64,000 nucleotides of DNA, taken from assembly GCF_003018115.1 (NCBI RefSeq), contig NZ_CP027457.1. One strand, 5' to 3'. This stretch comes from Escherichia coli (lineage in GTDB: Bacteria > Pseudomonadota > Gammaproteobacteria > Enterobacterales > Enterobacteriaceae). Shown here piece by piece: positions 1-64,000 of the stretch. The translations under genes were made by a program, and so were the position numbers. The notes beneath the pieces are model-generated. The model made no database searches. It was not told the origin of the DNA and saw only the letters and a list, made by a program, of their open reading frames with translations. How positions within the stretch are numbered: position 1 is the first letter of the stretch; every line of letters starts with the position of its first letter.

Positions 1-1886
1 TGATTCGTTCGCGTCTGGTGCTTGGTAAAACGGTGGACGATCTAGACCTCGATATTGCGGTGAGCAAAAACACGTTCCCGATTTTCGGTGCGGGCTGGGA
101 TCGTTTGATGGGACGTCAGAACGAGACGGTGAAAGTGACCACCTTTAACCGCCCGAAAGAGATGGCGGACCAGGTGTTTACGCTTAATGTGCTGGATGAC
201 AAAAACTACACTCTGAGCAGTGATGGCGGCTTTAGCGCCCGTGGGCAAGCGGGCCAGATGCTGAAAAAAGAAGGCGTCACGCTGATGGTTGAAGCCATTC
301 ACGCCCGCCCGGGCAGTGAGTTTACCGTCACCAAATACTCCACGTTGGGGATGATCAACCAACTGCAAAACAGCCTGACGGTAACGGAGAACGGCAAAGA
401 CGCAGGCGTACTGAGCCTGACTTATACCGGTGAAGATCGCGAACAGATCCGCGACATTCTTAACAGCATCGCCCGTAACTATCAGGAACAAAATATTGAG
501 CGCAAATCGGCGGAAGCGTCGAAAAGCCTCGCTTTCCTCGCGCAACAGTTACCGGAAGTACGTAGCCGCCTCGATGTTGCCGAAAACAAACTGAATGCCT
601 TCCGTCAGGATAAAGATTCTGTTGATCTGCCGCTGGAAGCGAAAGCGGTGCTCGATTCGATGGTGAACATCGACGCGCAGTTGAACGAACTGACCTTTAA
701 AGAGGCGGAAATCTCCAAGCTGTACACCAAAGTTCACCCCGCGTACCGCACGCTGCTGGAGAAACGTCAGGCGCTGGAAGACGAAAAAGCCAAACTTAAT
801 GGTCGCGTAACGGCGATGCCGAAAACCCAGCAGGAAATTGTCCGTCTGACCCGCGATGTCGAGTCTGGTCAGCAGGTCTATATGCAACTGCTGAATAAAG
901 AGCAGGAGCTGAAAATCACCGAAGCCAGCACCGTCGGCGATGTGCGCATTGTTGACCCGGCAATCACCCAGCCAGGTGTACTGAAACCGAAGAAAGGGCT
1001 GATTATCCTTGGGGCGATTATTCTTGGCCTGATGCTCTCTATCGTGGGTGTGCTGCTGCGCTCGTTGTTTAATCGCGGCATCGAAAGCCCGCAGGTGCTG
1101 GAAGAACACGGTATCAGCGTCTATGCCAGCATCCCGTTGTCGGAATGGCAGAAAGCGCGCGATAGCGTCAAAACCATCAAAGGGATTAAACGCTATAAAC
1201 AGAGCCAGCTACTGGCGGTGGGGAATCCAACCGATCTGGCGATTGAAGCCATCCGCAGTCTGCGTACCAGTCTGCACTTCGCGATGATGCAGGCGCAGAA
1301 CAATGTGTTGATGATGACCGGGGTTAGCCCGTCAATCGGTAAAACCTTTGTCTGCGCCAACCTGGCGGCGGTGATCAGCCAGACCAATAAACGCGTGTTG
1401 TTGATCGACTGCGATATGCGCAAAGGCTACACCCACGAGCTGTTGGGCACCAATAACGTCAATGGCCTGTCGGAAATTCTGATTGGTCAGGGCGATATTA
1501 CTACCGCAGCTAAACCGACCTCTATTGCCAAATTTGACCTGATCCCGCGCGGTCAGGTGCCGCCAAATCCTTCTGAACTGTTGATGAGCGAACGCTTTGC
1601 CGAACTGGTGAACTGGGCGAGTAAAAACTATGACCTGGTGTTGATTGATACGCCGCCGATTCTGGCAGTGACCGATGCGGCAATTGTTGGTCGTCATGTC
1701 GGAACCACATTAATGGTGGCGCGTTATGCGGTCAACACATTGAAAGAAGTGGAAACCAGTCTGAGCCGCTTTGAGCAAAACGGTATTCCGGTGAAAGGGG
1801 TGATTCTGAACTCCATCTTCCGCCGCGCCAGCGCGTATCAGGATTATGGCTATTACGAATACGAATATAAGTCGGATGCGAAATAA
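1..1886 (+). CDS. wzc: Colanic acid tyrosine autokinase Wzc, 3' portion (N-terminus lies upstream of the window)
   Basis: ORF 18..1886 is open to the window edge; Walker A-like GVSPSIGKT motif and Tyr-rich C-terminal tail YQDYGYYEYEYKSDAK; followed by the wca genes. Confidence 0.9.
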   Translation, partial: IRSRLVLGKTVDDLDLDIAVSKNTFPIFGAGWDRLMGRQNETVKVTTFNRPKEMADQVFTLNVLDDKNYTLSSDGGFSARGQAGQMLKKEGVTLMVEAIHARPGSEFTVTKYSTLGMINQLQNSLTVTENGKDAGVLSLTYTGEDREQIRDILNSIARNYQEQNIERKSAEASKSLAFLAQQLPEVRSRLDVAENKLNAFRQDKDSVDLPLEAKAVLDSMVNIDAQLNELTFKEAEISKLYTKVHPAYRTLLEKRQALEDEKAKLNGRVTAMPKTQQEIVRLTRDVESGQQVYMQLLNKEQELKITEASTVGDVRIVDPAITQPGVLKPKKGLIILGAIILGLMLSIVGVLLRSLFNRGIESPQVLEEHGISVYASIPLSEWQKARDSVKTIKGIKRYKQSQLLAVGNPTDLAIEAIRSLRTSLHFAMMQAQNNVLMMTGVSPSIGKTFVCANLAAVISQTNKRVLLIDCDMRKGYTHELLGTNNVNGLSEILIGQGDITTAAKPTSIAKFDLIPRGQVPPNPSELLMSERFAELVNWASKNYDLVLIDTPPILAVTDAAIVGRHVGTTLMVARYAVNTLKEVETSLSRFEQNGIPVKGVILNSIFRRASAYQDYGYYEYEYKSDAK

Positions 1887-1889
1887 CGA

Positions 1890-2010
1890 CATCCGCTGTC
1901 GGATGCGATGCTGACGCATCTTATCCGACCTACCTTCACGCCGCATCCGGCAAGCAAACCAGCTCCGTAGGCCGGATAAGGCGCTCACGCCGCATCCGGC
2001 AACAGAACCC
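1890..2010. repeat. REP/BIME-type palindromic repeats in the wzc-wcaA intergenic gap
   Basis: Repeated gccggatg / cgcatccggc palindromic units read directly in the sequence. Confidence 0.6.
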
Positions 2011-2063
2011 GTAAACAAGCTTATAAACCGGCAGAACATCTCGATACTCCGGGAGAACAACCT

Positions 2064-2903
2064 ATGAAAGACAATCCGCTGATCTCAATCTATATGCCGA
2101 CCTGGAACCGCCAACAACTGGCGATTCGGGCGATAAAATCGGTCCTGCGCCAGGACTACAGCAACTGGGAGATGATCATCGTGGATGATTGCTCCACCTC
2201 CTGGGAACAACTGCAACAGTACGTCACCGCCCTCAACGATCCGCGTATTACCTACATTCACAACGACATTAACAGCGGGGCGTGCGCGGTACGTAACCAG
2301 GCGATTATGCTGGCGCAAGGGGAATACATTACCGGGATCGATGACGATGATGAATGGACGCCCAACCGCCTGAGCGTCTTCCTCGCCCATAAACAGCAAC
2401 TGGTCACTCACGCCTTTTTGTACGCTAACGACTACGTATGCCAGGGAGAAGTTTATTCCCAACCGGCAAGCTTACCACTGTATCCCAAATCGCCGTACTC
2501 ACGCCGCCTGTTCTATAAACGCAATATCATTGGCAATCAGGTTTTTACCTGGGCGTGGCGTTTCAAAGAGTGCTTGTTCGATACCGAACTGAAAGCAGCA
2601 CAGGATTACGACATCTTCCTGCGGATGGTGGTGGAGTATGGCGAACCGTGGAAAGTGGAAGAGGCGACGCAGATCCTGCATATCAATCACGGTGAAATGC
2701 AGATCACCTCGTCACCGAAAAAATTCTCCGGGTACTTCCACTTTTACCGCAAGCACAAAGATAAATTTGACCGTGCAAGCAAAAAATATCAGCTGTTTAC
2801 CCTCTACCAGATCCGCAATAAACGTATGACCTGGCGCACTTTGCTGACGCTGCTTTCGGTGCGTAACGGCAAACGTCTGGCTGATGGTATTCGGGGGCGC
2901 TAA
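2064..2903 (+). CDS. wcaA: Colanic acid glycosyltransferase (GT2)
   Basis: 279 aa ORF, position and sequence match WcaA. Confidence 0.85.
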   Translation: MKDNPLISIYMPTWNRQQLAIRAIKSVLRQDYSNWEMIIVDDCSTSWEQLQQYVTALNDPRITYIHNDINSGACAVRNQAIMLAQGEYITGIDDDDEWTPNRLSVFLAHKQQLVTHAFLYANDYVCQGEVYSQPASLPLYPKSPYSRRLFYKRNIIGNQVFTWAWRFKECLFDTELKAAQDYDIFLRMVVEYGEPWKVEEATQILHINHGEMQITSSPKKFSGYFHFYRKHKDKFDRASKKYQLFTLYQIRNKRMTWRTLLTLLSVRNGKRLADGIRGR

Positions 2904-2905
2904 AG

Positions 2906-3394
2906 ATGCTGGAAGATCTGCGCGCCAACAGCTGGAGTTTACGTCCGTGCTGCATGGTTCTAGCCTATCGCGTCGCTCATTTTTGTTCGGTGTGGCGCAA
3001 AAAGAACGTCCTCAACAATCTGTGGGCGGCCCCGCTGCTGGTGCTGTATCGCATTATCACCGAATGCTTTTTCGGTTATGAAATCCAGGCCGCCGCGACC
3101 ATTGGCCGCCGCTTTACTATCCATCACGGTTACGCCGTAGTGATCAATAAAAACGTGGTAGCGGGGGATGATTTCACCATTCGCCACGGCGTCACTATCG
3201 GCAATCGTGGTGCCGATAACATGGCATGTCCACATATTGGCAACGGCGTCGAACTCGGTGCCAACGTTATTATTCTTGGTGATATCACGCTTGGTAACAA
3301 CGTCACCGTGGGTGCGGGCAGCGTGGTGCTCGACTCTGTCCCGGACAACGCGCTGGTGGTGGGAGAAAAAGCGCGAGTGAAGGTAATTAAATGA
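2906..3394 (+). CDS. wcaB: Colanic acid acetyltransferase (hexapeptide repeat)
   Basis: 162 aa ORF with hexapeptide-repeat signature; conserved position. Confidence 0.85.
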   Translation: MLEDLRANSWSLRPCCMVLAYRVAHFCSVWRKKNVLNNLWAAPLLVLYRIITECFFGYEIQAAATIGRRFTIHHGYAVVINKNVVAGDDFTIRHGVTIGNRGADNMACPHIGNGVELGANVIILGDITLGNNVTVGAGSVVLDSVPDNALVVGEKARVKVIK

Positions 3395-4608
3395 ATATTT
3401 TGCAATTTAATGTGCGACTGGCGGAAGGCGGGGCAGCAGGTGTGGCGTTAGATCTCCACCAGCGTGCGCTGCAACAGGGGCTAGCGTCACATTTTGTCTA
3501 CGGTTACGGCAAAGGCGGCAAAGAGAGCGTCAGCCATCAAAACTATCCGCAGGTCATCAAACATACGCCGCGGATGACTGCAATGGCGAATATTGTCCTG
3601 TTTCGTCTGTTTAATCGCGATCTGTTTGGCAATTTCAATGAGTTATATCGCACCATTACTCGCACACCGGGTCCGGTGGTCCTGCATTTTCATGTGCTGC
3701 ACAGCTACTGGCTAAATCTTAAGAGCGTGGTGCGCTTTTGCGAAAAAGTGAAAAACCATAAACCGGACGTCACTCTGGTCTGGACGCTGCACGACCACTG
3801 GAGTGTTACCGGACGCTGCGCCTTTACCGACGGTTGCGAAGGCTGGAAAACAGGCTGCCAGAAATGCCCGACCTTAAATAATTATCCGCCGGTGAAGATT
3901 GATCGGGCGCACCAGCTGGTGGCGGGCAAACGCCAGTTATTCCGTGAGATGCTGGCGCTGGGCTGTCAGTTTATTTCCCCCAGCCAGCATGTGGCTGACG
4001 CTTTCAATAGCCTGTACGGTCCAGGGCGTTGCCGGATTATCAATAACGGTATTGATATGGCAACCGAAGCGATTCTGGCGGATCTGCCTCCGGTGCGCGA
4101 AACCCAGGGTAAGCCGAAAATCGCGGTGGTGGCGCATGACCTGCGTTACGACGGCAAGACTAACCAGCAACTGGTGCGTGAGATGATGGCGCTGGGCGAC
4201 AAAATCGAACTGCATACCTTTGGTAAGTTCTCGCCGTTCACCGCTGGTAACGTGGTTAATCACGGCTTTGAAACCGACAAACGTAAGCTGATGAGCGCGC
4301 TCAATCAGATGGATGCGCTGGTATTCAGTTCTCGCGTCGATAACTACCCGCTGATTTTGTGTGAGGCGCTATCGATTGGCGTGCCGGTGATTGCCACCCA
4401 TAGCGACGCGGCGCGGGAAGTGCTGCAAAAATCCGGCGGTAAAACCGTCAGCGAAGAAGACGTGCTGCAACTGGTGCAGTTAAGCAAACCGGAAATCGCG
4501 CAGGCGATATTTGGTACCACGTTGGCCGGGTTCAGCCAACGTAGCCGCGCCGCCTACAGTGGACAACAGATGCTGGAGGAGTATGTCAACTTCTATCAGA
4601 ATCTGTAG
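3391..4608 (+). CDS. wcaC: Colanic acid glycosyltransferase
   Basis: 405 aa ORF; start overlaps wcaB stop. Confidence 0.85.
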   Translation: MNILQFNVRLAEGGAAGVALDLHQRALQQGLASHFVYGYGKGGKESVSHQNYPQVIKHTPRMTAMANIVLFRLFNRDLFGNFNELYRTITRTPGPVVLHFHVLHSYWLNLKSVVRFCEKVKNHKPDVTLVWTLHDHWSVTGRCAFTDGCEGWKTGCQKCPTLNNYPPVKIDRAHQLVAGKRQLFREMLALGCQFISPSQHVADAFNSLYGPGRCRIINNGIDMATEAILADLPPVRETQGKPKIAVVAHDLRYDGKTNQQLVREMMALGDKIELHTFGKFSPFTAGNVVNHGFETDKRKLMSALNQMDALVFSSRVDNYPLILCEALSIGVPVIATHSDAAREVLQKSGGKTVSEEDVLQLVQLSKPEIAQAIFGTTLAGFSQRSRAAYSGQQMLEEYVNFYQNL

Positions 4609-5800
4609 CTACCTGCTGCTGCCGCTGATCTACCTGCTGGTTAACGTCAAAATCGCCCAGCTTGGTGAAAGTTTCCCCATCACTATCGTCACTTTTTTAC
4701 CTGTCTTGTTACTGCTGTTTTTAGAACGCATCAGCGTTAAAAAATTGATGATTGCCTTAGGGGTTGGCGCGGGGCTCACGGCGTTCAACTATCTGTTTGG
4801 TCAGTCGTTGGATGCCAGTAAATACGTCACTTCAACCATGCTGTTTGTCTATATTGTGATCATTATTGGCATGGTGTGGAGTATTCGCTTTAAAACGATT
4901 TCGCCACACAACCATCGCAAGATATTACGTTTCTTTTATCTGGTGGTCGGGCTGGTGGTGGCGCTGGCGGCGGTGGAGATGGCGCAAATTATCCTCACCG
5001 GTGGCAGCAGTATTATGGAGTCGATTTCGAAATATCTGATTTATAGCAACAGCTATGTACTGAATTTCATTAAATTCGGCGGCAAGCGCACGACAGCACT
5101 TTATTTCGAACCGGCATTTTTCGCTCTGGCATTAATCTCAATTTGGCTCAGCATCAAACAGTTTGGTATCAAAACGCCTAAAACAGATGCTATGATTCTC
5201 GCAGGGATAATATTATCCGGATCGTTTTCAGGGGTTATGACCTTTATCCTGTTTTATTTGCTGGAGTGGGCATTCCAATATCTGAATAAAGAGGCGATTA
5301 AGAAAAAGTTACCGTTAGCATTGATTTCTCTGGCTGTATTCCTGGTTGGTGTGGTAATCGCGTTTCCTTATATTTCCACCCGTCTGGGCGATTTAGGTAC
5401 GGAAGGATCGTCATCGTATTATCGTATTGTCGGTCCGCTGGTGATGGTCGGTTATTCTTTGACCCATATTGACGGTGTAGTCAGATTTGGCTCACTTTAT
5501 GAATATGTCGCATCATTCGGAATATTTAACGGTGCGGATGTCGGAAAAACCATAGACAATGGTTTGTATCTGCTGATTATTTATTTTTCCTGGTTCGCGG
5601 TGTTTTTATCGCTGTGGTACATGGGGAAAGTGATAAAAATGATGATCAACGCTTTTGGTGATAACCGCAATTTTCGCGTGCAATTATATCTTTTTACTCC
5701 GGTTTCGCTGTTTTTTACCGGTTCGATATTTAGCCCGGAATATGCATTTTTAATCGTCTGTCCGTTTATTTTGCGAAAAGCGTTAAATATTACGAGGTAA
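4583..5800 (+). CDS. wcaD: Colanic acid polymerase, polytopic membrane protein
   Basis: ORF 4511..5800 trimmed to the internal Met ([12 protein letters not shown]) giving 405 aa; hydrophobic throughout. Confidence 0.8.
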
Positions 5801-5810
5801 GAATAAGAAC

Positions 5811-6557
5811 ATGTTGCTTAGCATAATCACTGTCGCGTTTCGTAACCTCGAAGGGATAGTCAAAACACATGCCTCGCTGGCGCATCTGGCGCAGGCGGAC
5901 GATATCAGCTTCGAATGGATTGTTGTCGATGGCGGTTCCAACGACGGTACCCGTGAGTATCTGGAGAATCTCAATAGTATCTATAACCTACGCTTTGTCA
6001 GCGAGCCAGATAACGGTATCTACGACGCCATGAACAAGGGCATTGCGATGGCACAAGGCAAGTTCGCGTTGTTTCTCAACTCGGGCGATATTTTTCATCA
6101 GGATGCCGCAAATTTTGTTCGTAAGTTAAAAATGCAAAAAGATAACGTGATGATCACCGGCGATGCGCTGCTGGATTTTGGCGACGGGCATAAAATTAAG
6201 CGTAGTGCTAAACCGGGTTGGTATATTTATCACAGCCTGCCCGCCAGCCATCAGGCGATATTTTTCCCGGTATCCGGTTTGAAAAAATGGCGTTATGACC
6301 TGGAATATAAAGTTTCTTCTGATTACGCGCTGGCAGCTAAAATGTATAAAGCAGGTTATGCATTTAAAAAACTCAATGGCCTGGTGTCTGAATTTTCCAT
6401 GGGTGGGGTATCAACCACCAATAATATGGAATTGTGTGCTGACGCCAAAAAAGTCCAACGGCAGATATTACATGTGCCTGGCTTCTGGGCAGAATTATCC
6501 TGGCATTTACGCCAACGTACTACCTCAAAGACGAAAGCCTTATATAACAAAAGCTGA
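5811..6557 (+). CDS. wcaE: Colanic acid glycosyltransferase (GT2)
   Basis: 248 aa ORF; conserved position. Confidence 0.85.
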
Positions 6558-6572
6558 ATATAAGGGAAAACG

Positions 6573-7121
6573 ATGCAGGATTTAAGCGGTTTCTCGGTGC
6601 CGAAAGGGTTCCGGGGCGGCAACGCTATTAAAGTGCAATTATGGTGGGCAGTACAGGCAACAATATTTGCCTGGTCGCCACAAGTATTGTATCGCTGGCG
6701 GGCTTTTTTATTACGTTTATTCGGAGCAAAAATAGGAAAAAACGTAGTTATTCGTCCGTCAGTAAAAATTACCTATCCGTGGAAATTAACCTTAGGTGAT
6801 TACGCGTGGGTCGGCGATGACGTCAATTTATATACCCTCGGTGAAATAACCATTGGCGCACATTCGGTGATATCGCAAAAAAGTTATTTATGCACCGGTA
6901 GCCACGACCATGCAAGTCAACATTTCACCATTAACGCCACGCCTATTGTGATTGGCGAGAAATGCTGGCTGGCAACCGATGTCTTTGTTGCCCCAGGCGT
7001 CACAATCGGCGACGGCACTGTCGTGGGTGCACGAAGCAGTGTTTTTAAATCGCTTCCGGCAAATGTGGTTTGCCGGGGGAATCCCGCAGTGGTGATACGC
7101 GAACGCGTTGAAACTGAATAA
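6573..7121 (+). CDS. wcaF: Colanic acid acetyltransferase (hexapeptide repeat)
   Basis: 182 aa ORF; conserved position. Confidence 0.85.
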   Translation: MQDLSGFSVPKGFRGGNAIKVQLWWAVQATIFAWSPQVLYRWRAFLLRLFGAKIGKNVVIRPSVKITYPWKLTLGDYAWVGDDVNLYTLGEITIGAHSVISQKSYLCTGSHDHASQHFTINATPIVIGEKCWLATDVFVAPGVTIGDGTVVGARSSVFKSLPANVVCRGNPAVVIRERVETE

Positions 7122-7146
7122 ATTCAAAAATACAGAGGAATAAGAC

Positions 7147-8268
7147 ATGTCAAAAGTCGCTCTCATCACCGGTGTAACCGGACAAGACGGTTCTTACCTG
7201 GCAGAGTTTCTGCTGGAAAAAGGTTACGAGGTGCATGGTATTAAGCGTCGCGCATCGTCATTCAACACCGAGCGCGTGGATCACATTTATCAGGATCCGC
7301 ACACCTGCAACCCGAAATTCCATCTGCATTATGGCGACCTGAGTGATACCTCTAACCTGACGCGCATTTTGCGTGAAGTACAGCCGGATGAAGTGTACAA
7401 CCTGGGGGCAATGAGCCACGTTGCGGTCTCTTTTGAGTCACCAGAATATACCGCTGACGTCGACGCGATGGGTACGCTGCGCCTGCTGGAGGCGATCCGC
7501 TTCCTCGGTCTGGAAAAGAAAACCCGTTTTTATCAGGCTTCCACCTCTGAACTGTACGGTCTGGTGCAGGAAATTCCGCAGAAAGAAACCACGCCGTTCT
7601 ACCCGCGATCTCCGTATGCGGTCGCCAAACTGTACGCCTACTGGATCACCGTTAACTACCGCGAATCCTACGGCATGTACGCCTGTAACGGTATTCTCTT
7701 CAACCATGAATCCCCGCGCCGCGGTGAAACCTTCGTTACCCGCAAAATCACCCGCGCAATCGCCAATATCGCCCAGGGGCTGGAGTCGTGCCTGTACCTC
7801 GGCAATATGGATTCCCTGCGTGACTGGGGCCATGCCAAAGACTACGTAAAAATGCAGTGGATGATGCTGCAACAGGAACAGCCGGAAGATTTCGTTATTG
7901 CTACCGGCGTTCAGTACTCCGTACGTCAGTTCGTGGAAATGGCGGCAGCACAGTTGGGCATCAAACTGCGCTTTGAAGGCACGGGTGTTGAAGAGAAGGG
8001 CATTGTGGTTTCCGTCACCGGGCATGACGCGCCGGGCGTTAAACCGGGTGATGTGATTATCGCCGTTGATCCGCGTTACTTCCGTCCGGCAGAAGTTGAA
8101 ACGCTGCTCGGCGACCCGACCAAAGCGCACGAAAAACTGGGCTGGAAACCGGAAATCACCCTCAGAGAGATGGTGTCTGAAATGGTGGCTAATGACCTCG
8201 AAGCGGCGAAAAAACACTCTCTGCTGAAATCTCACGGCTACGACGTGGCGATCGCGCTGGAGTCATAA
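7147..8268 (+). CDS. gmd: GDP-mannose 4,6-dehydratase
   Basis: 373 aa; N-terminal [23 protein letters not shown]ossmann motif. Confidence 0.95.
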
Positions 8269-8270
8269 GC

Positions 8271-9236
8271 ATGAGTAAACAACGCATTTTTATCGCTGGC
8301 CATCGTGGGATGGTCGGTTCTGCCATCAAGCGGCAGCTCGAACAGCGCGGTGATGTGGATCTGGTATTACGTACCCGCGACGAGCTGAACCTGCTGGACA
8401 GCCGCGCCGTGCATGATTTCTTTGCCAGCGAACGCATTGACCAGGTCTATCTGGCGGCGGCGAAAGTGGGCGGCATTGTTGCCAACAACACCTATCCGGC
8501 GGATTTCATCTACCAGAACATGATGATTGAGAGCAACATCATTCACGCCGCGCATCAGAACGACGTGAACAAACTGCTGTTTCTCGGATCGTCCTGCATC
8601 TACCCGAAACTGGCAAAACAGCCGATGGCAGAAAGCGAGTTATTGCAGGGCACGCTGGAGCCGACCAACGAGCCTTACGCCATTGCCAAAATCGCCGGGA
8701 TCAAACTGTGCGAATCTTACAATCGCCAGTACGGACGAGATTACCGCTCGGTCATGCCGACCAACCTGTATGGCCCGCATGACAACTTCCACCCGAGTAA
8801 TTCGCATGTGATCCCAGCATTGCTGCGTCGCTTCCACGAGGCGACGGCACAGAATGCGCCGGACGTGGTGGTGTGGGGCAGCGGTACACCGATGCGTGAA
8901 TTCCTGCACGTCGATGATATGGCGGCGGCGAGCATTCATGTGATGGAGCTGGCGCACGAAGTCTGGCTGGAAAACACCCAGCCGATGCTGTCGCACATTA
9001 ACGTCGGCACGGGCGTTGACTGCACTATCCGCGAGCTGGCGCAAACCATCGCCAAAGTGGTGGGTTACAAAGGTCGGGTGGTTTTTGATGCCAGTAAACC
9101 GGATGGTACGCCGCGCAAACTGCTTGATGTGACGCGCCTGCATCAGCTTGGCTGGTATCACGAAATCTCACTGGAAGCGGGGCTTGCCAGCACTTACCAG
9201 TGGTTCCTTGAGAATCAAGACCGCTTTCGGGGGTAA
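8271..9236 (+). CDS. fcl: GDP-L-fucose synthase
   Basis: 321 aa; [20 protein letters not shown]-terminus; follows gmd. Confidence 0.95.
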
Positions 9237-9718
9237 TGATGTTTTTACGTCAGGAAGACTTTGCCACGGTAGTGCGCTCCACACCGCTTGTCTCTCTCGA
9301 CTTTATTGTCGAGAACAGTCGCGGCGAGTTTCTGCTTGGCAAAAGAACCAACCGCCCGGCGCAGGGTTACTGGTTTGTGCCGGGAGGGCGCGTGCAGAAA
9401 GACGAAACGCTGGAAGCCGCATTCGAGCGGCTGACGATGGCGGAACTGGGGCTGCGTCTGCCGATAACAGCAGGCCAGTTTTACGGTGTCTGGCAGCACT
9501 TTTATGACGATAACTTCTCCGGCACGGATTTCACCACTCACTATGTGGTGCTCGGTTTTCGCTTCAGAGTCGCTGAAGAAGATCTGATACTGCCGGATGA
9601 GCAGCATGACGATTACCGCTGGCTGACGCCGGACGCGCTGCTCGCCAGTAACGATGTTCACGCTAACAGCCGCGCCTATTTTCTCGCTGAGAAGCGTGCC
9701 GGAGTACCCGGATTATGA
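9236..9718 (+). CDS. gmm: GDP-mannose mannosyl hydrolase (Nudix)
   Basis: about 160 aa; start overlaps fcl stop. Confidence 0.9.
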
Positions 9719-10938
9719 AAATACTGGTCTACGGCATTAACTACTCGCCGGAGTTAACCGGTATCGGCAAATACACCGGCGAGATGGTGGAATGGCTGGC
9801 GGCACAAGGTCATGAGGTGCGGGTTATTACCGCACCGCCTTACTACCCGCAGTGGCAGGTGGGTGAGAACTATTCCGCCTGGCGCTACAAACGAGAAGAG
9901 GGGGCCGCCACGGTGTGGCGCTGCCCGCTGTATGTGCCAAAACAGCCGAGCACCCTGAAACGCCTGTTGCATCTCGGCAGTTTTGCCGTCAGCAGTTTCT
10001 TTCCACTGATGGCGCAACGTCGCTGGAAGCCGGATCGCATTATCGGCGTAGTGCCAACGCTGTTTTGCACGCCGGGAATGCGCCTGCTGGCGAAGCTCTC
10101 TGGTGCGCGTACCGTGCTGCATATTCAGGATTACGAAGTGGACGCCATGCTGGGGCTGGGCCTTGCCGGAAAAGGCAAAGGCGGCAAAGTGGCACAGCTG
10201 GCAACGGCGTTCGAACGTAGCGGACTGCATAACGTCGATAACGTTTCCACGATTTCGCGTTCGATGATGAATAAAGCCATCGAAAAAGGCGTGGCGGCGG
10301 ATAACGTCATCTTCTTCCCCAACTGGTCGGAAATTGCCCGTTTTCAACATGTTGCAGACGCCGATGTTGATGCCCTTCGTAACCAGCTTGGCCTGCCGGA
10401 TAACAAAAAAATCATTCTTTACTCCGGCAATATTGGTGAAAAGCAGGGGCTGGAAAACGTTATTGAAGCTGCCGATCGTCTGCGCGATGAACCGCTGATT
10501 TTTGCCATTGTCGGGCAGGGCGGCGGCAAAGCGCGGCTGGAAAAAATGGCGCAGCAGCGTGGACTGCGCAACATGCAATTTTTCCCGCTGCAATCGTATG
10601 ACGCTTTACCCGCACTGCTGAAGATGGGCGATTGCCATCTGGTGGTGCAAAAACGCGGCGCGGCAGATGCCGTATTGCCGTCGAAACTGACCAATATTCT
10701 GGCGGTAGGCGGTAACGCGGTGATTACCGCAGAGGCCCACACAGAACTGGGGCAGCTTTGCGAAACCTTTCCGGGCATTGCGGTTTGCGTAGAACCGGAA
10801 TCGGTCGAGGCGCTGGTGGCGGGGATCCGTCAGGCGCTCCTGCTGCCCAAACACAACACGGTGGCACGTGAATATGCCGAACGCACACTCGATAAAGAGA
10901 ACGTGTTACGTCAATTTATAAATGATATTCGGGGATAA
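9715..10938 (+). CDS. wcaI: Colanic acid glycosyltransferase (GT4)
   Basis: 407 aa ORF; conserved position. Confidence 0.85.
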
Positions 10939-10940
10939 TT

Positions 10941-12377
10941 ATGGCGCAGTCGAAACTCTATCCAGTTGTGATGGCAGGTGGCTCCGGTAGCCGCTTATGG
11001 CCGCTTTCCCGCGTACTTTACCCCAAGCAGTTTTTATGCCTGAAAGGCGATCTCACCATGCTGCAAACCACCATCTGCCGCCTGAACGGCGTGGAGTGCG
11101 AAAGCCCGGTGGTGATTTGCAATGAGCAGCACCGCTTTATTGTCGCGGAACAGCTGCGTCAACTGAACAAACTCACCGAGAACATTATTCTCGAACCGGC
11201 AGGGCGTAACACTGCACCTGCCATTGCACTGGCGGCGCTGGCGGCAAAACGTCATAGCCCGGAGAGCGACCCGTTAATGCTGGTATTGGCGGCGGATCAT
11301 GTGATTGCCGATGAAGACGCGTTCCGTGCCGCCGTGCGTAATGCCATGCCATATGCCGAAGCGGGCAAGCTGGTGACCTTCGGCATTGTGCCGGATCTAC
11401 CAGAAACCGGTTATGGCTATATTCGTCGCGGTGAAGTGTCTGCGGGTGAGCAGGATACGGTGGCCTTTGAAGTGGCGCAGTTTGTCGAAAAACCGAATCT
11501 GGAAACCGCCCAGGCCTATGTGGCAAGCGGCGAATATTACTGGAACAGCGGTATGTTCCTGTTCCGCGCCGGACGCTATCTCGAAGAACTGAAAAAATAT
11601 CGCCCGGATATTCTCGATGCCTGTGAAAAAGCGATGAGCGCCGTCGATCCGGATCTTGATTTTATTCGTGTGGATGAAGAAGCGTTTCTCGCCTGCCCGG
11701 AAGAGTCGGTGGATTACGCGGTCATGGAACGTACGGCAGATGCTGTTGTGGTGCCGATGGATGCGGGCTGGAGCGATGTTGGTTCCTGGTCTTCATTATG
11801 GGAGATCAGCGCCCACACCGCCGAGGGCAACGTTTGCCACGGCGATGTGATTAATCACAAAACTGAAAACAGCTATGTGTACGCCGAATCTGGCCTGGTC
11901 ACCACCGTCGGGGTGAAAGATCTGGTAGTGGTGCAGACCAAAGATGCGGTGCTGATTGCCGACCGTAACGCGGTGCAGGATGTGAAAAAAGTGGTCGAGC
12001 AGATCAAAGCCGATGGTCGCCATGAGCATCGGGTGCATCGCGAAGTGTATCGTCCGTGGGGCAAATATGACTCTATCGACGCGGGCGACCGCTACCAGGT
12101 GAAACGCATCACCGTGAAACCGGGCGAGGGCTTGTCGGTACAGATGCACCATCACCGCGCGGAACACTGGGTAGTGGTCGCGGGAACGGCAAAAGTCACC
12201 ATTGATGGTGATATCAAACTGCTTGGTGAAAACGAGTCCATTTATATTCCGCTGGGGGCGACGCACTGCCTGGAAAATCCGGGGAAAATTCCGCTCGATT
12301 TAATTGAAGTGCGCTCCGGCTCTTATCTCGAAGAGGATGATGTGGTGCGCTTCGCGGATCGCTACGGACGGGTGTAA
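10941..12377 (+). CDS. cpsB: Mannose-1-phosphate guanylyltransferase
   Basis: 478 aa; N-terminal nucleotidyltransferase motif [16 protein letters not shown]. Confidence 0.95.
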
Positions 12378-12485
<108 letters not shown>

Positions 12486-12569
12486 TGCGAAACCGAGATG
12501 TAAATAACGACAAAAACAAAATTGGCCGTTTCGGTCAGGGCCAACTATTGCCTGAAAAAGGGTAACGAC

Positions 12570-13940
12570 ATGAAAAAATTAACCTGCTTTAAAGCCTATG
12601 ATATTCGCGGGAAATTAGGCGAAGAACTGAATGAAGATATTGCCTGGCGCATTGGTCGTGCCTATGGCGAATTTCTCAAACCGAAAACCATTGTGTTAGG
12701 CGGTGATGTCCGTCTCACCAGCGAAACCTTAAAACTGGCGCTGGCAAAAGGTTTACAGGATGCGGGCGTCGATGTGCTGGATATCGGCATGTCCGGCACC
12801 GAAGAGATCTATTTCGCCACGTTCCATCTCGGCGTGGATGGCGGCATTGAAGTTACTGCCAGCCATAATCCGATGGATTACAACGGCATGAAACTGGTGC
12901 GCGAAGGGGCTCGCCCGATCAGCGGCGATACCGGACTGCGCGATGTCCAGCGTCTGGCAGAAGCCAACGACTTTCCTCCCGTTGATGCAACCAAACGCGG
13001 TCGCTATCAGCAAATCAATCTGCGTGACGCTTACGTTGATCACCTGTTCGGTTATATCAATGTCAAAAACCTCACGCCGCTCAAGCTGGTGATCAACTCC
13101 GGGAACGGCGCAGCGGGTCCGGTGGTGGACGCCATTGAAGCCCGCTTTAAAGCCCTCGGCGCGCCCGTGGAATTAATCAAAGTACACAACACACCGGACG
13201 GCAATTTCCCCAACGGTATTCCTAACCCGCTGCTACCGGAATGTCGCGACGACACCCGCAATGCGGTCATCAAACACGGCGCGGATATGGGCATTGCCTT
13301 TGATGGCGATTTTGACCGCTGTTTCCTGTTTGACGAAAAAGGGCAGTTTATCGAGGGCTATTACATTGTCGGCCTGCTGGCAGAAGCATTCCTCGAAAAA
13401 AATCCCGGCGCGAAGATCATCCACGATCCACGTCTCTCCTGGAACACCGTTGATGTGGTGACTGCCGCAGGTGGCACGCCGGTAATGTCGAAAACCGGAC
13501 ACGCCTTTATTAAAGAACGTATGCGCAAGGAGGACGCCATCTACGGTGGCGAAATGAGCGCTCACCATTACTTCCGTGATTTCGCTTACTGCGACAGCGG
13601 CATGATCCCGTGGCTACTGGTAGCCGAACTGGTGTGCCTGAAAGAGAAAACGCTGGGCGAACTGGTACGCGACCGGATGGTGGCGTTTCCGGCAAGCGGT
13701 GAGATCAACAGCAAACTGGCGCAACCCGCTGAGGCGATTAACCGCGTGGAACAGCATTTTAGCCGTGAGGCGCTGGCGGTGGATCGTACCGATGGCATCA
13801 GTATGACCTTTGCCGACTGGCGTTTTAACCTGCGCTCCTCCAACACCGAACCGGTGGTGCGGTTGAATGTGGAATCGCGCGGTGATGTGCCGCTGATGGA
13901 AGCGCGAACGCGAACTCTGCTGACGTTGCTGAACGAGTAA
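12570..13940 (+). CDS. cpsG: Phosphomannomutase
   Basis: ORF 12522..13940 trimmed to [14 protein letters not shown] (456 aa). Confidence 0.95.
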
Positions 13941-13994
13941 TGTCGGATCTTCCCTTACCCCACTGCGGGTAAGGGGCTAATAACAGGAACAACG

Positions 13995-15389
13995 ATGACA
14001 AATCTAAAAAAGCGCGAGCGAGCGAAAACCAATGCATCGTTAATCTCTATGGTGCAACGCTTTTCAGATATCACCATCATGTTTGCCGGACTATGGCTGG
14101 TTTGCGAAGTGAGCGGCCTGTCATTCCTCTACATGCACCTGTTGGTGGCACTGATTACGCTGGTGGTGTTCCAGATGCTGGGCGGCATCACCGATTTTTA
14201 TCGCTCATGGCGCGGTGTTCGGGCAGCGACAGAATTTGCTCTGTTGCTACAAAACTGGACGTTAAGCGTGATTTTCAGCGCCGGACTGGTGGCGTTCAAC
14301 AATGATTTCGACACGCAACTGAAAATCTGGCTGGCGTGGTATGGGCTGACCAGCATCGGACTGGTGGTTTGCCGTTCATGTATTCGTATTGGGGCGGGCT
14401 GGCTGCGTAATCATGGCTATAACAAGCGCATGGTCGCCGTAGCGGGGGATTTAGCCGCCGGACAAATGCTGATGGAGAGCTTCCGTAATCAGCCGTGGTT
14501 AGGGTTTGAAGTGGTGGGGGTTTACCACGACCCGAAACCGGGCGGCGTTTCTAACGACTGGGCGGGTAACCTGCAACAGCTGGTCGAGGATGCTAAAGCG
14601 GGTAAGATTCATAACGTCTATATCGCGATGCAAATGTGCGACGGCGCGCGAGTGAAAAAACTGGTCCATCAACTGGCGGACACCACCTGTTCGGTGCTGC
14701 TGATCCCCGATGTCTTTACCTTCAACATTCTCCATTCACGTCTCGAAGAGATGAACGGCGTTCCGGTGGTGCCGCTGTATGACACGCCGCTTTCCGGGGT
14801 TAACCGCCTGCTAAAACGTGCGGAAGACATTGTGCTGGCGACGCTGATCTTGCTGCTGATCTCCCCGGTGCTGTGCTGTATTGCGCTGGCGGTGAAACTC
14901 AGTTCACCTGGGCCGGTTATTTTCCGCCAGACTCGCTATGGCATGGATGGCAAGCCGATCAAAGTGTGGAAGTTCCGTTCCATGAAAGTGATGGAGAACG
15001 ACAAAGTGGTGACTCAGGCGACGCAGAACGATCCGCGCGTCACCAAAGTGGGGAACTTTCTGCGCCGCACCTCGCTGGATGAACTGCCGCAGTTTATCAA
15101 TGTGCTGACCGGGGGGATGTCGATTGTCGGTCCACGTCCGCACGCAGTAGCGCATAACGAACAGTATCGCCAGCTCATTGAAGGCTACATGCTGCGCCAC
15201 AAAGTGAAACCGGGCATTACCGGCTGGGCGCAGATTAATGGCTGGCGCGGCGAAACCGACACGCTGGAGAAAATGGAAAAACGCGTCGAGTTCGACCTTG
15301 AGTACATCCGCGAATGGAGCGTCTGGTTCGATATCAAAATCGTTTTCCTGACGGTGTTCAAAGGTTTCGTTAACAAAGCGGCATATTGA
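13995..15389 (+). CDS. wcaJ: UDP-glucose:undecaprenyl-phosphate glucose-1-phosphate transferase
   Basis: 464 aa; N-terminal TM segments and C-terminal sugar-transferase domain. Confidence 0.9.
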   Translation: MTNLKKRERAKTNASLISMVQRFSDITIMFAGLWLVCEVSGLSFLYMHLLVALITLVVFQMLGGITDFYRSWRGVRAATEFALLLQNWTLSVIFSAGLVAFNNDFDTQLKIWLAWYGLTSIGLVVCRSCIRIGAGWLRNHGYNKRMVAVAGDLAAGQMLMESFRNQPWLGFEVVGVYHDPKPGGVSNDWAGNLQQLVEDAKAGKIHNVYIAMQMCDGARVKKLVHQLADTTCSVLLIPDVFTFNILHSRLEEMNGVPVVPLYDTPLSGVNRLLKRAEDIVLATLILLLISPVLCCIALAVKLSSPGPVIFRQTRYGMDGKPIKVWKFRSMKVMENDKVVTQATQNDPRVTKVGNFLRRTSLDELPQFINVLTGGMSIVGPRPHAVAHNEQYRQLIEGYMLRHKVKPGITGWAQINGWRGETDTLEKMEKRVEFDLEYIREWSVWFDIKIVFLTVFKGFVNKAAY

Positions 15390-15390
15390 T

Positions 15391-16869
15391 ATGAGCTTAC
15401 GTGAAAAAACCATCAGCGGCGCGAAGTGGTCGGCGATTGCCACGGTGATCATCATCGGCCTCGGGCTGGTGCAGATGACCGTGCTGGCGCGGATTATCGA
15501 CAACCACCAGTTCGGCCTGCTGACTGTGTCGCTGGTGATTATCGCGCTGGCAGATACGCTTTCTGACTTCGGTATCGCTAACTCGATTATTCAGCGAAAA
15601 GAAATCAGTCACCTTGAACTCACCACGTTGTACTGGCTGAACGTCGGGCTGGGGATCGTGGTGTGCGTGGCGGTGTTTTTGTTGAGTGATCTCATCGGCG
15701 ACGTGCTGAATAACCCGGACCTGGCACCGTTGATTAAAACATTGTCGCTGGCGTTTGTGGTGATCCCCCACGGGCAACAGTTCCGCGCGTTGATGCAGAA
15801 GGAGCTGGAGTTCAACAAAATCGGCATGATCGAAACCAGCGCGGTGCTGGCGGGCTTCACTTTTACGGTGGTTAGCGCCCATTTCTGGCCGCTGGCGATG
15901 ACCGCGATCCTCGGTTATCTGGTCAATAGTGCGGTAAGAACGCTGCTGTTTGGCTACTTTGGTCGAAAAATTTATCGCCCCGGTCTGCATTTCTCGCTGG
16001 CGTCAGTTGCGCCGAACTTACGCTTTGGTGCCTGGCTGACGGCGGACAGCATCATCAACTATCTCAACACCAACCTTTCAACGCTGGTGCTGGCGCGTAT
16101 TCTTGGCGCGGGCGTGGCAGGGGGATACAACCTGGCGTACAACGTGGCCGTCGTACCGCCGATGAAGCTGAACCCAATCATCACCCGCGTGTTATTTCCG
16201 GCATTCGCCAAAATTCAGGACGACACCGAAAAGTTGCGCGTGAACTTCTACAAGCTGCTGTCGGTGGTGGGGATTATCAACTTTCCGGCGCTGCTCGGGC
16301 TGATGGTGGTGTCGAATAACTTTGTACCGCTGGTCTTTGGTGAGAAGTGGAACAGCATTATTCCGGTGCTGCAATTGCTGTGTATTGTGGGTCTGCTGCG
16401 CTCCGTGGGTAACCCGATTGGTTCGCTGCTGATGGCGAAAGCGCGGGTCGATATCAGCTTTAAATTCAACGTATTCAAAACATTTCTGTTTATTCCGGCG
16501 ATTGTTATTGGTGGGCAGATGGCGGGCGCAATCGGCGTCACGCTCGGTTTCCTGCTGGTGCAGATTATCAACACCATTCTGAGTTACTTCGTGATGATTA
16601 AACCGGTACTCGGTTCCAGTTATCGCCAGTACATCCTGAGTTTGTGGCTGCCGTTTTATCTCTCGCTGCCGACGCTGGTGGTCAGTTATGCGCTGGGCAT
16701 TGTGCTGAAAGGGCAACTGGCGCTGGGGATGCTGCTGGCGGTGCAAATAGCCGCGGGCGTGCTGGCGTTTGTGGTGATGATTGTGCTGTCGCGCCATCCG
16801 CTGATGGTGGAAGTGAAGCGTCAGTTTTGTCGCAGCGAAAAAATGAAAATGCTTTTACGGGCGGGGTGA
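15391..16869 (+). CDS. wzxC: Colanic acid repeat-unit flippase
   Basis: 492 aa polytopic membrane protein; conserved position. Confidence 0.9.
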   Translation: MSLREKTISGAKWSAIATVIIIGLGLVQMTVLARIIDNHQFGLLTVSLVIIALADTLSDFGIANSIIQRKEISHLELTTLYWLNVGLGIVVCVAVFLLSDLIGDVLNNPDLAPLIKTLSLAFVVIPHGQQFRALMQKELEFNKIGMIETSAVLAGFTFTVVSAHFWPLAMTAILGYLVNSAVRTLLFGYFGRKIYRPGLHFSLASVAPNLRFGAWLTADSIINYLNTNLSTLVLARILGAGVAGGYNLAYNVAVVPPMKLNPIITRVLFPAFAKIQDDTEKLRVNFYKLLSVVGIINFPALLGLMVVSNNFVPLVFGEKWNSIIPVLQLLCIVGLLRSVGNPIGSLLMAKARVDISFKFNVFKTFLFIPAIVIGGQMAGAIGVTLGFLLVQIINTILSYFVMIKPVLGSSYRQYILSLWLPFYLSLPTLVVSYALGIVLKGQLALGMLLAVQIAAGVLAFVVMIVLSRHPLMVEVKRQFCRSEKMKMLLRAG

Positions 16870-16907
16870 GTTGCTGTTTTCGGTTCCGACAACGGTTGCC
16901 GGGTGCA

Positions 16908-16990
16908 GCGTAAAACGCCTTATCCATCCTACGGTTCTGTGCTCGGGACCTGTAGGCCTGATAAGACGCGCCAGCGTCGCATCAGGCAAA
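16908..16990. repeat. REP/BIME palindromic repeats between wzxC and wcaK
   Basis: cgccttatccatcctacggttctg ... gcgtcgcatcaggc, near-identical to the repeats at 12378..12485. Confidence 0.65.
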
Positions 16991-17048
16991 AAGCGGCAAC
17001 GAACACAACAAACACAGCCTCACCTGGCATCAAATTTATGAGGAAAAA

Positions 17049-18329
17049 ATGAAATTACTTATTCTGGGCAACCACACTTGCGGCAATCGTGGCGACAGTG
17101 CCATCTTGCGCGGCTTACTTGATGCCATCAACATCCTCAATCCACAAGCCGAAGTGGACGTGATGAGCCGCTATCCGGTCAGTTCTTCCTGGCTGCTCAA
17201 CCGCCCGGTAATGGGCGATCCGCTGTTCCTGCAAATGAAACAACACAACAGCGCGGCGGGCGTTGTCGGGCGCGTTAAAAAAGTCCTCCGTCGCCGCTAT
17301 CAACACCAGGTATTGCTCTCACGCGTCACCGACACTGGCAAGCTGCGTAATATCGCCATCGCCCAGGGATTCACCGACTTCGTGCGCATGCTCTCAGGTT
17401 ACGACGCCATTATTCAGGTCGGAGGATCGTTTTTTGTCGATCTCTACGGCGTGCCGCAGTTTGAACATGCGCTTTGCACGTTTATGGCGAAAAAGCCGCT
17501 GTTTATGATTGGTCACAGCGTCGGCCCCTTCCAGGATGAGCAATTTAACCAACTGGCGAACTACGTTTTTGGTCACTGTGACGCGCTGATCCTGCGCGAA
17601 TCGGTCAGCCTTGATTTGATGAAACGCAGCAATATCACCACTGCAAAAGTTGAACATGGCGTCGATACCGCGTGGCTGGTCGATCACCACACAGAAGATT
17701 TCACCGCCAGCTATGCCGTCCAACACTGGCTGGACGTTGCCGCACAACAGAAAACGGTGGCAATTACCCTGCGCGAACTGGCACCGTTTGACAAACGCCT
17801 CGGCACCACTCAACAAGCGTATGAAAAAGCCTTTGCCGGGGTGGTCAATCGCATTCTCGACGGAGGCTATCAGGTCATTGCGCTCTCCACCTGTACGGGC
17901 ATCGACAGCTATAACAAAGACGACCGCATGGTAGCGCTCAATCTGCGCCAGCACATCAGCGATCCTGCCCGTTACCACGTAGTGATGGATGAACTCAACG
18001 ATCTGGAAATGGGCAAAATTCTCGGGGCCTGTGAACTCACCGTCGGTACGCGCCTGCACTCCGCCATTATCTCGATGAATTTTGCCACTCCGGCAATTGC
18101 CATCAACTACGAACATAAATCCGCCGGGATCATGCAACAACTGGGGCTGCCAGAGATGGCGATTGATATCCGTCATTTACTGGACGGCAGCTTGCAAGCG
18201 ATGGTTGCGGATACCTTAGGCCAGCTTCCGGCGCTGAACGCACGACTTAACGAAGCCGTCAGTCGCGAACGTCAGACAGGAATGCAGATGGTGCAGTCTG
18301 TGCTTGAGCGCATCGGGGAGGCGAAATGA
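17049..18329 (+). CDS. wcaK: Colanic acid pyruvyl transferase
   Basis: 426 aa ORF; conserved position. Confidence 0.85.
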   Translation: MKLLILGNHTCGNRGDSAILRGLLDAINILNPQAEVDVMSRYPVSSSWLLNRPVMGDPLFLQMKQHNSAAGVVGRVKKVLRRRYQHQVLLSRVTDTGKLRNIAIAQGFTDFVRMLSGYDAIIQVGGSFFVDLYGVPQFEHALCTFMAKKPLFMIGHSVGPFQDEQFNQLANYVFGHCDALILRESVSLDLMKRSNITTAKVEHGVDTAWLVDHHTEDFTASYAVQHWLDVAAQQKTVAITLRELAPFDKRLGTTQQAYEKAFAGVVNRILDGGYQVIALSTCTGIDSYNKDDRMVALNLRQHISDPARYHVVMDELNDLEMGKILGACELTVGTRLHSAIISMNFATPAIAINYEHKSAGIMQQLGLPEMAIDIRHLLDGSLQAMVADTLGQLPALNARLNEAVSRERQTGMQMVQSVLERIGEAK

Positions 18330-19546
18330 AGGTCGGCTTCTTTTTACTGAAATTTCCGCTGTCGTCGGAAACTTTCGTCCTCAACCAAATTACCGCGTTT
18401 ATTGATATGGGATTTGAGGTGGAGATTGTCGCGCTGCAAAAAGGCGATACAGAGAACACCCACGCGGCATGGACGAAATACAACCTTGCCGCCAGAACCC
18501 GCTGGTTACAGGACGAACCAACGGGCAAAGTGGCGAAGCTGCGCCACCGCGCCAGCCAGACGTTACGCGGCATTCATCGTAAAAATACCTGGCAGGCGCT
18601 CAACCTCAAACGCTATGGTGCCGAGTCGCGGAACCTGATTTTGTCTGCCATTTGCGGTCAGGTCGCAACACCATTTCATGCCGATGTGTTCATCGCTCAT
18701 TTTGGCCCGGCGGGGGTAACCGCAGCAAAACTACGGGAACTGGGGGTCATTCGCGGCAAAATTGCCACTATCTTCCACGGTATTGATATCTCCAGTCGGG
18801 AAGTGCTCAACCACTACACTCCCGAATATCAGCAACTGTTCCGCCGTGGCGACCTGATGCTACCGATAAGTGATTTGTGGGCCGGAAGGCTGCAAAAAAT
18901 GGGCTGCCCGAGGGAAAAAATTGCCGTATCGCGCATGGGCGTGGACATGACGCGCTTTAGCCCGCGTCCGGTGAAAGCGCCCGCAACGCCGCTGGAAATC
19001 ATATCCGTCGCACGCTTAACCGAGAAAAAAGGTCTGCATGTAGCGATTGAAGCCTGCCGTCAGTTGAAAGAGCAGGGCGTGGCATTTCGCTATCGCATCC
19101 TCGGCATTGGCCCGTGGGAACGACGCCTGCGTACCCTCATCGAACAATATCAACTGGAAGATGTGGTAGATATGCCGGGCTTTAAACCGAGCCACGAAGT
19201 GAAAGCGATGCTCGACGACGCGGATGTCTTCCTGTTGCCATCGGTAACGGGCGCGGATGGCGATATGGAAGGCATTCCGGTGGCGCTAATGGAAGCGATG
19301 GCGGTCGGCATTCCGGTGGTTTCTACTCTGCATAGCGGAATACCGGAACTGGTGGAGGCCGATAAATCCGGCTGGCTGGTGCCTGAGAACGATGCTCGCG
19401 CACTGGCGCAACGACTGGCGGCGTTTAGCCAACTGGACACCGACGAACTGGCTCCGGTCGTCAAACGTGCTCGCGAAAAAGTCGAACACGATTTTAACCA
19501 GCAGGTGATTAATCGGGAACTCGCCAGCTTGTTACAGGCTTTATAG
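18326..19546 (+). CDS. wcaL: Colanic acid glycosyltransferase (GT4)
   Basis: 406 aa; GT4-type C-terminal motif. Confidence 0.85.
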
Positions 19547-19556
19547 AGGAGAACGC

Positions 19557-20951
19557 ATGCCATTTAAAAAACTCTCCCGACGCACCTTCCTGACGGCAAG
19601 CTCGGCGCTTGCCTTCCTCCATACCCCTTTCGCTCGCGCACTTCCCGCCCGACAAAGCGTTAACATTAACAACTACAACCCTCACGACTGGATCGCCTCA
19701 TTTAAACAAGCCTTCAGCGAAGGGCAAACGGTCGTCGTGCCTGCTGGATTGGTTTGTGACAATATCAACACCGGCATCTTCATTCCTGCAGGTAAAACGT
19801 TACACATCCTTGGAAGCCTGCGCGGCAACGGCAGAGGGCGATTTGTCTTACAGGACGGCAGCCAGGTGACAGGGGGGGAGGGCGGCAGTATGCATAACAT
19901 CACCCTGGATGTGCGCGGGTCTGACTGCACCATTAAAGGGCTGGCGATGAGCGGCTTTGGCCCGGTAACGCAGATTTATATCGGCGGCAAAAACAAACGG
20001 GTCATGCGTAACCTGACCATCGATAACCTGAACGTTAGCCACGCTAATTACGCCATCTTACGCCAGGGATTTCATAACCAGATTATCGGTGCCAACATCA
20101 CCAATTGTAAGTTCAGTGATTTACAGGGGGACGCCATCGAATGGAACGTGGCAATTAACGACAGTAATATTTTGATTTCCGACCATGTCATTGAGCGCAT
20201 CAACTGTACTAACGGAAAAATCAACTGGGGCATCGGCATAGGCCTTGCGGGGAGTACTTATGATAATAACTACCCGGAAGACCAGGCAGTGAAAAACTTT
20301 GTCGTGGCGAATATCACGGGATCGGATTGTCGGCAGTTGATACATGTTGAAAATGGTAAACATTTTGTTATTCGTAATATCAAAGCCCGCAATATCACAC
20401 CGGATTTCAGTAAGAAAGCAGGTATTGATAACGCCACGGTCGCTATTTACGGTTGTGACAATTTCGTGATTGATAATATTGAAATGATTAATAGCGCCGG
20501 GATGTTAATCGGCTATGGGGTAATTAAAGGCAAATATCTCTCGATACCGCAAAATTTCCGAGTGAATAATATTCAACTGGATAATACCCACCTTGCTTAC
20601 AAATTGCGCGGTATCCAAATCTCCGCCGGCAATGCCGTCTCCTTTGTGGCACTGACTAACATTGAGATGAAGCGTGCCTCGCTTGAGCTACACAATAAAC
20701 CGCAACACCTTTTTATGCGAAATATCAAGGTGATGCAGGAATCCTCAGTTGGACCCGCATTGAGCATGAACTTCGACATGCGCAAAGACGTTCGAGGCGT
20801 CTTTATGGCGAAAAAAGAAACACTGCTGTCACTTGCAAATGTTCATGCGGTGAATGAAAAAGGACAAAGCTCCGTCGATATCGACAGGATAAATCACCAT
20901 ATTGTTAATGTGGAAAAGATTAACTTTAGATTGCCGGAACGGAGGGAGTAG
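19557..20951 (+). CDS. wcaM: Colanic acid biosynthesis protein WcaM, Tat-type signal peptide
   Basis: 464 aa; N-terminus [28 protein letters not shown] carries an S-R-R-x-F-L twin-arginine motif. Confidence 0.85.
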
Positions 20952-21125
20952 ATTTGCGACCATTCCTGGAAAAATGGAGCCATACTTAGGAACAATGCTA
21001 CAGCAATCCACAACGAAGCGGCGTAACATCACAAGTAATTCAGTAATCAATTCAGGGTAATTGATGCTGGCGAAAAAAATCGAACAAGCTATAATTCAGC
21101 AACCATTTTACAGGTGGATGAAATA

Positions 21126-22019
21126 ATGACGAATTTAAAAGCAGTTATTCCTGTAGCGGGTCTTGGGATGCATATGTTGCCTGCCACTAAGGCGATTCCC
21201 AAAGAGATGCTACCGATCGTCGACAAGCCAATGATTCAGTACATTGTTGACGAGATTGTGGCTGCAGGGATCAAAGAAATCCTCCTGGTAACTCACGCGT
21301 CCAAGAACGCGGTCGAAAACCACTTCGACACCTCTTATGAATTAGAATCTCTCCTTGAGCAGCGCGTGAAGCGTCAACTGCTGGCGGAAGTGCAGTCCAT
21401 CTGTCCGCCGGGCGTGACCATTATGAACGTACGTCAGGGCGAACCTTTAGGTTTAGGCCACTCCATTTTATGTGCACGACCTGCCATTGGTGACAATCCA
21501 TTTGTCGTGGTACTGCCAGACGTTGTGATCGACGACGCCAGCGCCGACCCGCTGCGCTACAACCTTGCTGCCATGATTGCACGATTCAACGAAACGGGTC
21601 GTAGCCAGGTGCTGGCAAAACGTATGCCGGGTGACCTCTCTGAATACTCCGTCATTCAGACCAAAGAACCACTGGATCGTGAAGGTAAAGTCAGCCGCAT
21701 TGTTGAATTCATCGAAAAACCGGATCAGCCGCAGACGCTGGACTCAGACATCATGGCCGTTGGTCGCTATGTGCTTTCTGCCGATATTTGGCCGGAACTT
21801 GAACGCACTCAGCCTGGTGCATGGGGACGTATTCAGCTGACTGATGCCATTGCTGAACTGGCGAAAAAACAGTCCGTTGATGCCATGCTGATGACAGGTG
21901 ACAGCTACGACTGCGGTAAAAAAATGGGTTATATGCAGGCATTTGTGAAGTATGGACTACGCAACCTAAAAGAAGGGGCGAAGTTCCGTAAAGGGATTGA
22001 GAAGCTGTTAAGCGAATAA
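21126..22019 (+). CDS. galF: UTP-glucose-1-phosphate uridylyltransferase paralogue GalF
   Basis: ORF 21114..22019 trimmed to [14 protein letters not shown] (297 aa); marks the upstream border of the O-antigen locus. Confidence 0.95.
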
Positions 22020-22277
22020 TGAAAATCTGACCGGATGTAACGGTTGATAAGAAAATTATAACGGCAGTGAAGATTCGTGGCGAAAGTAATATGTTGCGAA
22101 TATTCCTGCCGTTGTTTTATATAAACAATCAGAATAACAACGAGTTAGCAATAGGATTTTAGTCAAAGTTTTCCAGGATTTTCCTTGTTTCCTGAGCGGA
22201 TTGGTAAGACAATTAGCGTTTGAATTTTTCGAGTTAAGCGCGAGTGGGTAACGCTCGTCACATCGTAGGCATGCATG

Positions 22278-22315
22278 CAGTGCTCTGGTAGCTGTAAAGC
22301 CAGGGGCGGTAGCGT
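22278..22315 (+). promoter_or_regulatory. JUMPstart element containing the ops site GGCGGTAG (22305..22312), RfaH antitermination signal
   Basis: cagtgctctggtagctgtaaagccaggggcggtagcgt read directly, upstream of the first O-antigen gene. Confidence 0.85.
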
Positions 22316-22352
22316 ATTTGCTTATTTTTATCGTGTAATCAAAGTGATTGTT

Positions 22353-22724
22353 ATGAATAAGATAATAGTTGATCTTGACGGTACTTTAACTGAGGAAGAT
22401 ACAAATGATTATACTAAAGTTAAACCAAAACTAAAAGTTGTTAAAAAATTGTATGAATTTAAAAAAATGGGATTCAGTATTGTAATAATGACAGCAAGGA
22501 ATATGCGAACATTTGATGGTAATATTGGAAAGATTAATATACATACACTTCCTGTAATCATTGACTGGCTTAATGAAAATAATATCCCGTACGATGAAGT
22601 TATTGTGGGGAAGCCATGGTGCGGTAATAAGGGATTTTATGTTGATGATCGGGCACTAAGGCCTTCTGAATTTGCAAGATTAAATCTTCAAGAGATAAAC
22701 GAATTATTTGATAAGGATAAATAA
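22353..22724 (+). CDS. HAD-superfamily phosphatase (small, subfamily IIIC-like)
   Basis: ORF 22275..22724 trimmed to MNKIIVDLDGTLT, the HAD motif I DxDGT; longer upstream start rejected because it would run through the ops element; AT-rich. Confidence 0.6.
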   Translation: MNKIIVDLDGTLTEEDTNDYTKVKPKLKVVKKLYEFKKMGFSIVIMTARNMRTFDGNIGKINIHTLPVIIDWLNENNIPYDEVIVGKPWCGNKGFYVDDRALRPSEFARLNLQEINELFDKDK

Positions 22725-31450: not shown

Positions 31451-32857
31451 ATGTCAAAGCAACAGATTGGCGTAGTCGGTATGGCAGTGATGGGGCGCAA
31501 CCTTGCGCTCAACATCGAAAGCCGTGGTTATACCGTCTCTATTTTCAACCGTTCCCGTGAAAAGACGGAAGAAGTTATTGCCGAAAATCCAGGCAAGAAA
31601 CTGGTTCCTTACTATACGGTGAAAGAGTTTGTTGAATCTCTGGAAACGCCTCGTCGCATCCTGTTAATGGTGAAAGCAGGTGCAGGCACGGATGCTGCTA
31701 TTGATTCCCTCAAGCCATACCTCGATAAAGGTGACATCATCATTGATGGTGGTAACACCTTCTTCCAGGACACCATTCGTCGTAACCGTGAGCTTTCTGC
31801 AGAAGGCTTTAACTTTATCGGTACCGGTGTCTCCGGCGGTGAAGAAGGTGCGCTGAAAGGTCCTTCCATTATGCCTGGTGGGCAGAAAGAAGCCTATGAA
31901 CTGGTTGCTCCGATCCTGACCAAAATCGCCGCAGTGGCTGAAGACGGCGAGCCATGCGTTACCTATATTGGTGCCGATGGTGCAGGTCACTATGTGAAGA
32001 TGGTTCACAACGGTATTGAATACGGCGATATGCAGCTGATTGCTGAAGCCTATTCTCTGCTTAAAGGTGGCCTGAATCTTTCCAACGAAGAACTGGCACA
32101 GACCTTTACCGAATGGAATAACGGTGAACTGAGCAGCTACCTGATCGACATCACCAAAGATATCTTCACCAAAAAAGATGAAGACGGTAACTACCTGGTT
32201 GATGTGATTCTGGATGAAGCAGCAAACAAAGGTACGGGCAAATGGACCAGCCAGAGTGCGCTGGATCTCGGCGAACCGCTGTCGCTGATTACCGAGTCTG
32301 TGTTTGCACGTTATATCTCTTCTCTGAAAGATCAGCGCGTTGCCGCGTCTAAAGTTCTCACTGGCCCGAAAGCGCAGCCAGCAGGCGATAAGGCTGAGTT
32401 CATCGAAAAAGTTCGTCGTGCGCTGTATCTGGGCAAAATCGTTTCTTACGCCCAGGGCTTCTCTCAGCTACGCGCAGCGTCTGAAGAGTACAACTGGGAT
32501 CTGAACTATGGCGAAATCGCGAAGATTTTCCGTGCTGGCTGCATCATCCGTGCGCAGTTCCTGCAGAAAATCACCGATGCCTATGCCGAAAATCCGCAAA
32601 TCGCTAACCTGCTGCTGGCTCCGTACTTTAAGCAAATTGCCGATGACTACCAGCAGGCGCTGCGTGATGTCGTTGCTTATGCGGTACAGAACGGTATCCC
32701 GGTTCCGACCTTCTCTGCGGCAGTTGCCTATTATGACAGCTACCGTTCCGCTGTTCTGCCTGCGAACCTGATCCAGGCACAACGTGACTATTTCGGTGCG
32801 CATACTTATAAGCGCATTGATAAAGAAGGTGTGTTCCATACCGAATGGCTGGATTAA
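31451..32857 (+). CDS. gnd: 6-phosphogluconate dehydrogenase (decarboxylating)
   Basis: 468 aa; [22 protein letters not shown]-terminus; marks the downstream border of the O-antigen locus. Confidence 0.95.
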
Positions 32858-32886
32858 TCTGATTTAAATCAATTAATCAATGCAAG

Positions 32887-32913
32887 GCCCGGAGGAACCC
32901 TCCGGGCTTTTTT
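32887..32913 (+). terminator. Rho-independent terminator after gnd
   Basis: gcccggagg aac cctccgggc followed by a T6 run. Confidence 0.75.
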
Positions 32914-33105
32914 ATTATACAAAGCGGCAGGTTATGGCCTTTTTTTATAATTTATGGTTAAAAAAGCGATATAATACAGAGTCGCACAGCAGGATCGCTG
33001 CCTTGACAGTTCATCCGCATCGGCGTTAAAAATCCCGCAGTAGATGAAGATGTGGTGGTGGATTAATGACCACTCTAAATGTTTAACCGGAAGAAGTCAG
33101 AGCTA

Positions 33106-34272
33106 ATGAAAATAACAATTTCAGGAACAGGTTATGTTGGTCTTTCAAATGGTATTCTGATTGCGCAAAATCACGAAGTAGTTGCATTGGATATCGTTCA
33201 GGCCAAAGTTGACATGCTTAACAAGAAGCAGTCACCGATTGTTGATAAGGAGATTGAAGAGTATCTGGCGACTAAAGATCTCAATTTCCGCGCTACGACA
33301 GATAAGTATGACGCGTATAAAAATGCCGATTACGTTATTATTGCCACGCCTACCGATTATGACCCGAAAACAAATTATTTTAATACCTCAAGCGTGGAAG
33401 CGGTCATCCGTGATGTGACAGAAATTAATCCCAACGCGGTAATGGTGATTAAATCTACAATTCCGGTAGGTTTCACCAAATCAATTAAAGAACGTCTGGG
33501 TATCGATAACCTTATTTTCTCTCCGGAATTTCTCCGTGAAGGTAAAGCCCTTTACGATAATCTCCATCCTTCACGTATTGTCATTGGTGAGCGTTCAGAA
33601 CGCGCAGAACGTTTTGCTGCGTTGTTACAGGAAGGAGCGATTAAGCAAAATATCCCGACCCTGTTTACCGACTCCACTGAAGCAGAAGCGATTAAACTTT
33701 TTGCAAACACCTACCTGGCGATGCGCGTGGCGTACTTTAACGAACTGGATAGCTACGCAGAAAGTTTAGGTCTGAATTCCCGTCAAATAATCGAAGGCGT
33801 TTGTCTCGACCCACGAATTGGCAACCATTACAACAATCCGTCGTTTGGTTATGGTGGTTATTGTCTGCCGAAAGATACCAAGCAGTTACTGGCGAACTAC
33901 CAGTCTGTGCCGAATAACCTGATTTCGGCAATTGTCGATGCTAACCGCACGCGTAAAGACTTTATTGCCGATGCCATTTTGTCACGCAAACCGCAAGTGG
34001 TGGGTATTTATCGTCTGATTATGAAGAGCGGGTCAGATAACTTCCGTGCGTCTTCCATTCAGGGGATTATGAAACGTATCAAGGCGAAAGGCGTTGAAGT
34101 GATCATATACGAGCCGGTGATGAAAGAAGACTCATTCTTCAACTCTCGCCTGGAACGAGATCTCGCCACCTTCAAACAACAAGCCGACGTCATTATTTCC
34201 AACCGTATGGCAGAAGAGCTTAAGGATGTGGCAGACAAAGTCTACACCCGCGATCTCTTTGGCAGTGACTAA
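33106..34272 (+). CDS. ugd: UDP-glucose 6-dehydrogenase
   Basis: ORF 33079..34272 trimmed to [16 protein letters not shown] (388 aa). Confidence 0.95.
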
Positions 34273-34418
34273 CATCCTGTTATCAGGGCGATTTTCGCCC
34301 TGATTCTCTTATGTTCCCTTTGTAATAATTCATTCTTTTTATCATTTATCCTATAGCATTCATGGCGATTATCGCTAAACTATGGCGACTTAAAATTATT
34401 TCGTCCGTTAGGGTAATG

Positions 34419-35399
34419 ATGAGAGTAGAAAATAATAATGTTTCTGGGCAAAACCATGACCCGGAACAGATTGATTTGATTGATTTACTGGTGCAGTTGT
34501 GGCGCGGCAAGATGACTATCATCATTTCTGTCATTGTGGCTATTGCCCTGGCTATAGGGTATCTGGCCGTTGCCAAAGAAAAGTGGACTTCCACAGCTAT
34601 TGTTACTCAACCTGATGTGGGGCAAATCGCTGGTTATACCAACGCGATGAATGTGATTTACGGTCCGGCTGTACCGAAAGTCTCCGACATTCAGGCTTCA
34701 CTTATTGGACGTTACAGCACTGCATTCTCAGCATTAGCGGAAACGCTGGATAACCAGGATGAAGCAGAAAAGCTGACCATTGAGCCTACCGTCAAAAATC
34801 AGTCATTACCTTTAGCGGTGTCTTATGTTGGTGAAACACCTGAAGGTGCGCAGAAGCAGCTGGCGAAGTATATCCAGCAAGTTGACGACCAGGTAAATGT
34901 AGAGCTGGAAAAAGACTTGAAAGACAATATCGCGCTGCGTATGAAAAACTTGCAGGACTCTTTAAGAACTCAGGAAGTAGTCGCGCAAGAGCAGAAAGAT
35001 CTGCGTATCCGTCAGATTCAGGAAGCGTTGCAGTATGCGAATCAGGCGCAGGTGACAAAACCGCAAATTCAACAGACTGGCGAAGATATCACGCAAGATA
35101 CGTTGTTCCTTTTGGGGAGCGAAGCGCTGGAGTCGATGATTAAGCATGAGGCGACCCGTCCGTTGGTGTTCTCACCAAACTACTATCAGACTCGTCAAAA
35201 CCTGCTGGATATCGAAAGCTTAAAAGTTGATGATCTTGATATTCATGCTTACCGTTATGTGATGAAACCGACGTTACCTATTCGTCGCGATAGTCCGAAA
35301 AAGGCAATTACATTGATTCTGGCAGTGCTGCTGGGCGGCATGGTTGGCGCGGGGATTGTGCTGGGGCGTAATGCTCTACGCAATTACAACGCGAAGTAA
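34419..35399 (+). CDS. wzzB: O-antigen chain-length determinant (polysaccharide co-polymerase)
   Basis: ORF 34362..35399 trimmed to MRVENNNVSGQNHD (326 aa); TM segments at both ends. Confidence 0.9.
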   Translation: MRVENNNVSGQNHDPEQIDLIDLLVQLWRGKMTIIISVIVAIALAIGYLAVAKEKWTSTAIVTQPDVGQIAGYTNAMNVIYGPAVPKVSDIQASLIGRYSTAFSALAETLDNQDEAEKLTIEPTVKNQSLPLAVSYVGETPEGAQKQLAKYIQQVDDQVNVELEKDLKDNIALRMKNLQDSLRTQEVVAQEQKDLRIRQIQEALQYANQAQVTKPQIQQTGEDITQDTLFLLGSEALESMIKHEATRPLVFSPNYYQTRQNLLDIESLKVDDLDIHAYRYVMKPTLPIRRDSPKKAITLILAVLLGGMVGAGIVLGRNALRNYNAK

Positions 35400-35421
35400 T
35401 CTTTTCGGTTTTAAAGAAAAA

Positions 35422-35454
35422 GGGCAGGGTGGTGACACCTTGCCCGTTTTTTTT
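35422..35454. terminator. Hairpin between convergent wzzB and hisI, probably a bidirectional terminator
   Basis: gggcagggtg gtgac accttgccc followed by a T8 run on the plus strand. Confidence 0.6.
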
Positions 35455-35495
35455 GCCGGATGCGACAACAACATCGCATCCGCTTACCCCGCAAC

Positions 35496-36100
35496 TCACT
35501 GATGCCGTTTACGCAGGTTCTCAATCACCGTCGTTAAATCCAGATCCTGATCCTGCAACAACACCAGCAGGTGATACATCAAGTCAGATGCCTCGTTGGT
35601 CAGCTCAAAGCGGTCATGTACCGTTGCTGCCAGCGCAGTTTCCACCCCTTCTTCCCCCACTTTCTGCGCAATGCGCTTGGTGCCGCTGGCATACAGTTTG
35701 GCGGTATAGGAGGTTTCCGGGTCGGCAGATTTGCGCTCGGCGAGCAGTTGTTCCAGTTGATACAGGAACAGCCACTGGTGAGCGGTGTTGCCGAAGCAGC
35801 TGCTGGTGCCTTTGTGGCAGGTCGGGCCGATGGGATTCGCCAGCACTAATAAAGTGTCGTTGTCGCAGTCCGGCGCAATACTCACTACGTTGAGGAAATT
35901 GCCCGACGTTTCGCCTTTGGTCCACAGTCGCTGTTTAGTGCGCGAGAAGAAGGTGACTTTGCCGCTTTCGATGGTTTTGTCTAAGGCTTCCGGGTTCATA
36001 TAGCCCAGCATTAACACTTCGCCGGATACAGCGTGTTGCACAATCACCGGCATCAGTCCGTCGGTTTTTTCCCAGTCCAGTTCGCGACGTTGTTGTTCTG

Positions 36101-36107
<7 letters not shown>
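35496..36107 (-). CDS. hisI: Bifunctional phosphoribosyl-AMP cyclohydrolase / phosphoribosyl-ATP pyrophosphatase
   Basis: 203 aa; last gene of the his operon. Confidence 0.95.
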
Positions 36108-38185
<2,078 letters not shown>

Positions 38186-38186
<1 letters not shown>

Positions 38187-39252
38187 TACAGCACTCCTTT
38201 CGACGAGGGCAGGGTGTCGCCTTCCACGCGGATGGCCTGGCGCAGGGTGCGACCAAAGGCTTTGAACAGGCTCTCTACACGGTGGTGATCGTTTTTACCT
38301 TTGGTTTTCAGGTGTAGCGTCACGCCCATGGTGTAAGAGAGCGAACGGAAGAAGTGCTCGATCATTTCAGTGCTGAGATCGCCCACGCGCTGGTAGGTAA
38401 ATTCAGCTTTATATTCCAGGTGCGGGCGACCAGAGATATCCAGTGCACAGCGGGCAAGGCATTCGTCCATCGGCAGCACAAAACCAAAGCGGCAAATACC
38501 GCGTTTGTCGCCAAGAGCAATTTTTAATGCTTCGCCCAGCGCCAGGCCGGTATCTTCGACGGTGTGGTGATCGTCGATATAGAGGTCGCCTTTAACGTTG
38601 ATTTCCATCCGGAAACCGCCGTGGGTGGCGATCTGATCCAGCATGTGATCAAAGAATCCAACGCCGGTATTAATCTTGCTGCCACCTTCACGATCCAGCC
38701 ACACCTGGACGTCAATTTGCGTCTCTTTGGTGTTGCGCACTACATGGGCGTAACGGTCTCGTTTAGTGAGTTGCTCGCCAATCATTGGCCAGTTCAGGGT
38801 TTCGCGGTCGTAGCGTAAACCATTAATACCCATGTTTTCAGCCAGTTGAATATCGGTCGCGCGATCGCCAATCACATAACTGTTGGCGCGATCCATCGCT
38901 TGCTCAGCGAGATAACGCTCCACCAGTTTTACTTTCGGCTTACGGCAGTCGCACTCATCGGCGGGCAGGTGCGGACAAATCAGCACTTCATCAAACTGCA
39001 CGCCTTGTGAGGTGAAGATCTGCATCATCAGGTTGTGTGGGCCATCGAAATCCGCCTGCGGGAAACTTTGTGTTCCCAGACCATCCTGATTAGTGATCAT
39101 CACCGGCTTGTAGCCCGCTTTTTGCAGCTTCAGCAGCTCCGGGATCACGCCAGGTTCAAAGGCGAGTTTGTCAAAACGGTCCACCTGAAAATCACTCGGC
39201 GGTTCGCTAATCAGGGTTCCATCGCGATCGATAAAAAGATACTTCTGACTCA

Positions 39253-39253
<1 letters not shown>
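38186..39253 (-). CDS. hisB: Bifunctional histidinol-phosphatase / imidazoleglycerol-phosphate dehydratase
   Basis: 355 aa; [17 protein letters not shown] motif at the N-terminus. Confidence 0.95.
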
Positions 39254-41624
<2,371 letters not shown>

Positions 41625-41629
41625 GGCGA

Positions 41630-42529
41630 TCACTCCATCATTTTCTCAATCGGCAGGACCAGGATTGAACTGGCTCCCAGCGCTTTCAGTTTTTCCATCG
41701 TTTCCCAGAACAGGGTTTCGCTACTCACCATGTGCATCGCTACGCGCTGTTGATCACCTGCCAGCGGCAGAATAGTTGGGCGTTCGGCACCTGGCAGCAG
41801 GGCGATGACTTCATCCAGACGTTCAGTCGGTGCGTGCATCATGATGTATTTTGATTCGCGCGCCTGGATCACGCCCTGAATACGGGTCAGCAGCTTGTCG
41901 ATCAGTTGCTGTTTAGATTCTTCCATTTCGCCATCGCGCTGGATCAGGCAGGCTTTCGAGCGGTAGATAACTTCGACTTCGCGCAGGCCGTTAGCTTCCA
42001 GCGTGGCACCGGTGGAAACCAGATCGCAAATCGCATCCGCCAGTCCGGCGCGCGGGGCGACTTCAACAGAACCGTTCAGTAAGCAGGATTTAAAAGAGAT
42101 GCCTTTCTGGTCGAGATAACGCTTGAGCAGGTGAGGATAAGAGGTGGCGATACGTTTACCGTTTAAGGAGAGCGGACCGTCCCAGGCTTCATCAACCGGC
42201 GTTGCCAGCGAAAGGCGGCAGCCGCCGAAATCCAGTCGACGCAGGGTAAAGTAGCGCGGATCTTCACCCTGGGCTCGGCGGTTAAGCAGCTCTTCTTCCA
42301 GCACGTTTTCGCCGATAATCCCAAGGTCTACCACGCCGTCCATTACCAGACCGGGAATGTCGTCGTCACGCACGCGCAGAATATCAATCGGCATGTTTTC
42401 TGCCATCGCGATCAGGCGCTGGGTGTGAAGATTGATTTTAATGCCACAGCGCGCCAGCAATTCGCGTGAGTCATCACTTAAACGGCCGGATTTCTGCATA
42501 GCTATGCGTAAACGAGTGTTGTCTGTCAT
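41630..42529 (-). CDS. hisG: ATP phosphoribosyltransferase
   Basis: ORF 41630..42568 trimmed to [15 protein letters not shown] (299 aa). Confidence 0.95.
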
Positions 42530-42577
42530 TTTCTTATTCCTCTTTAAACCTGTCTGAACCGTTATCAACCGCGCAAT

Positions 42578-42610
42578 AAAAAAGCCCCCGGAAGGTGATC
42601 TTCCGGGGGC
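42578..42610 (-). terminator. his attenuator terminator hairpin
   Basis: Minus strand reads gcccccggaag atcac cttccgggggc followed by a U-run, between hisL and hisG. Confidence 0.85.
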
Positions 42611-42674
42611 TTTCTCATGCGTTCATGCACCACTGGAAGATCTGAATGTCTTCCAGCACACATCGCCTGAAAGA

Positions 42675-42725
42675 CTAGTCAGGATGATGGTGATGATGGT
42701 GGTGTTTAAATTGAACGCGTGTCAT
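42675..42725 (-). CDS. hisL: his operon leader peptide, 16 aa with seven consecutive His codons
   Basis: Minus strand atg aca cgc gtt caa ttt aaa cac cac cat cat cac cat cat cct gac tag = MTRVQFKHHHHHHHPD. Confidence 0.95.
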   Translation of the reverse strand: MTRVQFKHHHHHHHPD

Positions 42726-42764
42726 AAAAGTCTCTGTGAATGTTTATTCAACTGATGTCTTTTA

Positions 42765-42793
42765 ACCTAAACCACTTTCACGTTAGAAAGCAA
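42765..42793 (-). promoter_or_regulatory. Candidate his promoter (TTGCTT -35, 17 bp spacer, TTAGGT -10)
   Basis: Hexamers read on the minus strand upstream of hisL; exact -10 assignment uncertain. Confidence 0.45.
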
Positions 42794-42975
42794 GGGCTTT
42801 TTTATATATTTTATGGCGATGGATTTGTTTAATGAATGAGCGGGGAAAGGAGGGGGCTAAGAGGAGTGTCCCCTAACCTGACGGCACCCAAAATAGCGAA
42901 ACCTGGATTTTTCGTCTCACTGACAATGTCTTGATCTACAGACTAATTAATAAATAGTTAATTAACGCCTATCAT

Positions 42976-42993
42976 TGTACAATGAACTGTACA
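42976..42993 (+). promoter_or_regulatory. Tandem TGTACA palindromes, candidate YefM-YoeB operator
   Basis: tgtacaatgaactgtaca sits 15 bp upstream of the yefM start codon. Confidence 0.7.
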
Positions 42994-43008
42994 AAAGAGG
43001 AGATTGAA

Positions 43009-43260
43009 ATGCGTACAATTAGCTACAGCGAAGCGCGCCAGAATTTGTCGGCAACAATGATGAAAGCCGTTGAAGATCATGCCCCGATCCTTATTACTCG
43101 TCAGAATGGAGAGGCTTGTGTTCTGATGTCACTCGAAGAATACAACTCGCTGGAAGAGACGGCTTATCTACTGCGCTCCCCCGCTAACGCCCGGAGATTG
43201 ATGGACTCAATCGATAGCCTGAAATCAGGCAAAGGAACGGAAAAGGACATTATTGAGTGA
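43009..43260 (+). CDS. yefM: Antitoxin YefM (Phd/YefM family)
   Basis: ORF 42982..43260 trimmed to [14 protein letters not shown] (83 aa). Confidence 0.9.
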
Positions 43261-43511
43261 AACTAATCTGGTCTGAGGAGTCATGGGATGATTATCTGTA
43301 CTGGCAGGAAACAGATAAGCGAATTGTTAAAAAGATCATTGAACTTATCAAAGATACCCGCAGAACACCATTTGAAGGTAAGGGGAAGCCAGAACCCCTG
43401 AAGCATAATTTGTCAGGCTTCTGGTCCCGACGCATTACAGAGGAGCACCGTCTGGTATACGCGGTTACCGACGATTCACTGCTCATTGCAGCATGTCGTT
43501 ATCATTATTGA
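43257..43511 (+). CDS. yoeB: Toxin YoeB, ribosome-dependent mRNA interferase (RelE/ParE superfamily)
   Basis: 84 aa; ATGA overlap with yefM. Confidence 0.9.
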
Positions 43512-43593
43512 ACAGATTCATTCATAGAATGAATTGTCAGTTTTGATACGCTAGCGTAGCCTTATAGATCTAAGGTGTATCAGGAGATAACGG

Positions 43594-44418
43594 ATGAAAA
43601 AGGTCGCAATTGTCGGGTTAGGGTGGTTAGGCATGCCGCTGGCGATGTCACTTTCAGCGCGAGGCTGGCAAGTCACCGGGAGTAAAACCACACAAGATGG
43701 TGTCGAAGCGGCCCGAATGAGTGGCATTGATAGCTATCTGCTTCGCATGGAGCCTGAGTTAGTTTGCGATTCTGACGATCTGGATGCCCTGATGGATGCC
43801 GATGCGCTGGTCATTACGCTTCCGGCACGTCGTAGCGGCCCCGGCGATGAGTTCTATTTACAAGCGGTACAAGAGTTAGTGGATAGCGCGCTGGCCCATC
43901 GTATTCCCCGAATTATTTTTACCAGCTCGACGTCTGTCTATGGCGACGCGCAAGGCACGGTCAAAGAAACTACCCCGCGTAATCCGGTAACCAACAGTGG
44001 ACGAGTATTAGAAGAACTCGAAGACTGGCTGCACAATTTACCTGGTACTTCGGTCGATATTCTGCGTCTTGCGGGTCTTGTCGGACCGGGACGTCATCCC
44101 GGACGCTTCTTTGCCGGAAAAACCGCGCCTGATGGTGAACATGGTGTTAATTTAGTCCATTTAGAAGATGTTATTGGCGCTATCACTCTGTTGTTACAGG
44201 CACCTAAAGGCGGACACATCTATAATATATGTGCGCCAGCTCACCCTGCGCGTAATGTTTTCTATCCGCAGATGGCCCGTTTACTGGGGCTGGAGCCTCC
44301 GCAGTTCAGAAATAGTCTGGACAGCGGCAAAGGTAAGATTATTGATGGCAGTCGGATTTGTAATGAACTGGGATTTGAATACCAGTATCCCGATCCGCTG
44401 GTAATGCCGCTGGAGTAA
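43594..44418 (+). CDS. yeeZ: NAD-dependent epimerase/dehydratase family protein
   Basis: 274 aa; N-terminal Rossmann motif KVAIVGLGWLG. Confidence 0.8.
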   Translation: MKKVAIVGLGWLGMPLAMSLSARGWQVTGSKTTQDGVEAARMSGIDSYLLRMEPELVCDSDDLDALMDADALVITLPARRSGPGDEFYLQAVQELVDSALAHRIPRIIFTSSTSVYGDAQGTVKETTPRNPVTNSGRVLEELEDWLHNLPGTSVDILRLAGLVGPGRHPGRFFAGKTAPDGEHGVNLVHLEDVIGAITLLLQAPKGGHIYNICAPAHPARNVFYPQMARLLGLEPPQFRNSLDSGKGKIIDGSRICNELGFEYQYPDPLVMPLE

Positions 44419-44463
44419 ACGACCACGCCAGCAGGACGCCGCATGCACTGCAAGGGGGCGTGT

Positions 44464-45393
44464 ATGAAACCACTGCTGGATGTGTTGATGATCCTCGATG
44501 CCTTAGAAAAAGAAGGCAGTTTTGCGGCGGCGTCGGCCAAACTCTATAAGACGCCGTCCGCTCTGAGTTACACCGTTCACAAGCTGGAAAGCGACCTTAA
44601 TATTCAATTGCTTGATCGTAGCGGTCACCGCGCTAAATTCACCCGTACCGGAAAAATGTTATTAGAGAAAGGGCGGGAAGTTCTGCATACCGTGCGAGAA
44701 CTGGAAAAGCAGGCGATCAAACTGCATGAAGGCTGGGAAAACGAGCTGGTGATTGGCGTGGACGACACGTTTCCTTTTTCTCTGCTTGCGCCACTGATTG
44801 AAGCTTTTTATCAACATCATAGCGTGACGCGCCTGAAGTTTATCAATGGCGTACTCGGTGGTTCCTGGGATGCCCTGACTCAGGGGCGAGCGGATATTAT
44901 TGTTGGCGCGATGCATGAGCCACCATCTTCCAGTGAGTTTGGTTTCTCGCGGTTGGGCGATCTGGAACAAGTCTTTGCGGTCGCGCCTCATCATCCGCTA
45001 GCCCAGGAAGAAGAGCCGTTAAACCGTCGTATCATTAAGCGATATCGGGCGATTGTGGTGGGAGACACTGCGCAGGCAGGCGCTTCTACGGCCTCACAAC
45101 TTCTCGACGAACAAGAAGCCATTACCGTTTTCGATTTTAAAACCAAGCTGGAGCTGCAAATTAGCGGCCTCGGCTGCGGCTATTTACCCCGTTATCTGGC
45201 GCAACGTTTTCTCGATAGTGGCGCGTTAATCGAGAAGAAAGTGGTCGCCCAAACTCTCTTTGAACCCGTCTGGATTGGCTGGAATGAACAGACCGCAGGG
45301 CTTGCCAGCGGCTGGTGGCGGGATGAAATTTTAGCAAATAGTGCGATCGCCGGTGTTTATGCAAAATCTGATGACGGAAAATCAGCCATTTAA
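44464..45393 (+). CDS. yeeY: LysR-family transcriptional regulator
   Basis: ORF 44443..45393 trimmed to MKPLLDV (309 aa); HTH at the N-terminus. Confidence 0.8.
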   Translation: MKPLLDVLMILDALEKEGSFAAASAKLYKTPSALSYTVHKLESDLNIQLLDRSGHRAKFTRTGKMLLEKGREVLHTVRELEKQAIKLHEGWENELVIGVDDTFPFSLLAPLIEAFYQHHSVTRLKFINGVLGGSWDALTQGRADIIVGAMHEPPSSSEFGFSRLGDLEQVFAVAPHHPLAQEEEPLNRRIIKRYRAIVVGDTAQAGASTASQLLDEQEAITVFDFKTKLELQISGLGCGYLPRYLAQRFLDSGALIEKKVVAQTLFEPVWIGWNEQTAGLASGWWRDEILANSAIAGVYAKSDDGKSAI

Positions 45394-45659
45394 AGAAAAA
45401 TTATTATGACAAGCCTCTCATTCTCTTGTCATTTCCCCCCCATTTAGGCACAATGCGCCGCTGTCAAAAAATGACTAAAAACCGACGTTTCATCAGCGTC
45501 GGTTATTTTTTGCTTCAAACCAATCATTCATACCAAGAGGCCGGGCTTCGTACCGGATAGATATTTACTAAAAATCGACAGTTGTTGTCGCTGAGGAATC
45601 CAAAAAAATGGGGCAATTTTTTGCTTACGCGACGGTTATCACCGTAAAGGAGAATGACC

Positions 45660-47018
45660 ATGTCGCATAACGTTACTCCAAACACCTCTCGCGTGGAATT
45701 GCGTAAAACGCTTACGTTAGTTCCGGTTGTAATGATGGGTCTTGCCTATATGCAGCCGATGACGCTGTTTGATACTTTTGGTATCGTTTCAGGCCTCACG
45801 GATGGTCATGTGCCGACAGCCTATGCGTTCGCATTGATTGCGATCCTGTTTACGGCTCTGAGCTACGGGAAGCTGGTTCGCCGCTATCCTTCTGCTGGCT
45901 CTGCATACACTTACGCCCAGAAATCCATTAGCCCGACTGTCGGCTTTATGGTGGGTTGGTCTTCTCTGCTCGACTATCTGTTCGCGCCGATGATCAACAT
46001 TCTGCTGGCGAAAATCTATTTTGAAGCTCTGGTGCCTTCCATCCCATCGTGGATGTTTGTGGTGGCGCTGGTGGCCTTTATGACCGCCTTTAACCTGCGT
46101 AGTCTGAAATCCGTAGCGAACTTCAACACTGTAATCGTCGTGTTGCAGGTAGTGCTGATCGCGGTGATTCTGGGCATGGTTGTTTATGGCGTATTTGAAG
46201 GTGAAGGCGCTGGTACGCTGGCGAGCACTCGTCCGTTCTGGTCTGGCGATGCGCATGTTATCCCGATGATTACCGGGGCGACAATCCTGTGCTTCTCCTT
46301 TACCGGCTTTGACGGCATCAGCAACCTGTCGGAAGAAACCAAAGATGCAGAGCGCGTTATCCCGCGTGCGATTTTCCTGACCGCGCTGATTGGCGGCATG
46401 ATCTTCATCTTTGCAACTTACTTCCTGCAGCTGTACTTCCCGGATATCTCTCGCTTTAAAGATCCGGATGCGTCACAGCCTGAAATCATGCTGTATGTTG
46501 CGGGTAAAGCGTTCCAGGTTGGCGCGCTGATCTTCTCCACCATTACCGTACTGGCGTCTGGTATGGCGGCGCACGCAGGCGTAGCGCGTCTGATGTACGT
46601 AATGGGTCGTGACGGCGTATTCCCGAAAAGCTTCTTCGGTTATGTACACCCGAAATGGCGTACTCCGGCGATGAACATCATCCTGGTTGGCGCGATTGCC
46701 CTGCTGGCAATCAACTTCGACCTGGTAATGGCTACAGCGCTGATTAACTTTGGTGCGTTGGTGGCGTTCACCTTCGTTAACCTGTCGGTCATCTCGCAGT
46801 TCTGGATCCGTGAGAAGCGTAATAAGACGCTGAAAGATCACTTCCAGTATCTGTTCCTGCCGATGTGTGGTGCGCTGACTGTTGGTGCGCTGTGGGTTAA
46901 CCTGGAAGAAAGCTCAATGGTTCTGGGTCTGATCTGGGCTGCTATCGGTCTGATTTACCTGGCTTGCGTCACCAAGAGCTTCCGTAACCCGGTTCCGCAG
47001 TACGAAGACGTAGCATAA
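45660..47018 (+). CDS. plaP: Putrescine importer (APC family amino acid/polyamine permease)
   Basis: 452 aa from MSHNVTPN; polytopic membrane protein. Confidence 0.85.
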
Positions 47019-47196
47019 TCATCTTTTCTAATAATTAACCGGAGTCGAATGAACATTTGGCTCCGGTTTTTTTATTCTTTTTTATCGAAATCCTCATTAA
47101 TAACCATTTGTTCTAATTTAGAGAATTTGGTTATTGGTCTGCATTCCACCAGTCATGAATAATTTCCCCATTAACATTCATCTGGTTAATTAATTT

Positions 47197-48255
47197 ATGT
47201 TTTCAATGATATTAAGCGGGCTAATTTGTGGTGCTCTGCTGGGATTTGTCATGCAGCGTGGGCGTTTTTGCCTGACTGGTGGTTTTCGCGATATGTATAT
47301 CGCGAAAAATAATCGCATGTTTTACGCCTTGCTGATTGCAATTTCGATACAAAGCGTGGGGGTTTTTGCGTTAATTCAGGCAGGCCTACTGACTTACGAA
47401 GCCGGGGCGTTCCCGTGGCTTGGTACTGTTATAGGTGGGTATATCTTCGGGCTGGGAATTGTTCTGGCGGGTGGATGTGCCACCGGGACCTGGTATCGCG
47501 CGGGTGAGGGATTGATCGGCAGTTGGATCGCGCTTTTCACTTATATGGTGATGAGTGCGGTGATGCGTTCTCCACACGCCAGTGGTTTAAATCAAACCTT
47601 GCAGCACTACAGTACTGAACATAACTCTATTGCTGAGACTTTTAATTTGTCTGTGTGGCCGTTGGTTGCCGTATTGCTGGTGATAACGCTCTGGGTGGTG
47701 ATGAAAGAGTTGAAGAAGCCAAAACTCAAAGTCGCGACCTTACCGCCGCGCCGAACTGGGATCGCTCATATTCTGTTTGAAAAACGCTGGCATCCCTTTG
47801 TCACTGCTGTACTCATCGGTTTGATTGCGCTTTTAGCCTGGCCCCTGAGTGAAGCAACCGGACGTATGTTTGGGTTAGGCATCACTTCCCCAACGGCCAA
47901 TATTCTGCAATTTCTGGTCGCGGGTGACGTGAAATACATTAACTGGGGCGTTTTCCTGGTGTTAGGGATCTTCGTGGGGTCATTTATTGCAGCCAAAGCG
48001 AGCCGTGAGTTCCGCGTTCGCGCAGCTGATGCACAAACAACAGTACGTAGCGGGTTAGGTGGTGTACTGATGGGCTTCGGTGCCAGTATTGCAGGTGGTT
48101 GCTCTATCGGTAATGGACTGGTTATGACTGCAATGATGACCTGGCAGGGCTGGATTGGCCTTGTATTTATGATTCTCGGAGTCTGGACTGCGTCCTGGCT
48201 TGTGTATGTTCGACCGCAGCGTAAGGCGCGACTGGCAACTGCTGCGGCAAATTAA
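47197..48255 (+). CDS. yeeE: Thiosulfate transporter YeeE/TsuA family membrane protein
   Basis: 352 aa; two conserved Cys-containing repeats (GRFCLTGG, GGCSIGNG). Confidence 0.8.
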   Translation: MFSMILSGLICGALLGFVMQRGRFCLTGGFRDMYIAKNNRMFYALLIAISIQSVGVFALIQAGLLTYEAGAFPWLGTVIGGYIFGLGIVLAGGCATGTWYRAGEGLIGSWIALFTYMVMSAVMRSPHASGLNQTLQHYSTEHNSIAETFNLSVWPLVAVLLVITLWVVMKELKKPKLKVATLPPRRTGIAHILFEKRWHPFVTAVLIGLIALLAWPLSEATGRMFGLGITSPTANILQFLVAGDVKYINWGVFLVLGIFVGSFIAAKASREFRVRAADAQTTVRSGLGGVLMGFGASIAGGCSIGNGLVMTAMMTWQGWIGLVFMILGVWTASWLVYVRPQRKARLATAAAN

Positions 48256-48268
48256 GTAAGGTGTAAAG

Positions 48269-48496
48269 ATGGCGATTAAAAAGCTGGATGTGGTGACGCA
48301 GGTCTGTCCGTTTCCACTCATAGAAGCAAAAGCAGCACTGGCAGAAATGGCCAGCGGCGATGAGTTGGTAATTGAGTTTGATTGCACCCAGGCAACAGAA
48401 GCAATCCCACAATGGGCGGCAGAAGAAGGACATGCCATCACCGATTATCAGCAGATTGGCGATGCTGCGTGGAGCATCACCGTTCAAAAAGCCTGA
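48269..48496 (+). CDS. yeeD: TusA-like sulfur carrier protein (YeeD/TsuB)
   Basis: 75 aa; CPFP motif in VVTQVCPFPLIEAK. Confidence 0.8.
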   Translation: MAIKKLDVVTQVCPFPLIEAKAALAEMASGDELVIEFDCTQATEAIPQWAAEEGHAITDYQQIGDAAWSITVQKA

Positions 48497-48538
48497 CCCA
48501 ACATTGTCCTCCGCCGTATCAGCGGCGGAGGCTTCAAA

Positions 48539-49966
48539 CTAGACGATCTCTTCCGCGTACTGCCAAAGCGCTTTTAACAGCGCCACTTTTTCTTTATCGT
48601 CGGCATACTGCTGCGCCAGCATCTGAATCTCTTCTGCATAGCCTTGTAAAAACTCGGGTGTGAATACCTGGCGGCGGTGCTCCAGCCAACGTTGCTGCTC
48701 GGCATAATCCAGCGTCCCTGGGAAGTTGCGTGCCCGATAATTGAACAACAGCTTTTCAATCCGTTTATCAACAAAAGTGATATCCAGTGCCGGTAAATTA
48801 CGCGGCTCGGTTTCCAGCACAATTTTCATTGCTGCACGATCGGCGTCACTGAAAAAGCCGTTATAAAGCTGTGTATCCACGTTATCTGAAGGCGTAAACG
48901 GTTCGGCTTCCGCGAATATCGCCACCACTTTTTCGCGCACTTGCGGATTTTCACGCAGAATTTTCAGGTTATCGAGGCAATGCTGACGATTAATTCCCAG
49001 TCGGTCGGCATCTTCCGGGCGTAGCGTATTCGCCTGGGCCAGCACCGGACATTTATTGATATGCACCAGCTTAACCGGAACGGCGGCGTTATCGCCAAGA
49101 TCGGTTTTTGCGGTATATAAACGCTCGCGTAATGTGTCGCTATCCAGTTCCAGTAATGGCGAAATGTCTCCTGCCAAATCCACCATAATTACGGCATTGC
49201 GATTTTCAGGATGCCACGCCAGCGGTGCCACCCAGCTGGTATTGCCGCGCCATGCCCCAAACATTCCGGAAACGTGCACCAGGGGTTTCATCTGCGGAAC
49301 ATCAATCAACGCCATCAGTTTGTGTTTATTACGATGGGTAAAGAGATATTCAAACAGACGTGGCTGACGCGTTTTTACCAGTTTCGCCATCGCAATAGTG
49401 GCGTACACATCAGCCATCGCATCGTGGGCGTTGCTATGTTCAATACCATTCGCTTTGGTTAAATGCTCAAGGCGAAAGCTCGGTAGACCGTCATCATTTT
49501 CAGGCCAGTTTATTCCTTCCGGGCGCAGGGCATAACAGGCACGCATAACATCCAGTAAATCCCAGCGCGAGTTATCATGCTGCCAGCTCCAGGCGTAAGG
49601 ATCGTAGAAATTACGATAAAAAATGTTGCGTGTGACTTCGTCGTCGAAACGCACATTGTTGTAGCCCAGAATACAGGTCTTCGGTACGGTAAAAAGCGAG
49701 TGAATACGGGCGGCAAACGCGGCTTCGTTTTCTCCTTTCGCCCGTGCTTCCTGCGGGGTAATACCGGTAATTAATACGGCTCCAGGCTGGGGTAAATAGT
49801 CATCCGCAGGCTTGCAGTAAAAGACTTCGGGTTCGCCGATGACATTGAATTCGCTATCGGTGCGAATGGCTGCGAACTGTGCAGGGCGATCTAACGCGGG
49901 GTGCGTGCCAAAGGTTTCGTAATCGTGAAACAAAAAGGTAGATTGTTGCTTACCGTCATTCATCAT
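48539..49966 (-). CDS. sbcB: Exodeoxyribonuclease I
   Basis: ORF 48539..50038 trimmed to MMNDGKQQSTFLFHDYETFG (475 aa). Confidence 0.95.
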   Translation of the reverse strand: MMNDGKQQSTFLFHDYETFGTHPALDRPAQFAAIRTDSEFNVIGEPEVFYCKPADDYLPQPGAVLITGITPQEARAKGENEAAFAARIHSLFTVPKTCILGYNNVRFDDEVTRNIFYRNFYDPYAWSWQHDNSRWDLLDVMRACYALRPEGINWPENDDGLPSFRLEHLTKANGIEHSNAHDAMADVYATIAMAKLVKTRQPRLFEYLFTHRNKHKLMALIDVPQMKPLVHVSGMFGAWRGNTSWVAPLAWHPENRNAVIMVDLAGDISPLLELDSDTLRERLYTAKTDLGDNAAVPVKLVHINKCPVLAQANTLRPEDADRLGINRQHCLDNLKILRENPQVREKVVAIFAEAEPFTPSDNVDTQLYNGFFSDADRAAMKIVLETEPRNLPALDITFVDKRIEKLLFNYRARNFPGTLDYAEQQRWLEHRRQVFTPEFLQGYAEEIQMLAQQYADDKEKVALLKALWQYAEEIV

Positions 49967-50174
49967 TAGGTTAAATCCGTTATTTCTACTGTCTGCCAGA
50001 GTATCAAATATCACCGTGCTAATCAGCTTTAGCGCCACAATTTGGCAGCGAGTGGCAACAGATCATGTCAGATAAAAATGAGAGGGTAGTCACATTTTCT
50101 TGCACTTTATTCCAGCCAGTTCATAAGTATTTCCGTAAAAAGAACAGCTATTTGAAACTCCTGAGGGTTTGCTG

Positions 50175-51341
50175 TTGAAACGCCGTCTTATTATTGCTGC
50201 TTCTTTGTTCGTTTTTAACTTATCGTCTGGTTTTGCGGCGGAAAACATTCCTTTTTCACCTCAGCCTCCTGAGATTCATGCCGGATCCTGGGTATTGATG
50301 GATTACACCACCGGTCAGATCCTCACCGCGGGTAATGAGCATCAACAGCGCAATCCCGCCAGCCTGACAAAGCTGATGACGGGTTATGTCGTGGATCGCG
50401 CTATCGATAGTCATCGCATTACGCCAGACGATATTGTCACCGTGGGGCGTGATGCGTGGGCGAAAGATAATCCGGTGTTTGTCGGTTCTTCACTGATGTT
50501 TTTGAAAGAGGGCGATCGCGTATCGGTACGTGATTTAAGCCGTGGTTTAATTGTGGATTCCGGAAATGACGCTTGTGTTGCACTGGCTGACTATATTGCC
50601 GGTGGGCAACGGCAGTTTGTTGAAATGATGAACAACTATGCCGAGAAGCTGCATCTCAAGGATACGCATTTTGAAACAGTGCATGGCCTGGATGCGCCAG
50701 GTCAGCATAGCTCGGCTTATGATTTAGCTGTGCTTTCTCGCGCTATCATCCACGGCGAGCCCGAGTTTTATCATATGTACAGTGAGAAAAGCCTCACCTG
50801 GAACGGTATCACCCAGCAAAACCGTAACGGGTTATTGTGGGATAAAACCATGAATATTGACGGCCTGAAAACGGGTCATACTTCTGGTGCCGGGTTTAAT
50901 CTCATTGCTTCGGCTGTAGATGGGCAGCGTCGTCTCATTGCAGTGGTAATGGGTGCTGACAGCGCAAAAGGTCGTGAGGAAGAGGCAAGAAAATTACTGC
51001 GTTGGGGGCAACAAAACTTTACTACGGTGCAAATTTTGCACCGTGGGAAAAAGGTCGGTACGGAACGCATCTGGTATGGCGATAAAGAAAATATCGCCCT
51101 GGGAACAGAACAAGAGTTCTGGATGGTACTACCGAAAGCCGAAATTCCACATATCAAAGCCAAATATACCCTTGATGGTAAAGAGCTCACCGCGCCAATT
51201 AGCGCCCATCAGCGGGTAGGGGAAATTGAACTTTACGACCGTGATAAACAGGTGGCGCACTGGCCGCTGGTTACCCTGGAATCTGTCGGGGAAGGCAGCA
51301 TGTTTTCTCGCCTGAGTGATTATTTCCACCATAAGGCCTGA
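50175..51341 (+). CDS. dacD: D-alanyl-D-alanine carboxypeptidase (PBP6b)
   Basis: ORF 50169..51341 has no ATG start; TTG at 50175 follows gaggg; SLTK active-site motif present. Confidence 0.85.
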   Translation: MKRRLIIAASLFVFNLSSGFAAENIPFSPQPPEIHAGSWVLMDYTTGQILTAGNEHQQRNPASLTKLMTGYVVDRAIDSHRITPDDIVTVGRDAWAKDNPVFVGSSLMFLKEGDRVSVRDLSRGLIVDSGNDACVALADYIAGGQRQFVEMMNNYAEKLHLKDTHFETVHGLDAPGQHSSAYDLAVLSRAIIHGEPEFYHMYSEKSLTWNGITQQNRNGLLWDKTMNIDGLKTGHTSGAGFNLIASAVDGQRRLIAVVMGADSAKGREEEARKLLRWGQQNFTTVQILHRGKKVGTERIWYGDKENIALGTEQEFWMVLPKAEIPHIKAKYTLDGKELTAPISAHQRVGEIELYDRDKQVAHWPLVTLESVGEGSMFSRLSDYFHHKA

Positions 51342-51425
51342 CCTTTCTTTTGCAGCAGACTGGCAGGAGTGCGAGTCTGCTCGCATAATCAACACTCATT
51401 CCTTGTGGTTTTAATTTTGCAACTA

Positions 51426-51445
51426 TACTGTATATAAAAACAGTA
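51426..51445 (+). promoter_or_regulatory. LexA (SOS) box upstream of sbmC
   Basis: tactgtatataaaaacagta matches the CTGT-N8-ACAG consensus, 15 bp upstream of the sbmC start. Confidence 0.75.
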
Positions 51446-51459
51446 TTAATGGAGGCGTC

Positions 51460-51933
51460 ATGAACTACGAGATTAAGCAGGAAGATAAACGTACCGTTGC
51501 AGGTTTCCATCTCGTTGGCCCGTGGGAACAGACGGTAAAGAAAGGCTTTGAGCAGTTGATGATGTGGGTAGATAGCAAAAATATTGTGCCGAAGGAGTGG
51601 GTTGCTGTCTATTACGACAATCCAGATGAAACACCCGCCGAAAAATTACGCTGCGACACCGTCGTGACGGTGCCGGGTTACTTTACGCTTCCCGAAAACA
51701 GTGAGGGCGTCATTCTGACAGAAATTTCAGGTGGTCAGTATGCGGTGGCGGTAGCTCGTGTAGTCGGTGATGATTTTGCTAAACCCTGGTATCAGTTCTT
51801 TAATAGCCTCTTGCAGGACAGTGCTTATGAAATGTTACCAAAGCCCTGCTTCGAGGTTTATTTGAACAATGGCGCGGAAGATGGGTACTGGGATATCGAA
51901 ATGTATGTTGCGGTGCAGCCAAAACATCACTAA
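51460..51933 (+). CDS. sbmC: DNA gyrase inhibitor SbmC/GyrI
   Basis: 157 aa; [24 protein letters not shown]. Confidence 0.9.
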
Positions 51934-52131
51934 TTCATCTCAGGGCGGTGTGTTAACGCGATGACCACTCTTTTTTTTGAAAGCGAAAAGAGTAAGATGC
52001 GCCTTTCAATTTTTTCGCTCCTGCCGGGAAATTACACTGTTCCCGGTTTGTCCGTCGGATATTTCAGAGGCGCCCCTTCTGGCCGACAGATGAGTTATGA
52101 GCGCTTTTAATCTTCATTACGGAGTTTCTGC

Positions 52132-53190
52132 GTGCGTGCCGATAAGTCATTAAGCCCGTTTGAAATCCGGGTATACCGCCATTACCGCATTGTGCATGGT
52201 ACTCGGGTCGCGCTGGCATTCCTGCTCACTTTTCTCATTATCCGCCTGTTTACTATCCCGGAAAGTACCTGGCCGCTGGTCACCATGGTGGTGATTATGG
52301 GGCCAATCTCGTTCTGGGGTAACGTTGTCCCTCGCGCCTTCGAACGTATTGGCGGTACGGTGTTGGGTTCGATTTTAGGTCTTATCGCTCTGCAACTGGA
52401 GTTAATCTCGTTACCGCTGATGTTAGTCTGGTGCGCGGCGGCTATGTTTCTTTGCGGTTGGCTGGCGCTGGGCAAGAAACCGTATCAAGGTTTATTGATT
52501 GGGGTGACGCTGGCAATTGTTGTGGGTTCCCCGACAGGTGAAATTGATACGGCGTTATGGCGAAGCGGCGATGTGATCCTCGGCTCTTTACTGGCAATGT
52601 TGTTTACCGGTATCTGGCCACAACGGGCGTTCATCCACTGGCGTATTCAACTGGCGAAAAGTCTGACCGAGTATAATCGGGTCTATCAATCTGCATTCTC
52701 ACCGAACTTACTCGAACGCCCACGTCTGGAAAGCCATCTACAAAAACTCTTGACCGATGCCGTGAAAATGCGTGGGCTGATTGCGCCCGCCAGCAAAGAA
52801 ACTCGTATTCCAAAATCGATATATGAAGGTATCCAGACCATTAACCGCAATCTGGTTTGTATGCTGGAGTTGCAAATCAATGCATACTGGGCCACGCGCC
52901 CCAGCCATTTCGTGTTATTGAACGCGCAAAAACTTCGTGATACCCAGCACATGATGCAGCAAATACTGCTGAGCCTTGTTCATGCGCTGTACGAAGGTAA
53001 TCCGCAGCCGGTTTTTGCCAATACGGAAAAATTGAACGATGCTGTGGAAGAGCTGCGTCAGTTGCTCAATAACCACCATGACCTGAAGGTTGTGGAAACA
53101 CCAATCTATGGTTATGTGTGGCTGAACATGGAAACGGCGCATCAGCTTGAGTTGCTATCGAATCTGATTTGCCGGGCCTTGCGCAAATAA
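52132..53190 (+). CDS. yeeA: FUSC-family inner membrane protein
   Basis: 352 aa; hydrophobic N-terminal half. Confidence 0.8.
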   Translation: MRADKSLSPFEIRVYRHYRIVHGTRVALAFLLTFLIIRLFTIPESTWPLVTMVVIMGPISFWGNVVPRAFERIGGTVLGSILGLIALQLELISLPLMLVWCAAAMFLCGWLALGKKPYQGLLIGVTLAIVVGSPTGEIDTALWRSGDVILGSLLAMLFTGIWPQRAFIHWRIQLAKSLTEYNRVYQSAFSPNLLERPRLESHLQKLLTDAVKMRGLIAPASKETRIPKSIYEGIQTINRNLVCMLELQINAYWATRPSHFVLLNAQKLRDTQHMMQQILLSLVHALYEGNPQPVFANTEKLNDAVEELRQLLNNHHDLKVVETPIYGYVWLNMETAHQLELLSNLICRALRK

Positions 53191-53361
53191 TTCCTGAACT
53201 TCAGAATCATCTTGCTGCTGCTTCGATTCAGCAAGGATAAAGGGTATGATAGTGAAAAGGGATAAAAGCATTGTCATCTGCGGCAGCTATGAGTAATGTT
53301 GGCCCTAACGAATAGCGGTTGCTTAAACGAATCCGACTCTCACATTATCAGGGGTATAAAA

Positions 53362-53691
53362 ATGGAAACTACCAAGCCTTCATTCCAGGACGTACTGGAA
53401 TTTGTTCGTCTGTTCCGTCGTAAGAACAAACTGCAACGTGAAATTCAGGACGTTGAGAAAAAGATCCGTGACAACCAGAAGCGCGTCCTGTTGCTGGACA
53501 ACCTGAGTGATTACATCAAGCCGGGGATGAGCGTTGAAGCAATCCAGGGCATCATCGCTAGCATGAAAGGTGACTATGAAGATCGCGTTGACGATTACAT
53601 CATCAAAAATGCCGAGCTCTCCAAAGAACGCCGCGATATCTCCAAAAAGCTGAAAGCTATGGGCGAAATGAAAAACGGCGAAGCGAAGTAA
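53362..53691 (+). CDS. yeeX: DUF496-family protein YeeX
   Basis: ORF 53296..53691 trimmed to [14 protein letters not shown] (109 aa). Confidence 0.8.
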
Positions 53692-54149
53692 TTCCTGTTT
53701 TATTCAATGAGGGTTGCCCGGCAACCCTCATTGCTCATTGATTCTTTTCTGTGTATCACAGTCATCATTCCCATCTGATAACCTATCGAAATTAGCGACA
53801 GACATCTTCTGTATGAAGCAAGGCAAAAAGTTCTGCAACTCTATTGTTATTAACCGCACTGGTTACTAACACGTTGTGCGATCCAGCTTCCCGTAACCAA
53901 ACTTTCACCAAAGATATTTCTTCCATGCTGGCTAAATCTGCTTTGGTGACTACTCCAATGATCGGACGTTAACACGAGGAAGTCTGGCTATTCCACAATG
54001 CCATCTTCTTTCGTAATGGATTGAGAATGCTGGATTTTTAATTATATTACGCGCAGTATTAATCGTGTAAATGTTTTGCGGTCAGCAACGGTGGGGGATC
54101 CATTGTTCTGTTCAATGAATACCATCATACAATTGAATCAGGAGTCGGT

Positions 54150-54695
54150 ATGATGATTTTGGTGACGGGGGGCGCACGGAGCGGGAAGAGTCGCCACGCA
54201 GAGGCGCTTATTGGAGACTCTTCACAGGTTCTGTATATCGCCACCTCGCAAATCCTTGATGATGAGATGGCTGCACGGATAGAACATCATCGGCAAGGCC
54301 GCCCGGCGCACTGGCGCACGGTGGAGCGCTGGCAACATCTTGATGAATTAATTCATGCAGACATTAACCCGCATGAAGCTGTGTTGCTGGAATGCGTTAC
54401 CACAATGGTGACTAATCTGTTGTTTGATTATGGCGGAGATAAAGACCCTGATGAATGGGATTATCAGGCGATGGAACAGGCGATTAATGCTGAGATTCAG
54501 TCGTTGATTGCTGCCTGCCAACGTTGCCCCGCAAAGGTTGTATTAGTGACTAACGAAGTGGGAATGGGGATTGTGCCGGAGAGTCGTCTGGCACGTCATT
54601 TTCGTGATATTGCCGGGCGGGTAAATCAGCAGCTGGCCGCTGCGGCGAATGAAGTGTGGCTGGTGGTTTCGGGTATTGGAGTAAAAATCAAATGA
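54150..54695 (+). CDS. cobU: Adenosylcobinamide kinase / adenosylcobinamide-phosphate guanylyltransferase
   Basis: 181 aa; P-loop GGARSGKS. Confidence 0.9.
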
Positions 54696-55435
54696 GTAAA
54701 TTATTTTGGGCGATGCTCTCTTTTATTACGCGTCTGCCTGTGCCGCGTCGCTGGTCCCAGGGACTGGATTTCGAGCATTATTCTCGCGGTATTATTACTT
54801 TTCCTTTAATTGGATTATTGCTTGGCGCGATTAGCGGGCTGGTTTTCATGGTGCTGCAGGCATGGTGTGGCGTACCACTGGCGGCACTGTTTAGCGTGCT
54901 TGTGCTGGCGCTGATGACCGGGGGATTCCACCTGGACGGCCTCGCCGATACCTGTGATGGCGTATTTTCTGCACGTAGCCGCGATCGCATGTTGGAAATC
55001 ATGCGTGATAGCCGTTTAGGCACCCACGGCGGTCTGGCATTGATTTTTGTTGTACTGGCAAAGATTCTGGTGTTAAGCGAGTTGGCTCTGCGTGGCGAAC
55101 CGATCCTTGCATCGCTGGCGGCAGCATGTGCGGTCAGCCGCGGGACTGCCGCATTATTGATGTATCGTCATCGTTATGCCCGGGAAGAAGGGCTTGGCAA
55201 TGTATTCATTGGCAAAATTGATGGGCGACAAACCTGCGTCACACTCGGCTTGGCCGCTATTTTTGCTGCCGTATTATTGCCGGGTATGCATGGTGTGGCT
55301 GCTATGGTGGTGACGATGGTGGCGATTTTCATCCTCGGTCAGCTTCTCAAACGTACGCTGGGCGGGCAAACCGGCGATACGCTGGGAGCTGCTATAGAGC
55401 TTGGTGAACTGGTCTTCCTGCTGGCACTGCTATAA
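54692..55435 (+). CDS. cobS: Adenosylcobinamide-GDP ribazoletransferase (cobalamin synthase)
   Basis: ORF 54656..55435 trimmed to [11 protein letters not shown] (247 aa); ATGA overlap with cobU. Confidence 0.9.
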
Positions 55436-55446
55436 AGAGACGTGAC

Positions 55447-56526
55447 ATGCAAACACTTGCCGATTTACTGAATACGATCCCTGCTATCGATCCTGCCGCT
55501 ATGTCGCGTGCACAACGGCATATTGACGGGTTACTCAAACCTGTTGGTAGCCTTGGAAGGCTGGAGGCGCTTGCCATACAACTGGCAGGAATGCCGGGGT
55601 TGAATGGCATACCGCATGTGGGCAAAAAAGCGGTACTGGTTATGTGTGCCGATCACGGCGTCTGGGAGGAAGGGGTCGCTATTTCCCCAAAAGAAGTGAC
55701 AGCCATTCAGGCTGAAAATATGACCCGCGGAACAACCGGCGTGTGTGTGCTGGCAGCACAAGCGGGCGCTAACGTCCACGTAATTGATGTTGGTATTGAT
55801 AGTGCTGAGCCTATCCCCGGGCTTATCAACATGCGTGTCGCACGAGGTAGCGGCAATATTGCTTCAGCTCCGGCAATGAGTCGCCGTCAGGCTGAAAAGT
55901 TGCTTTTGGACGTCATATGTTATACGCGGGAGCTGGCAAAAAATGGTGTCACGCTGTTTTGTGTAGGTGAACTGGGGATGGCAAACACGACACCGGCAGC
56001 GGCAATAGTCAGCACAATCACTGGCCGGGATCCTGAAGAAGTGGTTGGGATTGGCGCAAACCTGCCAACAGATAAACTGGCTAATAAAATTAATGTTGTG
56101 CGCCGGGCGATTACGTTGAATCAACCAAATCCGCAGGATGGCGTTGATGTTCTGGCAAAAGTGGGTGGATTTGATTTGGTCGGAATGGCTGGCGTGATGT
56201 TAGGCGCTGCTTCCTGCGGTTTACCCGTGTTGCTGGATGGATTTCTTTCTTATGCTGCTGCGCTCGCAGCCTGCCAGATGTCTCCTGCAATCAAACCGTA
56301 TCTCATTCCTTCTCACCTGTCGGCAGAAAAAGGGGCGCGTATAGCGCTGTCGCATTTGGGGCTGGAGCCTTATCTCGATATGGAGATGCGTTTAGGTGAG
56401 GGGAGTGGCGCAGCTCTGGCGATGCCCATCATCGAAGCTGCCTGTGCGATATATAACAACATGGGCGAACTTGCTGCCAGTAATATTGTTCTACCGGGGA
56501 ATACGACTTCTGATTTGAACAGTTAA
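55447..56526 (+). CDS. cobT: Nicotinate-nucleotide:dimethylbenzimidazole phosphoribosyltransferase
   Basis: 359 aa. Confidence 0.9.
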
Positions 56527-56590
56527 AAACGAAAAGTCTGATAAAAGCTATACTTAACGGATAGCTTTCGCGACTTAGGAAAGGGACATG

Positions 56591-57523
56591 ATGCGTCGTG
56601 TAAATATTCTTTGCTCATTTGCTCTGCTTTTTGCCAGCCATACTAGCCTGGCGGTAACTTATCCATTACCTCCAGAGGGTAGCCGTTTAGTGGGGCAGTC
56701 GTTTACTGTAACTGTTCCTGATCACAATACCCAGCCGCTGGAGACTTTTGCCGCACAATACGGGCAAGGGTTAAGTAACATGCTGGAAGCGAACCCGGGC
56801 GCTGATGTTTTCTTGCCGAAGTCTGGCTCGCAACTCACCATTCCGCAGCAACTGATTTTGCCCGCCACTGTTCGTAAAGGGATTGTGGTTAACGTCGCTG
56901 AGATGCGTCTTTATTACTACCCACCAGACAGTAATACTGTGGAAGTCTTTCCTATTGGTATCGGCCAGGCTGGGCGAGAAACCCCGCGTAACTGGGTGAC
57001 TACCGTTGAACGTAAACAAGAAGCTCCAACCTGGACGCCAACGCCGAACACTCGGCGCGAATATGCGAAACGAGGGGAGAGTTTGCCCGCATTTGTTCCT
57101 GCGGGGCCCGATAATCCCATGGGGCTGTACGCGATTTATATTGGCAGGTTGTATGCCATCCACGGTACCAATGCCAATTTTGGTATTGGGCTCCGGGTAA
57201 GTCAGGGCTGTATTCGTCTGCGCAATGACGATATCAAATATCTGTTTGATAATGTTCCTGTTGGGACGCGTGTGCAAATTATCGACCAGCCAGTAAAATA
57301 CACCACTGAACCAGATGGCTCGAACTGGCTGGAAGTTCATGAGCCGCTGTCGCGCAATCGTGCAGAATATGAGTCTGACCGAAAAGTGCCATTGCCGGTA
57401 ACCCCATCTTTGCGGGCGTTTATCAACGGGCAAGAAGTTGATGTGAATCGCGCAAATGCTGCGTTGCAACGTCGATCGGGAATGCCTGTGCAAATTAGTT
57501 CTGGTTCAAGACAGATGTTTTAA
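56591..57523 (+). CDS. ldtA: L,D-transpeptidase (ErfK/YkuD family)
   Basis: 310 aa from [10 protein letters not shown]; signal peptide; catalytic-region motif [11 protein letters not shown]. Confidence 0.9.
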
Positions 57524-57549
57524 GAGCGTTGGTAATTAGAAAGCAAAAA

Positions 57550-57573
57550 GCCTGCTAGAAAGCAGGCTTTTTT
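57550..57573. terminator. Hairpin gcctgct agaa agcaggc with T-run, shared by convergent ldtA and tRNA-Asn
   Basis: Perfect 7 bp stem followed by T6 on the plus strand. Confidence 0.7.
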
Positions 57574-57578
57574 GAATT

Positions 57579-57654
57579 TGGCTCCTCTGACTGGACTCGA
57601 ACCAGTGACATACGGATTAACAGTCCGCCGTTCTACCGACTGAACTACAGAGGA
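57579..57654 (-). tRNA. asnV: tRNA-Asn (GUU anticodon)
   Basis: 76 nt; reverse complement reads TCCTCTGTAGTTCAGTCGGTAGAACGGCGGACTGTTAATCCGTATGTCACTGGTTCGAGTCCAGTCAGAGGAGCCA; gene name assigned from K-12 synteny. Confidence 0.95.
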
Positions 57655-57908
57655 ATCGTGTGAACGGGGCGCATATTAATGGCAGTGCATGGTGATGTCA
57701 AAGGGTGAAATGCATTTTTTTGTTTGTTTGCTGTCAATTTCAACAAAGTGATGAGATTTCAATCTTATTGGTAATGAACCATCGTGGTGCATACCCTCCT
57801 TTTATAGGGCAGGGGAACGCGACTGCTGGTGAAAAGAGCCAATGACGAATCTATCATAATCTCTTATTTGACAGTTGGTTAGCTTGTACATCAACGCCAA
57901 AATAAAAC

Positions 57909-57924
57909 TGGCAAGCATCTTGCA
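57909..57924 (+). promoter_or_regulatory. Sigma-54 (-24/-12) promoter candidate for nac
   Basis: TGGCAAGCATCTTGCA fits the TGGCAC-N5-TTGCW consensus, 56 bp upstream of the nac start. Confidence 0.65.
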
Positions 57925-57979
57925 GTCTGGTTGTAAGTAATGGCGGCACTTGGGCCGATTCTCAAAAACCGGAGGCAAC

Positions 57980-64000: not shown

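What the first reader, a model, noticed from the sequence alone, without database searches (positions are those of the whole stretch)
19557..19646. Twin-arginine signal peptide on WcaM
The N-terminus [18 protein letters not shown]...ARA has the S-R-R-x-F-L Tat motif, a hydrophobic core and an AxA cleavage site, suggesting WcaM is exported folded to the periplasm, possibly as a beta-helix polysaccharide-processing protein. Its role in colanic-acid biosynthesis is poorly defined.
Basis: partly seen in the sequence, partly recalled or inferred. Interest (0 to 1): 0.3.

Follow-up and report, generated by a model that had tools for sequence, protein, structure and literature searches.

The report
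Known Tat signal on WcaM
The last gene of the E. coli colanic-acid slime operon does start with a genuine twin-arginine export signal, which is already on record, but the exported protein looks like the enzyme phages use to cut colanic acid, which gives this poorly understood gene a testable function.

Summary
Window 19557-19646 encodes [30 protein letters not shown], the start of a 464-aa ORF (19557-20951, +) that is E. coli WcaM, the last gene of the colanic-acid operon. It has a canonical S-R-R-T-F-L motif, a weakly hydrophobic core, a basic c-region and an A-R-A cleavage site. The motif and the -1 and -3 positions are close to invariant in 74 distinct homologue N-termini and recur in relatives of 23-41% identity. 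The AlphaFold2 model leaves exactly residues 1-28 unstructured.

The finding is already known. WcaM appears in published E. coli and Salmonella Tat-substrate lists, and a TatP run in PMC7549933 reports this identical 28-residue peptide.

What I add concerns the mature domain, residues about 32-464. It is a right-handed beta-helix homologous to phage colanic-acid-degrading tailspikes:
- PHROG 6117 "colanic acid degradation": E 1e-52.

The residues conserved across the family are present in WcaM. Phage relatives carry a 100-260-aa tail-attachment domain where bacterial relatives carry the Tat signal.

WcaM is therefore most likely a Tat-exported periplasmic colanic-acid glycanase, analogous to Pantoea WceF. 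Enzyme activity and Tat dependence were not tested here.

The parts
19546..19551 (+). Shine-Dalgarno GAGGAG, 5 nt upstream of the wcaM ATG. It overlaps the last base of the wcaL stop codon (19544-19546), which indicates translational coupling within the cps operon.
   Evidence: read directly from the sequence; no separate promoter or terminator above chance
19557..19640 (+). Predicted Tat signal peptide, residues 1-28: [28 protein letters not shown]
   Evidence: identical peptide listed as the TatP prediction in PMC7549933; pLDDT below 50 for exactly residues 1-28
19575..19592 (+). Twin-arginine motif S7-R8-R9-T10-F11-L12
   Evidence: R8 and R9 are invariant in 74/74 distinct homologue N-termini. 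An RR motif is present in distant homologues P0121, P0123, P0132, P0138, P0140, P0142, P0175, P0181, P0182, P0183 and P0222.
19584..19622 (+). h-region, about T10-H22 ([13 protein letters not shown]). It is weakly hydrophobic: peak 10-residue Kyte-Doolittle value 1.73.
19623..19640 (+). c-region T23-A28, with the signal-peptidase I site A26-R27-A28 followed by L29. Arg at -2 is a feature associated with Sec avoidance.
   Evidence: A28 in 73/74, small residue at -3, R27 in 56/74
19641..20948 (+). Mature WcaM, residues 29-464: a single right-handed parallel beta-helix domain (structured from residue 32). The stop codon is at 20949-20951.
20043..20603 (+). Most conserved core, residues 163-349. 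It is shared with the phage Phi92 gp150 colanidase and holds the family-wide conserved residues D192, E195, N197, W224, G225, R259, Q260, H263, E265 and Y298, which are candidate active-site residues.
   Evidence: phmmer E 6.3e-25; BLASTP 33% identity, E 4e-27; conservation in both bacterial and phage-type members

Best explanation
Codons 1-28 of wcaM encode a cleavable twin-arginine (Tat) signal peptide. The proposed pathway is below; only the identity of the mature domain is shown by my analyses, and every other step is inferred.

1. WcaM is translated as the last, translationally coupled gene of the Rcs-controlled colanic-acid (cps) operon.
2. Its roughly 430-residue beta-helix folds in the cytoplasm.
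3. TatBC recognises S-R-R-T-F-L and the folded protein crosses the inner membrane through the Tat translocase.
4. Signal peptidase I cuts after A26-R27-A28, releasing mature WcaM (from L29) into the periplasm.

The mature domain is a homologue of the colanic-acid-degrading tailspikes of coliphages. The phage tail-attachment domain is replaced by the Tat signal, and the phage C-terminal domain is missing.

The most likely job is therefore a periplasmic, or later released, endoglycanase acting on colanic acid. It would trim chain length or clear polymer that is mislocalised in the periplasm while Wzy (WcaD) and Wza-Wzc assemble and export it. On this reading WcaM is not a biosynthetic transferase.

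Use of Tat rather than Sec is explained (by inference) by the fold. This fold normally forms in the cytoplasm of phage-infected cells and is slow-folding and possibly oligomeric, as in the Tat-signal-bearing trimer WceF of Pantoea.
For: **Signal anatomy and statistics.**

**Purifying selection on the signal.**
- The RR, F, L/I/V and -1/-3 positions are held in 74 distinct close N-termini.
- Eleven distant homologues at 23-70% identity carry an RR motif.

**Literature.**
- TatP predicted the identical peptide (PMC7549933).
- WcaM appears in E. coli and Salmonella Tat-substrate tables (PMC3027627, PMC8262268, PMC9604234).

**Structure.** The AF2 model has pLDDT 93.6. Residues 1-28 are disordered and the fold starts at residue 32.

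**Homology to colanidase.**
- The only PDB sequence hit is Phi92 gp150, E 6.3e-25.
- BLASTP gives 33% identity over 200 aligned positions.
- Foldseek gives E 4e-16 and TM 0.78, against at most 0.56 for all other hits listed.
- The top BFVD hits are colanidase tailspikes, TM 0.74-0.79.
- PHROG 6117 "colanic acid degradation" scores E 1e-52.
- 252 phage records match by tblastn.
- The gp150 record note reads "colanidase tailspike".
- The phage NST1 colanidase is a characterised hydrolase (PMC9143390, PMC4179555).

**Candidate active site retained.** D192, E195, H263 and E265 are conserved in both bacterial and phage members.

**Domain swap.** Long members have 100-260 extra N-terminal residues with phage tail-fibre domains. 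Short members have a Tat signal instead.

**Genomic context.**
- Five of five distant Tat-bearing homologues examined sit beside polysaccharide-synthesis genes.

**Precedent.** WceF has a 28-residue Tat signal and a tailspike-like beta-helix, is encoded in the stewartan cluster and cleaves stewartan. Its knockout lengthens chains (PMC7949094).
Against: - No experiment in the papers I could read shows Tat-dependent localisation of native WcaM. The published lists rest on prediction or on reporter fusions. Tullman-Ercek et al. 2007 (J Biol Chem), which I recall tested this leader, is not in the library.
- The Pfam TAT_signal score is below its cutoff, and the NCBIfam Tat model gave no hit.
- The consensus Lys after F-L is Thr in WcaM.
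- No enzymatic activity has been shown for WcaM.
- Identity to gp150 is only about 22% over the whole helix.
- WcaM lacks the tailspike C-terminal domain, so it may not trimerise and its activity or specificity may differ.
- Salmonella delta-wcaM strains are used as "colanic-acid-deficient" and do show phenotypes (PMC8171120). A pure trimming enzyme would not obviously give that, although the alginate lyase AlgL shows that a periplasmic degrading enzyme can be needed for production.
- An E. coli delta-wcaM strain had no virulence defect (PMC7549933), which is uninformative about function.
Confidence: 0.8

Rival explanations
1. The peptide is a Sec-type or dual Sec/Tat signal. WcaM would then be exported unfolded through SecYEG, and the RR pair would simply be part of a positively charged n-region.
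For: - The Pfam TAT_signal score is below its gathering cutoff.
- The consensus Lys at motif position 7 is absent.
- The window contains another signal with an RR pair that looks Sec-type (ORF at 50169), so RR alone is not diagnostic.
- A few distant family members do use Sec or lipoprotein-type signals (P0190, P0195, P0205, P0224), so the fold can apparently be exported by Sec.
- From memory, many E. coli Tat leaders are promiscuous when fused to Sec-compatible reporters.
Against: - Peak hydropathy is 1.73, below the whole range of the 12 Sec controls (1.92-3.08) and at the Tat mean.
- Length is 28 residues, against 22 +/- 2 for the Sec controls.
- Arg at -2 and Arg at +4 give a net +2 charge around the cleavage site. 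By established knowledge this disfavours Sec.
- The whole S/T-R-R-x-F-[LIV] motif, not merely positive charge, is invariant across 74 N-termini and recurs at 23-41% identity.
- TatP calls it Tat (PMC7549933).
Confidence: 0.1
2. The signal is real, but mature WcaM is not a hydrolase. It could be a non-catalytic colanic-acid-binding or scaffold protein, or a different beta-helix enzyme such as a lyase or epimerase, and it could be genuinely required for polymer assembly or export.
For: - WcaM lacks the C-terminal domain of gp150 and shares only about 22% identity over the whole helix.
- Colanic acid contains glucuronic acid, which is a possible lyase substrate.
- Delta-wcaM is treated as colanic-acid-deficient in Salmonella work.
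Against: - The residues conserved across the family (D192, E195, N197, H263, E265) are retained in WcaM and are the same in phage and bacterial members. That argues for a shared catalytic site rather than a decayed one.
- The closest relatives by a wide margin are colanidases.
- The characterised phage enzyme NST1 is reported to act as a hydrolase that releases repeat-unit oligomers (PMC9143390).
Confidence: 0.2
3. The N-terminus is an uncleaved signal anchor that tethers WcaM to the inner membrane, or the true start codon lies downstream and WcaM is cytoplasmic.
For: Nothing specific supports this. Cleavage has not been shown experimentally in any paper I could read.
Against: - The hydrophobic stretch is only about 13 residues and weakly hydrophobic, which is too short and too polar for a stable transmembrane helix.
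- A canonical A-x-A site is conserved.
- There is no in-frame Met between residue 1 and about residue 112.
- A strong Shine-Dalgarno sequence precedes 19557.
- The N-terminal peptide is conserved as protein in all homologues.
Confidence: 0.03

Closest known systems
E. coli and Salmonella Tat signal peptides of cofactor-less envelope enzymes (SufI/FtsP, AmiA, AmiC, MepK/YcbK, MdoD)
   Same: - S/T-R-R-x-F-L motif, weakly hydrophobic h-region, A-x-A site.
- Length about 27-34 residues.
- The passenger protein has no evident redox cofactor.
- WcaM is listed alongside these proteins in published Tat-substrate tables.
- Its Pfam TAT_signal score is similar to those of SufI and AmiA.
   Different: - WcaM has Thr instead of Lys after F-L.
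- In the literature I could read, its Tat dependence rests on prediction only. No localisation experiment on the native protein was found.
Phage colanidase tailspikes (Phi92 gp150, PDB 6E0V/6E0W; PHROG 6117; NST1 colanic acid hydrolase)
   Same: - The same conserved motifs: NYGILRQG, GDAIEWN, NWGIGIG.AG and RQ.IHVE.
- The same polysaccharide is the expected substrate.
   Different: - WcaM has no N-terminal virion-attachment domain; a Tat signal takes its place.
- WcaM has no C-terminal domain: it is 464 aa, against 804 aa for gp150.
- It is chromosomal, encoded in the host's own colanic-acid operon.
- Its activity and oligomeric state are untested.
Pantoea stewartii WceF (with its Erwinia and Pantoea homologues): a Tat-signal-bearing, tailspike-like EPS glycanase encoded in the stewartan cluster
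   Same: - 28-residue Tat signal.
- Parallel beta-helix with a tailspike-like fold.
- Encoded inside a Wzy-dependent acidic EPS cluster.
- For WceF, the knockout lengthens EPS chains and the enzyme cleaves its own EPS (PMC7949094). This is the model for how WcaM probably works.
   Different: - WceF is 736 aa and trimeric, with extra domains.
- It is an analogue, not a family member.
Periplasmic glycanases or lyases encoded in exopolysaccharide operons (AlgL for alginate, BcsZ for cellulose, PslG, PelA, RbmB)
   Different: - Most of these have different folds or families.
- To my knowledge they are generally exported by Sec, not Tat.
- None has a recognisable phage-tailspike sequence relative.

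Membership tests
Twin-arginine (Tat) signal peptide | S/T-R-R-x-F-L-K consensus at the boundary of the n- and h-regions, with two consecutive Arg | tested here: met
   S7-R8-R9-T10-F11-L12 matches 6 of 7 consensus positions; Thr replaces Lys. RR is invariant in homologues.
Twin-arginine (Tat) signal peptide | h-region less hydrophobic, and whole peptide longer, than Sec signals | tested here: met
   Peak 10-residue hydropathy is 1.73, against 1.86 +/- 0.28 for Tat and 2.56 +/- 0.31 for Sec. Length is 28, against 32.8 for Tat and 22.0 for Sec.
Twin-arginine (Tat) signal peptide | c-region with an A-x-A signal-peptidase I site, often with a basic residue | tested here: met
   A26-R27-A28 followed by L29. 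A28 is present in 73/74 and R27 in 56/74 distinct N-termini.
Twin-arginine (Tat) signal peptide | Match to the curated profile (Pfam PF10518 or TIGR01409) above its cutoff | tested here: inconclusive
   WcaM scores 12.7 bits on the whole protein and 17.1 on the isolated N-terminus, against a cutoff of 22.7. There was no NCBIfam Tat hit. Seven of nine other peptides from the published E. coli Tat list also fail, including TorA, SufI, AmiA and AmiC.
Twin-arginine (Tat) signal peptide | Export depends on TatABC and on the RR pair in vivo | not testable with these tools
   Only predictions and substrate lists could be read. The reporter-fusion study I recall (Tullman-Ercek 2007) is not held in the library.
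WcaM family (NCBIfam NF007517 / TIGR04004; Pfam PF27800) | Full-length match above the curated equivalog cutoff, and position as the last gene of the colanic-acid cluster | tested here: met
   1019.6 bits against 808, and 968 bits against 794.6. The gene order is wcaL, wcaM, galF. Homologues carry PF27800 "WcaM".
Phage colanidase tailspike (PHROG 6117; Phi92 gp150) | Homologous beta-helix catalytic domain with the family's conserved residues | tested here: met
   D192, E195, H263 and E265 are conserved in both bacterial and phage-type members.
Phage colanidase tailspike (PHROG 6117; Phi92 gp150) | N-terminal virion-attachment domain and C-terminal domain; structural component of a phage tail | tested here: not met
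   The WcaM match covers PHROG profile positions 194-559 of 711. WcaM is 464 aa, gp150 is 804 aa. There are no phage genes around it. WcaM is a homologue of the catalytic domain, not a tailspike.
Phage colanidase tailspike (PHROG 6117; Phi92 gp150) | Depolymerises colanic acid | not testable with these tools
   This needs an enzyme assay with purified mature WcaM.
WceF-type EPS-cluster glycanase with a tailspike fold | Tat signal, beta-helix, and location inside an EPS biosynthesis cluster | tested here: met
   The WceF features are described in PMC7949094.
WceF-type EPS-cluster glycanase with a tailspike fold | Sequence or close structural homology to WceF; native trimer | tested here: not met
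   [not shown]

The most novel reading that the evidence does not exclude
WcaM may not be a "biosynthesis protein" at all. It may be a domesticated phage-type colanidase: the catalytic beta-helix of a colanic-acid-degrading tailspike, stripped of its tail-attachment and C-terminal domains, fitted with a Tat signal, and fixed as the last gene of the cps operon. From the periplasm it would set colanic-acid chain length, release or clearance.

The same architecture (Tat signal plus a PF27800 helix beside polysaccharide genes) recurs in distant bacteria. That suggests a widespread class of Tat-exported "self-depolymerases".

One corollary is that the delta-wcaM strains widely used as colanic-acid-null controls may make altered polymer rather than none.

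I found no paper in the searchable library that links WcaM to tailspikes or colanidase. The similarity is nevertheless visible in databases, for example in phage proteins annotated "WcaM".
Probability: 0.55. Interest if true: 0.55.

Novelty: already known. Interest (0 to 1): 0.3.

Why it matters
The Tat signal itself adds nothing new, because WcaM is a standard entry in E. coli and Salmonella Tat-substrate lists.

The useful result is what the signal is attached to. The passenger protein is a homologue of the enzyme phages use to drill through colanic acid. This turns "function poorly defined" into a concrete and inexpensive experiment: purify residues 29-464 and test them on colanic acid.

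If WcaM is a periplasmic colanidase, several things would follow:
- It would explain why a cofactor-less protein uses Tat: the fold evolved to form in the cytoplasm.
- It would add E. coli to the WceF paradigm of self-encoded EPS trimming.
- It would caution against using delta-wcaM as a colanic-acid-null strain.
- It would offer a host-derived enzyme for making low-molecular-weight colanic acid.

Tried and rejected
**Literature I could not reach or that gave nothing.**
- The reporter-fusion paper I remember for E. coli Tat leaders (PMID 17218314 / PMC2730154) and Craig et al. 2013 (PMC3811912) are not held. I therefore cite no experimental Tat dependence.
- Searches for WcaM with "beta-helix", "tailspike" or "hydrolase" found no paper linking WcaM to a glycanase. 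A plain "WcaM" search was mostly unrelated acronyms.

**Protein-family profiles.**
- The Pfam scan of the full protein gave only a sub-threshold TAT_signal hit, and the local Pfam copy lacks PF27800.
- I calibrated the profile on nine other E. coli Tat-list peptides and found it too insensitive to count for or against.

**Other readings rejected.**
- Lipoprotein or signal anchor: there is no Cys and the core is short and polar.
- Downstream start codon: rejected.

**Other checks.**
- The promoter and terminator scan around wcaM showed nothing above chance.
- The closest phage-type homologue, P0125, sits on contigs too short (2.3-2.5 kb) to show its context.
- WceF was considered as a family for WcaM and rejected as a homologue. 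It is an analogue only.

Full report
**1. The observation**

Window 19557-20951 (+) is a 464-aa ORF that starts at ATG. A GAGGAG ribosome-binding site lies 5 nt upstream, immediately after the stop codon of the preceding gene.

The protein is E. coli WcaM:
- NCBIfam NF007517 scores 1019.6 bits against a cutoff of 808, and TIGR04004 scores 968 bits.
- The DNA is 95-99% identical to the annotated wcaM of most complete E. coli genomes; 4641 of 5426 genomes hold it.

The surrounding genes are the colanic-acid (cps) operon, from wzc through wcaA-F, gmd, fcl, gmm, wcaI, cpsB, cpsG, wcaJ, wzxC, wcaK and wcaL to wcaM. galF and an O-antigen cluster follow.

**2. Is it a Tat signal, and is it more than chance?**

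The peptide has four characteristic parts:
- an n-region with a charge of +4;
- S7-R8-R9-T10-F11-L12, which matches 6 of the 7 positions of the S/T-R-R-x-F-L-K consensus;
- a 13-residue weakly hydrophobic core;
- a c-region ending in A26-R27-A28 before L29.

| Measure | WcaM | Tat set (n = 22) | Sec set (n = 12) |
|---|---|---|---|
| Length (residues) | 28 | 32.8 +/- 5.6 | 22.0 +/- 1.9 |
| Peak 10-residue hydropathy | 1.73 | 1.86 +/- 0.28 | 2.56 +/- 0.31 (minimum 1.92) |

WcaM also has a basic residue at -2, and Arg32 at +4 of the mature chain. By established knowledge, such positive charge near the cleavage site disfavours Sec.

On chance:
- The strict motif is expected about 1e-4 times per protein N-terminus.
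- It occurs in only one of 103 six-frame ORFs of at least 100 aa in the window.

Conservation is the strongest argument. In 116 close homologues (74 distinct N-termini), R8 and R9 are invariant, S/T7 is 74/74, F11 is 72/74, L/I/V12 is 74/74 and A28 is 73/74, while the positions between them drift. The motif also recurs in homologues of only 23-41% identity from unrelated contigs (SRRNFF, SRRHFV, TRRNFT, NRRQFG, SRRRLM, SRRKFI, HRRRVL and others).

The Pfam TAT_signal profile scores below its cutoff (12.7 or 17.1 bits against 22.7). I checked how informative that is: TorA, FhuD and YcbK get no hit at all, and SufI, AmiA, AmiC and MdoD are also below the cutoff. That result therefore carries no weight in either direction.

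**3. It is already known**

- PMC7549933 ran TatP on an E. coli genome and lists WcaM with this identical 28-residue peptide.
- PMC3027627 lists wcaM (b2043 / STM2099) as a predicted Tat substrate in both E. coli and Salmonella.
- PMC8262268 and PMC9604234 list it among the 30 Salmonella Tat substrates and treat it as one in an overproduction test.
- From memory, the leader was also tested with reporter fusions by Tullman-Ercek et al. 2007, and UniProt annotates a Tat-type signal. I could not retrieve either, so they remain leads.
- None of the papers I could read shows localisation of native WcaM in a tat mutant.

**4. What the signal is attached to**

*Sequence and fold.*
- A sequence search of all PDB chains returns a single hit, bacteriophage Phi92 gp150 (6E0V/6E0W), with E 6.3e-25.
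- The phage record annotates gp150 as "colanidase tailspike". PMC11126041 uses the same name for 6E0V.
- BLASTP against full-length gp150 gives 33% identity over 200 aligned positions, E 4e-27.
- WcaM matches PHROG 6117 "colanic acid degradation" at E 1e-52 over residues 86-460.
- It matches 252 phage genomes by tblastn, mostly coliphage genes annotated as colanidase or colanic-acid-degrading.
- An AlphaFold2 model built on a 67-sequence alignment is very confident (pLDDT 93.6, pTM 0.90). It is a single right-handed beta-helix from residue 32. Residues 1-28, exactly the predicted signal peptide, are the only low-confidence segment.
- Foldseek against the PDB puts 6E0V first (E 4e-16, TM 0.78, rmsd 3.1 A). 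Every other hit listed has TM 0.56 or less.
- The best viral predicted structures are colanidase tailspikes, with TM 0.74-0.79.

*Colanidase activity.* This activity is established for the phage enzyme NST1 (PMC9143390, PMC4179555).

*Conserved residues.* The family-wide conserved residues are D192, E195, N197, W224, G225, R259, Q260, H263, E265 and Y298. They are the same in the bacterial and the phage-type members and are all present in WcaM. The presumed active site is therefore intact.

**5. Domain architecture across the family**

An exhaustive search of 1.84 billion representative proteins found 188 relatives. They fall into two forms:
- **Proteins of 600-940 aa.** The WcaM mature domain, from about residue 31 onward, aligns to an internal segment. 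An N-terminal segment of 100-260 residues carries phage tail-fibre or tail-spike domains and no signal peptide.
- **Proteins of 400-500 aa.** The helix is preceded by only 25-40 residues, and these almost always contain an RR motif. A few have Sec or lipoprotein-type signals (P0190, P0195, P0205, P0224) and one has a KR variant (P0141).

The boundary of homology coincides with the predicted signal-peptidase site.

All five distant Tat-bearing homologues whose contigs I examined lie beside polysaccharide-synthesis genes. These include glycosyltransferases, a WcaD-type polymerase, GDP-fucose genes, a WcaJ-type initiating transferase and a pyruvyl transferase.

**6. Mechanism**

*Shown here:*
- the anatomy of the signal and the selection acting on it;
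- the fold and homology of the passenger protein;
- the operon context.

*Inferred:*
- the helix folds in the cytoplasm;
- TatBC recognises the SRRTFL motif and the folded protein is translocated;
- LepB cleaves after ARA;
- the mature enzyme acts on colanic acid in the periplasm, or after release.

Its role would be trimming chains or clearing stalled polymer during Wzy/Wzc/Wza-dependent assembly.

The closest worked example is Pantoea stewartii WceF. It has a 28-residue Tat signal and a trimeric tailspike-like beta-helix, and it is encoded in the stewartan cluster. It cleaves stewartan, and its knockout gives longer chains (PMC7949094). WceF is an analogue and not a detectable homologue.

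The passenger has no evident cofactor, so Tat is most plausibly used for one of two reasons: this phage-type fold forms, and perhaps oligomerises, in the cytoplasm, or it folds too slowly for Sec. This is inference.

**7. Rivals**

- **Sec or dual Sec/Tat signal (about 0.1).** Hydropathy, charge, motif conservation and TatP all argue against it.
- **Non-hydrolytic role for the mature domain (about 0.2).** This stays open because no activity has been measured, WcaM lacks the tailspike C-terminal domain, and Salmonella delta-wcaM strains are used as colanic-acid-deficient and show phenotypes.
- **Membrane anchor or downstream start codon.** This is very unlikely.

**8. Verdict**

The finding is real, correctly interpreted and already known, so its own interest is low. 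The added value is a specific, testable function for WcaM: a Tat-exported homologue of the phage colanidase catalytic domain. I did not find this stated in the searchable literature. It is implicit in database annotations, because some phage tailspikes are labelled "WcaM".

Noticed in passing
window 50169 (+), 390-aa ORF: The N-terminus MLLKRRLIIAASLFVFNLSSGFA|AENIPF has an RR pair but otherwise looks like a short, strongly hydrophobic Sec-type signal. It shows that RR alone is not diagnostic. I did not check the identity of the protein.
   Followed up: no
phage records H22 (PP777464.1), H27 (MW822008.1); BFVD A0A0S1S1H9 (Klebsiella phage vB_KpnM_KB57): Several phage tailspike genes are annotated "colanic acid biosynthesis protein (WcaM)". 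The bacterial name has been transferred onto what are almost certainly colanic-acid-degrading tailspikes. Annotation pipelines therefore already detect the homology, but label it in the opposite sense.
   Followed up: partly
protein P0064, 761 aa: One database protein joins a WcaM segment (96% identity over 81% of the query) to PF13727 and PF02397 domains, which belong to a WcaJ-type initiating transferase. It is probably an assembly or gene-calling artefact rather than a real fusion.
   Followed up: no
L003 (NCBI assembly GCA_000737915.1), gene at 10001-11344: A 41%-identical WcaM homologue with an SRRNFF Tat motif sits next to a colanic-acid-like cluster (WcaJ-type transferase, gmd, fcl, NUDIX, WcaD-type polymerase, pyruvyl transferase). 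It is on the opposite strand, between that cluster and a 6-phosphogluconate dehydrogenase (gnd-type) gene, so it is not always the last gene of the operon.
   Followed up: partly
window 22275-31414 (+): Downstream of galF there is a run of ORFs, for example 149, 529, 251, 356, 460, 366, 248 and 351 aa. They occupy the position of an O-antigen cluster and differ from the O179-type cluster in the genome whose wcaM is most similar (L002). The cps and O-antigen regions therefore have different histories.
   Followed up: no
window 16869-17049: There is a 180-bp non-coding gap between the wzxC-like ORF and the wcaK-like ORF inside the otherwise tightly packed cps operon. I did not examine it.
   Followed up: no

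Follow-up and report, generated by a model that had tools for sequence, protein, structure and literature searches.

Genomic context of the O-antigen operon

We analyzed a 64-kb stretch of Escherichia coli DNA (hereafter the window), in which the colanic-acid (wca) genes are followed by galF, an O-antigen cluster, gnd, ugd, wzzB and the his operon. The O-antigen cluster shares 99.8% identity with that of strain Z1323HEC0477 and 99.5% identity with that of an O20:H12 strain, and in both of these genomes RefSeq labels wzx and wzy as "O20/O137 family." The GC content is 0.28-0.34 across 22200-31400 compared with 0.45-0.56 in the flanks, and it recovers at gnd. A cluster of ~30% GC is the kind of DNA that is counter-silenced by RfaH (PMC9765446). 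The features at the left end of the cluster are listed in Table 1. For annotation, their value is that the left boundary of the O-antigen cluster is fixed, the operon leader is identified, and the start of the first gene is moved to 22353 from 22275.

Table 1. Features around the leader of the O-antigen operon, in window coordinates.
Feature	Coordinates	Strand	Remarks
galF	21126..22019	+	RefSeq galF of the 99.8%-identical comparison locus L001, 15107-16000, offset 6019
Conserved galF-to-JUMPstart intergenic region	22020..22277	+	Presumed site of the operon promoter and of the 5′ part of the leader
JUMPstart element, 39 nt	22278..22316	+	Full-length RF01707 match; 38/39 identity to the K-12 rfb JUMPstart
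JUMPstart stem-loop	22285..22303	+	CUGGU (22285-22289) paired to GCCAG (22299-22303); loop of 9 nt
ops element GGCGGTAGCGTA	22305..22316	+	G1-G8 and T11 canonical; position 12 (22316) is A, not G
AT-rich serogroup-specific spacer, ops to first start codon	22317..22352	+	Homology to other serogroups stops at 22315
First O-antigen gene, 123-aa HAD-family phosphatase	22353..22724	+	Start ATG 22353, not ATG 22275
O20/O137-type O-antigen operon	22353..31414	+	10 tightly packed genes, ~30% GC; presumed antitermination target

Several other features of the window were recorded. The first three genes of the cluster (22353-25065) encode a 123-aa HAD phosphatase (PDB 1xpj, E 5e-56), a 529-aa protein with a weak APH-kinase match and for which a PDB relative was not found, and a 251-aa nucleotidyltransferase (PDB 4evw, "nucleoside-diphosphate-sugar pyrophosphorylase," E 5e-83). 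From these matches, they look like an uncharacterized sugar-activation module. A 2019 review noted that the published O20 structure, which includes ribofuranose, is at odds with the galF-gnd cluster (PMC7685785), and the module may be relevant to this mismatch. The wzy gene (25071-26296) is frameshifted, as the poly-G tract at 25176-25183 has 8 G, one fewer than the 9 G of two other O20-type genomes. The 9.5-kb alignment has no other gap, and this one splits the 408-aa wzy into ORFs of 45 aa and 356 aa. The shorter tract may be a homopolymer sequencing error; otherwise, it would reflect slipped-strand inactivation of wzy, which would give semi-rough LPS.

Outside the cluster, Rfam matches above the gathering score comprise the algC RNA (between cpsB and cpsG), the histidine operon leader, the sRNA STnc240 and three tRNA genes with identical scores. 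The sites of these matches are 12516-12565 (+), 42576-42699 (-), 45439-45513 (+), 57582-57654 (-), 59990-60062 (-) and 61811-61883 (+). The window and L001 do not align continuously between wzxC and wcaK (~16897-16988), where 92 nt of the window are aligned twice and ~390 nt are present in L001 only. This suggests a variable intergenic region that contains repeats.

A JUMPstart/ops leader between galF and the operon

We identify 22278-22316 (+), with high confidence, as the JUMPstart/ops leader of the E. coli O20/O137-type O-antigen operon, where it would serve RfaH loading and antitermination. The Rfam covariance model JUMPstart (RF01707) matches over its full length (model positions 1-38 of 38) with 56.9 bits, well above the gathering score of 35, and with E-values of 2e-12 in a 601-nt region and 2.1e-10 in the whole window. 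A gathering-score scan of the 64-kb window returned this JUMPstart match and no other. The sequence CAGTGCTCTGGTAGCTGTAAAGCCAGGGGCGGTAGCGT occupies 22278-22315 on the + strand, and 38 of the 39 bases of the element are the same in K-12, O18 and other rfb leaders. Its orientation is that of the cluster: the element is found on the sense strand of the 5′ leader, and the genes of this long surface-polysaccharide cluster are all on the + strand. The identification thus rests on the model match and the identity to other rfb leaders, together with the sense-strand position between galF and a Wzx/Wzy cluster and the likeness to the wza JUMPstart described below. The element itself is a textbook one and already known.

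An earlier note on this DNA had placed a JUMPstart downstream of galF and proposed an alignment with other rfb leaders as a check; the unique full-length match and the 38 shared bases bear it out. The distances that it gave also agree with ours. The element begins 259 nt past the galF stop at 22019 (~260 bp in the note), and ATG 22353 lies 37 nt after 22315, or 36 from 22316 (~40 bp in the note). JUMPstart was reportedly described by Hobbs and Reeves in 1994 as a 39-bp element. The note likewise reported 39 bp, which is correct for the element, but assigned it to 22278-22315, an interval of 38 nt; the 39th base is 22316.

We considered whether the 5′ half of JUMPstart acts as RNA. Rfam lists JUMPstart among the cis-regulatory RNAs, with a stem-loop that is conserved (Weinberg 2010, PMC2864571), and the stem-loop at 22285-22303 might affect mRNA stability, processing or ribosome access, beside or instead of ops and RfaH. 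The structure line of the Rfam alignment gives the stem pairs C-G, U-A, G-C, G-C and U-G with no non-canonical flags, and the centroid fold of the leader contains the same 22285-22289/22299-22303 stem. Among the JUMPstart matches listed in the species scan described below, the first pair is C-G in 83 copies and U-G in 34, both of which can form. However, this C/U change is one-sided rather than compensatory, and the pattern used for the scan fixed the 3′ half of the stem. Moreover, the predicted RNA fold of 22200-22360 does not exceed that of shuffled sequence in stability (z -0.8), and the published ops mechanism is DNA-based (PMC5995543, PMC11001881). Overall, we consider an RNA role of this kind unlikely and prefer the reading of the element as an RfaH loading site.

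Two consensus scans of the galF-JUMPstart region for a sigma-70 promoter, one built-in and one relaxed, returned weak matches only, and no promoter is named here. The matches were 9/12 at 21997-22026, which overlaps the galF stop, and 8/12 at 22094-22123. A mir-15 match at 22046-22121 was discarded as noise, given its 17 bits against a gathering score of 57.

Start of the first O-antigen gene

The frame from 22275 to 22724 is open without a stop. If translation began at ATG 22275, the first protein would have 149 aa and the JUMPstart stretch would be coding, as part of its N-terminus. Homology points to a shorter form. Residues 1-123 of PDB 1xpj, a solved Vibrio cholerae homolog of 126 aa, align to residues 27-149 of the long ORF (E 5e-56), which places residue 1 of the homolog at ATG 22353. 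RefSeq gives an identical 123-aa protein with the same start in two O20-type genomes (WP_024192325.1). The Pfam HAD match starts at residue 29-30 of the long ORF, and the extra 26 residues have no match. HAD phosphatases carry their catalytic motif near the N-terminus, and this motif (DLDGT) is found at residues 6-10 of the 123-aa form. In addition, the long ORF opens with 14 codons that are JUMPstart itself, which is conserved before unrelated first genes in other serogroups. Given the 1xpj alignment, the RefSeq start, the onset of the Pfam match and the nature of these 14 codons, we assign the start of gene 1 to ATG 22353 on sequence grounds, and the chance that the 149-aa protein is made appears negligible. 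The earlier note had arrived at the same start by arguing that the element rules out the longer one. The short start is retained here, but the reasoning is not, as translation from an ATG further upstream is not physically prevented by a leader element.

When read by eye, the spacer taatcaaagtgattgttATG (22317-22352) has no recognizable Shine-Dalgarno sequence before ATG 22353. That RfaH aids ribosome recruitment on operons without a clear Shine-Dalgarno is a published idea (PMC5995543). The absence of one here fits with such recruitment, and is not evidence for it.

An ops variant with A at position 12

The ops element is said to have been defined biochemically by Artsimovitch and Landick in 2002. 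Its canonical form is GGCGGTAGCGTG, compared with GGCGGTAGCGTA in the window. At 22305-22312, the core GGCGGTAG is found without any change on the coding, non-template (+) strand. All of the bases needed for RfaH binding (C3, G4, G5, T6, A7 and G8) are intact, as is T11 (22315). Position 12 (22316), the 39th base of the Hobbs and Reeves element, is A in the window and G in both K-12 and the Rfam consensus. The pause dinucleotide T11G12, which is common to all validated E. coli RfaH targets (PMC5995543), is thus present only in its first base, and we class 22305-22316 as a putative ops variant (G12A) rather than as canonical ops. A sequencing error can be dismissed as the source of A12, which the three O20-type genomes in the comparison all have in common. 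The earlier note had described the motif as present exactly; this is true of the 8-nt core and of 38 of the 39 bases, whereas the 12-nt ops has one mismatch. Its view that nothing in the sequence would refute the assignment was too strong, given that position 12 departs from the TG of validated targets.

The core GGCGGTAG occurs three times in the window, where 1.19 copies are expected, and at least three copies were found in 11 of 100 shuffles. As this count is not significant, the evidence for ops is the full 39-nt context and not the core. The other two copies, at 10701-10708 (+), reading GGCGGTAGGCGG and located inside cpsB, and at 51747-51754 (+), reading GGCGGTAGCTCG, have neither T11G12 nor a JUMPstart context and were read as chance occurrences. 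With the start of gene 1 at 22353, the ops of the leader is untranslated and lies outside the translated genes. In a uropathogenic strain, the RfaH-bound operons all had ops in the 5′ leader and were all under H-NS/StpA filaments, whereas ops-like sites within coding regions showed no RfaH binding (PMC9765446). A DNA fold of the 12-mer gave a marginal hairpin (-0.9 kcal/mol), which is uninformative alone.

The serogroup junction lies between ops positions 11 and 12

Of 5426 complete E. coli genomes, ~2640 carry the galF-JUMPstart intergenic region with 95-99% identity to the window. For almost all of the ~2640, the alignment stops at query position 296, which corresponds to 22315 in the window. 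We aligned ten loci in detail (the window, two O20-type genomes, O174, a cluster with an "O8 family" wzx, K-12, an rfbB-first strain, O18 and two others), which represent 6 cluster types. Across these, the intergenic columns are nearly invariant and the JUMPstart columns are invariant up to the final GGCGGTAGCGT. The base that follows is G, A or T depending on the cluster type, and the loci do not align beyond it. The O20-type genomes remain identical to each other through 22317-22352, where homology to the other serogroups has already ended. Conservation between serogroups thus extends as far as ops position 11, and the serogroup-specific DNA begins with position 12. The 38-nt interval of the earlier note stops exactly at this junction.

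We determined how common other bases are at position 12 by searching the complete E. coli genomes with the exact 27 bases before it plus each of the four bases, using a megablast word size of 28 that forces the match. Position 12 is G in 2153 genomes, A in 121, T in 34 and C in none. These are counts of genomes with the exact upstream 27-mer rather than of independent serogroups, are biased by clone sampling, and represent database frequencies, not evolutionary rates. A12 was seen with at least three unrelated clusters, namely the O20 type, O174 and a cluster whose wzx is labeled "O8 family O-antigen flippase" by RefSeq.

A wider view came from a contig scan of one genome per species with the pattern GGTAGC-N(5-7)-GCCAGGGGCGGTAG. 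This found at least 120 stretches, and 117 of the matches listed are real JUMPstarts (Enterobacterales). Among these 117, ops positions 9 and 11 are C and T, respectively, in every case. Position 10 is G in 98, A in 13, C in 4 and T in 2, and position 12 is G in 95, T in 10, A in 9 and C in 3, so that ~19% of the matches listed are without G12. A12 is therefore a recurrent minority state, and among the matches listed T11 is invariant while G12 is frequent rather than universal. The recurrence and persistence of A12 in nature argue for a working element.

Contigs labeled Arthrobacter sp. GMC3, Erysipelotrichia MAG and Peptococcaceae MAG (L025, L026, L037 and L063) carry enterobacterial JUMPstarts, and one of them (L063) continues exactly as the E. 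coli K-12 rfb leader. These look like contaminating or mis-binned contigs. The CATA variant of E. coli E69 (K30), which precedes ORFs of 292 and 220 aa, was dropped as a candidate for a validated A12 example, and no experiment tied to this copy was found.

Proposed action of RfaH at the G12A ops

The ops element is recognized in its non-template strand, which adopts a small hairpin with a flipped-out T6, and C3-G8 are needed for RfaH binding (PMC5995543). The bases flanking the core make a consensus pause (PMC5995543), and cryo-EM structures of the complex paused at ops show G12 inside the CRE pocket of RNA polymerase (PMC11001881). In the window, the RfaH-contacting bases and T11 are intact and the leader precedes a long AT-rich operon with all genes on one strand, so that RfaH would be expected to load and to suppress polarity here. 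By analogy with these published systems, the ops of the window very probably loads the antitermination factor RfaH, the gene for which is outside the window. For other clusters, deletion of JUMPstart or of rfaH is reported to lower the expression of distal genes, in papers cited by PMC2864571.

Drawing all functional steps from published work, we propose rightward transcription from a start within the conserved galF-JUMPstart intergenic region. Once RNA polymerase arrives at ops, the non-template GGCGGTAG would form its hairpin, with C3 and G8 paired and G5 and T6 exposed, and would be recognized by RfaH. The factor would then be kept on the polymerase, excluding NusG, and would block Rho-dependent polarity and H-NS-imposed pausing across the ~9 kb AT-rich cluster. 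By bridging to the ribosome, RfaH could also help translation of the first gene, which is without a clear Shine-Dalgarno. The expected effect of A12 is a weaker pause at U11, because the canonical G12 sits in the CRE pocket and is required for a strong U11 pause. Loading of RfaH would be retained, possibly with lower efficiency.

The change could also be more severe, such that ops is crippled by G12A and survives in the O20-type serogroup mainly as a relic of the left recombination junction, with little RfaH loading. The role of G12 in the paused complex, the TG at positions 11 and 12 of all validated E. coli targets, and the exact end of between-serogroup homology at T11 are consistent with this, as is the finding that in vitro a G12C change abolishes the U11 pause (0.55% paused RNA, compared with 11.3% for the wild type; PMC5995543). 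However, RfaH is still recruited to the G12C element in vitro, and C9 and G10 are further positions at which it can load (PMC5995543). In a lux reporter, the RfaH effect was 35.9-fold for the wild type, 20.0-fold for G12C and 4.8-fold for T11G, and expression of G12C with RfaH was 25% of the wild-type level (PMC5995543). The share of listed JUMPstart matches that are without G12 while all retain T11, and the fixation of A12 in several widespread cluster types, also weigh against a crippled element. We thus consider this reading very unlikely, and favor an ops that would still load RfaH from a weakened pause.

A further suggestion follows from the position of the junction. If each cluster brings its own position-12 base, the pause at ops might be weaker, and RfaH loading reduced, in clusters with A12 (O20 type, O174 and others) or T12, and the level of O-antigen expression could be a serogroup-linked trait that is set by one junction base. 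We offer this tentatively and regard it as possible rather than probable. If true, O-antigen expression would be tuned by a single base at a recombination junction. The natural G12A change could be used directly to gauge the contribution of the U11 pause to RfaH loading in vivo. Serogroups might, in addition, differ in their dependence on RfaH, a small question in a well-understood system.

Comparison with known systems

Among the closest known counterparts is the rfb JUMPstart of K-12, upstream of rfbB. It shares with the window element 38 of 39 bases, the position downstream of galF, the strand and the stem-loop, and the 258-nt intergenic region upstream is also 95-99% identical to that of the window. 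The two differ in the last base of the element (G in K-12, A in the window), and the downstream sequences are unrelated. The first gene is rfbB/rmlB in K-12, whereas it encodes a HAD phosphatase in the window.

Compared with ops as defined biochemically and structurally in published work (Zuber 2018, PMC5995543; PMC11001881), G1-G8 (with the C3:G8 pair and G5/T6), C9, G10 and T11 are all the same in the window. However, the window has A in place of G12, which is the CRE-pocket G and the +1 G of the consensus pause.

An O20-type genome has a second JUMPstart, in the leader of the colanic-acid operon, ~180 nt upstream of wza and ~2.4 kb beyond the left edge of the window. This element (RF01707, 57.3 bits) has an identical GGGGCGGTAGCGT and, like the window element, leads a long polysaccharide operon. 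In contrast to the window element, it has G12, and its 5′ half (UAUUGGUAGCUAAAAAGCC) is different.

A further parallel is found in the UpxY leader sites of Bacteroides, which follow the same logic in that a site in the leader of a polysaccharide operon loads a specialized NusG paralog (PMC11685472). The sequence, the factor and the taxa all differ from those of the window ops.

Follow-up and report, generated by a model that had tools for sequence, protein, structure and literature searches.

Genes of the his leader locus

The window considered here is a stretch of Escherichia coli DNA of 64,000 nucleotides (contig NZ_CP027457.1), the minus strand of which carries the his operon together with its leader. 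Eight his open reading frames (ORFs) in total extend from 42529 to 35496 on this strand, and the leader lies between hisG and the divergent yefM-yoeB pair. The genes of this part of the window are the following.

42675..42725, minus strand: hisL leader peptide gene, 16 codons and TAG, which translates to MTRVQFKHHHHHHHPD and is annotated as hisL in the identical RefSeq sequence
41630..42529, minus strand: hisG (ATP phosphoribosyltransferase), the first structural gene, with ATG at 42529 and the Shine-Dalgarno sequence AAGAGG within 42545-42527
35496..41624, minus strand: his ORFs after hisG, given by their ORF coordinates and the annotation of syntenic RefSeq loci
43009-43260, plus strand: yefM, upstream of hisL and divergent from it
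43257-43511, plus strand: yoeB, upstream and divergent, toxin-antitoxin pair with yefM

The hisG, hisD, and hisC genes passed the NCBIfam equivalog cut-offs and are located on the same strand downstream of the leader. A longer hisG ORF of 312 amino acids with a TTG start at 42568, which overlaps the attenuator region, was rejected, as the annotated and Shine-Dalgarno-supported start is the ATG at 42529. On the other side of the leader the mechanical yefM ORF starts at 42982, the annotated start corresponding to 43009, and a sigma-70-like site TTAATA-17-TATCAT (42947-42975, plus strand) is found 5' of yefM.

The interval 42578-42725, to which the initial annotation had assigned the his attenuator, begins exactly at the hisL ATG and ends exactly at the last position of the U-run of the terminator. 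Outside it lie the promoter and the 5' untranslated region (about 42793-42726) on one side and on the other the 49-nt spacer that separates the U-run from the hisG ATG.

Leader peptide, promoter, and pause signal

The hisL frame was read from the sequence of the minus strand with its start ATG at 42725 and its stop TAG at 42677-42675. The elements that accompany it in the promoter-proximal part of the leader are as follows.

42684..42704, minus strand: run of seven His codons, hisL codons 8-14, CAC CAC CAT CAT CAC CAT CAT
42764..42793, minus strand: probable hisL promoter, -35-like TTGCTT (42793-42788), 18-nt spacer, and -10-like TAGGTT (42769-42764)
42683-42666, minus strand: his pause hairpin, the upper part of helix A:B, with a 5-bp stem and an 8-nt loop that holds the hisL stop codon
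42654..42664, minus strand: pause signal, with G(-10) at 42664, U(-1) at 42655 as the predicted paused 3' end, and G(+1) at 42654

The 16-codon hisL ORF with seven tandem His codons, as claimed by the initial annotation, was seen at its place on the minus strand. Such a run of His codons is characterized as the sensor of His-tRNA supply (PMC4046918). The pattern (CAY)7 has one exact match in the 64-kb window and none in 100 dinucleotide-preserving shuffles, which bears on the reading that a short ORF stands by chance beside an ordinary terminator, for example that of a neighbouring gene, without any regulatory coupling. The purely mechanical nature of the ORF listing is the only point in favour of this reading, which deserves practically no credence given the absence of (CAY)7 from the shuffles and the gene context: since yefM and yoeB are divergent, no gene ends at the hairpin, and it is therefore not an ordinary end-of-gene terminator. 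A plus-strand ORF at 42684-42755 (MMVMMVV...) was rejected as mechanical, because it reads the antisense of the His codons.

The hexamers TTGCTT and TAGGTT, which stand at a suitable distance upstream of hisL, are presumably those of the his promoter; a consensus promoter scan did not call them, each fitting three of the six consensus positions. Counted back from the U-run by the reported 180-nt length of the terminated leader RNA (PMC10989985), the transcription start would probably lie at about 42759-42757.

The his pause is described as a hairpin at -30 to -11 with the consensus G-10 Y-1 G+1, in which the +1 nucleotide is G, and the upper stem of A:B is assigned the role of the pause hairpin (PMC9291695). 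The 5-bp stem, the 8-nt loop, and the 11-nt spacer of the present leader agree with this description at the level of sequence, and 42655 is accordingly given here as the probable exact pause position.

Attenuator terminator and alternative helices

Downstream of the His codons the leader contains the segments of two alternative sets of helices, the last of which is the terminator; the energies given below refer to each helix folded in isolation.

42656..42692, minus strand: helix A:B, -12.1 kcal/mol
42648..42676, minus strand: helix B:C, first antiterminator-state helix, -10.8 kcal/mol
42632..42657, minus strand: helix C:D, termination-state helix, -11.9 kcal/mol
42597..42642, minus strand: helix D:E, the antiterminator proper, which sequesters the 5' terminator arm, -15.2 kcal/mol
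42578..42616, minus strand: attenuator, intrinsic terminator E:F, 14 core pairs, about -30.8 kcal/mol (folded as 42616-42577), U-run end at 42578

The terminator consists of arm E (42613-42600; AAAGCCCCCGGAAG), the loop AUCAC (42599-42595), and arm F (42594-42581; CUUCCGGGGGCUUU), and the U6 (T6) tract, which has its last base at 42578, precedes ATT. The GC-rich hairpin with its U-run 3' of hisL, which had been pointed out by the initial annotation, was found in the sequence with both arms and the T6 tract, and it is located between the hisL ORF and hisG. As a whole the 161-nt leader has a folding energy of -68.4 kcal/mol, compared with -36.9 +/- 3.8 kcal/mol in its shuffles (z = -8.3).

The consensus terminator scan missed the attenuator, because its stem runs by A-U pairs into the U-run and so fails the tail rule of the scan. 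Both this miss and that of the promoter scan are treated as reflecting the rules of the scans and not as evidence against the element.

The attenuator hairpin (42575-42615) is close to a palindrome and has an A-run on its 5' flank, and therefore a sub-threshold His_leader match of 31.9 bits arises on the terminator hairpin in the plus strand; it was rejected as a product of chance or palindrome. In the plus strand the hairpin has a poor tail, CUUUCU, and it does not stand at the end of any plus-strand gene.

The two sets of helices, B:C with D:E and A:B with C:D and E:F, are mutually exclusive, and region A overlaps the His codons. Without a ribosome the growing transcript folds A:B, next C:D, and next E:F. 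The ribosome was represented by masking all sequence up to 12 nt beyond the His codon in the A-site, with His codons 9-13 tried in turn, and for a transcript that ends before arm F the minimum-energy fold with the ribosome so placed is B:C with D:E. Thus both the A:B/C:D/E:F and the B:C/D:E structures were obtained by the RNA folding that the initial annotation had proposed as a check of the attenuator.

In equilibrium folds of the full leader the terminator was always present, with the footprint masked as well as without it, and masking at each His codon left the antiterminator absent, because E:F is too stable. Since the antiterminator was obtained only with the ribosome masked and before synthesis of the 3' arm F, the switch is kinetic, and the antiterminated state has support only under the kinetic assumption that F is unmade and that B:C forms before D exists. 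When D has just emerged and the ribosome is stalled, C:D is slightly favoured over B:C in the fold, and when the ribosome is at the stop codon, the minimum-energy fold before F is D:E. The outcome must therefore follow the order of synthesis, B:C before D, which is the assumption of the classical model (PMC4046918).

Identity to the E. coli K-12 leader and spread in E. coli

The Rfam His_leader model (RF00514) matches the leader with 131.6 bits against the gathering score of 49, over positions 1-126 of the 126 of the model, at 42699-42576 of the minus strand. Among the Rfam matches with E <= 1 at 41500-44000 there was no T-box or other riboswitch covariance model. Sub-threshold matches to RcsR1, Thr_leader, NsiR1, ctRNA_p42d, and several miRNA families fall on the terminator hairpin and were rejected as chance or palindrome effects.

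The alignment with E. coli K-12 MG1655 showed 100% identity throughout the promoter, the hisL frame, and the attenuator. The statement of the initial annotation that the sequence matches exactly holds for the interval 42578-42725, which shows the same 100% identity. On the 3' side of the attenuator the first departure from K-12 is at 42533, where the window has G in place of C, 4 nt ahead of the hisG ATG, and further differences are found upstream of the promoter, towards yefM. A 331-nt leader query was present in 5423 of 5426 complete E. coli genomes, and in 5085 of these 5423 carriers the 148-nt interval is at least 99% identical; RefSeq always labels the leader as both "hisL: his operon leader peptide" and "His leader region".

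The element is almost certainly the his operon leader of E. coli in its ordinary textbook form, a ribosome-mediated transcription attenuator, and nothing in the sequence was seen to speak against the his attenuator reading. This leader, being identical in sequence to the model system, is already known in full detail, and the present copy adds nothing to the knowledge of attenuation. It serves only as an annotation anchor, by which the his operon is placed on the minus strand from 42.7 kb down to 35.5 kb, with its 5' end defined, and the region is recognized as the E. coli his/O-antigen/colanic-acid neighbourhood. The initial annotation, which used the attenuator for confirming strand and operon boundaries, was right about the strand and about the 5' end of the operon.

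Conservation across genera

Representative genomes were scanned for six His codons followed by Pro and Asp codons, a stop codon not being required in the pattern, which gave 120 loci; about 70 of them are short leader ORFs that end in ...HHHHHHPD and belong to Enterobacterales and Aeromonas. For 70 distinct leaders from other Enterobacterales and from Aeromonas, aligned with the window, the pairs were counted for each conformation. The termination set (A:B, C:D, and E:F) had 97.1% of cells paired, against 36-56% in slid controls, and the antitermination set (B:C and D:E) had 96.8%, against 43-52%. By helix, over the same 70 leaders, the paired cells made up 95% in A:B, 98.0% in C:D, and 98.5% in E:F, and 98.1% and 95.3% in B:C and D:E, respectively. 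All these percentages are somewhat inflated, as the set was chosen by the peptide pattern, the structure was derived from the sequence of the window, and the leaders are related.

Compensatory changes were found in E:F, where C-G is replaced by U-A at one pair in 23 leaders and G-C by A-U at another in 13, and the outermost pair of D:E changes from G-C to A-U in 11 leaders. At alignment column 52 an A-to-G change in 17 leaders keeps both B:C (as U-G) and C:D (as G-U) paired, which is how a base common to two alternative helices should behave.

The conservation of the hisL ORF, the alternative helices, and the terminator 5' of hisG across genera, and the full-length Rfam match, also stand against the chance-ORF reading, which is excluded by statistics, gene context, and conservation.

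The peptide around the His run (VQF.HHHHHHPD) is strongly conserved across the leaders. In several Enterobacter and Citrobacter genomes (loci L013, L017, L018, L065, L083, L092, L097, L122, and others) an upstream in-frame ATG lengthens hisL to 24-28 codons, for example MNKHSSRIYMTRVQFK..., and these extended frames may be purely mechanical extensions of the ORF.

Comparison with known leaders

The hisL leaders of E. coli K-12 and Salmonella enterica have the same 16-residue peptide, seven His codons, A-F helices, and place 5' of hisG, and there is no difference from K-12 hisL inside the element. The leaders trpL, thrL, leuL, pheL, and ilvL follow the same logic, with a short ORF in which the cognate codons are frequent, with alternative helices, and with an intrinsic terminator before the first structural gene, but their regulatory codons differ. 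The Thr_leader model scored 22.8 bits on the his leader against a threshold of 55. In comparison with the trp scheme, where 1:2 and 3:4 alternate with 2:3, his uses three termination-state and two antitermination-state helices.

Outside this group Bacteroides-type his attenuators (L057, L059, and L116) possess a 15-codon ORF, MKSFATHHHHHHPDE or MKNIVAHHHHHHPDE, with six His codons followed by Pro-Asp. In L059 (8110-7043, minus strand) the ORF is followed by a hairpin with a T-run at about 8015-7968 and then by hisG and hisD. The intervening RNA of this type of leader differs in sequence and reaches 28.1 bits with the Rfam His_leader model, below the threshold of 49. The L059-type element is a his leader-peptide attenuator outside Proteobacteria, which shares the His6-Pro-Asp ending but has no bearing on the window itself.

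Proposed mechanism and additional regulatory readings

In the present leader the sequence elements, the identity to K-12, the two exclusive helix sets, and the conservation across genera were observed directly, and to them the scheme below adds, from the literature, the effect of His-tRNA, the polymerase pause, and the kinetics of the folding order. Transcription would begin about 35 nt upstream of hisL, and RNA polymerase would pause near 42655 behind the A:B pause hairpin, to be reached there by the ribosome on hisL. With ample charged tRNA-His this ribosome would cross the seven His codons to the stop codon, B would be either occluded or paired with A, and C:D and E:F would form, so that transcription would stop 49 nt before hisG and the leader RNA would be about 180 nt long. 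Under a shortage of charged tRNA-His the ribosome would stall on the His codons and cover A, B:C would form once C emerges and then D:E, and with D:E formed E would be unavailable when F is made, so that the polymerase would read into hisGDCBHAFI. If there is no translation, A:B, C:D, and E:F would form and the operon would stay off. This scheme agrees with the descriptions for Salmonella and E. coli (PMC4046918, PMC9291695, and PMC10989985); for the identical K-12 and the near-identical Salmonella leader, readthrough is reported to rise when charged tRNA-His is limiting, with termination at the U-run otherwise (PMC4046918, PMC10989985).

A DnaA-dependent riboswitch model extends this classical mechanism and does not replace it. 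According to this model the HisL leader RNA contains "rDnaA boxes" to which DnaA attaches; the bound DnaA keeps the ribosome from reaching the His codons, D:E does not form, and attenuation is promoted in this way. The his expression is reported to be higher in dnaA mutants, dependent on the hisL-SL region, and there is also RIP evidence (PMC10989985); any such boxes must occur in the present leader as well, because its sequence is that of K-12. On the other hand, the authors of the model themselves call it "possible", the proposed boxes each deviate from the consensus at two positions, and promoter effects are also mentioned (PMC10989985), while the ribosome-only classical model already explains the structure and the conservation of the leader. 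Such a role of DnaA is therefore considered rather unlikely.

A function in trans, independent of the one in cis, is very improbable for either the terminated leader RNA (about 180 nt) or the HisL peptide of 16 residues. Two facts fit such a function: the terminated leader accumulates as a separate RNA species, the turnover of which proceeds by RNase III cleavage within E:F (PMC5371410), and the peptide motif described above is strongly conserved. However, the RNase III cleavage concerns the turnover of the leader and not the switch, the peptide-coding bases take part in helix A:B and in the positioning of the ribosome, which accounts for their conservation, and a function in trans has no known target or phenotype, nor does anything in the present analysis point to one. 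Overall, the ribosome-only switch would be incomplete, lacking either a trans factor such as DnaA on the rDnaA boxes or a leader RNA or HisL peptide acting in trans, with a probability that we regard as quite low. Any extra regulatory layer would belong to the well-known element and not to this window, since the sequence is identical to K-12. The classical ribosome-mediated attenuator is the reading kept here.

Other observations in the window

The O-antigen cluster occupies 22278-31400 (plus strand) between galF and gnd, with a JUMPstart element (22278-22316; 56.9 bits) before it, and by best-match annotation its wzx and wzy belong to the O20/O137 family. A query of 22000-36000 was covered to at least 80% in 5 of 5426 complete E. 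coli genomes, with 98.1-98.6% identity. For the large chunks tested within window positions 1-25000, no complete RefSeq E. coli genome was at least 99% identical across them. The part at 1-22227, which is the colanic-acid cluster, is 99.2% identical to strain EC93 with the match ending near galF/JUMPstart, and the O-antigen part matches other strains; this switch of matches looks like the usual recombination break of the O-antigen locus.

Three tRNA-Asn(GUU) genes (57579-57654, minus strand; 59987-60062, minus strand; 61811-61886, plus strand) are found among nac, cbl, and yeeO. The tRNA-Asn stretch is without an island, and the E. coli matches H29-H33 hold about 11-12 kb extra there, including a phage tailspike gene. 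Two further Rfam matches exceed their thresholds: the algC RNA motif at 12516-12565 (plus strand; 78.2 bits against 33.8) within the colanic-acid (wca/cps) cluster, and the enterobacterial sRNA STnc240 at 45439-45513 (plus strand; 68.2 bits against 55), which is located after yeeY and before yoeI/plaP.

Follow-up and report, generated by a model that had tools for sequence, protein, structure and literature searches.

The segment between the histidine operon and yeeZ in the 64,000-nucleotide stretch of Escherichia coli DNA analysed here (the window) raises the question of whether its two small, overlapping reading frames are an intact yefM-yoeB toxin-antitoxin (TA) pair under native control, and whether that pair belongs, as the original prediction had it, to the conserved core genome. 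The first part can be answered with near certainty: the locus is the chromosomal E. coli yefM-yoeB type II TA operon, which is intact and retains its native control region, and no result contradicted that identification. What the analysis establishes is the sequence identity of each element with experimentally characterised elements of K-12. The molecular details of the system are already fully known, and it is among the best characterised of type II TA systems, its structures including crystal and ribosome-bound forms and its operator having been footprinted, so that the discovery value of the locus is small; YefM turnover is Lon-dependent, and the physiological role of chromosomal yefM-yoeB is debated. 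The gain is in annotation, which is confirmed at base resolution for the promoter, transcription start (+1), operator, true start codons and the overlap between the genes.

The antitoxin and transcriptional autorepressor gene, yefM, runs from an ATG on the plus strand (43009..43260) and encodes 83 residues, the length that had been predicted. All 83 are identical to those of the crystallised E. coli antitoxin (PDB 2A6Q chain A; 100% identity). The protein scores 96.8 bits against the Pfam profile PF02604 (Phd/YefM; cutoff 29.8) and 186.6 bits against the NCBIfam equivalog NF008499 (cutoff 121), the latter covering residues 1-83 of 83. From its identity with the characterised protein, this YefM would be expected to neutralise YoeB and to bind the operator (PMC1802561), and to be labile to Lon.

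The second gene, yoeB, which encodes the ribosome-dependent mRNA endonuclease toxin, occupies 43257..43511 of the plus strand and starts with GTG. Its 84-residue product, again of the predicted length, is identical at 83 of 84 positions to the crystallised toxin (2A6Q_E; PDB entries 2A6Q, 2A6R, 2A6S, 4V8X and 6OXA), and scores 142.9 bits against Pfam PF06769 (cutoff 27) and 129.8 bits against the NCBIfam equivalog TIGR02116 (cutoff 51.8). In the structure of YoeB on the 70S ribosome, Glu46 is the general base and His83 the general acid, Arg65 and Tyr84 stabilise the transition state, and Arg59 and Glu63 also contact the A-site codon (PMC3814384). Loss of conserved catalytic residues, which had been named in advance as the finding that would speak against the assignment, is not seen in the translation: Glu46, Arg59, Glu63, Arg65, His83 and Tyr84 are all kept. 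Across a family alignment of 150 diverse representatives out of a 1.8-billion-protein library, these six catalytic or RNA-contacting residues are conserved in 103-147 homologues each, and Glu46, Arg65, His83 and Tyr84 in 107-147. At 98.8% identity to the characterised enzyme, this YoeB would probably cleave mRNA in a ribosome-dependent manner and arrest growth.

The arrangement of the genes, antitoxin first and toxin second with overlapping stop and start codons, is that of a type II TA operon. The four shared nucleotides read GTGA, made up of the TGA of yefM and the GTG of yoeB, rather than the ATGA that had been proposed; K-12 has the same start and overlap. The K-12 genes (b2017/b4539), which are the system of the PDB entries listed above, lie at the same hisL-yeeZ locus and encode an identical YefM, and the promoter boxes, +1, ribosome-binding site and both operator sites (L and S, below) are likewise identical. 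The differences from K-12 comprise two synonymous changes in yefM, six nucleotide changes in yoeB, of which one is non-synonymous (N28I), and a few intergenic SNPs, e.g. A for C at -1 of the yefM ATG. RefSeq labels identical DNA yefM/yoeB in thousands of genomes.

The pair had been placed just downstream of the his promoter; it in fact lies upstream of the his operon, from which it is read divergently. The genes hisG (41630..42529) and hisL (42675..42725, transferred from collinear annotated genomes) and the His leader RNA (42576..42699; Rfam RF00514, 131.6 bits) are all on the minus strand, and 283 bp separate the start codons of hisL and yefM. K-12 has the same divergent layout, and early studies of the his promoter had come across a 'cryptic' divergent transcript (PMC1802561). 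Apart from the His leader, an Rfam scan of 42400..43700 gave nothing above threshold, the remaining sub-threshold matches being on the attenuator hairpin.

The published yefM-yoeB promoter, pyy, has a -35 box TAGTTA, a 17-bp spacer, a -10 box TACAAT, a G at +1, the yefM ATG at +21 and an unused ATG at -7 (PMC1802561, PMC7730913). All of these are present on the plus strand of the window: the -35 box at 42955..42960 and, after a 17-bp spacer, the -10 box at 42978..42983 (PMC7730913), with +1 at G 42989, as placed by the yefM ATG at +21, a position which puts the unused ATG at 42982, as published (PMC1802561). A Shine-Dalgarno sequence, GAGGAG (42997..43002), lies 6 nt 5' of the yefM ATG, the separation also being 6 bp in the published description (PMC1802561).

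Superimposed on the promoter are two TGTACA boxes (42976-42981 and 42988-42993), 16-33 bp ahead of the yefM ATG. The first is the centre of a perfect 14-bp palindrome, TCATTGTACAATGA (42972..42985), which contains the -10 box and is identical to the footprinted L site, the primary site for YefM (PMC1802561); the second is the core of the S site (42988..42993), which surrounds +1 and is 12 bp from L, centre to centre. The published description of YefM-YoeB operators asks for paired TGTACA boxes 12 bp apart centre to centre, no more than 80 bp from the yefM start, with the 5' box in an extended palindrome (PMC1802561); the boxes, their spacing, their distance from yefM and an L site reading TCATTGTACAATGA are all found here. 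Every promoter-operator element is letter for letter that of the K-12 region mapped by DNase-I footprinting and primer extension, and it is by identity to that mapped promoter that the operator can be said to overlap both the -10 box and +1. The proposal that the tandem TGTACA boxes at the promoter are an autorepression site is well supported by this identity with the footprinted K-12 operator, and they would be expected to act as such here.

It might be argued that the paired palindromes have arisen by chance, or that they are bound by a regulator of the divergent his operon that has nothing to do with yefM-yoeB, given that they lie in the his-yefM intergenic region and that their role in this strain is read from sequence. 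With just 10 TGTACA sites in the entire window, two of them exactly 12 bp apart are not a chance occurrence; a search of the 64 kb for TGTACA-N6-TGTACA gave a single match, where 0.08 would be expected even with one mismatch allowed, i.e. it is unique at an expectation of at most 0.08. Against a his regulator, the operator is about 230 bp from the start of the his leader, in a cassette that is absent from module-less strains with an intact his operon, and it accompanies yefM-yoeB on Salmonella and Citrobacter plasmids that are without his genes. Taken with the identity of the pair to the site footprinted with YefM and YefM-YoeB (PMC1802561), these observations leave either alternative with a negligible probability, and the palindromes are best regarded as the YefM-YoeB operator.

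A generic sigma-70 scan proposed a different promoter, TTAATA-17-TATCAT (42947..42975). It was dropped, since it disagrees with the primer-extension map (TAGTTA-17-TACAAT, +1 at 42989), its -10 box (TATCAT) being 14-19 bp from the mapped start.

An in-frame ATG at 42982..42984, 27 nt 5' of the true yefM start, leads mechanical ORF callers to report a product of 92 residues, and the ORF list for the window accordingly carries the yefM frame up to this codon. Were the antitoxin this 92-residue product, the TGTACA boxes would be coding sequence rather than promoter, but that is very hard to sustain. The ATG at 42982 lies within the operator at -7, i.e. upstream of the mapped transcription start at 42989, and the overexpressed YefM product begins at +21 (PMC1802561). 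The GAGGAG sequence stands 6 nt 5' of the ATG at 43009, with no comparable site 5' of that at 42982, and the 83-residue form is the one used by RefSeq and by the crystallised protein. The start of yefM is thus assigned to 43009.

Codons 2-3 of yefM (43012..43017) contain CGTACA (within GTACAAT), a third and imperfect copy of the operator core, exactly 24 bp from S centre to centre and so in phase with the 12-bp L-S spacing. In one plasmid homologue it is broken by a synonymous change (CGC), and it is probably a by-product of coding Met-Arg-Thr-Ile.

By identity with K-12 and from published work, this strain would be predicted to show binding, repression, neutralisation and RNase activity as follows. 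The weak sigma-70 promoter (TAGTTA, 17 bp, TACAAT) would start transcription at G 42989, giving a single mRNA from which YefM and then YoeB would be made, with the GTGA overlap likely favouring coupled translation. A YefM dimer would hold one YoeB by the C-terminal tail of one YefM chain, so keeping the toxin active site inactive. YefM alone would be expected to occupy the long palindrome over the -10 box, whereas the YefM-YoeB complex would bind more avidly and also to the short repeat over the start site (PMC1802561), with autorepression likely resulting from steric exclusion of RNA polymerase (PMC7730913). Depletion of YefM (by Lon proteolysis; heat is a reported trigger) would leave free dimeric YoeB to enter the ribosomal A site. 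There the toxin would cleave mRNA 3' of the second A-site codon nucleotide, Glu46 and His83 acting as the likely general base and general acid and the transition state being stabilised by Arg65 and Tyr84 (PMC3814384). Dimerisation raises the thermal stability of YoeB by about 20 C, a gain that has been connected with activity during heat stress (PMC6821326).

YoeB shares its RNase fold and A-site mRNA cleavage with other members of the RelE superfamily, including RelBE, YafQ and HigB, and weak profile matches to RelE/StbE, YafQ and ParE models were obtained. What sets YoeB apart from these relatives is its dimeric state and its Glu/His acid-base pair (PMC3814384, PMC6821326), together with an antitoxin of the Phd/YefM rather than the RelB fold. 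Another relative is axe-txe of the Enterococcus faecium plasmid pRUM, a homologous Phd/YefM-YoeB/Txe system with the same TGTACA L and S cores and the same -10 box, TACAAT (PMC7730913). In axe-txe, L is located in the promoter spacer and S partly over the -10 box, and the promoter (TTGCTT) is strong and poorly repressed (PMC7730913); by contrast, in the window L covers the -10 box and S the start site, as in K-12.

Among one-genome-per-species contigs the exact operator pattern was found only in Escherichia whittamii, the pattern being a strict one whose matches say little about the wider distribution of the module; E. whittamii has the exact operator and the same his-yefM-yoeB-yeeZ-yeeY synteny. 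Large plasmids of Salmonella enterica and Citrobacter, IncF-type ones among them, carry modules of 80-86% DNA identity with the same gene order, gene sizes, 4-nt overlap, CATTGTACAATGA core and -10 box; these modules differ from the chromosomal operon in their sequence and in lying among tra or type III secretion chaperone genes instead of beside his. The Citrobacter plasmid module is between traT and traD, and the Salmonella plasmid module adjoins the type III secretion chaperone genes. Positions 42973..42985 show no variation in E. whittamii or in three plasmid copies from Salmonella and Citrobacter; in the aligned upstream regions of the plasmid modules CATTGTACAATGA and the -10 box do not vary, and the S core is off by one base (TGAACA or AGTACA). 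An invariant L beside a variable S fits a role for L as the primary, high-affinity YefM site and for S as a secondary one, as has been shown biochemically (PMC1802561).

The yefM-yoeB module family is, accordingly, plasmid-borne as well as chromosomal in enterobacteria, the plasmid homologues (L008 1540..2042 and L009 1538..2040) having a conserved L operator. Three matches of 97-98% labelled as Escherichia plasmids were not used as evidence of mobility, since the records (0.39-4.8 Mb) look chromosomal. A search of phage sequences for the module, in distant mode, gave no phage record with it.

The second part of the question, whether the pair is a conserved core-genome module, gets no support as it was put: the pair is not strictly core. 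If a genome is scored as positive when it matches 80% or more of 42900..43560, 4211 of the 5426 complete E. coli genomes (77.6%) have the module, while about 1200 genomes match just the last 44 bases of that interval. Alignment of the window with K-12 and O157:H7 FRIK804 defines a presence/absence cassette of 653 bp (42864..43516), comprising the promoter, operator, yefM and yoeB; in FRIK804, about 220 bp of unrelated DNA (L001 about 2291..2510) stands in place of it. This filler allele is present at full length in 1197 genomes (22.1%), including O157:H7 and BL21(DE3), so that cassette and filler together account for 5408 of the 5426 genomes, and the 'core' label can be replaced by measured frequencies for the module and for a defined alternative allele. 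The filler contains a stretch, GCCGGATGCGGCGTGAATGCCTTATCTGG..., which we take to be REP-like. Another 739 genomes match the filler partially at best, at 80-90% identity, and those listed align to part of it, a pattern that fits a repeat family. The cassette/filler junctions showed no direct repeats. We take ST11 to be the sequence type that comprises O157:H7. That YoeB is missing from ST11 has already been published (PMC10790755).

The G+C content of the cassette is 44.6%, compared with 55.1% for his and 51.8% for yeeZ-yeeY. The interval 42900..43560 is 100% identical to strain 2013C-4991, with SNPs beginning at 43692 in yeeZ; outside the module, the window is neither collinear nor identical with that strain, in which the O-antigen cluster is of the O80 family and a lambdoid prophage sits beside sbcB, and the annotation of 2013C-4991 was for this reason not carried over. 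The best full-length match to 36000..60000 among RefSeq complete E. coli genomes is 98.2%. These genome comparisons suggest a mosaic, recombining region beside the O-antigen/his hotspot. The O-antigen cluster of the window itself (22724..31414, between galF and gnd) differs from that of 2013C-4991.

The one residue that separates this YoeB from the crystallised protein is residue 28, which is Ile rather than Asn (codon 43338..43340, with T at 43339). Asn28 is part of a hydrogen-bond network at the YoeB homodimer interface (PMC6821326); of the seven interface residues Trp5, Glu7, Trp10, Tyr13, Gln17, Asn28 and Arg35, the other six are kept. The change raises the possibility that, with an interface hydrogen bond lost, the toxin is attenuated or destabilised, being less thermostable or less active, and that the locus is decaying. 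Monomeric YoeB melts about 20 C lower than the dimer (PMC6821326), residue 28 is Asn in all five structurally characterised homologues shown and in 111 of the 150 diverse representatives, and the N28I allele is rare, only 90 of the 5426 complete E. coli genomes having an exact match to a 55-mer centred on 43339. However, an aliphatic residue occurs naturally at this position in 15 of the 150 representatives (Leu in 7, Ile in 4, Val in 4), the interface is described as mainly hydrophobic, and an engineered monomeric YoeB retains activity (PMC6821326). The catalytic residues, reading frames, promoter and operator are, moreover, all intact, and isolates with the allele come from a range of sources (human, chicken, bovine, river water), which argues against a one-off lesion. 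On balance, decay of the locus through N28I is unlikely, and the substitution is probably tolerated in this YoeB. It could have a modest effect on the stability of the YoeB dimer, such that stability or activity could differ from those of the K-12 toxin.

A more speculative reading, which we consider doubtful, is that N28I is a naturally occurring variant that tunes a heat-responsive toxin, by altering how heat-stable the dimer is and so the temperature threshold for the persistence of free YoeB, and, as a separate matter, that the cassette and the REP-like filler are alternative alleles exchanged by recombination beside the O-antigen/his hotspot, rather than the locus being that of a core gene pair. 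The allele is, in any case, a small but testable lead for work on YoeB dimer stability.

Downstream of yoeB, also on the plus strand, are yeeZ (43594..44418; SDR/epimerase) and then yeeY, yoeI and plaP. The order in the window is the standard one, as befits an E. coli-like chromosome: colanic acid cluster-galF-O-antigen cluster-gnd-ugd-wzzB-his-yefM-yoeB-yeeZ...sbcB-dacD-cobUST-nac-cbl, with dacD-sbmC-yeeA-cobUST after sbcB. Directly 3' of the yoeB stop codon, on the plus strand, is an A+T-rich inverted repeat (43512..43544), ACAGATTCATTC-ATA-GAATGAATTGT, that is followed by TTTT; the segment 43495..43600 folds at -27 kcal/mol (z = -2.75). A terminator scan did not call the hairpin at 43512..43544, which has too few G-C pairs, and it is possibly a weak terminator of the yefM-yoeB operon. 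The right junction of the presence/absence cassette falls in the left arm of this hairpin.

Follow-up and report, generated by a model that had tools for sequence, protein, structure and literature searches.

Does the 20-nucleotide element in front of sbmC serve as an operator for the SOS repressor LexA, and if so, by what arrangement of promoter elements would LexA control this gene? We examined this question in a stretch of Escherichia coli DNA of 64,000 nucleotides (the window), for which a preliminary description had placed a canonical LexA box directly upstream of the gene. We consider it very likely that the 20-mer is the operator through which LexA controls the E. coli sbmC (gyrI) promoter, and that it represses by occluding the -10 element and the transcription start site (TSS) until DNA damage relieves the repression. 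The features of the box and the gene are as follows:

51426..51445, plus strand: very probable LexA operator (SOS box) TACTGTATATAAAAACAGTA, from the sequence read, the matrix score, identity with the published K-12 box and cross-species conservation.
51428-51431 and 51440-51443, plus strand: half-site cores of the box, CTGT and ACAG, with the 8-bp AT spacer ATATAAAA between them.
51451..51455, plus strand: Shine-Dalgarno (SD) sequence GGAGG of sbmC, from the sequence read and kept in nearly all of the 80 loci compared below.
51460..51933, plus strand: sbmC (gyrI) coding sequence, 157 aa, DNA gyrase inhibitor, from the open reading frame, the match to 1JYH and the RefSeq annotation.

The sbmC reading frame matched PDB 1JYH chain A, "DNA gyrase inhibitory protein", over residues 1-157 of 157 (E=1e-108), a full-length match to a structurally characterised E. 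coli protein that identifies the product as SbmC/GyrI. A 1.1-kb query around the box matched 5419 of 5426 complete E. coli genomes at 95-99.7% identity, with dacD, sbmC and yeeA annotated in this order by RefSeq, and the closest genome has the gene order tsuA-tsuB-sbcB-dacD-sbmC-yeeA-tmaR-cobU. The dacD-sbmC spacer is that of K-12 MG1655 except at position 51447, two bases beyond the box, where the window has T and K-12 has C. Farther downstream, cobU comes almost immediately after tmaR (yeeX) (window positions 53296..54695); the cryptic prophage CP4-44, which lies beside tmaR in K-12, is absent from the window strain and likewise from E. coli F9792. Within dacD, the intragenic site IS25 of a published sigma-54 ChIP-seq study (ACGGTGCAAATTTTGCA) is unchanged at 51024..51040 and is nearly palindromic, with a one-mismatch match on the minus strand at 51028..51044. 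At 400 bp upstream of the box, this site has no connection with it, and we set it aside.

The box reads tactgtatataaaaacagta on the plus strand, and the window sequence around it reads ...caacTATACTGTATATAAAAACAGTAttaatGGAGGcgtcATG. It departs from the consensus TACTG(TA)5CAGTA at two positions and is alone in the 64-kb window in having three or fewer mismatches; no site this close to the consensus appeared in any of 100 dinucleotide-preserving shuffles. It is also the sole instance of CTGT-N8-ACAG in the window. For scoring, we used a symmetrised log-odds matrix of 17 LexA operators (PMC3009722 Table 4), from which sbmC was excluded. On this matrix the box scored 26.7 bits of a maximum possible 29.7; with the identical umuD site also dropped from training, its score was 25.96 bits. 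The 17 training operators themselves span 13.7-27.2 bits. The box therefore combines the consensus motif and an intact CTGT-N8-ACAG core with a score in the range of proven operators. A scan of the whole window gave nothing above 12.2 bits outside the box, including upstream of dacD and yeeA; the second-best site (11.7-12.2 bits) is at 33743, within a 397-aa open reading frame. The maximum in random first-order Markov windows (n=200) averaged 12.3 +/- 2.2 bits, with a top value of 20.4 bits. Because the runner-up scores about as high as the maximum of random sequence, we regard the box as the only LexA box in the window. Both the sequence match and this uniqueness are direct observations.

The preliminary description fares well against these results. 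Its box lies on the plus strand at exactly 51426-51445, with 2 mismatches and 26.7 bits, and its statement that neither dacD nor yeeA has a comparable box agrees with a window that elsewhere stays at or below 12.2 bits. The matrix scan it had proposed, with a score below threshold as grounds for rejection, left the box with a wide margin, since 26.7 bits compares with 11.7-12.2 bits for the runner-up and with a random mean maximum of 12.3 +/- 2.2 bits. Two of its descriptions need adjustment. The "20 bp palindrome" has perfect outer arms (TACTGT/ACAGTA), but is imperfect overall, with 16 of 20 positions self-complementary and an asymmetric central ATATAAAA. The distance of "15 bp upstream of the sbmC start codon" is right in that the last box base is at -15, but the gap to the ATG at 51460 is 14 nt.

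We then asked how the element fares upstream of orthologous genes. A scan with the SbmC protein, taking one genome per species, yielded 80 loci from Escherichia, Citrobacter, Salmonella, Enterobacter, Lelliottia, Kluyvera, Leclercia, Klebsiella, Raoultella, Atlantibacter, Pseudocitrobacter and other genera, and in each locus the 250 nt preceding sbmC were scored with the same matrix. Of these 80 Enterobacteriaceae species, 76 have a box of 13.7 bits or more ahead of the orthologue. The median score is 22.6 bits, with at least 17 bits in 69 and at least 20 bits in 54. In those 76 loci, shuffling the upstream region 200 times never gave a score as high as the observed one, and the remaining ~3.2 kb of each of the 80 loci contained no site of 13.7 bits or more. 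In 75 of these 76 the gap between the box and the ATG is 14-24 nt; it is 14 nt in Escherichia, 15-16 nt in Citrobacter, Salmonella, Enterobacter, Kluyvera and Leclercia, and 20-24 nt in Klebsiella, Raoultella, Atlantibacter and Pseudocitrobacter. It is specifically CTGT and ACAG that are kept at a fixed position, with a variable spacer between them (75 of 80 species; alignment). This conservation of position upstream of orthologous genes, again observed directly, gives the box a phylogenetic footprint.

Individual loci depart from the pattern. Escherichia sp. MOD1-EC7003 has lost the box by deletion (…TTGCAAACATACTGATTGGAGGCGTCATG; locus positions 1460-1760), and its sbmC is truncated after approximately codon 82 by an internal deletion that extends into the sbmC-yeeA spacer; this lineage is a natural control, in which operator and gene decayed together. 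K. michiganensis DSM 25444 has GC-rich sequence in place of the box, the best box of Intestinirhabdus alba is 166 nt upstream, and two Raoultella loci have only a degenerate box of 10.6-12.3 bits. The left half-site is also degenerate by clade, reading TAGTG (GTGT for CTGT) in Enterobacter/Lelliottia and ATGT in Klebsiella/Raoultella, and in both groups, where the box lies ~15-24 nt ahead of sbmC, the right half-site ACAGTA is retained. This pattern points to LexA control that is weaker or asymmetric in these clades.

Published work on K-12 bears on function. The published K-12 sbmC SOS box, TATACTGTATATAAAAACAGTATCA (PMC3009722 Table 4), is the 20-mer of the window, which settles the comparison with the known promoter that the preliminary description had called for, and in the same study this box was the top scorer in the MEME SOS motif among UV-induced genes. 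By RNA-seq, AZT induced K-12 sbmC 5.7-fold, and expression was 9.5-fold dependent on cleavable LexA (lexA3); the heterology index (HI) of its box, 2.8, is near the bottom of the range for classical SOS genes (PMC11228462 Table 1). Induction that depends on LexA cleavage has thus been demonstrated by others for the identical K-12 sequence; together with the SbmC/GyrI identity from 1JYH, this bears out the proposed SOS control of the gyrase inhibitor. A review counts sbmC among LexA-regulated genes (PMC6590174), and sbmC of Salmonella Typhimurium, with one box of HI 6.32, is SOS-induced 3.55-fold (PMC8072944). The main text of PMC4576408 does not contain the 20-mer, and a literature search on sbmC with Sxy/CRP-S or with ChIP found no further promoter-level data. 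For the window itself, LexA binding at the box is a prediction supported indirectly by the published HI of 2.8 and by identity with the umuDC operator.

These data also allow us to weigh whether the 20-mer might be a chance AT-rich palindrome, or simply a promoter -10 or AT-rich sequence that LexA does not bind. The spacer region is indeed AT-rich, TATA-like strings are common in promoters, and a promoter-like sequence on the minus strand, TTAATA-16-TATAGT, overlaps the box. Against this, the box scores 26.7 bits where the best of 200 random windows reached 20.4, 0 of 100 shuffles gave a match, CTGT/ACAG stays in place in 75 of 80 species as the spacer varies, and expression is lexA3-dependent (PMC11228462). 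The score statistics, the cross-species conservation and the reported lexA3 dependence together exclude a chance palindrome, to which we would assign a negligible likelihood.

With the 20-mer taken as a LexA operator, we turned to the promoter that it would control, for which the relevant features are:

51424..51429, plus strand: putative -10 hexamer TATACT, overlapping the left arm of the box by 4 nt, with an invariant TA and T51429 (TAnnnT).
51403..51408, plus strand: possible weak -35 element TTGTGG, with a 15-nt spacer to TATACT and a TTG kept in most aligned species.
51370..51385, plus strand: CRP-S core TGCGAGTCTGCTCGCA (Sxy-dependent CRP site), the sole perfect TGCGA-N6-TCGCA in the window.

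An alignment of 20 species revealed four conserved blocks: a CRP-type site, a TTG motif, the TA at 51424-25, and the SD sequence with the ATG. The TA adjoins the 5' side of the box and is invariant in all 20 species, whereas the mirror positions 3' of the box are variable. This invariance supports TATACT as a putative -10 element overlapping the box; how exactly the box overlaps the -10 and the TSS, and repression by occlusion, are inferred. C51423 and the hexamer together give CTATACT, which we take to be a -10 of the sigma-S-preferred type; such an element would probably agree with the reported stationary-phase induction of sbmC. The -35 is poor, its distance to the -10 ranges over 15-18 nt among genera, and a simple sigma-70 consensus scan found no plus-strand promoter overlapping the box. 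In a tiling array with a resolution of ~7 nt in intergenic regions, the sbmC transcript induced by UV has its 5' boundary at ~51434, inside the box and 5 nt downstream of TATACT (PMC3009722). We checked the coordinate conversion with Table 4 of that paper (start 64 = 51424), the supplements of which contain no sbmC or yeeA transcript coordinates. Given the boundary at ~51434, the box would span approximately -10 to +10, the classical position for occlusion. As another candidate promoter, we considered TTGCAA (51417-22) with CAGTAT (51441-46) and rejected it, as TTGCAA is unconserved and the TSS would land inside the SD sequence.

The CRP-S core has the symmetric form TGCGA-N6-TCGCA and is centred at 51377.5, 58 bp upstream of the centre of the box and ~57-61 bp upstream of the putative TSS, a class I distance. 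Cameron and Redfield found that sbmC induction needs both CRP and Sxy, and a class I mechanism is cited (PMC1635313), with which this spacing is consistent. In the window the core is 40 nt upstream of the box, and Escherichia, Citrobacter, Salmonella, Enterobacter, Kluyvera and Leclercia keep it at 40-43 nt; Klebsiella, Raoultella and Atlantibacter have a canonical CRP site, TGTGA-N6-GCACA, in its stead. A relaxed search of the window with two mismatches gave 26 CRP-S matches where 39 were expected; since relaxed matches are not enriched, only the single perfect site is meaningful. Overlapping the CRP-S site, just past the dacD stop codon, is a 12-nt inverted repeat, AGCAGACTGGCA-GGAG-TGCGAGTCTGCT, at 51354..51381 (11 of 12 complementary), with no U-tract after it; it may be a 3' stem-loop of dacD, or the reason for a conserved CTGGCA block.

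This block enters into another reading of the promoter, in which the box is a real LexA site that acts as a roadblock below an upstream promoter, CTGGCA-18-CATAAT (51360..51389, TSS ~51396), rather than by -10/TSS occlusion. The sigma-70 scan gives this promoter a 9/12 match, and both hexamers are conserved in the clade from Escherichia to Enterobacter. However, the hexamers flank and overlap the CRP-S site, which can account for their conservation, as can the hairpin formed by AGCAGACTGGCA and TGCGAGTCTGCT. Moreover, class I activation by CRP requires a promoter ~60 bp downstream of the CRP site, and the UV-induced transcript has its boundary at ~51434, not ~51396. We therefore judge a roadblock quite improbable. 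The class I geometry and the ~51434 boundary also led us to reject the antisense TTAATA-16-TATAGT as the main promoter.

Under repression by -10/TSS occlusion, a LexA dimer in the undamaged cell would occupy both half-sites, CTGT and ACAG, and would keep RNA polymerase off the -10 (51424..51429) and the start region (~51434-51439). Upon DNA damage, RecA filaments would prompt LexA to cleave itself, the operator would be vacated, and sbmC would be transcribed; the SbmC protein would then bind gyrase and guard against gyrase poisons. Because the operator is near consensus and is the same 20-mer as that of umuDC, we expect tight repression, with induction only after substantial depletion of LexA. 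Once LexA is released, output would be set by CRP-cAMP/Sxy and probably sigma-S. Release of LexA would thus be necessary but not the sole input, because full activity also needs the CRP-S site (CRP-cAMP with Sxy, class I) and probably sigma-S. A biphasic profile has been reported for an sbmC reporter under UV, for which the authors suspected an alternative sigma factor (PMC5999292).

The operator might also reach beyond sbmC. In this extension of the LexA-operator explanation, which is possible and is not a rival to it, the box would govern a two-gene unit, sbmC-yeeA, by read-through, and yeeA (a FUSC-family membrane protein) would be a member of the SOS regulon without a box of its own. The two genes are on the same strand, yeeA is among the UV-induced annotated genes of the tiling-array study (PMC3009722 Table 5), and a scan of the 198-nt sbmC-yeeA spacer (51934..52131) found no canonical intrinsic terminator; folding the spacer gives only a GCCGGGAA/UUCCCGGU hairpin, followed by UUUGU. 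In contrast, the fold of the spacer is more stable than that of its shuffles (z = -2.2) and the spacer may terminate or be processed, and the AZT/lexA3 RNA-seq paper makes no mention of yeeA (PMC11228462). We regard read-through as a tentative proposal, with the balance tilting against it. A broader version, to which we give slightly less credence still, combines SOS read-through into yeeA with a box that perhaps doubles as a sigma-S-type -10 (CTATACT), such that LexA occupancy would set sigma-factor access. If the operator did govern yeeA in this way, yeeA would be an unrecognised member of the SOS regulon.

Within E. coli, the operator varies little. A 67-bp query around the box matched 4671 genomes, almost all at 95-100% identity, and the sampled alleles had changes only at box position 19 (C, …ACAGCA), at position 20 (G, …ACAGTG) or in the flanks. 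In 32 of the 5426 complete genomes (0.6%), however, the ISL3-like element ISEc53, with a ClbS/DfsB-family gene, is inserted inside the AT spacer of the box (51432..51439). The target-site duplication is ATATAAAA, and the half-sites come to lie ~1.9 kb apart, as in E. coli CAVP773 (NZ_CM176349.1), at locus positions 4201-4238 and 6078-6115. Carriers include APEC O78 and human blood isolates. The insertion detaches sbmC from its putative -10 and its CRP-S site, making these natural alleles that are predicted to be cut off from LexA, CRP-S and sigma-S control.

The window strain itself has an intact textbook SOS operator, and regulation of its sbmC should be as in K-12. In practice, the window can serve as a positive control for motif-scanning pipelines: its 64 kb hold a single strong true site, and false positives stay at or below ~12 bits. 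The clade-specific degeneration of the left half-site, the joint loss of box and gene in one lineage, and the IS insertion in the operator spacer are small leads, not discoveries.

As for known systems, the feature is already known, since the K-12 box, its LexA-cleavage dependence, its listing in a review and the SOS induction of the Salmonella gene are all published; the sbmC LexA operator has been described before, and our analysis adds nothing new to SOS biology. The closest system is sbmC of K-12 MG1655 (b2009), which has the same 20-mer, distance to the ATG, CRP-S site, -10-like hexamer and SD sequence, and differs from the window in the dacD-sbmC spacer only at 51447 (T in the window, C in K-12). 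Salmonella enterica (e.g., STM14_2551) and Citrobacter have an orthologous operator, CACTGTATATAAATACAGTG, 16 nt from the ATG, with arms (CACTG...CAGTG) that differ from those of the window. Outside sbmC, the umuDC operator of E. coli is exactly the 20-mer TACTGTATATAAAAACAGTA of the sbmC box, and the boxes of umuD (HI 2.1) and sbmC (HI 2.8) are among the most consensus-like chromosomal LexA sites (PMC11228462). The promoter context of the two nevertheless differs, as sbmC has an upstream CRP-S site, an apparently sigma-S-type -10, and biphasic or stationary-phase induction. Induction by AZT differs likewise, at 56-fold for umuD versus 5.7-fold for sbmC (PMC11228462).

Follow-up and report, generated by a model that had tools for sequence, protein, structure and literature searches.

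The 458-bp intergenic stretch between tmaR (the current name of yeeX) and cobU, in the 64,000-nt stretch of Escherichia coli DNA analysed here (the window), is very probably a composite produced by gene loss, in which a deletion remnant is joined to the promoter of cobUST and the working parts are limited to the two ends (probability about 0.9). In the list of open reading frames (ORFs), it extends exactly from 53692 to 54149, between the tmaR stop codon (53689-53691) and the cobU start at 54150. It consists of four parts, namely a terminator-like hairpin, the tail of pduV, a deletion junction, and the tail of a 145-aa ORF (ORF145) followed by a 133-bp spacer (Table 1), and pdu+ loci from within the genus account for every base of it. 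The first-pass annotation had reported cobU, cobS, and cobT behind a region without an ORF of 60 aa or more, and had considered this region to be a promoter region or a deletion scar. The longest ORF within the stretch is 51 aa (53714-53869, plus strand) and none reaches 60 aa. The gene order on the plus strand is sbmC, yeeA, tmaR, cobU, cobS, cobT, and ldtA, and the annotation of the matching locus likewise places ldtA next to the three cob genes. Both of the suggested explanations turned out to be correct, since the remnants of pduV and ORF145 meet at a microhomology junction and the cobUST promoter is also present. Annotations or publications already cover all of these elements, namely the yoeF/PduV pseudogene, the remnant named 'cobalamin biosynthesis protein' by PGAP, the cobUST promoter, and the pdu locus, which varies in E. 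coli.

Table 1. Features in and around the tmaR-cobU intergenic stretch (window coordinates)
Feature	Position	Strand	Basis
tmaR (yeeX, DUF496) CDS	53363-53691	+	ORF list; annotated tmaR in PapM-32-1 (identical stretch) and K-12
Perfect 13-bp hairpin with 3-nt loop, probable (inferred) tmaR terminator	53705-53733	+	Folding
3' fragment of pduV, pseudogene equivalent to K-12 yoeF	53792-53961	-	Pfam PF10662, blastn, tblastn
Deletion junction with 7-bp imperfect microhomology	53962-53968	.	blastn of the NCTC9080 locus against the window
Last 17 codons (RTLTRGSLAIPQCHLLS) and stop of the 145-aa CbiG-N-like ORF, a non-functional stump	53963-54016	+	tblastn
Spacer of 133 bp, promoter and 5' leader of cobU	54017-54149	+	Length and conservation
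Sigma-70 promoter of cobUST, TTGAGA-16-TATATT	54021-54048	+	Consensus scan, 10/12 matches
Shine-Dalgarno AGGAG	54140-54144	+	Five bases ahead of the cobU ATG
cobU (54150-54695), cobS (54692-55435), cobT (55447-56526), cobinamide-salvage operon	54150-56526	+	ORF list, annotation of the matching locus

Comparison of the window with the pdu+ locus of strain NCTC9080 by blastn revealed two blocks of homology. Positions 6001-6370 of that locus correspond to 53599-53968 of the window, and positions 24027-24300 correspond to 53962-54235. The left homology reaches 53968, the right homology begins at 53962, and the two blocks overlap by 7 bp. At the junction 53961/53962, the window is without 17,663 bp that are present in NCTC9080. 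In the overlap, the window has TCGGACG, in agreement with the cobU side; the corresponding bases on the pduV side are CCGGGCG in NCTC9080 and CCGGGTG in K-12. The intact order in NCTC9080 is tmaR, the convergent pduV-pduU-...-pduA, pduF, pocR, an annotated cobalamin riboswitch, a 145-aa 'hypothetical protein', and cobUST. The pdu-pocR-riboswitch-cobUST loci of pdu+ E. coli (for example, NCTC9080 and NC101), E. marmotae, and E. albertii share their flanks with the window, which holds on the left the hairpin of tmaR and the 3' end of pduV and on the right the ORF145 tail, the 133-bp spacer, and cobUST, whereas the window is missing the intervening 17,663 bp including the cobalamin riboswitch. 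When 22 pdu, pocR, and ORF145 proteins were compared with the whole 64-kb window by tblastn, only the PduV tail and residues 129-145 of ORF145 were found.

These comparisons point to an ancestral Escherichia order that would read tmaR -> / <- pduV...pduA / pduF -> pocR -> riboswitch -> 145-aa ORF -> cobU cobS cobT. A deletion of 17,663 bp between pduV codon ~91 and codon 128 of the 145-aa ORF, across the 7-bp imperfect microhomology, would have left the tmaR hairpin, a dead 56-codon pduV tail, a dead 17-codon ORF145 tail, and an intact 133-bp spacer. Judged from the sequence, what has been lost comprises the pdu operon together with pduF, pocR, the riboswitch, and the greater part of the CbiG-N-like ORF; nothing resembling cbiP was noticed, and the stretch is probably not a Salmonella-type cbiP-cobU junction. 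The direction of the change, a deletion from a pdu+ ancestor as opposed to a gain of pdu, is inferred from the truncated frames and from the arrangement common to three Escherichia species rather than from a rooted phylogeny.

The pduV part lies on the minus strand and holds pduV codons ~92-147, that is, the last 56 codons, with the stop codon at 53792-53794. Its translation ends in ...IIGVVTKADLASMEEISLVKVWLREAGSHNVLVTSAVNNNRVAELFALLHTEDVCR followed by the stop. The 58-aa minus-strand translation matched profile positions 90-142 of 143 in Pfam PF10662 (PduV-EutP) with an E-value of 2.8e-10 and a score of 40.6 bits (cutoff 21). The fragment showed 91% DNA identity to nt 268-444 of the intact pduV of NCTC9080, and in the tblastn search of Pdu proteins against the window it was detected with an E-value of 7e-29. 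Intact PduV of NCTC9080 is 147 aa long and scores 186 bits on TIGR02528. No complete EutP/PduV protein, which would include the N-terminal P-loop GTPase part in about 147 aa, is present in the window; only codons ~92-147 remain and the frame hits a stop at the junction. The copy in the window is thus a pseudogene fragment and is presumably inert. PGAP labels the same remnant 'EutP/PduV family' in thousands of genomes.

The remnant corresponds to K-12 yoeF (b4538), an EutP/PduV remnant beside tmaR/yeeX. Both lie 100 bp past the tmaR stop, in convergent orientation and in the same frame, and they share the C-terminal sequence ...VIGVVTKADLASME.ISLVK.WLREAG.HNVLVTSAVNNN..., with 92.6% DNA identity between the window and K-12 over the left part of the stretch. 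The two differ in what they adjoin: yoeF is longer by a few pduV codons and continues into the fused sequence of prophage CP4-44, whereas the remnant in the window is cut at 53961 and joined directly to the region upstream of cobU. Nothing about this locus emerged from a literature search for yoeF/pduV and for E. coli pdu pseudogenes. The left side, comprising the tmaR-pduV spacer and the stump (53692-53961), varies by 4-7% among E. coli strains, compared with 0.3-2.6% for tmaR, yeeA, cobU, and cobS, as expected for a pseudogene. Strain GPEC1201 has the same junction, yet 11 of 270 positions on its left side differ from the window, which points to either an old junction or one that recombination has moved.

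A 44-aa minus-strand ORF within the pduV stump (53792-53926) is called as a real CDS by PGAP in some genomes and as a pseudogene in others. PapM-32-1 lists its product as 'propanediol utilization protein', whereas GPEC1201 lists a 'DEAD/DEAH box helicase family protein', and such inconsistency is typical of an over-called fragment. The proper annotation of the region is a pduV (yoeF-type) pseudogene fragment, an ORF145 stump, and the cobUST promoter, not a 44-aa 'propanediol utilization' or 'helicase' CDS. Beyond this correction the finding is of little importance.

On the cobU side of the junction, residues 129-145 of ORF145 were identical (100%) to the translation of 53963-54013 in tblastn. 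PGAP names the ORF 'cobalamin biosynthesis protein'. In NCTC9080 it is 145 aa long, or 168 aa if translation is taken from an upstream GTG. The full ORF of NCTC9080 matched positions 1-125 of 351 in the NCBIfam CbiG model NF004463 (E-value 2.6e-19); its score of 69.6 bits stays below the curated cutoff of 546 bits, so that it is no full-length CbiG match. Pfam gave nothing for ORF145 or its fragments, and the link to CbiG comes from NCBIfam only. An ORF of 144 or 145 aa was found between the riboswitch and cobU in all pdu+ Escherichia examined (23644-24081 of the NCTC9080 locus, 10001-10435 of the E. marmotae locus, and 10001-10435 of the E. albertii locus). Its homologues are confined to Escherichia/Shigella. 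The frame is open in three species, and its dN/dS is 0.32-0.40 compared with 0.02-0.08 in neighbouring genes. ORF145 may be the stump of a cbiG gene in slow decay, or else a small gene under riboswitch control that evolves fast. Together, the ORF145 tail and the genus-conserved spacer explain all 188 bp upstream of cobU.

In Salmonella, cobUST ends a B12-related cluster that lies beside a divergent pdu operon, which stops near yeeX. The cbi-cob operon of Salmonella enterica (cbiA...cbiP-cobUST) has its riboswitch upstream of cbiA, whereas Escherichia carries the CbiG-N-like ORF, and not cbiP, just upstream of cobU. In E. albertii and E. marmotae the order is pdu, pduF, pocR, a 144-aa ORF, cobUST, and ldtA, with no cbi genes. 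Since these two species share the cbi-free order, the cbi-less state predates E. coli, and the scar reflects the loss of pdu, pocR, and the riboswitch and is not a footprint of cbi genes. The orphan state of cobUST in this strain would trace to the loss of that block.

The distribution of the junction was surveyed among 5426 complete E. coli genomes. Megablast split the stretch into two pieces that mostly lie at separate places (median of 2 places). The left ~275 bp carried the label yoeF or 'EutP/PduV family microcompartment system protein'; the right part lay upstream of cobU. About 12% of the genomes (643) keep pduC and are pdu+, and 530 have both sides of the stretch adjacent. Among the latter, 202 carry a longer intermediate form, represented by 19KM1776, which has 410 bp more than the window and joins 99 pduV codons to 111 ORF145 codons. 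The window-type junction is present in about 330 genomes, an approximate figure that agrees with 530 minus 202; a junction probe matched 339 genomes, which include some two-piece matches of the longer form. The remaining ~4250 genomes are counted by subtraction only. PapM-32-1 is identical to the window over the 458 bp. K-12 has the two remnants separated by the 12.7-kb CP4-44 prophage, and in strain 536 a TonB-dependent receptor gene lies upstream of the cobU-side remnant.

Both blastn and an alignment with the intermediate form served to locate the break-points, and this form raises the question of how many steps produced the window. As a variant of the explanation given above, a 17.25-kb deletion may have given the 19KM1776 form and a nested deletion of 410 bp the window form. 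The existence of this form in 202 complete genomes, with a deletion that falls wholly inside that of the window, is in line with such a sequence of events, and on the left side the window differs from 19KM1776 by 11 mismatches but from pdu+ NCTC9080 by 16. However, the right side shows 2 mismatches to both, and the nested end-points fit two independent deletions from a pdu+ ancestor equally well. The two-step origin is thus a serious possibility with a somewhat less than even chance, and the data are compatible with one step as well as with two.

With CP4-44 present in K-12, a different origin can be envisaged, in which an ancestor resembling K-12 imprecisely lost a CP4-44-like island and the state seen in the window would be that of an emptied island site. 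Most genomes do hold the two halves at separate places, and since K-12 keeps slightly more sequence on both sides, an excision that removed the edges could in principle give the window form. However, the sequence variants on both flanks group the window with the pdu+ and 19KM1776 forms, apart from K-12 and 536, which carry islands. Mismatches to the former numbered 11-16 on the left and 2 on the right, compared with 20 and 6-7 to the latter. In addition, no island-derived bases are present at the junction. Island loss is therefore very improbable, and a deletion from a pdu+ locus is the preferred reading.

The first-pass annotation had recognised no B12 riboswitch by eye, and the Rfam searches agreed with it. 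No cobalamin riboswitch (RF00174) was found at E <= 10 in 52500-55500, and none was found by a scan of the whole window at the gathering threshold (31.5 bits for RF00174). The same tool detected RF00174 with 107.8 bits at 23251-23425 of the NCTC9080 locus. Since it scores this highly in a pdu+ E. coli locus, the negative result in the window is meaningful. The search at E <= 10 over the 3-kb region also gave a match of a human lncRNA model inside cobU/cobS, which was rejected as spurious.

The 28 bp of the cobUST promoter are identical in K-12, where TTGAGA-16-TATATT is listed as the constitutive RpoD promoter of cobUST and binding of RNA polymerase holoenzyme to the identical sequence is reported from genomic SELEX (Shimada et al. 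2014, PMC3946193). A promoter scan of the region gave 2 sites compared with 1.6 in shuffled sequences, a count at which a sequence match alone is weak. Since the scan count is not above that of the shuffles, the promoter call rests on the K-12 literature and on conservation. Upstream of the promoter, K-12 retains a longer piece of the ORF145 remnant followed by CP4-44/IS5, whereas here only 59 bp separate the promoter from the pduV stump. In this strain, cobUST would be driven by its own proximal constitutive sigma-70 promoter. Judging from the gene order, read-through into cobUST from an upstream unit under PocR activation, B12 repression, and riboswitch control would be possible in the pdu+ arrangement and would have been lost here.

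The spacer is also 133 bp long in NCTC9080 and E. marmotae. Its Jukes-Cantor (JC) divergence between E. coli and E. marmotae is 0.097, compared with dS values of 0.40-0.51 for pocR, pduF, and cobS; with an intact cobU, it thus diverges 4-5 times less rapidly than synonymous sites do. The divergence rises to 0.27 with E. albertii, in which cobU has lost its ATG. The slow change of the spacer next to an intact cobU and its faster change in E. albertii fit a promoter and leader that are under selection while cobU is used. In the E. albertii locus (10436-11900) the start codon of cobU is CTG, no cobU or cobT gene is called, and cobS is directly followed by ldtA. Cobinamide salvage seems to be decaying in this species although pdu is kept.

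We also considered whether the stretch encodes a further function, such as a 44-aa PduV-tail protein, a small RNA, or a leader RNA for cobinamide induction. The 101-nt leader of cobU (54049-54149) is strongly conserved, with a JC divergence of 0.085 between E. coli and E. marmotae compared with a dS of 0.4-0.5, and the E. coli cob operon is said to have several promoters and to be induced by cobinamide. In some PGAP annotations the 44-aa ORF is a CDS, and a promoter-like site on the minus strand (TTTACA-16-TAATAT, 54071-54044) overlaps the cobU promoter region and points toward the pduV stump and this ORF. This site could be a chance match, as the scan count is no higher than in shuffles. Neither the leader (z = +0.20) nor the whole 458-bp stretch (z = -1.25) folds better than shuffled sequences, which makes a structured RNA unlikely, and no relevant Rfam match was obtained at E <= 10. 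Moreover, nothing else in the neighbourhood is as divergent as the pduV part, and the product names of the 44-aa ORF are inconsistent. A further function is thus highly unlikely; in particular, there is only a slim chance that the leader holds an undescribed element for the induction of cobUST by cobinamide, independent of the lost riboswitch.

At the left end, the first-pass annotation had regarded a hairpin as the probable yeeX terminator. The string it quoted, gagggttgcccggcaaccctc, sits at 53709-53729 and extends to a perfect stem (53705-53717 paired with 53721-53733). The centroid energy of this hairpin is -21 kcal/mol with a z-score of -4.2, and none of 200 shuffled sequences folded as well. 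It begins 14 nt past the tmaR stop, has the G+C-rich stem-loop of an intrinsic terminator, and is kept in K-12, 19KM1776, and NCTC9080. A stem passes the terminator consensus scan only if the next 8 nt contain 5 T or more. This hairpin was not called, since no T-run adjoins its stem; a T-rich run, TTCTTTTCT, starts ~10 nt beyond the stem. The hairpin itself was thus substantiated. Its stem is strong but the T-run is displaced, and it is probably the tmaR transcription terminator.

Several features elsewhere in the window were also noted. Rfam and ARAGORN gave matches at 12516-12565, 22278-22316, 42576-42699, 45439-45513, 57579-57654, 59987-60062, and 61811-61886, which are an algC RNA, a JUMPstart element, a minus-strand His leader, STnc240, and, past ldtA, three tRNA-Asn genes. 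This set is as expected for the normal wca/rfb/his/asn region of E. coli. In K-12, a 16-aa small protein, YoeJ, is annotated between yeeA and tmaR (17428-17478 of the K-12 locus, approximately 53250-53300 of the window). Past ldtA (57524-64000), the window has a tRNA-Asn gene 56 bp downstream, whereas in PapM-32-1 the 6.5 kb that follow ldtA carry sugar-regulator and PTS genes and lack any tRNA-Asn annotation, which indicates that the two genomes differ at the neighbouring asn-tRNA island hot spot.

Follow-up and report, generated by a model that had tools for sequence, protein, structure and literature searches.

The 16-base motif TGGCAAGCATCTTGCA at 57909-57924 (+) is the already characterised sigma-54 promoter of E. 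coli nac (nacp), and its recognition from the DNA letters in the earlier note was a correct, if ordinary, finding. We regard it as almost certain that the locus carries a native nacp in an E. coli chromosome, from which transcription is sigma-54-dependent and activated by NtrC-P. The basis for this is twofold. Sequence elements, matrix and consensus scores and positional conservation were obtained here from the window (the whole 64,000-nucleotide stretch of DNA that was analysed) and from related loci, and sigma-54 and NtrC occupancy and NtrC-dependent expression come from the literature on the identical K-12 sequence. Three parts of the model are inferred: where exactly transcription starts, that a second upstream block belongs to NtrC, and that Nac represses its own gene in E. 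coli. We found nothing that contradicts the nacp explanation.

This locus has been a textbook example of a weak-enhancer sigma-54 promoter since the 1990s, and the result has little significance beyond correct annotation of the nac promoter. Its product is the adaptor that carries the sigma-54/NtrC response to nitrogen starvation over to sigma-70 promoters. Added here are base-exact window coordinates for the promoter, the enhancer and a probable Nac operator, together with a regulatory layout that recurs at near-fixed distances in other Enterobacteriaceae genera.

The -24/-12 element of nac

The motif reads as it had been given, with GG at 57910-11 and GC at 57922-23 enclosing 10 bases, which is the canonical -24/-12 spacing, and its last base lies 56 positions before the ATG at 57980, in agreement with the 56 bp originally counted. 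The downstream gene had been taken to be nac, and both an equivalog score and the RefSeq annotation bear this out. The coding sequence 57980..58897 (+), named nac in RefSeq, encodes a LysR family protein of 305 aa that scores 599.5 bits as the NAC equivalog NF008410 (NCBIfam) against a cut-off of 309, aligned over 1-305/305 from the ATG at 57980. This start codon is preceded by a Shine-Dalgarno sequence, GGAGG, at 57971-75, and cbl is the gene next after nac. On the combined grounds of sequence, matrix score, ChIP-seq listing and conservation we delimit the sigma-54 element as the 17-mer CTGGCAAGCATCTTGCA at 57908..57924 (+).

Agreement with a consensus goes only part of the way. TGGCAAGCATCTTGCA fits 10/11 specified bases of TGGCAC-N5-TTGCW, but with up to one mismatch allowed this consensus is expected 3.2 times on both strands of the 64-kb window, where it was found once; a pattern this loose is not rare, so the consensus match alone is not decisive. 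The motif might on this count (about 3 per window by chance) be a chance resemblance, with nac driven by a sigma-70 promoter elsewhere in the spacer, where a weak GTGAAA-17-TATCAT (9/12) at 57829-57857 (+) is the sole + strand candidate. We consider such an arrangement extremely improbable. A log-odds matrix built from 41 intergenic sense sigma-54 ChIP-seq sites (Bonocora et al. 2015, PMC4591121, Table 1), with the nac site left out, returned the clear sigma-54 match that the earlier note had proposed looking for by matrix scan: CTGGCAAGCATCTTGCA ranks first among 127,968 window positions at 17.7 bits, above the runner-up at 14.1 and above the median of the validated sigma-54 sites (16.0). Chance matches with such a score are expected about 0.07 times per window and about 2e-4 times in the 325-bp asnV-nac spacer on the correct strand, and a matrix made from EcoCyc-confirmed sites alone leaves the ranking unchanged. 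Moreover, the promoter core is invariant in 81/81 loci at a fixed distance to the ATG, and sigma-54 ChIP-seq has been published on the identical sequence. The sigma-70-like sequence, by comparison, occurs at chance level (3 found versus 2.3 expected), and part of it falls where conservation between genera is poor.

The motif also contains an inverted repeat, GCAAG-ATG-CTTGC, which a terminator scan picks up at 57923..57911 (-) as a hairpin (5-bp stem, 3-nt loop) with the T-rich CAGTTTTATT after it. That the repeat is a small antisense terminator or hairpin, and not a promoter element, is nevertheless scarcely credible: terminator-like sites in the region stand at chance level (2 found versus 1.3 expected), no minus-strand gene ends at 57911-57923, and the stem is not conserved, as the Enterobacter and Lelliottia spacer TGGCATTCATATTGCA cannot pair while GG and GC are invariant.

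Taken as a sigma-54 promoter, the element lies on the + strand and places the predicted nac transcription start 45 nt ahead of the ATG. The rule of Bonocora et al., 19 bp downstream of the motif centre, gives 57935 (+), which agrees with C57923 as position -12, and the predicted 5' UTR accordingly extends over 57935-57979 (45 nt). Within it, at 57944-57957 (about +10 to +23), is a small hairpin, CGGC-ACTTGG-GCCG. Single-sequence folds place a small hairpin at approximately +10 to +28 of the nac 5' UTR in most genera, weakly supported at a mean z-score of only -0.74; the stems differ between genera (GCCAG...CTGGC in Klebsiella and Citrobacter, for example), and RNAalifold on the nac 5' UTR returned no consensus structure.

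According to the literature, an ntrC (glnG) mutant loses nac induction. The element in the window is identical to that of K-12, for which Bonocora et al. 2015 (PMC4591121) list CTGGCAAGCATCTTGCA as sigma-54 ChIP-seq site OS19, upstream of nac (b1988) on the K-12 minus strand, with a fold-above-threshold score of 24 and a predicted start 45 bp before nac. OS19 carries the flag 'C', for sites with experimental confirmation in EcoCyc, and the study, which cites Muse & Bender 1998 for it, used it as a positive control. Both rpoN-dependent nac expression and a start mapped at the equivalent of ~57935 are reported in literature cited by PMC4591121. Genomic SELEX gave peaks in the nac/asnV spacer with NtrC alone, with RpoN holoenzyme alone (52%) and with RpoN plus NtrC (86%) (PMC8743547). 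Furthermore, nac transcription shifts about 60-fold with the glutamine/Ntr state (PMC10657418). At nac-cbl, NtrC ChIP-seq gave a peak enriched 59.6-fold (Brown 2014, PMC4066584); its interval, U00096.2 2059941-2060021, takes in the promoter and the first part of the gene, and the predicted enhancer lies about 130 bp further upstream, so the peak does not pinpoint the site. The NtrC- and sigma-54-dependent expression put forward in the earlier note is therefore supported by K-12 identity, the EcoCyc-confirmed site, NtrC ChIP-seq, SELEX and expression data.

Second or third among the sigma-54 matrix matches in the window, at 14.0-16.1 bits, comes CTGGCACGCTAAACGCA at 60300-60316 (+), near the 5' end of the yeeO gene and inside it. 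Neither the main text nor the supplementary files of Bonocora et al. 2015 mention this sequence, and for this reason it is probably not bound.

The region upstream of the promoter

The earlier note had identified no NtrC enhancer sites by eye and had proposed a search of 57750..57900; a scan for NtrC motifs fills this gap with a site inside that interval. The palindrome TGAACCATCGTGGTGCA at 57775-57791, centred on 57783 (about -152), fits 13/14 specified bases of the NtrC consensus TGCACCA-N3-TGGTGCA (as cited in PMC8743547), and an NtrC motif from ChIP-exo has been given as GCaCcaaaAtgGtGC (PMC9853098). It is the sole site in the 64-kb window within three mismatches of this consensus, of which 0.02 occurrences per window are expected at up to one mismatch. 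Judged by its sequence, it is the predicted high-affinity NtrC (NRI) enhancer site of nac.

About a dozen activators serve E. coli sigma-54 promoters, and the NtrC ChIP-seq interval leaves the enhancer unresolved; sigma-54 holoenzyme might then bind as described and depend for activation on an enhancer-binding protein that is not NtrC. We think this very unlikely, given a near-perfect NtrC palindrome whose position is kept across genera, the binding of NtrC to the nac/asnV spacer in vitro and in vivo (PMC8743547, PMC4066584), and the place of nac in the described NtrC regulon (PMC4591121, PMC10657418).

A second block adjoins the strong NtrC palindrome. Its conserved right half lies 20 bp downstream of the palindrome and reads TAGGGCA or TGGGGCA; in the window it is TAGGGCA at 57805-57811, and in the consensus it is ATGGGGCA, at 57804-57811. 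The full candidate, at 57795..57811 with its centre at about -132, resembles an NtrC site in 5-6/7 positions of the right half and is poor in the left (2/7). The block is kept at at least 85% across 80 sequences, and T[AG]G[GA]GCA starts at -128 to -131 in about 63/72 loci with normal enhancer spacing; in most of the nine loci with a deletion between enhancer and promoter it is displaced along with the enhancer. We take 57795-57811 as a probable low-affinity NtrC site adjoining the strong one. In K. aerogenes, Feng et al. 1995 reportedly described a strong NRI site with a weak one beside it in the nac enhancer, and on that precedent the block is putatively assigned to NtrC. The strongest conservation in the enhancer region is found here, in (T)ACCCC-N4-GGGGCA at about -132 (57795-57811), and not in the strong palindrome, and the arms of this repeat stand one base closer together than those of an NtrC site. 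The block could thus belong to an undescribed factor or be a structural element instead of a weak NtrC site, which we think unlikely.

Between the enhancer and the promoter lies a candidate Nac-like operator, ATCATAATCTCTTAT, at 57853..57867 (centre about -75), which matches ATA-N9-TAT with one mismatch and agrees with the ChIP-exo Nac motif ATAagnaaaanttAT (PMC9853098). Within Escherichia the site is invariant and its flanks variable, and in about 56/81 loci AT-N8-CTTAT has its centre at -74 to -76. In K. aerogenes, the Nac repressor has been reported to bind between the activator and the core promoter (PMC4740811, citing Feng 1995). It is plausible, on the strength of the motif and its placement, that Nac probably represses its own synthesis in E. 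coli through 57853-57867. The Nac motif alone is not rarer than chance in the window (7 found versus 9.4 expected), and the site is missing from Citrobacter freundii-type and Kluyvera-type loci; for both reasons we put autorepression in E. coli no higher than that. A perfect ATA-N9-TAT at 57791-57805 was considered as a Nac site and rejected, as it is not conserved outside Escherichia. Inspection by eye of the stretch between enhancer and promoter revealed no IHF-like site, and the sole conserved block there is the Nac-like site.

The far side of the spacer belongs to a divergent promoter, that of asnV (tRNA-Asn), with TTGACA-17-TAATAT at 57673-57701 (-) followed by a GCGCCCC discriminator, and a T-rich stretch lies directly upstream of its -35 hexamer (asnV region 57713-57745). 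A conserved palindrome, TGCTGTCAATTTCAACA (consensus TGCTGACAATTTCAGCA), occupies 57729-57745 with its centre at 57737. In 69/70 loci it keeps a constant 83 bp from the 5' end of the tRNA-Asn gene, about -71 from the likely tRNA start, whereas relative to the nac start it lies anywhere from -180 to -206. A role as a third NtrC site or other nac regulatory site was rejected on these distances, and the palindrome belongs to the divergent asnV promoter. It loosely fits G-N3-A-W5-T-N3-C and stands at the classic position of a FIS site, for which it is a candidate.

Conservation and genomic setting

We compared the window with 80 nac loci from other Enterobacteriaceae, one per species genome and with 79-99% protein identity, giving 81 regions in all. 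The genera include Escherichia, Citrobacter, Enterobacter, Lelliottia, Kosakonia, Kluyvera, Klebsiella, Raoultella, Leclercia, Siccibacter and Phytobacter. TGGCA-N6-TTGCA is present in the best matrix match of all 81 nac upstream regions, ending 47-60 bp before the ATG, and the alignments show no variation in this core. In 71/81 regions the centre of the best NtrC-like palindrome falls at -150 to -153; it lies at -130 or -131 in seven Kluyvera-type loci (L036, L047-L049, L059, L060 and L063) and at -140 or -141 in two Pseudocitrobacter loci (L052 and L054), and in L076 an equally good NtrC-like palindrome is found at -153. The shorter distances correspond to enhancer-promoter deletions of about 22 bp (Kluyvera-type) and about 11 bp (Pseudocitrobacter), two helical turns and one, so that the helix face of the enhancer is kept. 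The ~22-bp Kluyvera-type deletion also takes out the Nac-like operator. These loci would offer natural tests of helical phasing and of the loss of autorepression.

From the tRNA promoter to the ATG, the family-wide alignment contains few conserved blocks: the NtrC palindrome, ATGGGGCA at 57804-57811, the CTTAT end of the 15-mer at 57853-57867, AAACTGGCA...TTGCAA at 57905-57925 and the ribosome-binding site. Substitutions within Escherichia cluster between these blocks, and none falls inside them. Some complete E. coli genomes match the 181 bases spanning enhancer and promoter at 100% identity, and in 5415/5426 of such genomes at least 80% of this query is covered. RefSeq annotates no features under the enhancer-promoter match, leaving the nac regulatory sites unmarked, and an Rfam scan of 57500-58100 reported tRNA only.

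The gene order in the window, cobT-ldtA-tRNA-Asn-nac-cbl-tRNA-Asn-yeeO-tRNA-Asn, is that of the asnV-nac-cbl-asnU-yeeO-asnW region of E. coli K-12 in reversed orientation. The three tRNA-Asn(GUU) genes (asnV, 57579-57654; asnU, 59987-60062; asnW, 61811-61886) share the same anticodon and bracket nac-cbl and yeeO. In other species, several draft contigs stop approximately 280-390 bp upstream of nac, which is consistent with assemblies breaking at repeated tRNA-Asn genes. A further locus, L083 (E. coli AR13438, NZ_CP097170.1), carries an IS3-family transposase at 1706-2934, between the nac enhancer and nac, and a tyrosine recombinase/integrase gene just past the tRNA-Asn gene. This arrangement suggests an island integrated at asnV, and nac regulation in this strain is probably disrupted by the IS3-family insertion.

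Proposed mechanism and related promoters

We propose the following model for nacp. Sigma-54 RNA polymerase would bind at 57908-57924, through the -24 GG and the -12 GC, as a closed complex that is unable to open alone. Under nitrogen limitation, when glutamine is low, NtrC-P would form and occupy the strong palindrome at 57775-57791 (-152) and probably also the weak adjacent site ending at 57811 (-132). Oligomerised NtrC would then loop the DNA to reach the closed complex and, through ATP hydrolysis, convert it to an open complex, allowing transcription from about 57935 through nac and also, as the literature has it, through cbl. Nac, probably bound at 57853-57867 (-75), would interfere with this loop and so damp its own synthesis. 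The presence of a single strong site would make for a weak enhancer, active at high NtrC-P only, and late induction of nac has been reported (PMC10657418).

The closest known system is the nacp of K-12 itself (Muse & Bender 1998; EcoCyc; OS19), which has the same 17-mer, NtrC palindrome and Nac-like site as the window. The NtrC, Nac and RpoN sites convert to about 2062130, 2062053 and 2061997, respectively, on K-12 NC_000913.3. Over 441 bases, from upstream of the asnV tRNA gene into nac, the two differ at 10 substituted positions, by one 1-bp indel and by one terminal gap, all of which lie outside the elements, and the gene order cobT-ldtA-asnV-nac-cbl-asnU-yeeO is the same. The differences are strain-level polymorphism between elements only, and the window holds the same locus in another strain.

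The nac promoter of Klebsiella aerogenes/pneumoniae (Feng, Goss, Bender & Ninfa 1995) shares this layout, and the literature ascribes to it a weak enhancer (PMC10657418) as well as the intervening Nac repressor (PMC4740811). In the K. pneumoniae locus L077, CTGGCAAGCAAATTGCA precedes the ATG by 57 bp, and an NtrC-like site, TGGGGCA and ATCACTATCCCTTAT stand at -152, -130 and -75, respectively. The sequences of the -24/-12 spacer and of the stretches between sites differ from those of the window, and at left-half position 3 the strong NtrC site of E. coli carries A instead of C.

The E. coli promoter glnAp2, the model for NtrC/sigma-54 promoters, likewise depends on the same sigma factor and the same activator, acting from an upstream enhancer via DNA looping, and its -24/-12 element, TTGGCACAGATTTCGCT, appears in the same ChIP-seq table as that of nac (PMC4591121). 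The two differ in their enhancers: glnAp2 has two high-affinity NtrC sites, whereas the nac region of the window has one near-consensus palindrome only. In keeping with this, the nac enhancer has been described as weaker than that of glnAp2 (PMC10657418), a difference through which, according to the literature, nac is switched on later and at higher NtrC-P.
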